In this document: in pieces, positions 1 through 64,000 of the stretch
Layout of the letters: each line of letters begins with the position of its first letter
Position numbering within the stretch: the first letter of the stretch is position 1
Assembly: GCA_900088475.1 (NCBI GenBank)
Contig: FLMG01003947.1
Location: 151,151-215,150, forward strand
DNA from: Hyphochytrium catenoides
Lineage: Eukaryota > Protista > Hyphochytriomycota
Direction: 5' to 3'
Length of the DNA: 64,000 bases
Made by a program: the position numbers and the translations under genes
The notes under the pieces: model-generated
The model's input: the letters and a program-made list of their open reading frames with translations, nothing else
Told to the model about the DNA's origin: nothing
The model's database searches: none

Positions 1-718
1 TAAGAATCTTCACGCATTATCGTGGCAGAATAATGAACGCAGACGATCCGGATAGAGATCCCACAGTCGAAAGCGAAAGGCCTGACTGCAGAGATGGAGA
101 GGAAGAAGATGATGAAGAAAGTAGAGGAAGAAGGATGAGCTTCACATCGGGCATAGAAGGCGGCGAAGGAGAGTAGATATGGAGAGGCCGAAGAAGGAGA
201 AGAGCTATATGGGTCAGGCTAGAAAGGCTAGGTGCCGCGATGGGTACAGATGCCAGTGGATAGCCTAGCGGGAAGGCTAGATGCTTTTCAGTCTAGAAAC
301 CCCGCTACGCTCATTGTCTCAATCTTAAGCGGCAGGCGGCTGCATCGTCTATAGGCTAGTAATCCTAAGCGTTAAGTGGGTTTCCAAGTGACATTTTTCT
401 TACTGGGATGACAACGATGACACTAGACGCTAGAAGCTTCCGCCAGAGGAACCAAAGTCTTCTTGACTTAAATTCAGCTGCTAGCGGCTGGAGCTGGATG
501 CTGGGCAGCTTCCACTGCTTTCTCAATCCTCTCATCAGTCATGTTGGTGAACAAGCCTCCTTTCCCTTAGGTGGGCTCGCCAGCTCTTCCCAGCAGCTTG
601 TGTGCTGTTAGACCTTTCAAGGTGTCTCTGGCTTTGCCGTGTCCAGTCCGCTCTGAAGGTACCTTACGCTAAGTTAGAGCCGCTTTGAAGCTGAGTAACG
701 TTGTGCCCCTCTCCATCA

Positions 719-3700
719 CTAAAGATAAGCCGCCAGGCGGATGAGAAGGCCGGTCTGTCCACGGACACTGACTTCAAGCATATGGGCGAAAGAGTCTGAC
801 AGACAAAGTGACACTAGCACTTTATTGATAGGATTGATAGCTCGAGAGTTGAGCTTTGCCCGCTTATTGGGCTTTTTATAAACAGCCTTACCACGGGGAG
901 ATGAAGTGCGTCTAGATCCCTCCCATGTCGGCGGCTGTTGGCTGTCTATCTTTGGCCGTTGGGTCTGTTTTTGGCCACACAAATCTGAGTAGTGTGTCTC
1001 CCGCTTGGCTCTCACCTGCCGGTCAGCGACGCAGCCGTCACCGCAAGAGAGCCCCAGAGAGCAAGTTGATATGTGGGCTATGAGAGGAGAGGAGAGAGTT
1101 GAAAGCAAAGAAGATACCTCGCGTGTACGGGATACAGAGAGGGAAGAAGGCGAGAGCTACCTCTGCAGCTCGGAACCTATCATGAGAAGGAGTTGACCTT
1201 GCCACTCACCTACAACCATAATCGAAACGTCAGATCATTGGACAAAAAGAGACTGAGAAGAAGTAGATTAATCAGGGAAAAACGAGGAAGATAGAGCTGA
1301 GGTGAAAACAGATCAGGAGGAAAGAGAAGAGAAGAAAGACCGACAGGAGTGGTATAGCATGCGACGGACCATCAGCAGGGGAGAGTCTTGAGCTTGCTTC
1401 TTAAGGAGCTCTGCCCTCTTTGCTGAGGGTGACGAGTTCTCAAAGACTTTCTGCAACGGCGAGGTAGAGGCTTTCTTCCCAGGACTGGCGCTACCACTCT
1501 TTCCCTTCCCTCGGCCTTGCATTGGAGGGGAGGACGGAGAAAAAGAGGATGGCGACTGCGGTCTCTTGGTGAAAAGTGGACCTTCGAGAAGATGTCCTGC
1601 CTGGTAAGGTTTATTGGGCGATGTGCCAGTCCTGCAGAAGAGAAGAACCGAGTGCTTAGCAAATTTCAAGTGGAAATGATGGCGTGGCTGTCTAAGAAAG
1701 AACAGTATGGAGCAAAAACGTTAGATGATAAAAAGAGGAACGCACTAGAGTCCGTGGAAGAGGAGGAGAGAGTTTGAGGAGCCTTTCCTATGATGATAGA
1801 GGAAAAGGATCGTCTATAGCGTACTGAGAGAAGTAACATCGACGTGGGAAGCGACAGGATGAGATATGGAAGGGGCACTATGACGAACAGAGGACAAAGC
1901 AACCGGCCACAGAGACAGAGAAACAGGGGCAGCGACTAGAAAGAAGAACAGAGCAGTAGAAGAGGAAAGTAGCGACAGACAACCAAAGAAGAGAGGCACA
2001 TACACACCCGAACATGCAGGGGAATAGGCGAAAAGAAGGACACCAAACGCTCAAGTGAGAGAAGAGAGGAAAGAACAAGAGGCGTACGTAGATTACGTAC
2101 TTCCGTCTGGGCTCTTTCAGCAACGATCGTTCTAGAGACTCCAAGGCTTGAAGGTCTTCCATGGTAAACTTATGACCTCTGTCAGCGGAGTATGAGGCTG
2201 GGTCTTTAGGCTGAAAGGTCTTCAAGTCCGTCAGCTGAGCCACAGAGAAAGAAGAAAGAGAGTCCGGAGGGAGGAGCTGGGCGAAAGGGACCACGCTTGC
2301 AGGGTCAGGGTAGGCTGATGACGCCGAAGGCAGAGAGGTCACAGTGATTGGCGGCAATGGTGCACCCTTCCGCCCTAATCTCCCTCCTCCTAGACCTTCT
2401 CGCTCTCTATCATCCTCTTCTCTCACAGCTAGAGCTTCTCTGATCTTTGTGGCCACCTCACTGAGCTTGCTCTCTTGAAAGAACTGTCTTAGCGCGGCCG
2501 ATGAGACTGGGTTAGCACTATTTGGCGTCATCGTGTGAGCCCTTCTGTACGTCCCGATGTGCGCACTTTTGGGACTGGAAGATTGTGGAAAAGGGATGTG
2601 AGCAAGGCAGCATTGAGATTTAGAGCAGGCCGAAGGAAAACAAAGAGTATCAAGAGAGTTAGAAGAGGTAGAGAGAGAGGAGCAGCTCGACGGAGAATGG
2701 AGACCCCACAGTGCCTGAGAAACCCCAAAAGGCAGGAGGACCTTGGAAGGAAGCAACCACAAGTAGCGAGAAGAACGTAAACTTGACAAAAGGTCGCACC
2801 GGTTGGTGACAGCGCCTGGGTCGTCTGAGATATGCATTCTAATGTCTTCTCGATCCGCGAGCCGCTCTAACTCCTCTAGGTTAAAGCTGAGACAGGGCAG
2901 GTAGACATGCACATGGCAGGCGAAAGTTCTGATGAGACAGAGGCTATTGAGAAGCCCAGGCGATAGCCCTCGAGCGTATGGAGTGAAAAGAACCATCTCA
3001 CTGCCAGAGGCAGCCCTATAGTTGTTACTTTCTCCCTACCTGGGCGTGACCTTGATGCCTTCAAAGAGGAAAGCTGGAGTCTGTCTCTCCTCTGGGTCCT
3101 TTTGATTGGTGGCGGTCTTTCGTCTCCGACTTCCGTCCCAAAGGAATTCCCCACCATCATCTTTCTCCTCTCCGCCCTCTGCTTTCATAAAGAGAAGTTC
3201 CTGGGCAGCCTTCACCACTTCCTCTATATATCCTACCCTCTCCTGGCCTCTCAGAAGACGGGCCTGGCACCATTCAACTAATATCTTATGGGTGTTTGTC
3301 CCCTTTGCAGCCACAGCAAACTGCTTGAGATCTGAGGCAGACAGCATGAATGTCTCCACCTCCTGAGACGCAGCGATCACTGAATATTCAAGAGGAAGTC
3401 CTGCAAAGGTGGCGCGCGAGGTAATGAATTTGAATGGTGAAGGGTAAGAGTCAGTCAAACCGTAGTTGCTCTGTCTAGTTGCATTTCCCTTCTTTCTCGC
3501 TAGCACCATCTTAACTCATGGAACTTTCTCACTGTTTCGTGCCTGTACCTTCGACTTTATGTGGGTGTATAACTCTCCCTCTTCCTCTCTCCTCTCTCTC
3601 CATCACCCGTTTGGTCAGCTCCCTGCATCAAGCAAATACCTGATTGTGCCAAGATCTCAGACCCCACGACGTCCCCAGCGCATAAGATGATAATGTCCAC

Positions 3701-5062
3701 CGTCCTTGTGGCTTTAGCTCTGCCATCCGTGGTCAAGGCTAAAGAGAGGATTAGAACCATACACTAGGGATCCCCGATGTGACGCGCTGTTCTTGCCCTC
3801 TCTGTTCGAACCGCTTCCGTCTCTCCACTGTCTCTCTCTAGCAGTGTCTCCCTTTTGACTGCTTCCTTCCCTCTTCCTCTCTCTCTCTCTTCCCTCTCTC
3901 TTCCCTCTCCGCTCGTTCTGATGGCTTTGCCCTTCCGCGTCCAGTTATTCATGGACAACCTTCAATATATGGCGTTAGTTTGCGTGACTTACCGCTCATA
4001 TTCTCCGTAATGCCGTCCTCTTGTTCGCTTCCATCCAAGTTCTCTTCCTCCTCATCCACCACCGTCGTAACCACTCGCACGTCTCCCTTCTTAATGAAGA
4101 ATATGCTAGGCGCGGAGTCTCCCTGCTCCAATATTTTCTCTCCGAAAAAGAACTTCTTCTTGGTAAGCACTCTGGCTAGCGTAATGAAGCGATGATGCGC
4201 CCATCCTTTGAAAAAACGGCACTTGGAGAGAAAGAGTACCTTCTCACCTGGAAGCAAAACGCGTCGTAGGAGAGGGGAGAGTCTATTGAGCCAAAGGACA
4301 GAAGAGTGAAGAACAAGGGGCGGATGGAGTCGTTGAAGAGTAGACATAATAGAAAGGAATGGAGAGAGAGAGATAAATAATAGCCCACTAGTTTGTCTAA
4401 TGGCAAAAGGCCAGCAAGAGAAGAAGAGGATTTCCTAGAGGAGTGGACAGAAGGAGCAAAATCTGACTTTGCTCCATAGCTTCCACATGATACGGAGCGA
4501 AGCTCCTGCTATACAGAAGCTTAGGGACAGCGATCATTTCAACATTCCCGTCTGCCACGGCCGAGGCAGTTCTTCGGATTCCATCTTCAAAGAGAGCCAC
4601 CTCACCGAACCCAGAGCCACAGGGAACAGTAGCCACGCGAACGCCTATGAGGAGCGCAACCTTAGTTCACATAGGTACAGAGAAAGAGAAAGAAGGTAGA
4701 TTGTAGCGCAGGAGTGACGAGGATATAGGGCTAGGCTTAGTAGTTAGAGTTGGATAAGAAAGCCCTCTTCTCTTACCAAGGAAGTCTCCCTTGAGATCGT
4801 GCCTCTTTACCGCGCCTTCTCTGTCCTCCTTCAGCTCTACCAGCGCTGGAGCCGCGGCTCCAGCAAAGATAGCAACAGTACCTGTGGTTGACGTAAGGCT
4901 TTTCCTTTCATCTCCCCTATAGTTGTCTACCCATGAGAGCTGACTAATGTGCATCCCACTCTTCCATTTGACCTGCGAGTATTACTCATTGCCCGTCGAT
5001 CTCTTGCTTTCTCTTGATTCTTTCTCTGTCTCTGTCTCTGTCTCTGTCTGTTTCTCTCTCTT

Positions 5063-5128
<66 letters not shown>

Positions 5129-6042
5129 GCTTTCTCTCTTTCCCTTGCTCTCTTACCGGAGAAGATGATATAATAGTGAGTTCCAAAGTCTCCTTGAAGA
5201 AAGATGAGGTCCCCGTCATTGTAGGTGGTAAACTCCATGTTGGTTAGCACGTCCACCACCGCCGCCCTATCAATGTGCTTGAAGGTCTTCCCCTGCACCT
5301 CCAGCGCCCACTCCGTCAGCCGCTCTAACATTGCAGGCGTCCTCTCTCCAGGCTTGGAATGAGTCATTATATCCCTAACGGGTGAGGATGCAGAGAGGAA
5401 GAAGATGTTACCAAGGTTGCGGTGAGAAGAACGGGATGCACATGCATAGAGACACAGGAAGGTCGGAAAGAGGGAATTGGTGTCCCAGGATAGAAGAAAG
5501 TCGGAGGAAAGGAGACCAGAGAAGTAGGATAAGGGAGATCAGTCGAAGACATAGCCGACAGGAGAGAGAGAGCGGCTTTGAAGTTAGGCCTTGGTGATAA
5601 GAAAGGCGAGAACGAGCAGCAAAGAATGCCAGGAGAATGAAAGTCAGGGTTACTGATCAAAGCGAAAGCGATGGCTTGGGCTTCAGGGATGACGACAATA
5701 TGAAGGATGTAGGAGAGAGGTACTAAGGGCCACGGACGGCATGGGCTGAGGAGGAGTGGATCGAGAAGACGAAGTGATGAGAAGTGCTAAGCACCTTGCT
5801 CTTTGTATAATAGTCTCAATCCGTTTCTTCTCGGCCATGACTCTCATTTCCTCCACCACTTCCAGCCACATCTGGAAGGCTGCTCTTTGCCGATGCCGCT
5901 GCCATTTTTTAAGGATGTGATTCTCCAGCAAACTCTTCTCTGACACAGTGAAAGAGCGCTCAGGCCCATCTGCCGGGTTCCCGGCGCGGGAGGATGATGG
6001 GCCATCCCCACTCCCAGCGGCAGCCTTGATGATAGACTCCAT
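719..6042 (-). CDS. Multi-exon protein with two tandem cyclic nucleotide-binding (cNMP) domains and a long low-complexity C-terminal region; 3' end uncertain and may run off the window
   Basis: Exon pieces read TYNDGDLIFLQGDFGTHYYIIFSG, GSGFGEVALFEDGIRRTASAVA (phosphate-binding cassette), then FFKGW...FFFGEKILEQGDSAPSIFFIKKGDVRV and LCAGDVVGSEIL. They are separated by GT-AG introns with pyrimidine tracts. Confidence 0.75.
5024..5128. repeat. Compound microsatellite (TCTCTG)n/(TCTG)n/(TC)n inside an intron
   Basis: Directly visible; it produces spurious ER/LS-repeat ORFs. Confidence 0.95.
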
Positions 6043-6669
6043 TCTAAGCGTGCGCTGAGATGTACTTTCCTTTCCAGGCTTAGTCAGAAGCTTAGCGCTT
6101 ATCTTTGATTCTGACCTTCACCTTTCATCGCAGACGTACGCAGCCAGCGCCCGTCGCTAGGTGTATGGGACAAAGCAGTCCGTATCAAGGGAATTGCTCT
6201 GATGCACCGCTAGCTTTTGCTCTTCGAGGCTCCAGGAAACGCCAGCTTATGTATCCGTTGTTCAGCTTGAAAAGATGACGCTTTGCGCGTGTAAACAATT
6301 TACCCTTGGTCCATTATTATCATCCCTCTCCCCATTCGCTTCGCTCAAGGTATATACTTCGTCCACGGTGAAGCTGTAGGTCTCTCGTTAGGGACCTTCA
6401 CCGCCGTCAACCGCTATGTTCGCTCTCTTTGTCGCTCTCTTTCTCTCACCGCCTATTGCCTTCTCTTGTTGGCTCTCGTTGAGCTTCCTTCTTCTCCTTC
6501 TTTCTCTGGTGTGGTCTCTTTCTTTCTCTCCTCCTCTCTCTCTCTCTTTCCTCTTTCTGTCCCTCTCTCTCCTACAAGCACTATAAGCTCCTTCTTCACT
6601 CGCGCCTCTCTCTTTCTCTTCCTCCTAACGTGGTCATGCCCCTGATGGTTGATGATAAGACGAAAGGGA

Positions 6670-6674
<5 letters not shown>

Positions 6675-6726
<52 letters not shown>
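6675..6726. repeat. (GA)n microsatellite
   Basis: Directly visible perfect dinucleotide run. Confidence 0.97.
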
Positions 6727-6729
<3 letters not shown>

Positions 6730-7624
6730 CTTTCTTCACTTGCTCCACCTTTCTGACCACTCCCATCATCCCATCATAGTAATAATCCATGATACTCACT
6801 CTTTATACCTGGTATAGTGGCACATAGTAATGCTGCTGAGGTGTTCTATACGGTATCTTGAATACGAAGATAAAAGTCGTAGCTATTGGAAACATGTCCA
6901 TTTCGATTCCATATGCCTTGATGGGCGTTACATGTTGGTGCTGTGGAGGCTGAAGGTGCAATGCGGTGGGGCCGCAGCGCCTTCCTCCCCCGCCTCACTC
7001 CTGCGCCTCTTGCTGCCACAGCCGCTGCTGTCATTGGTGTCCTGTCAGTGCCTGGTTTATCTTCTCTTCAGTGAGCGAGCTTGACGAAGTAGCAAGCGGA
7101 AAGCACACTGACTGGCAACTCCTGCTGCTGATGCACCAGTAAAGCCTGTCATCGCTCTCCTTCAATCCCACCTGAAGTGCTTCCCCTCGTCCATGTTGTT
7201 CCTCCATTGGTTGGTCTTTCTGTTATCTCTCTTTCATTCCTTGGGCTCGCATGTGCCGTTCTCATTACGTGCCTTCGACAACTCCCTCTAGTACTTGTGA
7301 TGATAGTGTGTCCATCATAACAGAGTGGACGGGAGGAGGAGACTCTTCCATGGTCTCACTAACTCAGCCATCAAATTGGCAAACTCTGTCTAGGCGTCAA
7401 AAGTAAGGAGCCCGCCCAGCACGCGTTATTGTTTACACTACTAGCTAAGGGGGTGTCCCGTTCCCTTCTTCGTCGGGGTTATCATCATCCTTTTGATCGA
7501 ACCCTAACCTCTTCGATAAAACAGTATTGAGTGTCTCAAGAAAAAAGGTGGTCTCCAGAGCTATCATGTGTCAAGTCCTTTGTGGTATATAAAAAATCTT
7601 AGCGGACTACAACGCTTGATAAAT

Positions 7625-8831
7625 CTATTGAGCCTTAGGTTTAGCTACGTCCTGGGTACGGCGGCGTCTGAAAAGGCTCATCACCGAGAAGCCGTGGTCT
7701 CCGAGCTTAGCGTAGTCGTTAGGCACTTGCTTCTTTTCACGATATTTCCTCTCCATCATTTCAAACAGTGTGCCATCGTAGCAGCTGCGTACAGCTTCTT
7801 TAGTCACAAGACCGCGGTCATCAGCAGCCAAGAGCCAGAGTGTGAACCACTCAAACTTGCCAGCGAGCCTGTGAGTACGGGGGCAACCAGGAAAGGAGGG
7901 CATATGTGAGAAGCATTGAACAAAAATAGCCAAGAACTTCTGGTGGGATGTATAGGAGCGTACCAGCCAAAAATGTCCATTACGTCCCACGTTGCCTGAG
8001 TCATGCGCCAGAGGTCTCCAGCACTCAGTCCTCCCTTGTTACCGCAATCCCACTTAGCAAACAGGTCCTCGTACTTCTGAGGGATAAATCGTCCCTCCTG
8101 GTCGTACACTTCTTGGTCGGAACCATGCTTGGCGCGGTGGATGTTCTTCGTGTAGATCCTCATAAAGGGATCAGGGATGTAGTGCGGGCATGTGAAGAAA
8201 GAAAAGCCACCGTGGATAAAGAGCATGGCAAGCACGCAGAAGAACCAGTTGAAGCCAATTCGCCGGAAACCTGTCGAATCCAAAAGCATCATCAGCACAT
8301 TCTGCCACTTTTGATGATTGAGAAATGGAGGTGAAGAGCGTTGCTGATTGCCAACGGAGTGTGGAAACAACAAGGACAAGAAAGGGATGAGAGAGGTGAG
8401 ATCAGCACCGTAAGAAAGAAAGAGATGAGAGAGGTGAGATCGGCACCGTACCGATAAAGGTGTCAGGCATGGTAATAATCCCATCACCGTTCCTGTCAAA
8501 GAAGTCCACATGCTTTTGCATCACGCTGCGGTTGGCATTCTTCTTGCCAGAAATATCTGAGCCATGAGGATGGTCGATGGTAACCGCCTCAGTCGCTCTG
8601 CCCACTCCTAAAAAGAACCAGAGCAGAAACGGTGGTGAGGAGTTGAGATAAGGCCTTGACCTAAGTCGACAGTGGAGAATGGGGTTTACCAGGCTCCGGA
8701 ATGCCTTTGTCTTCAAGGTGACGAGCTGGAGGACGGTACTTGGTAACATCTACGTCCTCACATTGCGTTTGCACATCATCATTGCCCGGTTGACGGTGGT
8801 GGAGCTTGATTCTCTGCATATCTTGCTGCAT
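7625..8831 (-). CDS. Caleosin / peroxygenase (lipid-droplet calcium-binding protein), 4 exons
   Basis: MQKHVDFFDRNGDGII (His plus EF-hand), a hydrophobic segment with proline knot CPHYIPDPF, NIHRAKHGSD, DQEGRFIPQKYEDLFAKWD and KEAVRSCYDGTLFE. Confidence 0.93.
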
Positions 8832-11495
8832 CTTTTGGGGTCTTCTTATCAAAACTGGCTGCCACTATTACTGCTATTTATGAATGAGATTGTAACGTTG
8901 ATGGCGTAGGGTAACTTTGTTTATGGCAGCCCGCTGAGTCTGGCCGACTGTGAGGGTGGTAGATCTAAGGACCTGCTACAAAGATCCTTGCCCGTCTGTT
9001 ATTCACAGTGGGAACTAGTAATAGCAGCAAATTTTTTTCACGGAAGGCAACTCCCTAGCTTCATAGAACTAGTAAGGTGTGTGGCTGCTTGGCCGGAAGC
9101 CTTCTTTTCTCCAATTCTTCATCATGACGCAGCACCTGCGGAAAGAGAACAGTCGCGGCCTCTAGGGTTCTTTGTCCAGCAGCTAGATCCTTCCACCTCC
9201 ATCATTGGGGAATAGAAAGAAAGAAGACTAGGAGCTAGTAAATCTAGACACCTGCATGGTAAGCACTATAGTCAACACTAGGTCAGAAAGCCTCCGCAGG
9301 TAGGACTCTGGACTTCCACATCACTGTTCTGCATGGTAGTAGCGGGCGGGGCTTTGCATGAGACGACAAGCGAACAGACAGGTACGGACTGACTACCTAT
9401 CAACCCCGTAAACGCTAGGGCGTGAGAGCCAAGGAGCCAAGAGGCTCTCCACGAAGTAAGCCAGCTGCACAAAGGCTCATTATTAGGAAGAGAGAAAGAT
9501 ACCAGCGCAGATTGAGAGGAGGAAGAAGTATTGGACGCTGTGTCTCTTATAACAAGAAGAAGAAGACAGGAAGAAAGGAGGATCGATGATGAGAACAGCG
9601 AGCGACAGTGAAAGAAGTGGAGCTGAGCTTTTGACTCTTCATTCTTTCATTGTTTCAGAGTGTGAAAAGCTCAATATTTCTCAGCTATCTGCTGTTACCT
9701 TCTGTCAATGTGAAAGATACCTCTAGCAGAAACCTTCATCTGCTTCAGGAGGAGGTCTGAGGGTGGAGAACACTTGATGCTTTTGTACGGCCACTGCCAC
9801 GGAGTGCGAGGCGCAGGGCGACAAGGAGAAGCAGCAATGTTTGCTTTGTCTTTCTTCTGCTGCTGCTGGTCGGCATGCTTGTCCCGTGAACATTTTGTTG
9901 CTGCTTCGTTCACGGCTTCTTAGCTTCCGTAGTTCCTCGTGGTCGTTCGTCTTCTCGTCCACAAGTGACTGACATCGGCCTTGCAAGAAGTGCCGGGGAG
10001 AAAGTAAAGATGATTTATAAGGCTTCAATGTCTGCGTGGCGCGTCTTTCTTCCACCCCGTTTGTCCTTATTATGTCTTATGTCTCCGTCAAGGGTGCATC
10101 GTCAGAACAACCTAGAGAAGCGAAGAGGTATCACACGATCACACGATTATAGAATAGATAGCGTCTTTATGAATGAAGGAGACGAGCGTGATGTGCCTTC
10201 TTCTTGCGGGCTAAAGGCTTCTGTGTTCTTTTCATCAGCTCTCTTTATAGACTTTCTGGGTTTTTCGCTCTTCTAACTGAAGCCAAAGAAAACCTTGAAC
10301 TAGGCTTCCGTGCAGGAGGCGCAAGAGGTAGAGTCCAGCGGAAAGCATCAAGAAAACCGTAAGACGACAGAATGCCGCAACAACTACTACCGCCAGAACC
10401 CTAATTTTATGGCCTTCGCCCTAGAGGAGCATTATTATCGTCAGGAGGAACCGTCTATATTGCTGACCTCTCTTCCCAGCCTTTGCTTTCCTACCAGGTG
10501 AGGCCTTCAGCCTGGATGGGGATTCTTTCCTGGATAGAGCTTCCATGGGTGTAAGGCCTTGCGTGGTTAGGAGACCAGCCTTGAAGAAGACGAGGACTAT
10601 TATTTGAATTCCAAATGGTGCTCAACAACTTTCTCTCTCAACCTTGGTCATAATCCCAATGCATCAAAGCTTCATTGAGTCAGTCACTAACCGATGACCA
10701 CTCTTCTCAGTTGTGCCAATGATGGAAAATGAGGAGAGGGATTATTACAGAGTAATTCTTAATAGTTCTATGGCTTACAGGCACAAGAAGGGAAAGAACG
10801 AAGAGTGGAGTCTCTATCAAATCAACGTTATTGACTATGGGCTCTATTGATTATTAGAATAGGAACAACTGAGGGCATGACACGGCTCCTGATGGCAAAG
10901 GCTTCTATCACTATACACCTGGCTAAGTGCCCCAAAGAGCTCTTGACTCGAAACTGAAGAAGTAATATCTTCAGCTGATGTCTGAAGGAGGACAGCACGA
11001 CGACACGGGATCAGACCTCACTAATGAGCGAGCTACATCTTTGGGAAGATGGTGATGGGACAGAAACCTGACATTCACTCTTAAGGCACCAGAGACATAC
11101 TGTGCTCAAAAGGACACGCACTGATGGCGCATGTTGACCCCCCTTCCCCTTATAATTCAGTCATGGTTCTTAGTGTGAGAGGGAAGAGAAACATCTTTAC
11201 ATCATTGCTCTTTGTGCCTTTTAAATTCTTGCACCTCTGGGAGGGAAGCGGTCAAGCCCAGACTTAAGGAAGTTATACTCTGGAACGCAGTCATCACGAG
11301 AATCAGTCCAACGGACAGAGCTCCATGATAAATCTTAGACCGTGTATCCGATGGCTGTTGTCCTTGTTGACAGGCAGTGTGAAAGGAGCTTTCCTGGCCC
11401 CAGGATCAGGTCCCAAGGGAATGTGACGTGATAAACTTCATTATCTCTTCAAGCCCGGGAGTAACGACCAGCTGAATGAGTATCCTCAGATCCTT

Positions 11496-11521
11496 NNNNN
11501 NNNNNNNNNNNNNNNNNNNNN
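11496..11521. other. Assembly gap (run of N)
   Basis: Ns in the sequence. Confidence 1.
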
Positions 11522-13125
11522 AAAATCGCTGACCCAGAGCTGTTACACTTTGCTTGTCCGTAACATCTTGTCGACCGTGTCAACAAAAGCCCACATCGGC
11601 CAAGCTACGCAGCGAGAGCGGAGAAGTTGATGGCATGGCAACGGCAGACGTTGCGCTGAAGCTGTAGCTCATTGCCTCATTTCCAGGGGGTTATTACGCC
11701 GGATATATACTCCGCCCTTTTCTCGCAGCTGTTCCCGTGACTGAGACTGTGGAGTCAGCCTGACCAGACAGAGTGCTAGACTCTTGAGATTGAAGAGCTC
11801 CTCAGCGGAGGTTACACTGCAGAGTATCAGGAAAGTTGCTCGATAGTTCTTGATGCTCTATCTTCTCTATAAAACCTCCCCGGTGCACAAGCATCATACA
11901 TCGGCTGGTCTATAAGGCTTGCTAGAGAAGTCAAGACCACCCTGGCATCCTTCCTCCCTCTTCCAACTACTAGCTTAGTATAACTGATCGACCAGCACGA
12001 TGAGGTCTGAACTTTCAGGCGGGAGTTACACGCTTTGCCATATCTTTGACTCTTCCGCCATCACTTCTCACACCAAAGTCTCTGTCCTTTATGGGGTTGG
12101 TTACCTTGTGGCTTTCCGTTGCTAGAGAAGAGGAAAACTGTCCGTTTCAATGTGAATTAACGTCAATAATATTTGCAAAAAAACTGTGAAAAAAGGCGCT
12201 CTAGGAATTTTCAATCGTATTTATTGCCTAAGGGTTCTGACAAGATTGACCATTATTGACAAAGTGGTAAAAGTAACGGATGTGAGTCCATTTCTCGCAT
12301 GACCAGTCTTTGATCTTTAACCCTGACAACTGGCTTTCTTCGCCTTGCCAGTCAAGCCTCAGGGCCGCAGGAGGCTCCGTTACACGCCTAATGATCATCT
12401 AATAAGGAAATATCCAGCTGAGGCTGGCCTTTTTAGCTCATAGGTTATGCCAGAGAGGCCACTCTTCTCCCTTCCCAACCACCAGGTTGTCCCGTGGCTC
12501 CTTATAGTGCCTCTGCTAATGAGAGTGCATGATGACCTATTGATGTCCCTCGTTCTTGTCCTCCTGGGCCCATGCCACGGAACATCAAACAAGTAAGAAA
12601 CAAACTCCCTCCTCGTCCGTTGTCTCAGCCTTGTGATGTTGCCTTTTGTTTGGCGTTTGATTGTGCTAAGGTTTCTTTAAAGGTGTATAGCCCTTTATAC
12701 AATGTCTCCCCATAGTTACGGACAATGGTGCACTTATCTTGAGGCTGGAGTAGCAACGATGATGGTTCTCTCCGTTCGAACCGTCATCTGGTTCTCACCA
12801 AGCACTACTCCTGGCTACGAGTTAGCTTTCTATCCACCTCTCTACCAAGAGTGATGTAGGCTTTCAAGAACTGCCGTTGAGCTACTAGCTTGGCAGGCTC
12901 TTCTGTAGCCTCTGAGCGCTCACTGCTAAATGACGGTTCGCATTCCTTGAGGTTTGCCTAGGCTGCAGCTTTTTCATTCTCTGTCTGAGGACCTTCTCAC
13001 ATCTAAATTTTCTGCCTGCGCCACACAAGCCCACACTGGAGCTGCTTCACCTTCAGCACCAACCCAGTCCAGTCTAAACCATCCTCAGTTGACCAGGACT
13101 GTGCCACCACCTTCGACACACAGCC

Positions 13126-14658
13126 ATGCCCCCTCACGGAGAGAAATCCTGGTGGGAGATCGGAGCCAAGCCCAGCCAAGTGAACGATGAAGGTGCCGAG
13201 GAGTTCCGCAGGCGGTGGCCCAAGACATGTGTCATCCCAGGCTTCAAGGAGAAGCAAAAGATGTCCATTGTGTACACCTGGGTCAACGGAAGTGAGCCAA
13301 CTTATCAGCAAAGCCGCGTAAAGCATGGAGGAGAAGTCGGAGGGTCAAGAGACAGAGACATTGGAGAGCTCAGATACTCCCTCCGTGCCCTGTACAAGTA
13401 TGCCAGCTGGATTGATGGCGATATCTTCATTGTTACTCCTCACGGTCAGAAGCCTAACTGGATGAACGCGGAGCATCCAAGAATCAAGTTCATTGACCAA
13501 GACTCTATCTTCCCAGACTATGCCAAGCCTTATCTTCCTACCTTCAACACCCACGTCCTAGAGCAGTTCCTCTACCGCATTCCCGGCCTCTCCGAGACGT
13601 TTTTGCACTTTAACGATGACTACATGCTCACTTCTGAGCTCACACCCCACGATCTCTTCACTTGCCAAGGGGCCTTGCGCTTCTACACTGACCCAGAGAT
13701 TATTCCCCACAGAGAGTTTGACGAGAACGATAAGGTGTGGTTTAGCTCTGTCATTCACACCCAGTACCTCCTCAGCCAGAAATATGGGGAAAAGACGCGC
13801 AAATGCCTCAAGCATGGTCCATTCCTTTACAACCGGAAAGCCCTCGACATGCTACAGGAGCTATGGAAGCCTGAGCTACAGCTTACTCTGCAGTCTCGCT
13901 TCAGAGAGCAGTCCAATATCAACCTCCCTCTCCTCTACGTCTATTTCATGGTAGAACAGAGCAAGAAGTACGCTCAGATCCCGAACGCTACATTTGCCAC
14001 TGTTAGAGAGGGCGAGCAATTCATTCTCTACAAGCTTCGGGACAATCGCACTATGCAGATGGATCGTTTCTTTGAGAACATCCTGGTTAAGCGGTTGAAT
14101 CCCAAGCTCGTGGCTCTGAACGACGACTACTCAGACCCTTCAGTTGCCGATCAAGTGCTGTCTTTCCTTAACGTCTACTTCCCTGAGAGGTCACCTTATG
14201 AGCTGGGATATACTGCTCCTACTGTTGCACCACCCAGACTCCCAGCCTTCCAGGACTCTGTCTCCATGATGTGGATGTCGGAAGAGGACCTTGCTGGAAA
14301 CGGCTCACCACACGCTCCTGCTTTCCAAACCAGAGACATCAACAACTGGTCTTACAACGCTGTCTGGGTTCTCTCTCTATTCTTTATCGTCCAAACATTC
14401 ATCGTGGTAACCCTTCTCTACAGAATGGCACAGGGAGGTACCCCCAGACGTAAGACCTACCAATCTGTAAACCCCATCTGTCCGTTCGACATTCCTGAGC
14501 CAGAGTTTGACCGACCACGCTCCCTGGTGGGCAGAGTAAGAGCTCTGCTACTGAGTATTGTCAGCTCTGTCAGCGGCAGGAGCAGCGCAAGCTCCGGCCA
14601 GTACCAGGGGAAGGATAAGCTCGATGATGAGGCAGGAATCAACGGTGTGGCAGCATAG
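13126..14658 (+). CDS. Stealth-family hexose-1-phosphate transferase (GNPTAB/CpsY-like) with a C-terminal TM helix; true 5' end uncertain
   Basis: CR1 IVYTWVNGSEP; CR2 ELRYSLRAL...LPTFNTHVLE...RIPGLSETFLHFNDD; CR3 HGP...SRFR; CR4 ALNDD; TM AVWVLSLFFIVQTFIVVTLLY. Confidence 0.92.
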   Translation: MPPHGEKSWWEIGAKPSQVNDEGAEEFRRRWPKTCVIPGFKEKQKMSIVYTWVNGSEPTYQQSRVKHGGEVGGSRDRDIGELRYSLRALYKYASWIDGDIFIVTPHGQKPNWMNAEHPRIKFIDQDSIFPDYAKPYLPTFNTHVLEQFLYRIPGLSETFLHFNDDYMLTSELTPHDLFTCQGALRFYTDPEIIPHREFDENDKVWFSSVIHTQYLLSQKYGEKTRKCLKHGPFLYNRKALDMLQELWKPELQLTLQSRFREQSNINLPLLYVYFMVEQSKKYAQIPNATFATVREGEQFILYKLRDNRTMQMDRFFENILVKRLNPKLVALNDDYSDPSVADQVLSFLNVYFPERSPYELGYTAPTVAPPRLPAFQDSVSMMWMSEEDLAGNGSPHAPAFQTRDINNWSYNAVWVLSLFFIVQTFIVVTLLYRMAQGGTPRRKTYQSVNPICPFDIPEPEFDRPRSLVGRVRALLLSIVSSVSGRSSASSGQYQGKDKLDDEAGINGVAA

Positions 14659-15988
14659 AAATGAAAGCCTGCGCCGGAAGGCAGGATAGAGCCCCTGAGA
14701 GTGGGCAGCTGATCAATATTTATCATCACTTGCTATCGACTTTTGTCTGTTACATTAATTATAAGCTACGATGTAGTCCCTTATAAATGAATTCCACGGG
14801 TTGTTTTTCTCAGTCACCGCCGTACGTTCACCCCTCTCTTGCGTCCACCGGGACAGATTAGCTGCTGAGGGTCTGGGGATGCGAAGAAGATGACATTACT
14901 CTACCAGCCAGCCGTGCATCAAAAAGTGGAAGATGAAGAAGAAAGAGCTCAGTGTCTGTATGGGTATGGGCCCTGTTGGCCTCCTCTTCTGTCTCCTGTT
15001 CCTAGCGCACTCTCTCCATCACCTTTGATAGGAACTATAACTTTGGCTTCTTCTCCTGCCCAGCTTTAGCCACTCTTGAGAACCCTCTCCCTGTCCATTT
15101 AGTACGCGGTGGCAATGGACAAGGGCTCTGATCTTGCGCTGGTCCTGGTCTCTAGAAGGGAGAAGAGGTCCAAGACTAACGCGCTGCTTGGTGGTTGAGG
15201 AACTGTGGCCTTTGATAACTGGCCGTTAGCGGTATAGGCGTTGTGGAAGATGATGCAGCTAAATCTGATCATATGCCTCCATGCCAATTGCTTTTATGTT
15301 CAAGGAATGTAAGACACCCGGTAATACGCCGCAGCGAAGTTAACCCCTCTATCTGCGTTTGTCATCTCTGTTGTCCCTCTCACTCTGTCTCTCCTGTACT
15401 CTGTCTCTTCTCCTTTTTTCACTCTCTCTCTGTACCCTCTTTATGGGGTACCGGCTCTCTGGCTCTGTCTGTCTGCTGTGATATCTCTTCATTGCTCTGG
15501 TTCACTCTTTATCTTCCTGCTGGTTGGTGCCGCACTCTCTCCTCTTCCCATCAGAGACTCAGAAGCCAGGAGTTGACGTCCTTTCCCTCTGCCTCTCAAG
15601 GATCCCGATTCCTTGCCCCATCGCGCTTCCTCATAAAGGACTGGGACACCACCGTGATGAAGAGCTGTGGAAGGTGGCGATGGAGAGAGAGAGAGAGAGC
15701 GAGAAGAAAGGAAAAGCAAACACGAGTGGCCAAGAACTTCTGGATGACAAGTCCAATGAGGTAGGGTGCCTTGAGGGATACCTCGGAAGACGTGAAAGTT
15801 TAGAAAGTAGGCTAGGGATAGAAGAGAAGCGCTTCCTGAGCAGTGCTTCTCACAAGTAAAAGTAAGCCGTAGCCATGACGCCTCCCGACTCGCTGAACAG
15901 CCAAGGGCGCCAACCTGACGGGAGCCATAGACAGCGGACCACAAGTGCTGCTCTCTTCTCAACTCCACCGCGCAGCCGTTACCAGGAG

Positions 15989-18972
15989 ATGGCGCCAGAG
16001 CTTGAAAGAGAAAAGCAGAGTCTCGTAAGTCAGGACACCGCGTCGGAAGAAGAGACTAAGCGGCAGAGCTGCGCGGTGCAACAGCAACGAGAGAGGCAGG
16101 CAAGTGGAGCTATGGAGACGGTGTTCCACTCAGACGTGGCGATCCATATTTTTGTTTTTGTATGCACTTTGGGTGGCGTCCAGCGATTGGCCTCTGTCTC
16201 CAAGCATTTGAACGCCATCGCGAAGCGGATCTTTCTCCTGCATATTGAGGGCTTTAGAGAGAATCAGAAGACGCTATGGTAGTCCTCTCTCCCTTCTCTT
16301 GTCTCTGGAAAGCTGTACCTATATCTCTGCACCCTATCTCCTGCTCTTTTCGTCTTTGTGTCGCTGCTCTGGCGCTGATGCTGTCCTTTGGTCTATAGGA
16401 TGTTCCTCCTCTACCACCTTACTCGTACTAGGACGACTTCACGACGACTTTTGCTCTCTCATACACGACATTCTGCTTAACCTTCGTGTTGATAACTGCT
16501 GCCTACCTGTGCCGGCGCCGCTCTAAGATTTGACTGACCTAGGCCGGAAATATTGTCCCTGATCAGGAACCGCTGGGCAAATGTTAGAACCCTGCAGCTC
16601 AGGTACCGGTTCTTATCTCCCTTACTCTTGACACTGTTAGCCCAAGATTTTTAGTTTGACACTCTAGCGAGTGGCTTTCTTCTCCCTAGACAGGAGCGAA
16701 AACCGTGCCTCTGATGACGCCTTCTGTCAGTCCGAGTAACCCTCTGCAACATGTAGAAACTGCACCATGAAGTCATGGAGTTGGATTCGTTCTCTGCATG
16801 ACCAGCTGCCCTCGCCCTCTGGCTCCGAAAAGACCAAGAAGTCAGAGGCCCCTCGACTCACTGTGTCTAAGTCCTACGGCTTAAAGCTACATCTGACCAT
16901 TGATGAGATGTGTCAATACAAATGGTAAGAAGAAGGATCCGGAGCTATATTCCTAGGGAGGTTGAGGGAAGAGAGGGACAGCAGCAGACAACAGGACCGA
17001 GACTATGCTTTCACGGCATAAGAGTTGTACTGATCACTTCTCTCCCCCAGCCTTGCGCTGTGCGACGCGTTGGAGATCAATGTGCTGAATGACAAGGATG
17101 CACAGAAGGCGAATCTGAAGATAGAGGATGACAACTCACTGCCTCCTTTACCATCGTTGCCGTCAAGACAGAGTTTGAAGACCGGGTCACTCTCTGCCCT
17201 TCAGTTCTTGGTACTGACCAACAGCCACATTACCAATGTCTCCTGGCTGACGACAGCCACTTTCACTAGCGCTGCGCCATTTCTTAAAGCATTGTTTCTT
17301 GGCGGCATCGCATGCGGTTCTACCTTTGAGGACGAAGACGAAGCCGTGGCGCCTGCACTCCTCGCGAAAAGATCGCCTCTTGTCGTAGAGTTGACATTTC
17401 TTTCTCCGCGCTTGCGCTCGCGCTTGAGCAGACAATTAGTCGGTTCATATGTCTTGGACTTTATCACCTTGAATGCAGAAGACAGAGAGAAGCTCGAAGC
17501 ATGTGCTGGAGAGGAACAGGATACAGGTGAGTCTGCCTAGTGTACTGCTGGACTGGAATGCAGTCTTCGACGAACTCACTTGTTCTGTTTGTTAGACTTG
17601 AACAACGCTTTGTTTTCTTCTCCTTCTCCGCACTGTTCGTGGTCCTCGTTTATCTATCCTCACATATGCATCTGTTTCCAAACCTCACTCAACGCGTACG
17701 TAGCCCTCCATTCCAGTTTGTCGCAAGCGCTGAACTGCAAGAATGGTAGGCGAGCATCTCTCTTATTTCCACTGCATCTCTCTTATTTCCACTGCATCTC
17801 TTCTTGACTTACTCTCTTATTTTTCAATTGGTTTGATGTCTTAGATTACCAGCAGACACCATTGCATGTTGCGGTTTACACGGGAGATTACAAGCTTCTC
17901 TCATGGCTTATACGCTCTGGAGCGCCGATCAATGCAAAAGATAAGAGAGGCTGCACTCCTCTATTCCGCGCCTCAGAGCGAGGAGACGCTGAAGCTGTTC
18001 GTTGTCTTCTCTCTTCCAACGCCTTGATTCTGATCAAGAACCAAAACCTGGAAGGTCCGCTTTATCTCGCTTCCCTGAAGGGCCACTACGAAGTCGTCAA
18101 GCTTCTCCTTGAGGGAGAGAAGAGGATATTGGGAGAGCGCTTTTCACAGGCTATCCTTTCCCTGTACTCGCGGGAGAAAGTGACCGAGCAATTGACTCCC
18201 CCAGTCGTGGTTAGCCATCAGCGTGCAGAACGGAGCCACTCCTTGTACGGTTCTTCTGGGCAAATGCCACGAGTTCCACCCGGCAGAAAGGATAAAAGCA
18301 ATCGAGGTTCAATGCTGTCTGCCAAGGCTCCTCCCTTCATCCCTTCCTCTATTAAAACCAAGGAAGATGCTATCAAGTGCGATGACCTTAGTATAAGGTG
18401 GTCCTTTGACAGACCTGTTAATCTATTTGAAGACCAAAAGCTCGTACGGACTTTCGTTGACTCGGCACGGTCGGACTTCTATACCAGTAGAAGCGGCGAT
18501 GGCTTCAATCCCTTGCATGCGGCTTGCATCAATGGGTGCCTCGCCATTGTTAAGCTACTGGTAGAAGAGGGAGGCTACGACTTGAACTGTAAGAATAAGT
18601 ACGGACAGACGCCATTGCATCTGGTAGGTTGCTTCCCTATTCTTTGGCGTAAGAATGACCTTACGGCACATTGTCACTTTGTCTTTCTCTACTAACATGG
18701 TACAATCTATCTCCCTGGACGGTATAGGCGGTCCGCTTTGGGCACTTCAAGGTGGTGCAGTGGCTCTTAGAGAAAGGAGTCAACTATCGCTTACCGGATT
18801 ATGAGGGCAAATCCGTTCTGGTACGTGCTAAGAAGCTCCGCGCGTACGGCAACTTTTGATGAACAACTACTGCCATAATGCTCACATGGTGCTATCTCCA
18901 TTCTAGGAAGTGGCCCACAGATCGCGGAACCTTCAAGTCACCCTTTTGTTACAGAGATTTGGAGCTGCGTAA
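15989..18972 (+). CDS. Multi-exon ankyrin-repeat protein with an N-terminal F-box-like segment and a possible LRR-like middle
   Basis: Ankyrin repeats QTPLHVAV..., GCTPLFRAS, EGPLYLAS, GFNPLHAAC and GQTPLHL|AVRFGH across GT-AG introns. The last exon 18907-18972 reads EVAHRSRNLQVTLLLQRFGAA*. F-box-like HSDVAIHIFVFV...LASVSKHLNAIA. Joining of the N- and C-terminal parts is inferred. Confidence 0.75.
17754..17800. repeat. 20-bp tandem repeat (tcttatttccactgcatctc x2.3) in an intron
   Basis: Directly visible. Confidence 0.9.
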
Positions 18973-19122
18973 GGGCTTACCAGTGGCTGCTAAAGAGCTT
19001 TCTGGAGCTGATTTATTGCTGAGGCAAGTGGCTGCTCATCAAACTTTAGGAGCTGCGTGGGTGCTTCCCAGTGGCTGATAACGAGCTTTCTGGACTTGGT
19101 CTATTGCTGAGGCAAGTGGCTG
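18961..19122. repeat. Imperfect 88-bp tandem duplication
   Basis: ggagctgcgt occurs at 18961 and 19049; tattgctgaggcaagtggctg occurs at 19014 and 19102. Confidence 0.85.
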
Positions 19123-19827
19123 GTACGCTGGCTTTTTGGGGTTGTTGAGGGGGAAAAACCCGTAGGAAGGTGCAAGAGGCATTAAAGAGCCAAGTTCGGT
19201 GGTTGAAGCGTGGCGTTGCGGCTTTGGAAGCTCAAAGCTGATAGCTATCGGTATGCCTACCCTGTCAAAGGTCTCTACCACTTTGATAGCACATGCAACC
19301 AAAACTCCCCAGTAGAGAAGAATGGAGCTCACCAAGTCCCTGCTTTTCTTTGGTGCACGCCCATAAATGTTACACCTAAGCCAACTCCAGAACAGCTTTT
19401 TAGTCACGGAGTTGACTTCTCGGTCTCAGGTATCAACATTGCCGGGGAACAGCTCGGACGGCCTGTCTGGGTGTCGTTCGCGCCGTTAAGGAGTCGCTTC
19501 AGCGCAAAAGAGTGGATCTCAAGCACAATGGCACCTTGAAGCTAGAGCATCCTTTATCGCAAGCCAGTATAAACTTTGTCTCACCCCAAGTTCCCTTGAC
19601 GCTGAGGAGACGATATCGCGCTTTCAAGCCCTACAAGTATACTCCGGAGCGCGAAACAGGAAGAAGGGATAACCTCCTTTATGTGTAAAAGGAACTGAAG
19701 TAATAACAGACATCATCGTCCGGATAGACATTCAGTTAAATCTTCTCTAACGCTAGTCTCAAAATTTATTCCCTCTCATGGATGGGTACATGATGGGTGC
19801 AGGAATGGGTGCTTTGGAGGCTGACTA

Positions 19828-21874
19828 TCAGCAGCCGTAGTTATATTGCTCATCTAACACAACGGAGCCATTTGCGGCCTCGACGATCCTTCTGAGGCAT
19901 TCCTTGTCTCCGGACAGCTTCAGCTCCAATTCCTGGACAGCATTCCCCCCTCTTGTGGTGTCAAGAAAACCTTCCCCTTCTTGAGAGATCTTCAATGCCT
20001 TATTGAGTAGTCCTCTGTGGGAGTACATTCCCATTAACAGCGATGCGGGCCCATCCCCATAGAAAGATCTCTCAAACGCATGGTCAATGCGGGCGTCGAT
20101 CCGATAGGCACCCGCCGGAGCAGCGTAGGCTGTATAGTTGAAGTACCCACTAATCGGATAGTCCTCCTTCACTGTCAAGGTTGAGACCTTGTACCCTTCG
20201 GTGACGGTAAAGACACTCGACACAGACGTCCGCGCAGAGAAGGTGAAGGTATCGGTGTTGTTTCTGAATGTCTGGCTGTTCACATAACTACTGTGCTGCT
20301 CAATGCCGTACACTTTCTCGCCCTTGGACGTTTTCACTCTGCTTCGTATGGAGAACTCTCTCTGCGCCTTGGTGGTGAAGTCGCCGTCCGTTCCTGGAGT
20401 AGAATCAATAGGGTCAGCCTTGACTTAAGTGGTGATAATATTAGAGCTTCATCTCCAGGCTGTACGGCAAGAGAACATGCCACTCACCATTCACTTCTCC
20501 ATCAAGCTCTGGAGTGACCTTGGGCAGCATAGAGATTGATAGAATCTCTGCCTCTGTCTGTTCCCCTTGCTGGTCAAGCCAAGCAAGAATGCTTCCATCC
20601 AGAGGCCAAAAATCTAAGCCGTTGTCGACTGCAAGAGAGAACTCATGGGGCTTTCCATCCAAAAGAAGAGGAAGGAACGGTGTAAGGTTGATGAGGTACG
20701 TGGGAGCCTCAAAGGCTCCAATCGCAACCACCGGCCGCCATAAATAAGGGTTGAAGCCTCCAGTGAAGATGATCGGGAAGGGCCAGACCGTCCCCACAAG
20801 TTGCCCGTCAATGAGGAGCTGGACCTCTTTGAAAGGGCCATTATTGCACTTGTTGCCGACTGTCTGCCCAAACTCCGTGGGAGGATTGGTGTACCTATAA
20901 TTCGAGCAATCCATACAGGGGCAAGAGTGTGAGTGTGGACCTCAAGTAAGGAGAGCTGCACGGAGAAAGAGCTCAAAGAGACAAGTTATATGGAGAGAGA
21001 GAGAGGGACGGCGAAGCGAGAGAGTAGAACCGCAAAGAGGATCACCACTGCTCAGGCCAGCAAATCAACTTAAGCGGCAGCAGACGGGAAGGTATTAACG
21101 TCATACAACGGCGCCTTACCAAAACTCGTCACATTGGTGATGGCTCAGCGATAACTCAAAGACCAACTCCTCCACATTACGCGGCAGAGTCACATTTATG
21201 GCCGGTTTGGGCTTCGAGGGTTCCACGAAGAACCAGCCATACGTACTTGTGGATGCTGAGAAAGGGACGATGAGGTCGGGAGAGGTTGCCCAGCGTTCAA
21301 CTTCCGTCCTACTACTAGCTGGCTTATAGAACTCAAGATCTAGGAGGATGGTGAAGCTGGTCGTGTAGACATCATTCACAACGTTGTCCAACGAAATCAC
21401 GACGCTTCCGCCAGGCTTTAGAACCTTATAGTACATCGTCACATCCTTGACCACCTCCCATTCAACGCCAGAGAGGCGACTAGGCTCTTGAGTAGAGGTT
21501 CTAAGGAGTTCCACTCCGTTTACCCAGGCAGCCGCAATGCGGTCAAACTGCCTACCAGCAGGCGTACTGCCTCGCCATCTCAACCTAACCATCGTGTGGT
21601 CGTCAGGACAGTTTGGTGTGAATGTTCCCACATAGGGTTGCCCATAGGAGGAGCCGAAGGTATGAGTGGCGAGGCGAACAGTGCAAGGAGAGCCCTCAAT
21701 GTTTGCGGGCAGGGGCGGAATGACTTCGATCGATTCGGGGTAAGTGGTAGCAGGAGCCCGAGGTAAGGAGCTTTGTGTCGTAAAGGCAACATCCCCGAGT
21801 TCTCCCTTTGGCCCTAGCTGCGCTGCAAAGAGAGTTATTGCAGGTTTCAGGAGCTGCATCAACCGCGCCGCCAT
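19828..21874 (-). CDS. Peptide-N4-(N-acetyl-beta-glucosaminyl)asparagine amidase A (PNGase A family), 3 exons
   Basis: HTFGSSYGQP, GRQFDRI...VELLRTSTQEP, HHQCDEFW|Y, GPFKEVQLLIDG...WPFPIIFTGGFNPYLWRPVVAIGAF and INLTPFLPLLLDGKPH. Confidence 0.93.
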
Positions 21875-24240
21875 TGTGCCTTCTTCCGAGGAGCAGCCGC
21901 TTGCACGACACTATCTGCGCGGTATAAAGGATGCTAGCTACGCTCAGAGCACCGATGTCGCCAGGCAAATCTTTTACTGAGAGCTTCCCCTCTCCGACGG
22001 AGTGCTCGGACAGCTAAGTCGACAACGCCGTCAGGACGCCTGAGGGTACGCAGACTCACTGCACCACAGGGCACAGGGCCGACCTGACAAGGACCAACGC
22101 CAAAAATCAACAATAATAAGAGTCTCAGCGCCAGCAGAGAAACTCCATCTGGACCACTGTCCTATCAAGATACAACAGAACCAATTCTGCCTTTCTGAAG
22201 CTTTTCCTATTGTTAACAGGTAATCTGGACCTGATGCCCTTCTATCACTGCTGCTCATGATGACAAGATCGGCCAGACTAAGAAGACCGAGGACCGCTCA
22301 TTGGCTGGAGCAAACCTAAGAATCCTAAACTTTATTCCTGTTTATATGGCTGCACTTTGATATGCTGGCAGGACAGGCCTAAATTGTTTAGCGGTAACTA
22401 GGACGTACTAGAGTCTCAACGCCTAAATGTAGGTTTTATCTAGACTCGTTTGCATTTATTCTGTCCATTATATCAAGGTTCTAAATTCCGAGCCCTCTAC
22501 TCTCCCTAAGCCTGGGCTATTTACAGCGTAATTGACTCTGATTGCCAGTCCTTTTTGTTCTGAGGCTTGACTATGGTCTTGAGGTTTTACAGGTCCAATC
22601 ATCAGTGACAAGCTGCAGCAGCAAAAGCTTGTGGCTTTCAATTATTCGGCTGCTATGGAGTTTCTGGAGTTCTCTTCCCGTCAGGAGCGGACTTTGCCAG
22701 CAGTGCGTTGGGCTGACAGGGCAGGGCTGGGCTGGCTGTCAATCGGTATCAAGCTAGGATAGTCCGTACAGCACTCGTCGAGCCAGAGAGCATGCATGCG
22801 ATACTTCGTAAAGGTACCTGCCTTGCTGCTGTCTGCCAGCTTGATCTTCACCGTCCTATTGGCCTCTTTAAACTCTGCCTTTCACTTCTATAGTTTCACC
22901 GCACCGGAGTCTCACTTTAGGAAAGCCCCAATTCGTAAGTCTGCGTTTGGACTGGGAGACCTTGTTCGGGCGCTTGGGAGTAAAAGACGTCTGATCTGGC
23001 TTGCGGTAACTGCAGACCCACTGCGGCATTCATTCCCAGCTTCATATGCCGCTGACAGGAGTACATGATGCTCGCCTGAGCTCTGCCGGCCAACAGAAGT
23101 ACTGATCATACGTGACTGCAGCCGTCACAAGTACTGCGTGCTCTATGTTACAGCACTGTAAATTATATACCACCATTAGCACTCGCCTCTGACGCTCGTC
23201 TAGTAGTTACTACTTCAAGTTAGGCCAGTTGATGAAGTTCTTCTTCCACGTCGGCACACGCCCCTCACGAGACGTGCAGCTCTGCATCGTCATCGAATGC
23301 TCAGTCATCTCTCTTGTCTCTTGGATGGGATACAAGGTCATGACTAACATTTGATAAAGGAGACGGGACAGATGCTAGGATCGTGTTTTCCATAGTAAGG
23401 GCGATAGTTGTCATGGGCGTGAACTGAGCTGAAGGCAGCGAGTCAGCTCATGAGCTCACAACGAGACAGAATCAAGAAGATGATGGAAGGCTAGTCCTGT
23501 TGATAGATCCAGTCCATCTCTTCTTCTCCCTGCGTGACTGCGCAGCTCAAGTGGATGCTCTTGGGAACGCAGATTGAGACTCACGTCACTGACAAAGAGT
23601 GGGGAACATTCCTGAATATGATGAAGGTTTCAAGAGAACTATGTGTACTCTCTATATAAAGGAGTAAATATATCTTCAAACGAAACCTTTAACTTCAGGA
23701 AACATTGGTCTCTAAGGTTGTACGACGTATGTATAAGAGAAGGTTTTGGTTGATTGTAAGACTCTTTCTTCTTCCTCGGTCCAAAGCGCTCAAGGATCTT
23801 TCTCCTCTTCTCTCCTCCATCCTGTGAAGAGCAACAGCAGCAGCAGCAGCAGCGGCAGCCACGAGAAGGACAACCGTCTATCGACTCGCCTTATAGAATA
23901 GACTGCGTCTTTCTTCTTCTCCTTGCGGCGCGGAGCAGAACAGTCCAGTAAACTTGTAAGAAGCAGTCGCTGATTCAGTAACTCTGGCCTTGGCATGATC
24001 TCACAGTCTCCCGACAGAGAGCTGTCTAGCTGAAGGCTCTCGCTCCGACGGTGACTCCATCGGGTTTTTGACCTCCTATCTTATGTAGGGAGAGACCCTA
24101 CCATTGTAGCTTAGCTCAGGCCATTCTCTCCATCGCTTGTCCATTTGGAGTGATTCACTAGAGCTAGGGTCACTCCTAAGGAGGCCTCCCGCTTCTTGTT
24201 GTTCAACTAGTGGACTCCTTCGTAGGGTCCTGGCTGCGCT

Positions 24241-24728
24241 ATGACCTATAACTGGCACAAGAAGTATGGCTGGCGACATGCCGCCAGAGAATGGAAGATC
24301 TTAGGAGGAGTTTTTGTCTTCTCCGCCGCCCTTCGCTACCTCCTGTACACAAAGGTAGGATATGCAATAATTTGCTTCTTTTAAGGCAGACGCTGTCGGC
24401 GCTGACCTTGAGATCTTGACTTGCGCCAGTCCAAAGAGAGTCTTGAGCGCAATTTGGAGAAGACGCACCGCGAAGCCTCGGAGGTAGGGTCTAACCTCAG
24501 TCAAGATTTCTCGCAACACCTGCTACCCCTTCAGTTGCTCTCATATGGCCCCCTAGCTATATTCTCTGCTGACAGCACGCAGTGGAATGATACTCTTCTA
24601 CCTCACAAATACAGGCTTATAGGGCCTCCAGAGAGGGCGCTCATCGGAGACACGAAGAGTACATGCGACGGTTAAGGGAGCTGGAGGAACAAGATAGACG
24701 AAGCGCTGCGGAAGAGAGGAGAGTTTAG
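24241..24728 (+). CDS. Small spliced single-TM protein (93 aa), function unknown
   Basis: Exons 24241-24354, 24430-24483 and 24615-24728, with canonical GT-AG introns all in phase 0. Translation: MTYNWHKKYGWRHAAREWKILGGVFVFSAALRYLLYTK|SKESLERNLEKTHREASE|AYRASREGAHRRHEEYMRRLRELEEQDRRSAAEERRV*. Confidence 0.75.
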
Positions 24729-24853
24729 TCGTTGCTAATCATAAGGACTTTAGACGAGGACGGGATAGAGAGAAACAGAGACAGAGACTGCAGTCAGCCA
24801 TCAAAGTCTCATTAGTGATTAAAGAAGTGAAGAACAGGTCTTCCTATTCATGT

Positions 24854-27726
24854 CTAACTGCTCTGCTTCTTCTTCTTATCTTTCTTGCTGCCTTGGGTGC
24901 CCGGGGCGATGTAGTCTTCGAAAAAGAGCTCCTTATACTCTTTCTTTGCGGCCAGCAACTGTTGGATTGCTCCGTCAATTTCCTCTTTGGAAGCGCCACT
25001 GCCCTTCAGCTCTCGCACTTTGTCTCCGATTGCAGTGATCTTCTCCACCACAGCCTCTTTGGATGGGCCAGATGCAGGGCCTCCTTTCGATGGACTGCCA
25101 GGAGCGGCAGCAGCCGCAGGCTTTTTGGGGCTTGATGGTGCCTGAGACTTCTTGGGGCTAGTGGGGGCAGCACCGGTTCTAGTCGAGGATAGAGAAAGCT
25201 TACTGATTCCGTCCGTAACAGAGCCGAGAGGTCGGGAGAATCTGCCACGGCCCGTATTCTCCACATACACATCTGCCTTAGCTTCAGTAGCTGCCGACGC
25301 TTCTCCGTCTTCCTCGACACGGACGAGCGGATATTTCTTCAGCAGATCTTCCCATTGAATAAGGCCCGTGGTGAGCTTAGTGAGCAGCGACGGGATGTCT
25401 TTGCTGTGGACTCTGATCTGAGCCATGGAGTCCCTCTCACGAAGAGTCACCGTGCCGTCCTGTAGCGACGTGAAGTCTACGGTAACTGCGAATGGCATTC
25501 CTAGCTCGTCGAACCGGGCATATCTGCGGCCGATGGTTACACTCGAGCTGTCTGACCTGTTGCTAATGCCAGCCAAGGTTAACTCCTGCTGAATCTTCGT
25601 TACAAGCGGCTCGAAGGCCTTGTTTGCACTGAGAGGGTAGACAGCGCACTTAACAGGTGCGATGAGTGGGTTAAAGGACATCACGCCGCGCTTCTCGTCG
25701 TTCTCTCTCAAATAAAAATTGTGCTCTAGAATGGCGTAGAGGATGCGACCCATGCCAAACGAAGGCTCGATGACAGATGGCGTGAATTTTTCCTCTGTCA
25801 CCTTTTTAGACACCACAGAAAGAGACAGGTGCTCCCTGCGAAGCTGATAGGTCACCTTAGGATCCTGCGCGTCTGGAAGAGTGGCTGACCCGTTCTCGTT
25901 CAGCTCCTTCTCAAATGCTAGAGCCTTTTCCTTGTCCTCCGCAAGTTTCTCAATGGTGGCCACCACTCTCTTCTGCTCTTGCCGGAACTCTTTCCCCAAT
26001 ACGCCCTTGTTGATCTTAGGCTGCACGATCTCAATAGTTCTTGGGGCATCGTACATCTGAGAAGCATGCATAGCTTTACCACTTGCTTGGGCATGATTCG
26101 AGAGGTCAAAACAAGAACGGTCAGCATGGCCAGCACATTCAATCCAGCCGTAAGAAAGCTTGATCTCCAAGTCCCAGCAGTCGCAGGCGTAGTGTGCCAT
26201 TTCTGTTGGAAGGTGCTGACGGAAGCGAATCTTTCTCCGGTTAATCCCAGCCTGGACGGGAGACAGATGAGAGGTTAGGTCAATAAGTAGACAATGGGCC
26301 TGGAGGATTTAAAGCCGGCATGCGCATGAAGGAAGGAAGAACCACGCTGGCAGAGACATGAAGACGGAAAAGCTTTGAAGATGCATACTAAGAATATAAG
26401 CTATTGAACTGAGGGAACTACCCCTCTGGTATTAGGCATGGCGCTCCTACCTTGACACAGAACTGCTGCGTACGGGCAAGAAAGTACCCCAATGTTTCAT
26501 TTGCGACCATTCCCTGCTTGACTGCCTCACCAATGCTGAGCTCAATGGTCTTGCCGTCACCGAGTTGACTCTTCGCGGGGAAGAGTGTCAACACTTCTTC
26601 TGCAACCATTCGGAACTTTGGATGACCCTTTTGCAGAGGATGGACGAAGTGCTCGATCTCTGCCATGGTGAACTCTCGGACACGGAGCAAGCCCATACGT
26701 GGAGAGATCTCGTTCCTATAGCCGTTACCAATCTAGAGCAAAGGCAGGAAGGGTAGGAGATGAAAGACTGAGGGTTAGTTAGTGACGCGAAGGTGTGAAG
26801 GGTAATGAAAGATGACTGTTATAGACCAAACGCCTTCGGGTAAGAAGCAAGGGTAGCGCTCCACACCAATTCCCTCTTGAAAGAGATCACAATAGGCTTA
26901 CTTGTGCTGCAGCGAAGGGGAGGCGCCCGTTGTTGAAGTCTAGAAGCCTAGAAAAGTTGATGAATATGCCCTGAGCGGTCTCTGGCCGCAGGTAGCCAAC
27001 GTGAGTGCCCTCGGCACCGATAGTCGTCTGAAACATAAGGTTGAAAGGAAACGGATCTGATAGTTCGTTGCCGGTGCTGGGTGACTTAACGCCGTATCCT
27101 TTCAGCTTTTGTCCTAGCTCAGTCGGTGAGTACGCATCGGCTTGCAGTGCCACTTTCTGATGATCCAGGCGCTCGCTCTCCGGCATGGTTGGGCTCTTCT
27201 GCAGTAGATTCTCAATGTGGTCCTCAAGCAGCTTATCAGCTCTAAAGCACTCTCCAGTCTTCACATCCTTCACCATATTGTCCGTGAAAAGCTCCACATG
27301 GCCCGATACCTTAAGGACCTTCTCCATCGTCAATGTCGTGCATTCTACCTCCAGCATGTTCTCTTCCAGGACAAAGTGATTGCGCCAAAGGTTGATCAGG
27401 TTAGCCTTAAGCGCACAGGCAGGAGGGCCGAAATCATAGAAGCCTGCCAAGCCACCATAGATCTCAAAAGATGGGATAACGAACATTCTCCGCTTGAGAA
27501 GCTCATCCATCGCCTGCCTATTGAATGGAGGCTCGCTAGAAACTACCAACTTTTCTGCTTGTGCCAGCTTCTCCTTCAAAGCCTTAAGCTCTTCCACAGC
27601 CTTGGTTACCTGCTCTTGTGACGCTCCATCTTTCTTCAACTGACGAACAAAGTTCCCCTGCCGAGCCACAGAGGCACGGATGGCATCCAGCTCATCCAGC
27701 TGCTGCTGAGCATCTCCAGAACTCAT
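24854..27726 (-). CDS. GARS: Glycine--tRNA ligase (eukaryotic alpha2 type), 3 exons, with N- and C-terminal WHEP domains
   Basis: [88 protein letters not shown] and anticodon domain IGRRYARFDELG. Confidence 0.98.
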
Positions 27727-30700
27727 GGTGCTTATCAGTCTCTTTCACACCTTGGATATTGTCAAATAAGCTTGAAGCTAAAGGGACACCTCAGCAATGC
27801 TATGCGGGTCGGTGAAGCTAGCTACTAGAGATGACAGGAGGCTATCTTATAACCCAGAGATCATGGGCAGAAGCTCAGCAAATGCGTGCGGTCAGCGCTG
27901 CTGGCCGATGATGGGCTTCCTCCTGATGAACTCAACCAAAGAGGTTGGCAAAAGATTCGCGAGCCAGACACAAGAAGAGATGTTAAACCCACAACTCTTT
28001 TTATATATACAAATATCAGTCAAGCTCACAACCTCCTGCTATACCCTCATCTCTTGGGTGTTGGGCACTTGACGATCTCCTCCACCCACTCGCGCTTTCT
28101 CCCTGGATGATGGCACCAAATCCTAGACCCACCTTTGGCGCTTCTGGTCTTCCTGCAACAACCGTCTCTAGGTGGTTTAGCTCATGTAAAGAGCTCTTTA
28201 AAAGGCGTTTTGAGAATCACACCAACGTGCTGCAGTGCGGCCAACAGTCCAGCAGCTTCACAAGCAGCCCAGCAGAGACTTTGATGCCTCGATGAGCTCT
28301 GTAAGACGGTCACTGCCCCAAGAGAGCAAAGTTGTTCCGCAGTGAGGCCCGGGCAGCAGCAGCAGGTCTAAAGGTGTCGAAGTCACTGCGCATGGTACGC
28401 TTTTGAAGAGTGAAAGGGGCACTAGGACAGGGGTTACGAGCGAGAGGAAGAAGCTCTTGAGATGCTTGTCAAATGCTGTTGATAGAACTGCTGCACAATG
28501 CAAGCAATGCAGCCTTTCGTCTTGGTAGCAGAAGCATACGTTTGTATGCATCCTGTTCCATTACGAGCGTGCAAGAAGAGCCGTTCCCTAGGCTTGATGA
28601 GGAGCTTGGAGCTCATTAAGTAGTGAAATGAGTGACTATGCAAAGGTGCCATCACTTGTGGCACGCAGCAGTCGCCTAACAGGCCTAAGTGTAAGAGCTC
28701 CGCTTGCTTTCCCGGTGGCAGATACCCTGCTTTTAGGAACACGCAATAGGCCTCTCCATGCACATGGAGATGTTCTAATCATAAAATCGCCTACTCACGC
28801 GTCCTTGGTAGACTGCCTGCTGTACTTTAATGAAGAGATTGGTGAGCTTGATCTACGCTATGATGCCAAACTCTTCTGAAAGCTTGGCTGATAGAAGAGG
28901 AGCAGGGCGAGCAATTCATTCTCATTACCATGTCGAGAAGTAGACTTGAGGAGGATCTGTATTAGAAGCTGCAATCATACTGCTTGCTAAGGGTCAAAGG
29001 GCGCCTCTTCTACAGGCAAACTAAGTACAATCCTGCGGTTTGGACGATGGTAACTCCAGTTAGGGGTATTATAATGTGTCTCACACCTATAGTCGAAGGA
29101 CCATCGGACTAGACATCTTACAGGGTTGGGCCGTATGAAGGTAGAGAGATGCTCTCCAAGGTTCTACTTACTACTGTTGGTGCCCTGCCACAAACAAACC
29201 GGTGTGGGCATCCATGTGAGTCGACATCCCATTAGCATACACGGATAAGTTGGGACAGCTATCGGTATCAGGTCTAGCTCTAGGCAGGTCTGACGCCGGG
29301 TGTCTCTCAGGCGTTGCTATTTAACTCTAGATCGAGTAGGGCGAGATGATTGGTAGGTAATGGTAAACCAGGGAACGGTGAACCTTATGATGGGCACTCT
29401 GATGTCCGTCATGGTCAGCAAGCCATAATATATGATGGATGGAACGGCCGTTATATTAAGTTGGCCACTTCCTGTTCCAGAGTAAGGCTCGGGCTTATGA
29501 TCATTCGTCATGGACGATCAAGAGAGCTACAAAGGCATCATCATTATGAAGGCAAAACCTTTGAGTGGATAAGATGTGATCTCGATGGTTCAGAGTCCTC
29601 TCTACTACTTAGAGGACGACCACAGACCTTCTCTAGCGATACGTCGCAGCGCCGAGGCTGCGCGAGGCTTATCCGCAGCAAGAAACCTACTGAGAGCTAG
29701 GAATACTTGGGGCAAGATCTTCTCGTCAATGCCAGTTCTCCCTATATTAAGTGGGCCCGAAGTTCCTCTCCTCCTCCTTCTCCCCTCACTCTACAGTTCT
29801 ATCCAACAGTTTGTGAGAAGGTGAACTATCGCAGATCTTGATGAGTGCCTCTGAGGACTTCTCTCCCAGCAATCCGAAGGAAGGCGCGCCAGGAGGTAAA
29901 CAGATTAATTGAGGTGATTCTGGTGATTCTGAGGAGGTAGGTGGAGGGTGGTGTCCATTATTACGTTCCTCTGGAACAAAGCCAAGTGTCCATAGTCTCC
30001 ACTTTGGACATTTGTCGCCCTATCGCTTCATCACCTGTGGTTTATTCTGCTCTTGGGAGAATAATGTTTGTTGATGCTCTTCACGCCATCAGAACCGTCA
30101 AGATCATTTGTGGATATCCGGGGAACTTGGGAAGTCTCACTTTCATCCAACTTCTCGAAGTACTTCTTCCACGCTTTACTTCTTCTTCCTTCTTCTTCTT
30201 CTGGTAGGTAAGATGCCAAAGGGAAGCTGATGGGAAGAAGGTCACGGCTCATGGTCCACAGAGTGCATCGTCATCACGACGTGAAGGACTTCCCTGGAAG
30301 ATGATCATATGATGGTGTCGAAGAGTATTATTGTCGCCACCACCACCGCCGGTCTTTCTAGCACTGATGAGTCAGACGACCAACACTCTACATTGCACTC
30401 TTCCGTACTATGCCGCATCTTCCTCCTGGTCACTGTGTCAGGACTTCAACGATCTTATGGTTCCTCCTTGGTCCCTTGTTTCCCTACATCCCTCCTGCTG
30501 CCCTGCCGTTAGAAGAGGAGCACAAAGAACAACACAGCGGTAGCTATGATCTATGCCTTCAGCTATCCTAATGAACAACTTCCTCAACACAACCATGATC
30601 GCTGGCTATCTTGTCCTCACAGATATCATGGGCATATCTCGGCATTTGCCAACTTCCTTTCCCCGTTGACGAGCAAACTGCGAGCCCGCGAGCATTTGCC

Positions 30701-30795
30701 GCTCACCTTCCTGTTAGCCACTCGTTTTCATAAAGGCCATACTAACTACTATATCAGAAGCCAACCCACCAGTCATCGACTCTGTTGCTCTCAAG

Positions 30796-31665
30796 ATGAA
30801 GTTGCTATCTCCCGGACTCTCACTTTCCGCAGTCGGATCAGTCGGATGTCTCTTAGTATCACTGTTGCTGGCAAGTGATGGTCCCTTGATTGCCAAAGCG
30901 GAGGGTTCCCTTCCTCCTTCTTCTTCTGCCTCTGCCAGTTACGAGCACCAATTGCGAGGTAGTGAGGAGATAGAAACCCAGAACTGTGACCAACCGGAGT
31001 CGGCCAATACTGGGTGTTTTAAGACCTGTGTCGAGGCAACGCTGGACTGGAGGGCGTACCCTGAGGACGACACTCAACAGACGGAGGACGATGAAGCCGA
31101 GGCAGTTGTCAAAGCTCACTTTGGCATGTGCTGGAACAAGAAGCAAACCAAGGCCCGGGTGTCAGTAGACGTTGATCTTCGAGGAGCTGCAAAGCCGGAG
31201 AATAAGCGTTTCCTCCCTGCCAACTGCTCTCTGGAGTATCTCACCTACCACGTCCATACTAAGTTTATCTATGCTTATGAGGACTCTACAGTTTTCTGCG
31301 GGGGCTCTGAGGAGACTGGCGATCACTATGATCCTGGGCTAGCATGTGGTCCGAGCTCTCAATATGCGTCCACGCTCTGTCCTGCTCTGGGCCGTGACAG
31401 CGCCAAATACCAGTGCAGTGGCGACTACCGGAAGTATCAACAAAACCCTGAGAAGTGTGAACGTGGTGATCTCTCAGGCAAGGCTGGCAAGCTCGTTTTG
31501 AAGGACCATCAGGCTTCTGCCAACTTCCTAGATCTTAACCCCCCAACCTATGACGCTTTTAATCAGCGCAGATATATGTCCGTGGTGTTTCACTGCCCCA
31601 ACGGCGCTCGAGCCTTCTGCGCCAGACTCAAGGACACACCTCTAGAACCACCATCGAGTGAGTAG
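30796..31665 (+). CDS. Secreted Cu-only superoxide dismutase-like protein (Cu/Zn SOD fold, SOD5 type)
   Basis: Signal peptide; YHVH, C...GDHYDP, CERGDLSGK and SVVFH..NGAR..CA. Confidence 0.85.
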   Translation: MKLLSPGLSLSAVGSVGCLLVSLLLASDGPLIAKAEGSLPPSSSASASYEHQLRGSEEIETQNCDQPESANTGCFKTCVEATLDWRAYPEDDTQQTEDDEAEAVVKAHFGMCWNKKQTKARVSVDVDLRGAAKPENKRFLPANCSLEYLTYHVHTKFIYAYEDSTVFCGGSEETGDHYDPGLACGPSSQYASTLCPALGRDSAKYQCSGDYRKYQQNPEKCERGDLSGKAGKLVLKDHQASANFLDLNPPTYDAFNQRRYMSVVFHCPNGARAFCARLKDTPLEPPSSE

Positions 31666-33592
31666 GAGCGATAGAGTATTCTGTTACCCGCAAGAGCATG
31701 TCTCGTCGTTGACTAGTAGTAGTCCCGTGACTAGTTAAATCTCCTTAACATGATATGCCTTTATAGTTTACCGGTCGTCTCTAGCTGTTAGCCAAGCGAC
31801 GGACGGTAGAGAAGAACTCTAAGCTTCCTTCAATTGCCTCCAGTGGAGCTGCCACAAGAGGAGAAATCATGAAGATCTGCTTTATCAAAACGCAAGGCGA
31901 GAGAAGAAGGAGGATGAAACTGGAAATCGGAAGAGAGGCAATGGTCGCCAACAAAGAGTCGCAAAGCAAGCAGAAACTGCAGAGATCATTTCATGAAGAG
32001 ACAGAAGATCGAGGATGCAATGTTAGTCAACCCTGGAAGTTTATGACGAGGTAGGAAGAAGCTTCATTTGCCTCCTCCGTGATGAATGAAGCTTGACACG
32101 AACAGCATCATAAGCGGCACGCACATGGGAGCGCACAATATTCCACCGCGTTCTGTTTGCAATTCTTGTTTGGAAGGCTTTGTCTCTCGAATCATCAAAG
32201 GTCGGTGGTTGCCAAGGAAGAAAGAAGAAGGGCGGTGCGTAAGGGGGTTGTTGGGCTTTACTTTTGGCAGGATCGGACTGCTTTGGGGGGGTTCTTACTC
32301 TATTGGTGTCTGCACGTGAAGACAATGTGTCTGGATGGTCAGGGCCGGTTACCTTCTTATTGAGTTAACTTCGGGCTACTACGCCTTCTGTCTGCCAAGA
32401 GAGCTAGCAAGGGACGACGTTGCTCGAGTGGAGACGCATAAGACCGAAGCGGAGGCACCATCAACAAATCTTGTGTCCTATAAGCGCATATGTTGTAATG
32501 GAACGTATGAGATCTCGCGGCAGTTTCCCTCTGAAGGCCGTAATAACCGCATATAATAAGTAACGTATTCGTGCCCACCAACAAAGCCATTACGATGTTG
32601 TTGCTCTACCACCACGTCAGCTATAATCATGGTACTAACATTGCCGTAACTAACAGTAGTCAGTAAAAGCTCGTATAGTAGAGGGAATGACATGCCCCGT
32701 GAGCAAAGCTCAGCTGAACGGTCCCTTTCCAAGCATAGCCTCATCAAATACAGCGTCCCTGTAACCCATCCAATGCTGAAAGTTGCTGAAGGTCCGGTAG
32801 GATCTAAGATTAAGACCGTAGCTAACACCAATGGCGGTACAACCATTATATAACTCCATCGCAGGAGGAAGTTGACAAATCTTGGTCCACACTCCTCCAA
32901 TCGGTTGTTGGTATATGTTGCTGCCTTGTACAATCACTGTTCCATATCGTTGATCAAAGCCCATTTGATAGGTCATCATCGTGTCTTCGGCCTTAAAGTT
33001 TGCACTGCTTGAAACACAGTTAATAGGTACTCTGTAATGAGTACTCTTTCTGGAAGTCCTGAGCTTAGGAGATACCTTGAGTCTAGCCTGATCCCGTGTA
33101 GATCCTCCTCCCTCCTGACTTCCTCGATCTGCAGCAGCAGTTGGCCTTCTCCTCCACAGAGAGATGATGGATATTTTTGGAGCGTTGGTGGTAAGCATGC
33201 CACCTCTTCTTCTAATCACAATGTCCTATTAGCTGAAGATCTTTCTTCCTCTTGGGCCTCTCAAAACCCTCCAGTTTGCTGTTGTCTTCATCAAGAGTGA
33301 CTAGCGCTAAGCTCTCAATAGAGAAGATCTGCTCTGCTCGGTGGTTGCTGAAGGAGGTGAATCCCAAAGGCTGCTAACTGGGAGGATGTGCTCGAGGTTC
33401 CATCATGTTGTCCTGTAGTTCATCGGTGAAACTCTTTTGCTTGTACGTGCTGAGGAGATGCGAGATCTTTTTTGTTATATGGCTTCTTCTTTGGGTGCTA
33501 TAGCTCGAAGCTCTGACATCTGGAGGGTGATACCATGTTGCAAGCAGCGGTCCCTGCCACTGGTGAACTGAACCAGTTGTCCCACATCTTGG

Positions 33593-34375
33593 CTAGCAGC
33601 TGTTGTTCATCATAAGGGTCTGTGCGTCTAAAACCGCCGCACCTTCATCACAGGTAAAATGTGAACAAATCTGTGACTTCAGCTCTCTTGTTGCTGACAA
33701 CTCGATGCGGGCAGTGATGAAGCGATCTGTTGCTTGGGAGGCGCATTGTTGTGAGCTGTGGATGTGGAGACCTGCTTCCGTGGTGTTTGAGCTCGTTGCT
33801 GGTTGTGCAGAAACGATGCAGGTAGGTGCTGATGAACACTCGGCGGTTTTCCAGGAGGTGTGGTCATCAAAGTCGTGGGGTAGCATTTGGTGCTTTAGGC
33901 CAGTGCGAGAGCAGATAGCGCAGAAGACAAGGGTCTCCTGGTGCCATTTGGACTGAGGCTTGCATTGATGTGTGCACAACATATAGTATCCATGAGGAAC
34001 TGCCGGCTCATTCGATGAGAGCCATACTGATGACTTCCTATTATCAAGCATCGCGAGTGTCTTCCTTTCAAACTTCGTCTGCATGTAGACACCCGTCCTA
34101 CCATCCTTGGCATACTGCTTCTTGAAGGTCATGTTCTTGGCTGCTAGCTGACTGAGCTCATTCAAGGTTTGTCTGAAGTTCTAGTGGTTGAGCTTGAGTA
34201 CTGCTTTTTGTTGAACTCCCTTGGCTTTGATGACCGCTGCCCTGTAATAAGTCCAAGAGCTAGTAGAGACTATTTGGATACGCGCTCTGGGTGCCTTTAT
34301 CTGAGAAGTGACTCCACGGAGGACCTTTGGGGCTTTTCCTAGCAGGCCACCATATTCCTTACGCGTTGTTGCCAT
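33593..34375 (-). pseudogene. Decayed basic, Cys/His-rich ORF with an in-frame TAG; possibly a retroelement gag/ORF1 relic
   Basis: ORFs 34181-34375 and 33593-34165 share a frame (KLNH*NFRQTLNEL). CAIC...H and HIHSSQQC are knuckle-like motifs. No reverse transcriptase was seen. Confidence 0.3.
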
Positions 34376-35688
34376 TTACTCCTTATCCGCTGGAATCATT
34401 TATGGCACCATAGGCTCTTTGCTAGCCTAGTGACAGCAAGTTATCCTATCGCCTTAGACTGGATAAGAAATGGTCCATTCAACGTTACGGTTGTTTGAGC
34501 TTACTATTAGAATAGTGAGACGGTTCCTTAGATTTGCAAGCTGCCATCAATATAATAACATCTGCCCTAGTTCTTTCCATTACCGTCTGCTAGGCCCAAC
34601 TCAGTGGGGTTAGATCAAGATAGCTCATTACCCGGGCCTTCCACTACTGACGGTCTTAACAGATAAGCTTCATCAAACTAGAGCCGGTTATGGCTTCCTT
34701 TAATCCTGTGCTTGCTGGTTGACAGCCTCTTTCACGACATCATCACCGGCGAGGTGAGCGGATGCAGCCGTACTCCTTGTGAACACTTCTGTTCACCTTC
34801 TCTGAATAAGAAAAAAATGAGCTAGTCTGATCAAGAGCAGAGAGCATGGGAGTCCCTCACGACCTTTGACAAGCATTATGACTACATCGACAGCCTGACA
34901 AATCCTTCGCACAAGCGCGACTCTGAGAACAAGCAGAGCTCGATCTGCACTGGTTCCTCACACTCATTGTATAAGGGAGGCTGTGATGGCGCCAAAGCTG
35001 CTTGTTGATCTCTGCAAGGTAGTCTGGAATCCTATCTTCCGAAGTTATGGTGTATAAACATTGCTGCACAAGCGGTCCTTGGCTCCGGATTGCTGCGTTC
35101 CCACTGGGCCAGATGGCTGCTGTCTGTACGCAGACGCCTGCAGCCTTGGTTGCGTCATCAGCTTCCAAGAGCATACTCCACACAGATTCCAAGAGCCAGC
35201 TCCATTGTCATTTTACGTAGTTCTCCTTTCTGACCTCACTAGCAATGGATGGAAGCAGGCCTTTCTTTGGCAATCGGAGGCCGACCGTCCTCCGTTATGG
35301 ACGTCCTCGTGAACTCGCTCTTCACACTGGGATTTTTCACCTCAAGTAAGAGCTTCACAGGAAGAACCAGGACGATGAGGGCAGCGAAGGTCTTAAGTGA
35401 GAGCGTTCAAAAGGCAAGGCAGGGAGAGGAAGAGCAGCACTCTCGGGTGTTTGCTCTTGAGAATGGCAAGAGTTTCCTCCAAGGGAGTAGCCATGCCCTG
35501 GACACCAACCTTCCAAGCAATGGTGTGATCCAAAGTGCCCTAACATTGCCTTAAAGCAAGCTCTGGGCTGTGCTGTGAATGTATGGATTCCGGACTCGCG
35601 TCTCTAAACCAGTCTAGTCCGATCTCTGGATATAAAGCTGCTTATAAAACAAAACAGCTCTCCTTTCAAAGTCCAGTGATTCATTCTG

Positions 35689-36284
35689 TCACGTTACACT
35701 CACCCTCTTCCTCTTCACAACTCCGGCGGTGACGCCAGCAACATATACCAGCTCCGCAGCGATCTCATTCAGCACTAATCCCAGCCCCAAAGACAACCTC
35801 AAACTGACACCTTCTCTTAATAAGAGACCACAGGGCATCGTGTCGTCAAAGATTGACAGCCCAATGCCGTTCTTCTGGTATTTCACAGGTGAATACCTTA
35901 CTTGATAACTCTCACCCTGTGCATCAACCTGCGTCAAGCAGCATATGACATCTACAGATGGAACGAGTTGAACGGAGTAGGATAACTCCAGAGGTAGACC
36001 TAAGCTCTCCTTGGCTACTTCAGGACCCATAACGACCTCCACTGCAGGTACGACATCAAACTCCGACCAACGGCTGTAGGTCACTGTTGCAATGACACGG
36101 CGCTTCTCTCCAATGGCAAAGATTTTGAAGGCCGAGGGGGGAGACGGGAGATCATTACAATACTTTTCGCCGGCGAAGGGCTGTTGCTCAATCTCCAACA
36201 CTACGCAGCCTGCGGCGTCCAGAACACTGATAATTGATATCTGAGGGACTTTCCGGGCGCCCCCACTAGAACGATGCGCTTTGA
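35689..36284 (-). pseudogene. 5'-truncated ORF, tentatively LURP-one/scramblase-like, abutting the inverted repeat
   Basis: The frame is open with no ATG start up to the repeat arm. It has a beta-rich pattern (ISVLDAAGCVVLEIEQ...FKIFAIGEKRRVIATV) and a terminal hydrophobic helix. Confidence 0.3.
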
Positions 36285-36947
36285 CACTGTAAACGGGCTC
36301 TCTCCTCTAAAATGCCTCACAGGCTTCTCAAAAGGTGCTACTCGTACTGTAATAACTCGTTATCAATTACGCCCGTAAATCTACTCAAACGCTGGGTGGG
36401 AATTTCACCCACACACCTGTTTGGGTCCCAACTATCAGCTCCCTACTCATTCTCGACTCATTTTTGACCTCTTCCCTCAAAGCTGCTCCAAACATACTCG
36501 GCAACTCCGTGGTTCTTCAACAGCTCCTCAATTCCATCTCACTTCCCGCCGCCTTCTCAATATCCCCTCAAATGTAACTCGAAACCAGAAGCAGCAGCTA
36601 CTTTCAGATTTGGTGATCGTCGTGCATCGTGGCAATCGGAGAGCTCGTCACAGCGCAAAGGAAAGTAACTAACTATCGGAACCTACTGTACTGCGGCACG
36701 ACGAAGGGAGCAGAGGCGACATAACACGTCCGTCACTTTGTTGCTAGCGCCAAGGCTTTGAGGGAAGAGGTCAAAAATGAGTCGAGAATGAGTAGGGAGC
36801 TGATAGTTGGGACCCAAACAGGTGTGTGGGTGAAATTCCCACCCAGCGTTTGAGTAGATTTACGGGCGTAATTGATAACGAGTTATTACAGTAGCACCTT
36901 TTGAGAAGCCTGTGAGGCATTTTAGAGGAGAGAGCCCGTTTACAGTG
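36285..36947. repeat. Long inverted repeat (arms 36285-36483 and 36755-36947, 271-bp spacer); foldback/MITE-like
   Basis: The arms are reverse complements, identical apart from 6 extra nt (ctcgta) in the left arm. Termini are CACTG...CAGTG. No clear target-site duplication. Confidence 0.95.
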
Positions 36948-37317
36948 CTGCCAGCTGGAGTAAATCATGACAACAAGTATGCCAGCAGACCGAAGCGGAT
37001 TAGAGTGGAGAGCCGTGTCTCAATCGACAATTCAAAACTAACAACACTCTCCTCTACAAAGTCTTCTACCTCATCTGCCCAAAAATTAGGAGAAGCTTTT
37101 GACTCGTGGAAGGAGATGTACTCAACCCTGGGTTCTGCCCTTCATTCCACTGTTGGAGTTCTATTTGCGTTACTTGTCTTTCGAAAAGTATACAAAGCAC
37201 GGCTGTACGATGACTCCAGCGGATGCTACGACCTCACGAGAGGCATGATCGGCTCCCCTCGATTGCATCTAGACGAATTATACTACGTGGCGATCGTTGT
37301 TCTCCAGACCATCGGAT

Positions 37318-37890
37318 TCACGATACTCTTAGATAAGACGTTAAGGTTGGACTTGGCGGAATATCAACATCAACGGTGAAATGCATCTCAGTGGACGACC
37401 TTCGTTCCTTGCCGGTAGTGTTGAGCTGCTGAAGACATACAGCACAGTCATCTCTCTTTTCCGAAGCAGTAGGTTGTCGAAGCTGGAACCTTAATTCCAG
37501 ATATCCGCCACCACTGCGCTCAGTCTCGGCTCCTTCCACCTCGTGTTTGTGTACGGTGCCCAGTACAGCAATGTTCATGACTATGATGAAGCAGTCAAGG
37601 AAGATTTCTGCGAGAGTTACTGCTGCTTCTGGAGAGATATGGTAGATCCTTCCATTGAGAATACATATCAAAAACATTGATCCAAGCGACCCTATGGCGA
37701 ATTGAACTACTAAGCGTTCTGCCGGCGATAGCATTGCTAAAGAGCGTCGCTGCAATTTGCTTGGGAGTGAGGAGATTAATAACGGAGCCGACGTGCTTCC
37801 CGTGATTATAATGTTGTCTGAAAGAACAATATGGCTTCTGGTCAGCAAGTACCAACTAATCTCTAAGGAGAGAAAGTCGAAGTTCCGCAT
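37318..37890 (-). pseudogene. Probable decayed transmembrane RING-H2 E3 ligase
   Basis: Two hydrophobic helices are followed by DDCAVCLQQL. The second RING half (VVH*DAFHR*C) appears only in another frame and contains stops. Confidence 0.4.
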
Positions 37891-38514
37891 TGCTCCCGGA
37901 AGGCACAGTAATAGAATGCTGAGTGTACCTGAGTCTATTTAGGTAGCTGGCGGTATTGAAGATTATGCAAAGCCCAAAGGCTGGTAACCGCCCGCATAGT
38001 AATACCCCCCAAAACCCCAAATAACGTTAAGGAAACGAAGGCGCCCGAAGGTTGAACCAATGGCCACTTAGAGCTTCCAACATCAATAATCAAGAGCTGC
38101 TGATCTCTTATGATGGGGCTAGGGCGCCAAGCAACGCCAAATGTGTAGGCAAAAGGCCCCTCCCTTTCTTAACTACAACCAGCTCCACCCTTCCCAGGGA
38201 TGGCAGAAAGAATAATGAGATCCTCCTCAGCCTGAGCGGAACCTGCGTCTTCTCCTCAGTCATGCAGTTAAGATTGCGCGATACGCGGAAGCTTCCGCCA
38301 GAAGGGAAAGGCCCAGCCACCCTCGCCAACCAGTGCCCTTCTGAGCTCCACGTCTAGACAAGACAAAAAGGGGGATATGAGCGTTTTGCTCATTACGTCT
38401 GCAGCTGTAGCTGGACCTTCTGTACTAGTTCGGCTACGTACGCGGTCTTCGAATTTAGTGATTGCAATCAATCGAGGATTCTGTCGGTCTTCATTCTGGA
38501 CGTATTAACAACAT

Positions 38515-38854
38515 CAGGATCTTTGACGCTCCAATTCGAAGCCATACTCCGCACAGGCCACCGCCAGCTGATTCCGATGCTTGGGCATCTCTTTCAGAAG
38601 GGCTAGCTTTTGCTCAACGGAATCCTGAGACGTGAGCTATTCAAAAGTCACATAGTCTGAAGGCCATGGCGGGCAACGATAGGACATAAAATGGCATAAG
38701 AAGCCTTAGAGCTCTGACTCACATATGGAGAGCTGCGATAGAGACTCTGACGAATGGAAGCTGGAACCTCCGGCTTTATGGTAGCGATGACCTTCTCCTT
38801 GGCTTGTCGCTCTTGCTTCTTCAAGACGCGATTTGCCCTATCGCGAGTGCGTAA
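38515..38854 (-). CDS. Two terminal exons of an unidentified spliced gene; upstream part appears disrupted
   Basis: ttttacag|LRTRDRANRVLKKQERQAKEKVIATIKPEVPASIRQSLYRSSPY|gtgagt ... tctcag|DSVEQKLALLKEMPKHRNQLAVACAEYGFELERQRS*. Confidence 0.4.
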
Positions 38855-40299
38855 CTGTAAAAGCCCCGTTCTTCATGTAGATGTGGCGTAAGAAGAGTTC
38901 TTTATGAGCGTAGAAGAACACTCTAACTCTTCCTGAAGCCGGCGCCTTGGTGAGTGGGGTCCTCGGTACCTCGTGAGCTTGTACCGAGACCTCGCCTCGG
39001 TCTTAGAGACTGTCGGAGCTAGTCCCCCCTCTCACACACCTTACATTTGTCATCGGTGACGACATGTCCGCAGTTACTCGACGCTCCTCCCGGTCTCCTT
39101 TCTAACTCTCATACAGTCTGCATATCGCCGGGAGAGAAACAATGGCGTAGCACCGGTCTTTCCTCTGTCCTACTAGCAAGTGCACCTTCTTCGGCTTTCG
39201 TCGTTGACTGATATGGAGGTCGTCTCGCACGGATTGATCTACCTCCTGTTTCCCTTGTCTCTTTCACAATCCCAGAGTTTGCAGTGGAGAATATGCTGTT
39301 CATACTGCAGCTGGAGGTGCTTAGAAGGAAGGGGAATAGCTAACGACCCCAATAAAGCCGTCGACCGTGTCCAGAGAACGTGTGACACTTATGTTGAGGA
39401 AAGGGATGACCTCCAGATTAACGTCAGCGCTGGCGCACGGCAGAAGACTTTACGGATGTGCAGTCCGCCATTGCAGAGACACAAGGCGGCATAATTCCCA
39501 AAACCATCTTCGACAAGGTAAACTCAACCGCTTCCTGGCTTTAGAATAAACTGCTTAGTTGGTTGCACAAATCTGTCTTCTTAGGATTTTGCCTTCTGCC
39601 TCCAAGCACTGGTTGCGAAGTGGTACACAAGTATGTTCAACTAAGAATGTTATTAATTCTTGCTCTTCCCTCCCCTGTAGATGGAGCAAGAAGAGGTCTT
39701 CAAGATGCTAGTCGACAATTTGGACGATTCCAGAATAAGTCAAGTGCACGCCGCGCAGGAGGAGCAGCAGCTAAGGGCAACGCCATGCTATCACTGGGAG
39801 GTGGCAAGTTGTCTATAGTGTCCCCGCCCATATCTGGGGTCACTAGTGGGTCTTAACTGTCAATCTTGAATATGGCCACCTATGGCTGGCTGGGGCTGTT
39901 CACTCGTCCTATAATGGTGGAGATCCTAACTGATAGCGAAGACGTCGTTCGTCCCTGCGAATGGGAACTGGCCTATTGCTAGAGTACGTTATTAAAGAGG
40001 GTGATGCAGCATAGGGATAGGGTTTTATTCATTACTCCGAAATGAATGACGGTCTTATTGCGCTCCGCCGGTCCCGTCAAAATACTTTAAGTTGCTATCA
40101 TAATGGGAACGAAGATGCGTCACAAGAGCAAGAGTTGCAGAAGCCAAGATAACCTGCACTCTGTGTCTGAGGTCCACACTATGTGCTGCACACTGACCGC
40201 AGTAGATTATAGAACCGGGGTTGCTTTTAGTCTACGGTTAAGAACCGTATCTCCATGCTCTAGTCCTGCGTACACCTAAGTACACCAAGCTACAAGACG

Positions 40300-43200
40300 T
40301 TAACGTCGGAGATCTTTCAGATGCATAAATCCTAGATAGATGTTGCCCACTTGGTCGTGCCCTTCTGGACCATACAGGGGATATTCGTTAACATCATCTC
40401 GCCGATGTTCAAGATACGTCGCTACCGCCTCTCCTGTGGCAACTGCCTCGTCACCCCTCAGCCTTCCTAGCTTCAAACCGAGGTCAACCTCCAACGATCC
40501 TATCTCGTGACTCTCCGGAAGCGGACTTGTTGGACGCTCGAGGTATTCTCGGCCTCTAAAATCATCTTCATTCTGCCACCATGGCTCATCCTCTTCTATT
40601 ATCCTCTGGCCCAGGCTTGGGAGTTCACGATGTGCTCGTTCATGAGTAATGGACTCCAGGGTATTCTCTTTTACGACCTGTGCAGAAAAGCCCCTCGTCT
40701 TTGTCTTTCCTAGGGGTGTAGCATGCACTCGGCTCACTGCCGCGGCAGCAGTGCGTTCTTCGAGATCTTCAGTCATCGTGGTGATGCCACTATCACTATG
40801 CTGGGCGACAATATCTTGTGTCGATTGGTAATATGTCCCGAGGAGCCTCTGAATTTATAGCAAAACAATTACGACGGTTGCAGAGGCGAATGCGTATGAG
40901 AGTCACGCACCTTCGAATGCAACCGCTTCTCGTCATATAGCTCAATGGCTATATCGGCTTCCGTAGACCGGATCTCAAAGGTGAAAAGTTCATTCCAAAC
41001 GAAGTCGTGGACACTTCGCACCTTCCTGGTGTGATAGTGTTCCACCACCTTAGCTGGGCCACCTTGAACAGGTTCTACGAGATAGATTCGTGCCCGCAAT
41101 GAGCATTTCTCCTCCGTAAGGAGTGTCGCCTTGGCGATAAAAACCTCAAGCTTTGTCACTACATCTGACTCGATCAAGGGCTTCAAAACCTTGTTGTCCC
41201 CTGAGAAGGAGCGAGGTGGGCGCCGTGGTGGCTTCCAAGAAAGGCTTGTCAATTTGGGGAAATTAGCAATAGAAGAATGGGGCCACTTGGTTTACCTCGT
41301 GGCGCTTATCATTCAAAAGCTGTAAAGAGTTTCCAATGGACTTGGCCAGTGTCCCGGTAGCTCCTAAAACTCCCACAACGGGACCAGCAGTTCCTGCTAG
41401 TACGCCTTTAGCGCTACCCTTGATGGCACCTGTAACGCCCTCCTGCTTCATGCCTTGTACAGGATACTGGACAGCTTTCTTGGCTCCATGTGCAATGGAT
41501 CTCGTGAGCAGCTGAATGACAGAAGAGTTATATCCCAGGCCATTAATCATAACCCCTCCGAGAAGGAGTGGCGTACCTTTCCTCCCTGAACAATGCCCTG
41601 TCCTATATGCTCAGGGGGTTCTTCTCTCTCTTTATTGTCAAAGAACGTGACAGCTTGTAACATGCCGGCTAATCCAGACGCTGCTTTGCCAACAGCCTTT
41701 GACGGCGCTCCAACAGCGGTATTTAGAAGTATTTTGGCGCCTTGACCTGGCGTTGTGCTAGACCCTCTGGCTTCGCGCCTCGATTTCCTGACGAATCTCT
41801 CGACCCCGGACTTCATCTAGAAGCACCACCGGAAGAAGTGACATGAACACTCTGTAGCCAGAACGTAGGTAGGTAACCAAGAGATCTCACGTACATCTCG
41901 ATACAGTCCGATAGGATCTCCTAGGAGTCCAAGCGACAGAATGATCTTGTACCACTGGTCGAGAACGTCGTAGGCATACTTCCAGCCGATATTCATTGCC
42001 AGCTCAGATGGCGTAAAGAACCTACTACGGTACTCAATCTTATCAAAACCAAGGGTAGGTGACAAAGTTCTAATGCCTTGAACCATATTGGCAATGGTCT
42101 CTGGTAGATACTGCTTTAGTGCTGCAAGAAGAACACGTTAGCACAACTCAACTGATAGTGGACTTGAAGCAGACATCTACCGTCTTCATTCACTTCCGCA
42201 TCAGAAAGAAACACCAAATCCAGCTGGAAGGCCTCTATGACCATCTTGTCCAGATAAATGACGGTCTTAGGGTTAGACGACACCTTTCCCACGCAAGGCT
42301 TGGCCTTGACAAGTTTCAAACATGCCTGTTGGCCTTCTAAGGTATAGGTCAACATCGACTTTCCGTACAAGAGAGCGGATACCAATCAATCTTACCTCTC
42401 GTTTGCTTACCCCTTGCGTTAGAGTCGGGAGTAATCTTCTTCATAATACTGAGCAGCTTTAGCCAATAATCCAGGTCGACCTTAAAGAGGATATCGCCAA
42501 GGGCTACTTGTGCTACCTCAACAGTGACCAAGGAGTCTATATCATCAAGAAGAGTCAGCAGCCATACTCCCTTCGGCGAGCTCTCGTCATAGAGAAGCGA
42601 CACCTACTCCGCACTGGCTCTCTATCAAGCTTAACGGTGAGAAATGGCACTTCTCCTGTCTCTGGTCTCCATTGTGCATTTGCATCACTGCGGAATCCAC
42701 TATCTTTAGGCGCAAAGATCAATGGCAGCTCACTGTCCGCGGTCATGTCATCTGGCGATAGAGGCGTGGAGGCAAGCTCAACAAGCGACCCAAGAAAAGA
42801 ATAAAGCTTGAGTTTACCTATTTCCACATGGTGGACGCTGATCAAATTTTCCCCTGTCTCTGGTGGAGATTGCAGCCGCAGACCCTCGATGTAAATGGTC
42901 AGATATTCGTGTGGAGTAGGATCAATAAGTGTCAACGTAATCCCCGGTAGGTTGATATCAACGTCGCCTTGTTGAAGCAGCCTACAGAGATCATTGAGGT
43001 TATTAGCGGATGGGACCCTAGAGCCAATGCAATTGAGTGGTAAAATCAACAAACCCTTTGCCTCTGCCTTCTAACTCTAAATGCGTCATGGGCAGACAAC
43101 GGAAGGCAATCACTCGTGTATTCTTATCCACAAAGACCTCAGGGTAGATTTTTGCCGCTTTCCCTGGGAACGAACATACAGGATTATTACAGCGCTAGAG

Positions 43201-46200
43201 ATAGGAATGGCTGTCACTCTCTCACCCTTTAGTTGAAGCGCTGACAAGCACTGTATCCTAGACGGGTTGACTCTCATGGGCTCTGTCCCGGGAAACGTAA
43301 ACTCGATCTGCAAGTCATTGTCACTCTTAGCGCCAACCGCTTCCCACGCGAATGAGGCGTATTGGTACTGCCCTAGTTGAACCTCAGACGCTTCTGGCAA
43401 GTCAGCTTGGCGGTATGTTAAGGGGTATCCAGTGCTGCAGCGGCAGGAAGTCAGCAAAGACCACATCTTACTTCAGTATTTCTGCCCGTACCGGTTTTGG
43501 ATCTGGAAGGGTGGTGTACCAGTAGTATCACGGACTATGATATGGATGGTTGCGCCTTCAGGAACAACCCGCAGGGAAAGGAGAGGTCCGCGGCCCATGA
43601 GGCCGTCACACCATATGTACCTTTCCTTTTCCTTCTCAATAGAAATCTGTTCAGACCACTTGGTCTCTTCTTGGCCTATCAAGTAAGCAAGAATTGAAAT
43701 TAGAAGTAGCAGCGATGGTACACAGACCATCGCATCTTACCTGAGACCCTCCGAAGCGAGAGAGCCTTCTCTCGGCCTGCCTCACCCTCAAAGTCATAGA
43801 GAATAGCATTTTTTTGCCTAGGTATGTCATAGAGTCGGCCTTTCGATTGTCCATGCCCCTCCCTATCCAGACCCGAAGTCGCGAGAATTTGGAGGTCCAG
43901 CTCTGTCTTGTTCTCAAAAATGAATCTCGGCTGCAATATTACGATCCTGGTCTTTGAGTATTGGGCCGGGGCTGCCTTCGTAGTGTAGCCAATGACCAAA
44001 CATCCTGGACAATCAATGGCACCAGAAGCCCCCACCCTGAGAATGATAGACAGGACCGCGAAAGTTAAATTACCTCCCAACAACCAACAGATCGAATTTT
44101 TTACGTACTTTGAGATATCAACACTGCTGGACCACGATGGATTGGTCTTCAGACTCATATCAGCTGACGCAAGCGGTTCATAGCATGAGAGCCAGATCTC
44201 TCGCGACCTGTGGCGCCATCTGTGATTTTCCGGTAGCAGTGAGAGGCTAGCTTGCTTCTGTGGAGCCATCATGAGTGGCACGAAATCCTGATCAAAGCTT
44301 CTGCCATTCTCGCTGTCACTACTATGAAAACCTCGTGTGCTATACTTCAGGAAAAGATTCGTCTTGTTCAAGATCCAGAATGGAGCTACGATCGTTAGTC
44401 GTGGAGGAGAGAAACTATTCCATGCGGGCTCGATGAACAGGTGTACGCCAGAGCCAAGCTTCAGTTTCGTTCTACTAAGGTCGAAGCTTCCCCGCTTGTT
44501 GGCTAGTGGTACCCATACGGTCCGGGACCACTCTGTAGCGACTATATCGTGCGTCGCCTCGGCAGCAACGTCGTGCTCTTTCAATAGACGTATGCGGAGA
44601 AAGGCATCTCTCTGCATATCTAAACCCGATACCTCTGCTTGAAATCCAGAAGAAATTACCCCAGCTCTCCCCTCCCCGTTCTCAGTCCGAAATAGCTCTT
44701 CAAGCATGTGCTTCTTACGGCCGTGAGACTTTCCTTTGTCTTTTTGAGGAGACGGCGCCAACATCTTCAAGTCCTCATTAGAGTCCCATAGAATTGGATA
44801 TTCCTCTGCCTCAAGTCCTTCGTTGGTAGCAGCCAAGTACAGTGTGGGCTCTGATGATCCGGGAGGGGGTTCATCGTTAAGTTGCACCACCCTATACTCG
44901 AGAGCTACTGGTAGATCATTTTCCAACACCAGCTGCGGTAGTAACGAAAGCTCGTAGTAATATACATCTCCGGAGCCAAGGCACTGACGGCGAGTCATAG
45001 TCAAAGCGTGGCCTCCCAATTTATGTCGGAGAGCAAACGTGATAGCACCATCCGGCGTGGCGTTCTTCTTGACTTTTCCCAGGAATGCATCAGCTTCTTC
45101 CTCCGTCCTCGTTTCAAGCTTCACAGGTAGACTCCAATGCTGCTCTCCTAGCCGCCTCACCGAGACGTAACCATGATCTACGAGGAAAAGTGGCACTACT
45201 GCTTCATCATTGTTACCCAGAAGCTTAGGACCTCCTTCCAATGGTACTTGTCCTTCGTTATACCAAAGTAATTCCAACTTGGAAGTGCTCTTGCTCCTCA
45301 CTATTAAGGAGGAAAGAACCTGTATCTTCAGGCTCTCATCTGGTGCTGCATGGGCTCTGACGGTAACGATCCTGACCAGGCCGTTTTCACCACAGTTTTG
45401 TACTTTGAATGCCTGTACACGAAGTTTGGTTATGTCAATGCCCCGCACAGGCTCGTGTCCATCAAACACGAGATCCATGGACGGCCTGTTATCCGAGCCA
45501 AAGACCATCATGAGATCCTCCAAAGTAAGCTCAGTCGCTTCTACAAGTTGAGCAGCGGATAGACACTCAAAGAGTTCCACTTCGAGATCCGCTCTGGACT
45601 TTTTAGTTCCTCTTTCTCGATCCTGCCTCCTCGCGAGTTTAAGCAAGAGCTGCCGCACTTGATAAGCCTGCAAAAAACCTCTCCCTTCATGATCTGCCTT
45701 GCGGTACGCACGTGACAGAACATGTCCATCAAATGTCCGCCTGTCGGTTGATTCTATGACAAATTGCTTTCCTTCTAGATGGGACAACTGGACCTCCAGA
45801 GCGGAAGAGGTTGCACGTCCTTCTCTTTCGCATAGCTTGGCGCCTCTAACCGTTAGCTTCATTGCGGTTCCACACCTGTTCTCGATTGTGAGCAGGTCGT
45901 CTTTTGTCACGTTGCCAACCATCTCCTTCAATTCCGCTTTCCTTGAAAGGAAGACCTTCTTCAACATCCTCAAATTGTCCAGGAAGGCCTCAGAACAGTT
46001 GAGGGCTAAGTACTGTTTAGATCGCACTAGCAGCTGCAAACAAGTGCCAGGCTCCTTCCAGACTCCCACACGGACTGCATAGAAAAAAGGTCAGCTTTGA
46101 AGTTGCCGATGATGGTGTGCGTGCATTTCACGATTACCTTCATATGGCTCCAGAAAGGGCTCCATTGCCGTTACTGCGGAATTATAGTAGCCACCTGATA

Positions 46201-49200
46201 ACCTAAACGCACAGCTTGACACTAGAGAATCGTCTGGTGCGAAGGGCTTGCGTTCCTTGGCATTAGACTGCTTCCCCTCCCACTGCGTTAGCACCGCAGC
46301 TAGGTCTAAAACATTCAGTTCTACCCGAAGACGGGGCTGCCCACCTCGCCAAACGGCATGATCAAAAGACAAAATAAGGTCTCCAAGATTCGTGGACAGA
46401 CTTGTGCGGACTTTCATTGGCTGGACAAGTCTACGTTCTCTTGTTGTGGTCTTCGGCGGCCTCGGGGCCGGCTCCTGGCCAAGACCTTCGACTAACGATT
46501 TCGGTCCCGGTATACCGTCGACCTTGGAGTCCCTTGCAATTTGCCACGGAACTTTCTCCCTCTTGAGCGTTAGCCGAGGATATATAAGAGAATTCCAAGT
46601 TGTCTGGGCGAAGTCATAAGAGCGGAAGAGGCGAAGGAGCTTTTGTTGTACTATAAAGGGGTCCTGGCCATTCAAAGTCGTCGGCGAAGTACCACACTCT
46701 GTTAGGTACATCTCCCAAAAGCTTCCAAGCATTGAGGGAGCCTCGTCAGGTGAGTCCCCGGGCTCCTCTTCTGGCTGCGTTGTGATACCGTCGTGATAGC
46801 TAGGACTCACCGGCTGCCTTGTAGAGCCATCATACTTAGCTGTCAACTCTTTCGCGATAGCTGAGAAGGAGTCAGTTGGGCCTGGGTTCCAATCTCTCTC
46901 AGAAATGAGGGATTGATAGGTGAACATCGAGGGATCCCGAGGGACGCCAAATCCTCGTAGTGAAGCCGATGGAGGTAGCAAAGATGCAGCCTCCGTAAGT
47001 CTCATCGCCAGATCGCTATTATACACTTCGTCTTGATATTCGTCAGCCCTAAGGGTCAATGACCCGTAGTGGTGGAAGTACTTTGGATCGCGATTGGGAT
47101 CCAGACTCCGAAGAACCTCATCGCAGGTTAGGTTTGTATCTTTCATATCAACAATAGACGCCAATTTATCAACCATCACTGCAACCTCTGAGCGAGTCAT
47201 GGACCGATGTGAGAGGAACATGAGGAGGTCCGTTAGCTCTGCAAGACTTAGAAGGCCATCCTGATCCTTATCGGCAGCAAGGACGAGTTCCTGCAATCGC
47301 TCCAAGGGGTACGGGAGATCAACTTCCTTCCCGTTCGCCGCTGTCGGACGACTCGGTATAGCCTTCATGGCTGACTTTAGCTCCTTCACAGTCGCCATTG
47401 TGGTACCCGCCTCTTCCTTTCCAAACCTAACGGAGCAACTCTTGGCTCTAACAACAATCGTACGCTCTGCATGGCGCCCGGAAGCAGCTTGGCCATCCGT
47501 ACGGCAAACGAGTTCGACATCCGGTCCAGGTCCGGCCATTTCCAGAAGACCTTTGCCGGCGGCCCTTTGCACTTGAATAGCTTCATCGCTCAGAATAAGT
47601 CCGCAAGACGCTATCTTGATTCTGTCGCACTGCAACTTGATTTCTTCATGTTCCAAAGAGCTCTCAATGTCAAGGTAGAGATCAGCTGACCAAGCCAATG
47701 CGGGGCCCGAATAGTCACTGCGTTAATAGGAACAGAGGGAGTCAGTATAAGAACAGGAACCTCCGAAAGATTGGTGACTGACATACCTATACTCGGCTAG
47801 AGCAACTGCCTCTCCAGCCTCAACACAAAAATCAACCTTTATGGCCCTGATGCTTTGACGTTTCTTCAGAAAACTAGACATGATCACGGGGTTGTAGGTT
47901 GGGGCATTGCGCAAGTAGACGAGATGATCCTCTTTTTTTAGGAGATAAGCTGGTGGCTTTCGAAAATGAACACACTTAGTGGGCTTAGCCATATGATCCC
48001 AATACAGTTGCATCACCGTGGTCCAAGGTTCAAGGTTGCCGACCAAGATAAAGTCTTTCAGCTCAATAGACGCCTCAAGTGTATTGTCCCTCAATTTTCG
48101 ACCTTCCGTAGTGAACATATACTCGCACCTGGGGCTTCGATCTAGCAACAAACCCGAGCGGCTACACAGAGATATGTGAGTCGTAAAGTTCCTTTCCAAC
48201 TCTAGGGACTTGGAACTCACCTATCTCTTACTGAGATCCTTTTGAGCCTGATCTGGCCAGTGGCGCGATGCGTCTCTCGCTCGTTCACTTGGGAGCCAAA
48301 TGTTATGGCCGCTTTAACTTCCATGATAGACAACGTGATTAACGGTTCTGCAGGCTGGTCCATGACTCTTAGAGAGAGTCTTTTTAGCTCAAAACCGCCA
48401 TCAAAGCACTGGAACAATACCATGCCATGATCGCTGTCATCTTTCGAAGGGAAATAACTCCTGTTTTGGAGCGTAATGAGCTTTCAGGGAGTCATCGAGC
48501 AAACATGAAAGACAGAGCTCACCCCATTTCGCGATGGATAAGTGAATGCAGATCCGCTATAAGCGCCAACTTCTCGTCGACACCTGGAATCTTCTTCCCA
48601 CCAGATGGAATCTGATAGTCACTGATTGTAGTTCTCATCCAAAGTATATCGTCCACATCCATGCGGGCTTCGAGAACTCTAAGTTGCTTCTTCTGCTCTT
48701 TATTTGTCTGGTCTCCTGTATAACAGAAGCTAGGTAGCGGGGTTCAGCATAGTACCAAGCCTTCAAGGCGCACCCGCCCTTACCACTTGGCATAGTTATG
48801 AATATCGCTCTCCGTCAACACTGTGAGAGACAGTTCATCCACCGCTCGAGCACTGGCTTGCCAGCACTGGTAGATTTGATAATGGTCCCAGAGCGCCCAT
48901 AGGGAACGAACAATCAACGGGGTAATAGTTACAGATATCCCCTCAATGACCAATCGTGCCACTACTACTTTCTCCGAAGACGCTGCAAGATGTTGGGGCT
49001 CAATCAGACCCCCATACAGAGGCGGTGTCTTGATAGATGCTTTAGCTGAGACTGGTTCAAGAAGATAGGCACCTGCGGGATGAATGCTTGATGATTCTGA
49101 GGCGCTGATGTGAATGTTCTGTAGGTCGCAATGAGGGGTCAGAAAGAAAAGTGCTGAGAGCTCGAACGGTATTGTCACTCACATCGCTTTGCATCTGGAA

Positions 49201-50307
49201 TCGCGGATTCCTATGATGATTAGCAGTACGTTTAGGGTCGACGTATATCGCGAAGTTAATGACTTTCAGATCACGCATTACTGCCTGAGATGTTGCACAA
49301 ACCCTAGCTTAGTCAGGCTCGTCCAATAGAGAGCACACGGGGGTTACCTGGTTTGGCGCAGCAAGTGGCGGAGACGGGGCCAACATAAAATGCTCCAGAC
49401 CGACCACCACAGATGCCATCTGTGCTCCAAAGATCCTGAGATTTACGCAGGATACTTCAACAATGAAGTTGTGCATCAGTGTATTGAGGCGTTTCTTCCA
49501 CCATGGTAATGAATCGGTCTGCATGCTTTCCGCATTCTCTTTCTGGGGGCTGTGCGGATCAGTGCGCTCCTCCATATTTTGCTAGAACTTTTAGTCAGTC
49601 CGCGGTCTTTAACGAAAAGAGGGCAGTAAGTTGGGCTACCGGCAAACGCCAAGACTTACCAACTTCTCCATCTTTCGAGCTATTACTTGCCAGAGTTGAT
49701 GGGCTCTGGCAATCCTCTTCGACTGCACCTTATGCACATCATTGCGAAACCTATCACAGTTCTACCAATGATAGAATGTTGTAAGCAAGCAGTACTCAAG
49801 TGGCAAATGTGGACTCTCACCTCGGGCAGGTCTGGGTTCCAGTAGTGTGGGTCCTGTGAGACGAGGCCAATTTCAAGCCCAAGGAGCTTAAGGACGGTAC
49901 TTCCTCCCCACAAGACAGAGTATGGTATGTGGATAGACAGATGGTCAATGCGCATTGAGACTACTGAATAAGGCATGGGCATCAGTCGCGTCAGCCTGCC
50001 AAGGAGGATGTCTTCGAGGTACAGGTTTCTGATCACTACAGAAACAGCCTTCCAGCTCGATCGGACCTTAACGAACCCTTTAACATACCCTTCTGGACCA
50101 AAGCTGAAACACAAGATAAATAAGTTTCGTATTGAAAAGCGTGTGACCAGAGTATTAGAACTTTACTTACCTGACTAGCGCAGAGAGCATCAGTGCAAAT
50201 AAGATTAGAAGACCATGCATCACAAGCAGCAGAGCGATGGTAATCGCATCGAGGAAAGAATAAAGACCGCCACGCGCCAGCCGAAGCACACAAGTATTAA
50301 GAGTCAT
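40300..50307 (-). CDS. VPS13-like bridge-like lipid transfer protein (many exons) with N-terminal TM helix, chorein-N, EF-hands, VAB/SHR-BD repeats, ATG2_C-like helices and a C2 domain
   Basis: Chorein-like VVIRNLYLED...IDHLSIHIPYSVLWGGSTVLKLLGLEI; YYNSAVTAMEPFLEPY; LVLENDLPVALEY; APFWILNKTNLFLKY; TRIVILQPRFIFENKT; PPFQIQNR; YKIILSLGLLGDPIGL; PVQGMKQEGVTGAIKGSAKG...GPVVGVL; RRPPR; C2-like FVWNELFTFEI...IELYDE. Confidence 0.88.
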
Positions 50308-50935
50308 CGCTCACGGTTTTCTCTCTCTTCTACGAACTCCTGTGTAATTACAGCTCTTTTCTTAGCGTCAAGTCCTTCGAGGTATTCACAGTACAGTGGA
50401 AACAACTCCGAAGATCTCAGACTGAAGACCAGATCCCAACTTCCGCCCAGAAACTTTCTATCGGCCAGTCCTCCTTCAGCAAACAAGATCCCCCCGGCGG
50501 AATTGGAGGAGGAAGTGAAAGACACAGAAACCTGGAACAGAGAAAACCATATCTTGACGCGGAACGGACCCTCGCGGGGGTCTCATCCGTCTTCCATTGC
50601 TCTTTAACTGACCACATGCGAAACGGTGCAAGCAGAGAAGGATCCACCTTGCACCGCGTATTGCGTGTGTTTGTAGAAAAATCCTGTTGTACTCGCACTT
50701 GCGCTAAATAGGGGACTTGCTGTACTTGTACGACCGTTACAGCTGCAAGTTATCAAGGGGAAGGGGCCAAGGGGAGATGGTAGATATTATGACCCCTGCC
50801 TTACCCTAACCCTGACCCTGTTTCAGCCCTACGAGGCTATAGTTCTACTTCTAACGTCGGCTTCATTTCTCAAAATGAAGGTGACAAATCAACAAGGACT
50901 TTAAGAAAGACAAGGCGCTGCATGATACTACTGCA

Positions 50936-51719
50936 ATGACTGCGGTAATAAGGTCGCCGAGCCTCCCTGCATATGAACACCACCACACGATCGTATCCCT
51001 TCAAGCTTCTTCTTTCATAGCGGTCACTCGTCGCCAAAACACCCCCCACCGATACCAGATAAGGGTACGACACGCAGACCAGTATCCTCTGTGCTGAAGG
51101 TTGTTATTTAGAAAAATCACCAATCGCAGGTCATCTACGATATCGGATGTCTTTGGGAAGTGGTAAGACGCTACAATGGCTTCTTCCAGCTGCGGCAGCA
51201 GGTTATTGAAGCCCTCCGCCAGAAACATGTCTGCATCGGATGTTGTAAGGCCGCTCTCCAGCGTATTGACACTTGCAAATTCCCGAGGAAAAGGCTCTTC
51301 ACCTCGAGGTGGTATATGATACTTGAGGAGAACGCGAAGTTGCCCTTAAGCAAATTTTCTCTATAAAGGGCCTCAAAGGTGGTGAAAACCCGGGCGCTGG
51401 AGCTCAAGACTTTCATTTCTGAGGTTCTGGAGGTTACAAATTGTGCATCATTCAGAACTTGTTCGCACACATCCGTCAAGGAGGTGCTTCGCGTTATAGA
51501 CCACTTCTTCCTGGTCGAGAAGGTAACGAGATTGTAAGGACAACTGTAACTGTATTGGTTACGCTCTCAACTTCCCTTTATCTTTACAGGAGTAGTAGTG
51601 CACAGGTGACGGCTCACATAGGAAGACACGAAGAAACCACACTAGTAAGGCAAGTAGCGGAGGATACTCTCTGCAAGATTGACTACTTGCTTCAGCCTAG
51701 ACCAGAAATAAACAAATAA
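50936..51719 (+). CDS. Small PX (phox homology) domain protein, spliced; ends at 51595 or 51719 depending on the acceptor used
   Basis: Exon 1 (50936-51064) joins exon 2 (from 51130): RYQIR|VIYDIGCLWEVVRRYNGFFQLRQQV...KFPRKRLF...VVKTRALELKTFISEVL. Confidence 0.8.
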
Positions 51720-52515
51720 ATGATAGGGAACTTTCTCAATGGAACTTATTCTTACTGAGGCTGGCAACCACATAGCGTTAGTATGACAGTCCGTTGAGAA
51801 AAGACGGCCCGGGGACCTAACTATCGAAGACTATCAGCCTGGATTGACGTCCACGTAGTTTGACGTAACCGTCCGAGAGCCGCTGCAACACACCTACCTG
51901 AACAATGCAGCACCTCAGGCAGGTTACGCGGCTCTGATTGGTCATGCTGTTAAGTTCGCTCCTTACGCGGAAAGCTCTGCAGAGAGCAGGATACGAATCT
52001 GTCCCACTTGTATGAAAACGTTTGGTGGTGCGACTGACGAGGTTCAAGGCACACAACGTCATTGTATCCGGCAATTCACGATAGATATGGAGGGGGAAGT
52101 TCTTTGTCTTCCCTTTTCAATTCTATCTATGGAAGGATTTCCGTCCACACCCGACGCTGTAATCCGGAAATGGTCTCCGCTCGCCTTTCTCTCCCGCGAG
52201 CTCTCCAGGAAATACTCCTGCAACAGGTTCCTGGAGCAGTTCTTGGCGGGCTTTTTATTTTTTAAGTAGAGTACGAAGTAGGTTTCTAGTAGTAGTAGGA
52301 GGCTTCTAGGGATAGCTATAGGTTACTTTTCATCTTCCCTATCGTGGGTTCTATATACTTATTATGTCAGTCAATATTAACACGGAGTAGTCCATTTGGG
52401 AGCTTATAGCGAAGGCGCGCTAACTGCTACTCTATTTATGGAGCAATCGGAGATACCACGTCATAGATTAGAATCTTTTATTTAGATCAGAGTTTCAATG
52501 GTTACTGGTCTAACT

Positions 52516-53310
52516 CTACAAATTACCCTGAACAACACCAGGTTCAAAAGTTCCCCTCTCCCAACCACGCTCAAACATAGGAGCCCGCTGGGATGACTTC
52601 ATCCTTGGCATCATGTCATGGCTACCGTTAGAGTAACGATGTGGCTTGGATTCCACCATCAAAAAGGCAGCCAATCGGACCAAGGCAGGTAGGCATGAAA
52701 TCATCCAGAAGTATCCGCCGATCCTGAGCAGCGTCTCGGATCCCAAGTACCATCCGACCGTTGCACAGATACATCCAAGTGCCAGTAGGAGCACCGTAGC
52801 TGCAGTTACGAAGTCACGTGCGAACGCAAAGACAGCTAAGATAATGGTCAAAACTGCCATTGTTACAGTCCAGGTCGCAATGACCATGCTCTCCTCATAA
52901 CGGCCTAACACCGGAAGAAGTGCGGCAGCATTGAAAGCCCAAAGCAGGCTGAGACTTAGTAGATAGCTTCCCCATGAGGTATGAAGAACTGTGGCAAATG
53001 TGTCTCGGGCAGAATACGCCCACATTCCCGCTAGATTTTGAGCAAATCCCCCATATATCATCACGAAGGGCCATAAGTATGTCGTAGTGTCATCATCCCC
53101 CCACCAAGACGCTAGCCATGAGCCAACAACAAAAGTCCCGGCAGCGTAGCTTCCAAATCCTAGCGCCGACGGTGCGGCAATGGGCTGAAGGAAAATGGTG
53201 GTTGCTGGGGGCGGCTGGCGGTCTTTGAAGTCATCCAGTTCCAGAAGGTAAGTGTCATCTTGGACTGCAGCGTCATTGGCACAATTTGCTTCAGGTTGTC
53301 GGGAGGCCAT
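52516..53310 (-). CDS. GPR1/FUN34/YaaH (SatP/Ady2) acetate uptake transporter family protein, intronless
   Basis: FLQPIAAPSALGF, YGGFAQNLAGMWAY...DTFATVLHTSWGSY, about six TM helices and GGYFW. Confidence 0.88.
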   Translation of the reverse strand: MASRQPEANCANDAAVQDDTYLLELDDFKDRQPPPATTIFLQPIAAPSALGFGSYAAGTFVVGSWLASWWGDDDTTTYLWPFVMIYGGFAQNLAGMWAYSARDTFATVLHTSWGSYLLSLSLLWAFNAAALLPVLGRYEESMVIATWTVTMAVLTIILAVFAFARDFVTAATVLLLALGCICATVGWYLGSETLLRIGGYFWMISCLPALVRLAAFLMVESKPHRYSNGSHDMMPRMKSSQRAPMFERGWERGTFEPGVVQGNL

Positions 53311-54903
53311 GATGGCTGTAAAAAGGAAGCAAGTTTTGCTCAGGTTGATAGGTAGCACGGCACTGGTTGATTATGATGGAAAATGGAGAGTGAATAGGTC
53401 GTAGACCAGGACTGCGACTGGGAGGAGACTTCATATACATACACAGAGTGGTGGGTTAGGTTCAACGAAGAGACTGAACCCTGATTTCTACATGAGGGAT
53501 GTTCTAAGAGACAGAAATCTTCCCATTATAAAAGATATCTGTCTTCTACTCAACGACAAGGGGTAGACAGGGGCCAGGGGGACTTCTTTGTCGCTTCAGA
53601 CTTGCGTGAATGATCTTATGAAAGCTGACAATACACAGCTGGGTTGGTTTACCTCTTCCTCCCTGGCTTATTATGCATACCTTTCCTCACGGGCTTATTA
53701 TCCAAACAATCCCGGCGACTTGTTCGCTGATGTACAGCATAGATCCGTCCGACTGAACACATTTAGGATCGTTTCGCAGCTCGTGATAGTTCCTACTACC
53801 CAGCCGACAGCGAGTAGTTCTATCAAGTTGTCCGTACCCACTGTTCTCCATGAAGAACCACCGAACCGAACCGAAGACGGGTACGCATCTCTCTCTTTTA
53901 TTATCGCATATGGAAAGTTGGACCCCCAGAGCCGAGCCACCAACAACACCAACGAAGTGGGTAAGTTTAATAAGGTGGATGGGTCGATGATCCTGCACTA
54001 AAACAGTGACGTAGTGGAGAGCGAATAATAGCTCGGAGAATAGCCATTCGATGGGTGGGCGTGATGGTCCCTGTCACCCGCCAGCCCAAGCGTGCGACAA
54101 CTTGTTCGCTCTACATCTTATGGGTCAGTCCAATCTACCAACTGAACTCATTTAGGATCTTTGGGTAACCTGTTGTAAGGGCTAGAGTCCAAACTGTGGG
54201 ACTCACTATTCTTCGCGAAGAACCATTCGTGGACCGGTCCACGTTCGGTTATATAGTAGGGACGAGTAGGGTGGGGCGGGGAACGCTTTCAACAACTATG
54301 GCATACAATTCTTCTCCGGCACTGGCAGCCGGCCTGTTATGTGCGATCCGCAACAAAATTCTCTGTTAGCTGTAGAATCCGGTAGCCAGGTCGAGTAAAG
54401 AAGTCCAATCTGTACTGAACACTTTCACTGTCCTGCAGCCAGAATCCAGTGGTTCAAACTCCACCAACCTCGTGCTGTTCTTCTTCGGGAAGAATTTGAA
54501 CAAACAAGAGCATTCTTCTCATCCAAAAGCTCCCAGCCATCATTATTGTCCATCTGAAAGCGAGCACTGTCCCCTGCGCGCTGGTGTTCGCCTGTCCTCT
54601 ATGGTCTTCGCTGTTCTTCTACTTCTGTTCTTCGCCGACTAGTTTCGCTGCAGCCCCATTATAACGCACCAAGCTGGAAGATCATCATCGGCGTCAACAA
54701 CAATAGATAACAATAGCTTACTGTTGGTCTTACAGTAGCCAAGTACCACCAGGCCCATCAATCGTTACTATAGTTCAGTCCTCAGTGTTAAATTTTCCAC
54801 TCAACAGCAACAACAAGCCAGAACTCCCACTCAGGATAACAGGGGTTGACATTCATAGTCTCCAAATATTTCATCACGACAGCAGCGGTCGTCAGTTCGT
54901 CCA

Positions 54904-55284
54904 ATGTCCTCCAGTCAGAGTGTTCACGATGACACTTGTCGTCGCCAATGCACGGCTAATCATGGTGCCTTGCACCACACAAAGGAGCGAGATCTAGTCG
55001 TTGAAAAAGCACCGATTGTCCAAGAGAATCTCCATGAGCGTGACGTTCACGTTGTCGAACCTGTTATCAAACGCGACCAAGAAATTCAACATATCAAGCA
55101 TCACCGAGTCGACAAGACGGAACACCTTGCGCCACGGGCAATTGATCATGGCTGCAGCGGACCTCCGCCGTCCGGTTATCACCATATGCAACGGGGCGAA
55201 TCAAGTTCCTCTGATGAGGAGGGGCATAGTGGTCACAAGAAGAGCATGGGAGACAAAATCAAAGAAGCTTTCAAGGGGCATTAA
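54904..55284 (+). CDS. Small hydrophilic His-rich protein with dehydrin-like S- and K-segments
   Basis: C-terminus GESSSSDEEGHSGHKKSMGDKIKEAFKGH; overall hydrophilic with no Trp. Confidence 0.7.
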   Translation: MSSSQSVHDDTCRRQCTANHGALHHTKERDLVVEKAPIVQENLHERDVHVVEPVIKRDQEIQHIKHHRVDKTEHLAPRAIDHGCSGPPPSGYHHMQRGESSSSDEEGHSGHKKSMGDKIKEAFKGH

Positions 55285-57743
55285 ACAGAATGCAATGAGC
55301 TGAGGCTCTTTACATAGAAATTCTGCCTACCTAGCAGAGTATTATCCTATGCTAACAGAATACTCCCTTTTGCAACAGTCTTAAGAAAAAGCATATTGTC
55401 GGATTAACTCCCTCTTTTGTAAAGTAGTGAGCTCGACGACGGCCGCCCGTCCTTGAAACATCTTCATTGGCAATAGCTGAGTAGCTGGGGCTCCCTAGTG
55501 ATTGTTTCCGTGATTGAGGCCATGTGCCACGAGGCAAACTCTTAGTAGAGCGCCTCCATTTTGCCCGGTAAATGGTTAGTGTCAACTGCTATTAGAGGAG
55601 ATTACAAGCGTTCTCAAGGTCCATGGTTCTTCAGATCGCTCGGTGATGCCTGTCTGATGTGGGTGGTATCAAGGGCCAATGATGCTTGCATCTGGACGTG
55701 GCCTCGATCAGTTCTTTGAAGGAGAACCTGCTACTTGACCTCAAACAATAAGAAAACAAGAAAAAAGAACAAAGGGGGCACATCAGGTAGGGCTGGGTTC
55801 GAAAGACTTTTGATAAAGCAAAGGTGTCCGGGTGCAAGATCTCGGGAGGTCTCGAACTGCATCACAGAGACACGGGTTCATCGATCATCGTAGGACCGAA
55901 AGTGATCCTTTTGAAGAAGTTGTTGGAGCGCTATTCTTACCTGTATGATGGTGCTTACGGCTTCTCCTGAATGTTGTCCCTTGCTGGAGAGGCATCTCCA
56001 CTTTGAAGACGAGATAGGTGGCTCTGACTAGAAGTATCAAAAGGGTCAAAGCCCGATTAAGACAAAAATCCTTGATGAATAGGCTAGCTCCATTTGGTTC
56101 GTCTTGCGTCATCACCATCAAGTGGTCCATGGAACATGTCAACAGTGGCTCGAGGTCATCCAAGGCTGTAGGCCCACATATGTGAGAATCAGCTGTGCAA
56201 GAAATACCAAAAGGCCAGAAGAAGTACACTCTTATGGCCAGAGGTTCTGATGGCGACAGGAACAGCATCATAATATACCAGAACTGACATCGCGGCGAAG
56301 AATGAAGCCATTCCTCCCACACCTCCCTCCGATCCGCAGAGAAATTGGACAAGCCCAATACGGATAGCCCACGGAAAGAGTACAGCCTCCATAACAATAA
56401 TCCTCAGCTCAAATGCATTTAAAAAAATACTTGGCTAGTACGTGGAGCGATGAGACAGATACCGTATGCACGAATGCCAGAGCAGTGCTGCTGATAATGT
56501 AGGGCCACCCTAGAATCAGAACTGCAACCCTATTGCGAAGATTTTGAGTAAGGAGGAATAGAATGAGCTGTGATGCGTAGAGAACCCGGGTTGTTGGTCT
56601 TATAAATCGTTTCCAGCTCCACCGATGTTCATAGAACCATCTTCCGAGTATCCATTCCATCACAGTAAGATTACTTTCTTCCTGAGTCATATCAACGTAA
56701 GGCCGCACAGCAACTATCACCCGCTTCTTCCTCCGGTGTCTGCCGATGATCATAGTCGCATCATTCTCCTTTCTATTAACACCGCTGTCATCATCGCTAT
56801 CTCTACCGCATTTTGGTGCCACGACCAAGGAGGCGCTGCCCTTGATGGTAGAGACCGTAATCTTCCGCAGTGATCTGGCTTTGACTTCCACTGCAGAAGG
56901 TCTGTAGCCAAGGGCCTCCTCAATCTCCGTACGTGCGCTAATTAGCGACTTCCTGCCGAGGTCATCTCCTCTTTAGATAGGTCTTCCATGAAGATACTTT
57001 CTACGACTACTTCTTTCCATTCTCTGTTGTTTCCTTCACCCTTAGATGGAAAACCCAGATAGTTCCACAACGGCTTGGAGCCAAAACAGCGAGGCAGGAA
57101 GGCTCAACTAACTTCAAGGTGTTCGTACGTACCCACCCGTAGTCAATCATTTCACTTGAATGTGTGACTTGTAATTCAACTGCACCGGCTTTCGACCTAC
57201 TACTACCCTCAAGAACTTTTACTGGCCCTAGATCCGATTCCGATGGATCCTAGTAATGTGTTGAGGAACTATTGAAGGATGTAAGGGAGCCAATCAGCCC
57301 ACAGCTACATCTAAACTGAACCTCTATAACGGTTCCTTCACTGAAAGAATCCTTCAATCTGGTTGTCTGTCTTATGAGGCGCTTCAATAGGTGGTATAAG
57401 TGAGTGCCAAATCTTCTATGGTATAGTCGTCTTGATTATTCATGAGTATCTAGTTGCCATGTAATCTTCTCCAAGCGGCGGACCTCCTTCTCCTGGTCTA
57501 CGCTCCTTCAGTGTTCGCTGTTCTTCTGTTCTCGTCCTTGAGATCTCGTTGTTCGCTCCTACCCTTCCACCCTCATGAGAGCTCTAAAGATTGGTGGGGT
57601 TCCTTCTACTTTCATTGCTGTTCGTCCGGTAATCGGAAGTTGCGTGGAAGCTCTTCTACAAAGTGTTGAAGTTGGCTCATTCTCCAAAACTCCCAGTGAC
57701 ACCAACATTACCACCACCAAAACATCTGTGAAGCAAAGACAAG

Positions 57744-58733
57744 ATGTTCTCAAAGCTCGCGATTGTGACCTGCCTAACCTTAAGCGGCTTGTGCCTACTT
57801 CTGGGGACAGGTGAGGGCAGGGTTGATACCATCTGCGACTGGCAACCCGTAGTCGCAGGCCCAGCCTTTGACTACTACCGAGAACTTCTAGGCGTGTGGT
57901 ACGATCAGACCGATACCGCGTCCTTCAGGGGACAATACGATGCCGCATGCGCATGTCGAACTCTACTATTTTATGGCCAACATTCCCAGTGCATGAATGT
58001 GGAGCAGAATACCGACTACCCAGGCAATGACATTGGTTATCTCGATTACGTGGATGACCCAGAACACTGCTGCCGGGCTTGTTCAAATACTCCTGGCTGT
58101 ACGAACTACGTTTTGTTTGAGAAGTAATGCTTCTTGAAGAGCTCGAGAGGAGATCCGACAACTCTTCAGAACGCCGTGGCTGCTACTCTAGTAGGGACCC
58201 AAGCGGGCAAAGAAGAGCAACAACAACTCCAATTGGCAGCTGCTTGCGTTAATGCGGAAGAGGAAGATATTATTGTAACAACAGGAAACGCAACTTTCCC
58301 GTGGTCAGAGAAGGTCGGCGCCATCAGAATTGATATTGAGGAGGAGCTTTCTGCGGAACAAGAAAGGGACATTATCTACCCTGGTGGTGCTAACTTCCTC
58401 ATTTTGGATATCAAGCGGAGAGAGCCGCAAGCAGGAGACCCAAAAACTGAAAATGACCCGATTCAATACTTGGTAGTGGGTTCCCCTTGCTATTTCGACG
58501 CTAGGATTCTCTCCAAACAACCTCAACTTCCGGAAGGTGACTACAAGGACGCTCTTAACGTTTTGAACGAGGCTGGCTATCCTCTCGATCTGCTTGCCCT
58601 CAACAGAACGAGGCAAGAAGAAGGACTATGTGCTGCGAGGGACAGTTGGTTGGAGCAGCGTCAGAATGTTTCTGATGGTCATAACCGAAGCGATGCTGGA
58701 AAAGCAAGAGCGAGATTGCTGTTGCGCAACTAA
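57744..58733 (+). pseudogene. Secreted PAN/Apple-domain protein interrupted by one in-frame TAA (58125-58127)
   Basis: Signal peptide, then CMNVEQNTDYPGNDIG...CCRACSNTPGCTNYVLFEK*CFLKS; the frame continues to 58733. Confidence 0.75.
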
Positions 58734-59429
58734 AGCCGGTGGGCGCAGTCTCGGGAAGAACGAAGAGAGAGCAGCTTTACTTTAGGTGTGGCTTCGGAAC
58801 TGAAGGGAATAGGTGATGTCCGTTACTTACCAAATGCAAAATAAAGAAAAAAAGAGCTATTCCTCGTTAATGATGCAAAGTGAGGTGATGGTGGAAAGGA
58901 TATCTCTTGTTTTATGCTTACGATGTGCAGAATAGAGCTCATGCGTCCTCATACAGCAGCAAGCAGTAGAGTGGTGATGTTATTCCCACCCCCGTATCAA
59001 CGGCCAGCCCAAGCAACGAGTAGCCTACAGCAACGGTAGAAGGAACATTTATCCTTTATCAGAGGGTGAGGGTCATAACTTTAGACACAATGTCAAATGG
59101 ACACGCAAGAATCAAGAGATACTGCTCTCCTAATTCAGAGAGGATCAATGCCGCATCCACTACAACCTCAGCTCTAGACTAAATATAAAGGAAATGCTAT
59201 GATGAACGGGCTCGGAAGGTAACATGATTATTCCGCTCCTGCGAGTTCCTTTCTTTTATTATTATGTGCTACTACCCTGGAGCTGGCGGCTATAACCACA
59301 AGCACTATCGGAATGGCTGAGGTGTCGCTCTTGTTATGCTGGGCACACAACAGTAACAGACCAATTAGCTTCTATGGCAGGCTCCTCATAATATATGAAC
59401 TCCACCATAGGGTGACCACGCGTCATGAT

Positions 59430-60014
59430 TCAGAGCAATAAAAGGCATGGCAAAAGGAGGAGGAGAGGAAAGAGCAGGAGTGGAAGCAGCCAGGCGCCAC
59501 AGCAGCACGTGAGAGGGGTAAAAAGGAACAAAAGAGAGATCAATATGACGAGCGTTAGAGGGTCACATCCACCCTTCAGCTCTCCTCCTGGTGTTACAAT
59601 TCTAATTGTACTGTTTGCTTGGATGCCAGAGTCCCGTAAATGCAGATCACTCCTGAGAGGTCTCCCACCAAAGAAAAGTCGAGGACTTTCAATGTGCCGG
59701 TATTCTTCTGACCAGCCCATGTGATCTGACAAGAGCAAGGATGGGAAGTAAGTCAGCCAACTGCATTGACAAGTAGTGATGCTGAGTCTTACGATGTTCT
59801 TCCAGCCTGCCTGTTGTCCTTCCATGTCCGTCCTGTAGTTTTTGAATAATCTTGGCTTCCAGCAGGCTAACACTTTCATCGGGGCATGCCTCAAGGGTCA
59901 AGATCCTGCCATCGGGCTAACAGTAAAGTAGTATCAAACCCAAGATAAATATTAGCGGTAGTTCACTGAGAAGAACAGTAGATAAGAGCGTACCGACAAC
60001 GCAAAGATCTGCAT
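59430..60014 (-). CDS. Ubiquitin-like domain fused via LKGG to a Cys-rich hydrophobic tail, 3 exons
   Basis: MQIFALS|PDGRILTLEACPDESVSLLEAKI...|...RLFFGGRPLRSDLHLRDSGIQANSTIRIV...LKGG-CDPLTLVILISLLFL...; the GT-AG introns keep the frame. Confidence 0.85.
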
Positions 60015-60524
60015 GGCTTGAGTGATTGCCGTAAAGCGCCCCTCTACAGAACCTCAAGATTCTATGGGTATCGCAATTGAGAAGGCTTCAGAACCGTTGT
60101 ACTCCAAATCACCCTGACTTCCTAGAGGAAAATTTATAGTGGAGCCACTGTGTCAGTATGACACAGTAACGGCCAACTCTACATGTATTCTGGAGAGGAT
60201 GCATACATAATAACCTCTGCGGTTAATTCCAAATAAAGCACGCGTTGGTAAAACCATTATAAAAACTACTTGTACATTTATAAGCACCTCATCTATTTAT
60301 ACTTCTATAGGTCCCTACGGTTCATTCGAGGAGCAAGGAACTTGCTACAAGCTGCTCTCTCTTAATCATTACCGGCTTAGAGCATGGAGGTGGAGGAGGA
60401 GGGCGATGAGGAGATGTGGCCCAGGAAGTCAGTTGCGCGGATGGGCGAAGTTAGGCATGACGCCAGGAGATCTTGAGCCTGGAGGATCCCTCCTCCCGCT
60501 ACTTGCTTCGTCCTTCTCCACCTG

Positions 60525-60526
<2 letters not shown>

Positions 60527-60570
<44 letters not shown>
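60527..60570. repeat. (CT)n microsatellite
   Basis: Directly visible. Confidence 0.97.
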
Positions 60571-60575
<5 letters not shown>

Positions 60576-61281
60576 TGTTCCACCCTTCCAAATGTAACCG
60601 TTTCTGGACTTCCTACCTGGAACATTCTCTACGAAGGACTCGCAATCGCGTTCGCTGTATTCTGGCCTTATAATGGTGGTTGTAATGGTGGGTGTATACA
60701 AAGGTTGGATTTCAGCAAAAGAGAAGCCTGACTTACTTGTGTCCTCCTTTTTCTTTTTCAATGATGGGCACAAAGCGGAGTGGTCGGCGTACAAGCTTCT
60801 GCGCTCCAATTCTCCAATTCTCCGCCCCGGAAGTTTTGTCCAAATACATGACTCTTCTTGCGGGTGCAGTTGAGCACTCGTGCCCAGCGCCAGGGCTTGG
60901 GTGATAAGGTCCCGCCAGCAGCTCTTCTTCTCTTTTTGGCCTAGGAACTAGTATAGTTCCTTCTCATTTGTCTTTCTTGTCTTGATAAATAATATTACTC
61001 TCTGTGTTCTTCCGAGGTCCAATATTATTGAAGGATCATTTTTAGCTTTCCCCTTGGTGGAAGGGGGCCCCGTGAATCTAGAGAACAAAAAACTGAACAC
61101 CTTTCCACTTCTTTGCTCACAACACTTTGCTCTAGTTCTACTTCTATCGCGTCAGCCCCATAAAAAGATCCAGAAGAGCCATGCCGCCTTCGTATAGCTC
61201 CAACATTTGAGCAGTGCTGCAAGCCACTGGGCGGGTTAGTTCTCGACCCGTTTGCATATGGCTCCCTTCTTGCGACCTCCA

Positions 61282-61365
61282 ACGAAGAAACTCTGCGTCT
61301 GTCACTTCAAAATTTCCTGAAGAAACTACGAAGAAACTCTGCGTCTGTCACTTTTAGAATTTCCT
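61282..61365. repeat. 46-bp-period direct repeat (26 bp identical core) just upstream of the PhoD gene
   Basis: acgaagaaactctgcgtctgtcactt occurs at 61282 and 61328, each followed by aatttcct. Confidence 0.9.
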
Positions 61366-61423
61366 AGACCGTCACAAACAAAGGATCATCCTTTCTTCTT
61401 CGGCAGCGCGTCAATATCTCACA

Positions 61424-63079
61424 ATGGTTGCTAATCAACTTTACCTACTGCTGGTGATACACTACTTTTGCCTGAGATTGGTCGCTTCTGCACCTTCCTT
61501 TTATTGGGGTGTGGCCTCCGGCGATCCTGACGAGACCTCGGTAGTTCTATGGACCAAGATCTATGGGCCAAACGCTACTTCCAATGCCAAAGACGAGACA
61601 GTAATTTGGGAAGTGGCCAAGTCTAGTGACATGACGGATACGTTCTCGGACGTTGTCAAAAGGGGCACGTTCTCAACAAACGGTAGTGTTGACTGGACAA
61701 TAAAGCTTGTGGTGGACGGCTTAGAACCAGGCACTACGTATTACTACCGGTTTCAAGACAAGGACGATACCATCAAGTCCCCTATCGGGCGGACCCGTAC
61801 ACTCCCAGAAGCCGACGACGCGTCTTTCAGTAAAGTACAATTCGCCGTCGCCAGTTGCATACTCTACCAGGGAGGATTCTTCACCCCACTAGACCATATG
61901 CCGAACCGATCTAGAGACATCTTCGGTGTAATTTTCTTGGGGGACTTCATCTATGAATACGGTCCAGGCGGGTACGGTGAAGGCAGCGCTATTAGTAGAC
62001 TTCCAGATCCGCCTACTGAGACAGTAAACATTACGGCCTACCGGACCCGGTATGCTCAGTATCGCAACACCACGTCTATGGTCGAAGCTATGCGATGGTT
62101 TCCTTGGTTCATGGTATGGGATGATCATGAGTTTGCAAACAATGCGTGGGAGAATGGTGCGAAGAACCATGAACCAAGCAAAGAAGGACCCTGGCCAGAG
62201 CGCAAAAATGATGCCATCAAGGCCTATTTGGAATATACGCCTGTTCGACCAAAAGCAGATGCGAGTGGCAACACTATCATCTATCGCAGCTTCCGATTCG
62301 GGAAGTTGACAGAGCTCATAATGACAGACACGCGTGCCTATGGAAGAGACGAGATACTGATGAACCCTGAGGAGATCACCCAACAAAACAGGACGATCCT
62401 CGGATGGAACCAGGAGGATTGGCTCTTTGATACCCTGAAAACCGCTGAGACAGATGGAGTCCTGTGGAAAGTGATTGGTAATCAGGTTATCTTCTCAGCG
62501 CTCAAGGTGGAAACAGTTGCCTTCATTGATGAGACCATCCTGAAGGACTCATGGAATGGTTACCCCTCCAACCGTAAACGCGTCAAGTCCCATATAGCGA
62601 AAAATAAGATAAGAAACGTCTTGTGGGCAACGGGGGACATTCATACCTCATGGGCAATCCAAGTCAAATATTCTCCAGATGAAGACGAATGGGGTTATTT
62701 TGACGATGACGCCAAGTCAATTGGTTGGGAACTGGTCACACCATCAATCACCTCACCTATTCCTATTAACTCTGAACTGCTGGCTAGCACGGCAGAGACT
62801 ACCATCACCACGTTGGAGCCGCAAGTAAACTGGCTGGACCTTAGACACCATGGCTATTACGTCCTTACACTGACGCCTGACCATTTTGAGGCGGAGTGGT
62901 TCTTTGTGGAATCTGTGAAAGAAGCAAACACCAACATTTTCTCTGCCAAAACTATAAACCAAGGCGTAAATGATACTGGGGTAGCCGATAGTAACGGTGC
63001 TGGAATGACAATCTCATATTATCCGCTTTTGTATGGCTGTCTTTCTATAGTGAGCTGGCACTTGTCCCGCGTCCTTTAG
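61424..63079 (+). CDS. phoD: Alkaline phosphatase D family protein with signal peptide and probable GPI-anchor signal, intronless
   Basis: GVASGDP, GLEPGTTYYYRF, SPIGRTRTLP, ASC, FLGDFIYEYG, WDDHEFANN, DTR, DSWNGY and TGDIHTSWA. Confidence 0.95.
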   Translation: MVANQLYLLLVIHYFCLRLVASAPSFYWGVASGDPDETSVVLWTKIYGPNATSNAKDETVIWEVAKSSDMTDTFSDVVKRGTFSTNGSVDWTIKLVVDGLEPGTTYYYRFQDKDDTIKSPIGRTRTLPEADDASFSKVQFAVASCILYQGGFFTPLDHMPNRSRDIFGVIFLGDFIYEYGPGGYGEGSAISRLPDPPTETVNITAYRTRYAQYRNTTSMVEAMRWFPWFMVWDDHEFANNAWENGAKNHEPSKEGPWPERKNDAIKAYLEYTPVRPKADASGNTIIYRSFRFGKLTELIMTDTRAYGRDEILMNPEEITQQNRTILGWNQEDWLFDTLKTAETDGVLWKVIGNQVIFSALKVETVAFIDETILKDSWNGYPSNRKRVKSHIAKNKIRNVLWATGDIHTSWAIQVKYSPDEDEWGYFDDDAKSIGWELVTPSITSPIPINSELLASTAETTITTLEPQVNWLDLRHHGYYVLTLTPDHFEAEWFFVESVKEANTNIFSAKTINQGVNDTGVADSNGAGMTISYYPLLYGCLSIVSWHLSRVL

Positions 63080-64000
63080 GTCGAGAGGGACGCATAATGA
63101 CCCTAAGACAAATAAGTTGTGAACCTATCAATGTCCGTGTTAAGCCATAACTCTTATGACTCAAGGCCAATTGCTATTGGGGGCCCAACAGATCTTCCCG
63201 TGGTAGTATGATTTGCGATTTTTTATAGATCGCTCCCTCCTCACACTAGCCTTCATCAAATAAACTCCCGCCACCGCAGAAGGTTATCCTAGGGTCCGAT
63301 GCGGTACTCAAGAGACTCCCTAGATCTCTTCACATTTGCTTTGACGACATTATGCTGTTACGAGTGCCAGATAGACGGGATGCTGTGAAACAAGTGGTAG
63401 GACCTTTCAACTCATACGGCCTTGGTAAAATAATTGCTGTACGAGTAGGATACATTGGGAAGTGTTTGTAAACATGTTTCACAGCTTCTCGGCCGGCCGC
63501 CAAATCATCCATGTGGGCAGTGTTGGCAACTTTTTTTTTAAGCTTATTAAGTGATGCAACTTTTTGAGAGTCAATGCACATCATGGCCTGTCAGGATCTC
63601 AAGAAATATGCATGCACATCATGGCCTGTAGATCGGCCAAGGGATAAGTTCTTCCGCTGCGTAGCTGTACGGCGCCATGTGGGACCCTAATCTGGACGCT
63701 TGAAATCGCTGTTGTATTGAGTTGCGTCACTTTAGTGATGCAATTATACTTGACTACAGTATAGAAAATGAAAGGGCCGTTAGCGGCTGAGCTTAGAGGT
63801 GTTACGTCGGCTGTTACTTTTCAGAAGCTTTTGAGACTGAAGTCCGACGCAATAATTGCGTGACTCTGGGGCAGAGTTCAGGCCCTGAGCTCATAACTCT
63901 AAGTTTCTCTTGGCACACTGAGTCTTTGGAGTTTTATGGCCTGGCACGATTTGTCTCTGCCATACTTCATTACTTTCTTTATCATTTTCTAATGTCCCTC

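What the first reader, a model, noticed from the sequence alone, without database searches (positions are those of the whole stretch)
40300..50307. VPS13-like lipid bridge with an N-terminal membrane anchor, EF-hands and a C2 domain in place of the PH domain
Seen: the first exon (ATG 50307, with an in-frame stop just upstream) encodes MTLNTCVLRLARGGLYSFLDAITIALLLVMHGLLILFALMLSALVS, a TM-length helix spliced directly onto the chorein-like domain. A canonical EF-hand loop DKDQDGLLSLAE lies at 47237-47272, with a second degenerate EF-like pair near 45530-45700. After the ATG2_C-like helices and RRPPR comes a C2-like domain (~40910-41150). Known: yeast and animal VPS13 are soluble, recruited through adaptors (FFAT-VAP, VAB ligands), and typically carry a C-terminal PH domain. 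N-terminal TM anchors are typical of BLTP1/BLTP2, and the TM + lipid transfer + C2 layout is that of extended synaptotagmins. Inference: a membrane-anchored, Ca2+-regulated bulk-lipid bridge combining these designs.
Basis: partly seen in the sequence, partly recalled or inferred. Interest (0 to 1): 0.72.

Follow-up and report, generated by a model that had tools for sequence, protein, structure and literature searches.

The report
Membrane-anchored VPS13 with EF-hands and C2
This protist gene encodes a giant VPS13-type lipid-transfer bridge that, unlike the yeast and animal ones, starts with a predicted membrane anchor, has calmodulin-like calcium-binding modules built in and ends in a C2 domain. 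Water moulds, a diatom and a marine-metagenome protist have the same unrecognised design.

Summary
One gene of about 22 exons lies on the minus strand (50307-40300, about 2,891 aa). It is colinear with 2,800-3,000-aa oomycete proteins that databases call "hypothetical" or "EF-hand domain-containing".

- **Anchor:** exon 1 encodes one of only two equally hydrophobic 19-mers in the 64-kb window. It sits directly before a chorein-type N-terminus. All 25 orthologues checked have such a segment; 15 canonical VPS13s do not.
- **EF-hands:** the loop at 47272-47237 is canonical. The other three EF loops, canonical in oomycetes, have decayed here.
- **C-terminus:** it is a C2 fold with a roughly 100-aa insertion, at the position of the canonical PH domain.

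- The anchor is predicted, not shown.
- Calcium control of this copy is uncertain.
- Green-algal VPS13Y (transmembrane segment plus C2 domains, Leterme 2023) is a published partial precedent.

The searched papers do not describe the EF-hand variant. The scan's first readers noted similar genes elsewhere in this genome (s1-338264, s1-371235).

Verdict: new variant of a known kind.

The parts
40300..50307 (-). Whole coding region. Proposed model: 22 exons, 21 GT-AG introns of 54-78 nt, 8,676 nt, coding 2,891 aa plus the stop. Exons: 50307-50171, 50103-49821, 49761-49660, 49581-49348, 49284-49183, 49118-48784, 48729-48523, 48460-48221, 48161-47787, 47717-46132, 46074-43741, 43675-43492, 43434-43226, 43163-43076, 43017-42608, 42536-42396, 42336-42181, 42121-41895, 41816-41577, 41511-41296, 41231-40911, 40848-40300.
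   Evidence: The model combines a splice-site and codon-usage dynamic programme with orthologue guidance. A profile of 25 orthologues maps colinearly, positions 37-2732 onto 50093-40923. tblastn hits are also colinear. There is no RNA support. The exon 3/4/5 junctions are the least certain.
50171..50307 (-). Exon 1: start codon and the predicted N-terminal transmembrane helix. The hydrophobic run spans residues 15-45, about 50265-50173.
   Evidence: In-frame TGA upstream and a GTAAGT donor. Best 19-mer dG -2.94, Kyte-Doolittle mean 2.64. One of two such segments in the 64-kb window. An equivalent segment is present in all orthologues.
49821..50103 (-). Exon 2: chorein-type N-terminal region (first repeating-beta-groove unit).
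   Evidence: It aligns with the orthologues' N-termini. That alignment matches a canonical VPS13 N-terminal profile at 94% hhalign probability, with canonical residue 5 equal to orthologue residue 25. Family HMM positions 37-95 map to 50093-49917.
47105..47311 (-). EF-hand pair 1. EF1 has the canonical loop DKDQDGLLSLAE (47272-47237). EF2 is degenerate: one residue is deleted and position 3 is Lys.
   Evidence: Pfam EF-hand_7 E 5.7e-4, 20.6 bits, below the cut-off of 30. Five EF1 loop positions (1, 3, 6, 8 and 12) are invariant across 26 sequences. The AF2 model shows helix-loop-helix twice, pLDDT 84-88. The profile matches calmodulin at E 1e-15.
46574..46744 (-). Conserved helical module downstream of EF pair 1 (FW..Y...G..sLnGq.p..VQ.K..R.F..Y.fAQ..W). 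Function unknown.
   Evidence: Many invariant columns. Three helices with pLDDT about 90.
45500..45730 (-). Relic EF-hand pair 2 (EF3 loop DHEGRGFLQAYQ at 45694-45659, plus EF4). Both have lost the calcium-binding consensus.
   Evidence: Residue-level alignment with the orthologues' canonical EF3/EF4. No regex match for a canonical loop.
43491..45082 (-). VAB (VPS13 adaptor-binding) beta-sandwich repeats.
   Evidence: Pfam VPS13_VAB E 7.2e-15 (54.9 bits) and E 2.5e-6 (26.7 bits), both above the cut-off of 22.6. jackhmmer envelope.
41296..42121 (-). VPS13 C-terminal / ATG2_C-like helical region (exons 18-20).
   Evidence: Family HMM positions 2406-2632 map here with E 1e-16 to 1e-21. The orthologous stretch of P0003 aligns to canonical VPS13 at E 1e-23 to 1e-11, ending 110-130 aa before their C-termini.
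40911..41231 (-). Exon 21: the RRPPR linker and the first six strands of the C2 domain.
   Evidence: Pfam C2 E 1.3e-3. 30% identity to the orthologue C2.
40303..40848 (-). Exon 22: a C2 strand (RLLG..., 40848-40807), a roughly 100-aa insertion with a basic GKTKTRGFS motif, the last two C2 strands and the conserved ...LKDLRR end (40386-40303). The stop codon is at 40302-40300.
   Evidence: Alignment A3. The splice junction K|RLLG matches the orthologues' KKLLG. The AF2 model of the orthologue has pLDDT 80. Foldseek returns C2 domains and no PH domain among the 50 listed.

Best explanation
The locus is one gene for a divergent VPS13-family bridge-like lipid transfer protein. It belongs to a clade seen here in oomycetes (two paralogues each), a diatom, a marine-metagenome protist and this organism.

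Proposed mechanism:
- **Donor end:** a single N-terminal transmembrane helix sits directly before the chorein helix and ties the lipid-entry end permanently to the donor membrane. By analogy with BLTP1/2 this is most likely the ER, with a short lumenal N-terminus and a cytosolic body. This would replace the FFAT/VAP recruitment used by canonical VPS13.
- **Bridge:** the repeating-beta-groove rod carries lipids. It is probably shorter than the canonical rod.
- **Calcium modules:** two calmodulin-like EF-hand pairs are inserted in loops of the rod. This is a built-in version of the calmodulin that VPS13A/C/D bind as a separate protein. In oomycetes they would make bridge conformation or docking calcium-sensitive.
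- **Acceptor end:** VAB, the ATG2_C-type helices and a C2 domain engage the acceptor membrane. The C2 replaces the PH domain, and its loops are basic rather than acidic.

What is shown: domain content, order, conservation and colinearity. What is inferred: membrane insertion, topology, ER location, calcium response and the target of the C2. In this copy only EF1 keeps a calcium-binding loop, so calcium control may be weakened here.
For: - **VPS13 membership:** Pfam VAB above its cut-off. Chorein-type N-terminus at hhalign 94%. Family versus canonical VPS13 profile at 100% probability, E 7e-76.
- **One gene:** orthologue tblastn hits and the family HMM are colinear across 50093-40303. The model has no in-frame stop and its length matches the orthologues.
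- **Anchor:** dG -2.94 for exon 1. 25 of 25 orthologues score -4.5 to +1.8, against +5 to +12.5 for 15 canonical VPS13s. 14 of 16 members of the second paralogue have dG <= 0 and a 15th scores +0.87. A marine-metagenome relative also has the segment once its upstream ATG is used. A chance occurrence is unlikely.
- **EF-hands:** four canonical loops in the oomycete orthologues. The window's EF1 loop is canonical and aligns column for column. AF2 shows the EF fold. The profile matches calmodulin at E 1e-15.
- **C2:** orthologues pass the Pfam cut-off. AF2 plus Foldseek give C2 domains, with plant E-Syt1 C2A best. The domain sits at the canonical PH position.
- **Calmodulin in trans:** reported as a constitutive, calcium-responsive partner of canonical VPS13 (PMC13430412).
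Against:
- An internal Met30 could give a start without the extra hydrophobic stretch.
- Two Arg residues precede the helix here, which blurs the positive-inside prediction of topology.
- In the window itself, Pfam scores for EF-hand (20.6 against 30) and C2 (19.4 against 22) are below the cut-offs.
- Three of four EF loops are degenerate in this copy.
- Foldseek matches of the window's own EF model are weak (E 0.03-0.1).
- The C2 fold was modelled on an orthologue, not on the window's split domain.
- No dedicated transmembrane predictor was available.
Confidence: 0.7

Rival explanations
1. The N-terminal hydrophobic stretch is not a membrane-spanning anchor. It could be an unusually hydrophobic, lengthened chorein entry helix that dips into one leaflet or caps the groove, or a cleaved signal peptide.
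For: Canonical VPS13 begins with an amphipathic membrane-interacting helix at exactly this place (PMC7613979). In the window the hydrophobic run continues into the part that aligns with that helix. Some orthologues are borderline, with dG +0.5 to +1.8.
Against: The extension adds about 20 or more residues before canonical residue 5. Most family members have dG below 0 over 19 residues, whereas canonical helices score +5 to +12. A cleaved signal peptide would put a 2,900-aa cytosolic-type bridge into the ER lumen. The hydrophobic core is also longer than a typical signal-peptide core.
Confidence: 0.17
2. Exon 1 is not part of the main transcript. Translation starts at Met30 or at another start, which would give an ordinary soluble VPS13-like N-terminus.
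For: There are no RNA data. The family HMM only begins to align in exon 2. Met30 (MHGLLILFALM...) lies where the canonical N-terminal helix starts.
Against: - The splice signals are consensus and the intron is 67 nt, typical for this gene.
- An equally hydrophobic segment occurs at only one other place in 64 kb.
- Gene models of other, distantly related organisms, including intronless ones, all carry the extension.
Confidence: 0.1
3. In this organism the EF-hands are structural relics. The protein is a constitutive bridge that does not respond to calcium, or it relies on a separate calmodulin.
For: Only one of four loops keeps the consensus. The C2 lacks the acidic loop residues: the orthologues read sNPKV and HKRK where calcium-binding C2 domains have Asp (direct reading of alignment A3). 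First readers noted other EF-hand VPS13 genes in this genome that may carry the calcium-sensing role (unchecked).
Against: Five key positions of the EF1 loop (1, 3, 6, 8 and 12) are invariant across all 26 aligned sequences, which suggests selection on that site. A single functional EF-hand paired with a dead partner can still bind calcium in other EF-hand proteins (general knowledge).
Confidence: 0.35
4. The locus holds two or more separate genes, for example an EF-hand protein and a VAB/C2 protein, rather than one giant gene.
For: None beyond the lack of RNA data. Some database relatives are annotated as fragments.
Against: The colinear match spans the whole length of single 2,800-3,000-aa orthologues, several of them encoded by uninterrupted ORFs. 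Splicing in frame is possible throughout.
Confidence: 0.03

Closest known systems
VPS13Y of green algae (Leterme et al. 2023, PMC10683392)
   Same: A VPS13 paralogue with a predicted N-terminal transmembrane helix, a chorein domain, VAB, C2 domains and ATG2_C. Its authors also proposed an E-Syt-like tether role.
   Different: VPS13Y has two C2 domains between VAB and ATG2_C and keeps the C-terminal PH domain. The paper never mentions EF-hands. It is reported only in Viridiplantae. Sequence relatedness to this clade could not be tested because no VPS13Y sequence was available here.
Canonical VPS13A/C/D and fungal Vps13
   Same: Chorein N-terminus, beta-groove rod, VAB and the VPS13_C/ATG2_C region are all homologous. 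EF-hand proteins (calmodulin, Cdc31) are functional partners (PMC13430412).
   Different: The canonical proteins have no transmembrane segment, are recruited by FFAT/VAP and adaptors, end in a PH domain, and bind calmodulin as a separate protein near the N-terminus. Here the EF-hand pairs are part of the chain, inserted at about canonical positions 1773-1799 and 2021. The rod appears to lack part of the canonical middle.
BLTP1 (Csf1/Tweek) and BLTP2 (Hobbit/Fmp27)
   Same: Bridge-like lipid transfer proteins that begin with a transmembrane helix anchoring the entry end in the ER (PMC7613979).
   Different: They belong to different families and have no VAB. They also lack EF-hands and a C2 tail. 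The window's gene is clearly VPS13 by its VAB and C-terminal homology.
Extended synaptotagmins / plant SYT1 / tricalbins
   Same: Same logic of N-terminal membrane anchor, lipid-transfer module and C-terminal C2. The best structural match of the C2 is plant E-Syt1 C2A (7as6).
   Different: These are SMP-domain shuttles or tubes, not a beta-groove bridge. There is no homology outside the C2 fold.
Second oomycete paralogue (for example Pythium oligandrum Poli38472_004332, Phytophthora sojae PHYSODRAFT_341128)
   Same: Hydrophobic N-terminus, EF-hands, VAB and a C2 at the C-terminus.
   Different: It has two strong C2 matches and a different C-terminal end. It is a weaker match to the window (E 4e-4 against 2e-19).

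Membership tests
VPS13 family (bridge-like lipid transfer proteins) | VAB (adaptor-binding) repeat domain | tested here: met
   Pfam PF25036: E 7.2e-15 at 54.9 bits, and 26.7 bits, against a cut-off of 22.6.
VPS13 family (bridge-like lipid transfer proteins) | Chorein_N-type N-terminus | tested here: met
   Pfam VPS13_N gave only E 0.085 on one exon. The family N-terminal alignment, which includes the window's exons, matches a canonical VPS13 N-terminal profile at 94% (E 1e-7). The full profiles match over residues 26-546 against 5-595 at 97%.
VPS13 family (bridge-like lipid transfer proteins) | VPS13_C / ATG2_C region before the C-terminal domain | tested here: met
   The window's exons 18-20 match the family HMM at E 1e-16 to 1e-21. 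The orthologue region matches canonical VPS13 at E 1e-23. The Pfam models themselves did not match.
VPS13 family (bridge-like lipid transfer proteins) | C-terminal PH domain | tested here: not met
   The AF2 model of the orthologue's C-terminus matches C2 domains, with no PH domain among the 50 matches listed. VPS13X also lacks the PH domain, so it is not strictly defining (PMC7613979).
VPS13 family (bridge-like lipid transfer proteins) | Continuous hydrophobic beta-groove able to carry lipids | tested here: inconclusive
   AF2 of one exon shows long beta strands, pLDDT 65-84. No full-length model was built because the joined protein was not assembled. The number of repeating units was not determined.
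EF-hand | 12-residue calcium-binding loop (D-x-D-x-D-G-x-I-x-x-x-E) within a helix-loop-helix pair | tested here: met
   EF1 reads DKDQDGLLSLAE. AF2 shows paired helix-loop-helix. Pfam scores are below the cut-offs in the window (20.6 against 30) but 71-80 bits in the orthologues. EF2, EF3 and EF4 of the window fail the loop consensus.
C2 domain | Eight-stranded beta-sandwich of the C2 type | tested here: met
   Orthologue model pLDDT 80. Foldseek target-normalised TM-scores 0.77-0.81 to E-Syt1, NEDD4, dysferlin and otoferlin C2 domains. The window scores 19.4 bits against a cut-off of 22 on its first part only and aligns at 30% identity.
C2 domain | Acidic calcium-binding loops (calcium-dependent subclass only) | tested here: not met
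   Direct reading of alignment A3: sNPKV and HKRK replace the Asp-rich loops, and the third loop is replaced by a basic insertion. No structural superposition of ligand positions was done.
Single-pass membrane anchor | A hydrophobic segment of about 19 or more residues with predicted insertion free energy at or below about 0 | tested here: met
   dG -2.94 and Kyte-Doolittle mean 2.64. Actual insertion cannot be tested with these tools.
VPS13Y (green algae) | Tandem C2 domains between VAB and ATG2_C, plus a retained PH domain | tested here: not met
   Here a single C2 follows ATG2_C and there is no PH domain.
VPS13Y (green algae) | Shared ancestry by phylogeny | not testable with these tools
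   No VPS13Y sequence could be retrieved. None appeared among the hits.
BLTP1 / BLTP2 | Family-specific beta-groove domains without VAB | tested here: not met
   VAB is present and the full-length profile matches VPS13.

The most novel reading that the evidence does not exclude
Several stramenopile lineages (oomycetes, a diatom, this organism) carry a VPS13 clade that is permanently wired to its donor membrane by a transmembrane helix and is gated directly by calcium through calmodulin-like modules fused into the bridge. This would be a natural fusion equivalent to the VPS13-calmodulin complex just found in animals and fungi. Its C2 tail would select the acceptor membrane. Under this reading, calcium control is an ancient and general property of VPS13 bridges, and an experimentally tractable single-chain system would exist in Phytophthora and diatoms.
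Probability: 0.4. Interest if true: 0.75.

Novelty: new variant of a known kind. Interest (0 to 1): 0.6.

Why it matters
How bridge-like lipid transporters are attached to membranes and switched on is an open question. Canonical VPS13 is soluble, is recruited by adaptors and, according to a 2026 cryo-EM study, carries calmodulin as a separate calcium-responsive subunit. In this clade the anchor and the calcium sensor are part of the chain itself. That argues independently that EF-hand proteins and VPS13 work together. It also offers a simpler system for testing calcium gating. Finally, it shows that the transmembrane-plus-C2 design reported once in green algae (VPS13Y) also occurs in stramenopiles, including major plant and animal pathogens where these genes are annotated as hypothetical or mis-named.

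Tried and rejected
- **Word-index search with an exon:** The search for homologous proteins with the 543-aa exon found nothing, because of the tool's length window.
- **Pfam on short exons:** mostly blank.
- **First gene model:** the first ab initio model contained a spurious 60-nt intron inside the chorein exon, a 28-nt exon and a read-past of the true stop. A second run with orthologue bonuses over-extended exons into introns. I resolved both with the family HMM map and by reading the junctions directly.
- **Foldseek on the window's EF model:** the multi-domain model gave only weak EF-hand matches.
- **VAB tree:** it separates the EF-hand clade from canonical VPS13 but leaves its internal order unresolved, with long branches.
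- **Rejected readings:** separate genes; a PH domain at the C-terminus; membership of BLTP1/2; a plastid-targeting signal, since plastid-less oomycetes carry the same N-terminus.
- **Not done:** No whole-protein Pfam scan, fold or transmembrane prediction of the window's own product was run.
Full report
**The gene**

The region 50307-40300 on the minus strand is broken into many stop-free segments joined by short GT-AG introns. Earlier scan notes identify the genome as a stramenopile protist. I built a gene model in three steps: a splice-site and codon-usage dynamic programme, a second run with orthologue support, and a profile map of 25 orthologues onto all stop-free segments. I read the doubtful junctions directly.

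The resulting model has 22 exons and 21 introns of 54-78 nt. It has no in-frame stop and codes for 2,891 aa. The exon 3/4/5 junctions remain the least certain. The orthologue profile (2,871 positions) maps colinearly, positions 37-2732 onto 50093-40923. tblastn of single orthologues is likewise colinear down to 40303. The locus is therefore one gene.

All hold.
- The ATG is at 50307 and a TGA lies in frame three bases upstream. Exon 1 ends at 50171 before GTAAGT, and exon 2 begins at 50103. The peptide is exactly as quoted.
- The EF loop DKDQDGLLSLAE is at 47272-47237.
- The second EF-like pair is near 45694-45500.
- RRPPR opens the exon at 41231, and Pfam C2 matches 41150-40917.

After the intron at 40910-40849 comes another strand (RLLGTYYQSTQDIV), then an insertion of about 100 aa, and then the last two strands, which run to the stop codon.

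**VPS13 membership**

- Pfam VPS13_VAB passes its cut-off twice (54.9 and 26.7 bits against 22.6).
- An exhaustive phmmer search of 1.84 billion representatives with the 796-aa exon gave only 13 hits. The best has 27% identity and all the leading ones are 2,800-3,000 aa long.
- These hits are Saprolegnia, Aphanomyces, Albugo and Phytophthora-type proteins named "hypothetical" or "EF-hand domain-containing". Their Pfam content is two EF-hand pairs, VAB and a C-terminal C2.
- A search with the C-terminal third of one of them found about 45 oomycete clusters and a diatom (Thalassiosira). Canonical VPS13A/C/D followed at E 1e-27 and weaker.
- A full-length profile of the family matches a full-length profile of canonical VPS13 at 100% probability, E 7e-76.
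- The family N-terminus, with the window's exons 1 and 2 as rows, matches the canonical chorein N-terminus at 94%.
- The region before the C-terminal domain aligns with canonical VPS13 at E 1e-23 to 1e-11. That alignment stops 110-130 aa before the canonical C-terminus, which is where the PH domain lies.

**The anchor**

In the profile alignment, canonical residue 5 corresponds to orthologue residue 25. The family therefore has an N-terminal extension placed directly before the usual entry helix.

| Set | Lowest 19-mer dG |
|---|---|
| Window exon 1 | -2.94 |
| 25 family members (all 25) | -4.5 to +1.8 |
| 15 canonical VPS13s | +5 to +12.5 |

A second oomycete paralogue family shows the same feature: 14 of 16 members have dG at or below 0 and a 15th scores +0.87. 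A marine-metagenome relative (P0011) appeared to lack the segment. It turned out to have an in-frame upstream ATG that adds MGLLWWILYLCVGAVSCWAVGVD.

Within the 64-kb window only one other place, a simple repeat, is as hydrophobic in any frame.

Three things remain unshown:
- That the segment spans a membrane.
- Which membrane it spans.
- Its topology.

In the oomycete proteins no charge precedes the helix and basic residues follow it, which fits a lumenal N-terminus and a cytosolic body. In the window two Arg residues precede the helix, so the prediction is less clear.

**The EF-hands**

The oomycete orthologues have four canonical loops in two pairs. In the window EF1 is canonical, and five of its loop positions (1, 3, 6, 8 and 12) are invariant across all 26 aligned sequences. 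EF2 has lost a residue and has Lys at position 3. EF3 and EF4 have lost most ligand positions.

AlphaFold2 of the window's own 528-aa exon, run with the orthologue alignment, gives two helix-loop-helix units at residues 136-204 with pLDDT 84-88. It also shows a well-predicted helical module at 325-381 and long beta strands at 434-527, although the mean pLDDT is only 60.6. Foldseek matches to calcineurin B, calmodulin and troponin C are weak (E 0.03-0.1, probability 0.98-1.0). The sequence profile hits calmodulin at E 1e-15.

Relative to canonical VPS13, both pairs are insertions, at about positions 1773-1799 and 2021 of a fungal Vps13. The second lies just before VAB.

**The C2 domain**

An AlphaFold2 model of an orthologue's last 240 residues (pLDDT 80) is a beta-sandwich interrupted by a partly helical, partly disordered insertion. 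All 50 listed Foldseek matches are C2 domains or C2-type membrane-binding domains, and 201 matches reach E <= 0.001. Plant E-Syt1 C2A is the best, followed by NEDD4, dysferlin and otoferlin. No PH domain appears among them. The sequence profile also finds NEDD4L and synaptotagmin-7 C2.

The window's two exons align with this domain at 30% identity. The splice junction K|RLLG matches KKLLG, and the ends match as ...LKDLRR against ...NDMRR.

Reading the alignment directly, the loops that bind calcium in classical C2 domains are basic or neutral here. The insertion carries a conserved basic motif (RKRVRGS, and GKTKTRGFS in the window). I therefore expect calcium-independent binding of acidic lipids. 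This is inference.

**Relatives and novelty**

A tree of the VAB region separates the window, P0011, the second paralogue, the diatom and the oomycete family from canonical VPS13 (support 94/95). The order inside the group is unresolved and the branches are long.

Levine 2022 (PMC7613979) states that transmembrane helices occur in Hobbit and Tweek but not in VPS13. Leterme 2023 (PMC10683392) describes green-algal VPS13Y as TM-Chorein-VAB-C2-C2-ATG2_C-PH and suggests an E-Syt-like tether. That paper has no mention of EF-hands or of stramenopiles. Searches for VPS13 together with oomycete, EF-hand, transmembrane or stramenopile terms found no description of this clade.

A 2026 cryo-EM paper shows calmodulin as a constitutive, calcium-responsive partner near the N-terminal end of VPS13C, VPS13A and fungal Vps13 (PMC13430412). 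That makes the built-in EF-hand pairs here a natural counterpart.

First readers of this scan noted a similar TM/EF/C2 VPS13 and a VPS13 with two canonical EF pairs on other pieces of this genome (s1-338264, s1-371235). They also noted two other unusual VPS13 genes (s1-360153, s1-364995). I did not test any of these.

**Verdict**

It is a new variant of a known kind. The gene is a VPS13 and a partial precedent exists (VPS13Y), but the combination of anchor, fused EF-hand pairs and a C2 in the PH position is undescribed in the searched literature. That combination is conserved across oomycetes and is present in at least one diatom.

The mechanism remains inferred in four respects:
- The ER anchor.
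- Calcium gating.
- The C2 docking to an acidic acceptor membrane.
- Calcium sensing by this copy in particular, which looks reduced.

Noticed in passing
P0013, P0099-P0131 (public proteins, e.g. Pythium oligandrum Poli38472_004332, Phytophthora sojae PHYSODRAFT_341128): Oomycetes carry a second paralogous family with the same logic: a hydrophobic N-terminus, EF-hands, VAB and two strong C2 domains at the C-terminus. Pythium oligandrum has both paralogues.
   Followed up: partly
Public records listed: Several family members carry misleading database names: 'Peroxisomal membrane signal receptor PTS1', 'Choline/ethanolaminephosphotransferase 1', 'Dynein assembly factor 1', 'Leucine-rich repeat domain' and 'Calmodulin'. 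At least some (P0036, P0059, P0064) also carry unrelated Pfam domains, so they look like fused gene models.
   Followed up: no
L001:305-373 and L002:243-311 (marine metagenome contigs, Tara Oceans project PRJEB4352): The called start of P0011 is an internal GTG. An in-frame ATG 23 codons upstream adds a hydrophobic segment like that of the rest of the clade.
   Followed up: yes
window 46574-46744 (-): A strongly conserved three-helix module after EF pair 1 (pLDDT about 90, many invariant residues) has no Pfam match. It may be a degenerate EF-like partner or a docking site for the EF pair.
   Followed up: no
window 40650-40700 (-), within the C2 insertion: A basic motif (GKTKTRGFS here, RKRVRGS in oomycetes) is conserved inside the insertion that replaces the third C2 loop. 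It is a candidate site for binding acidic lipids.
   Followed up: no
window about 5018 (+): A CT-rich simple repeat translates to FFLCLCLCLCLFLSLSVCL. It is the only other segment in the window as hydrophobic as exon 1, and is probably non-coding low-complexity DNA.
   Followed up: no
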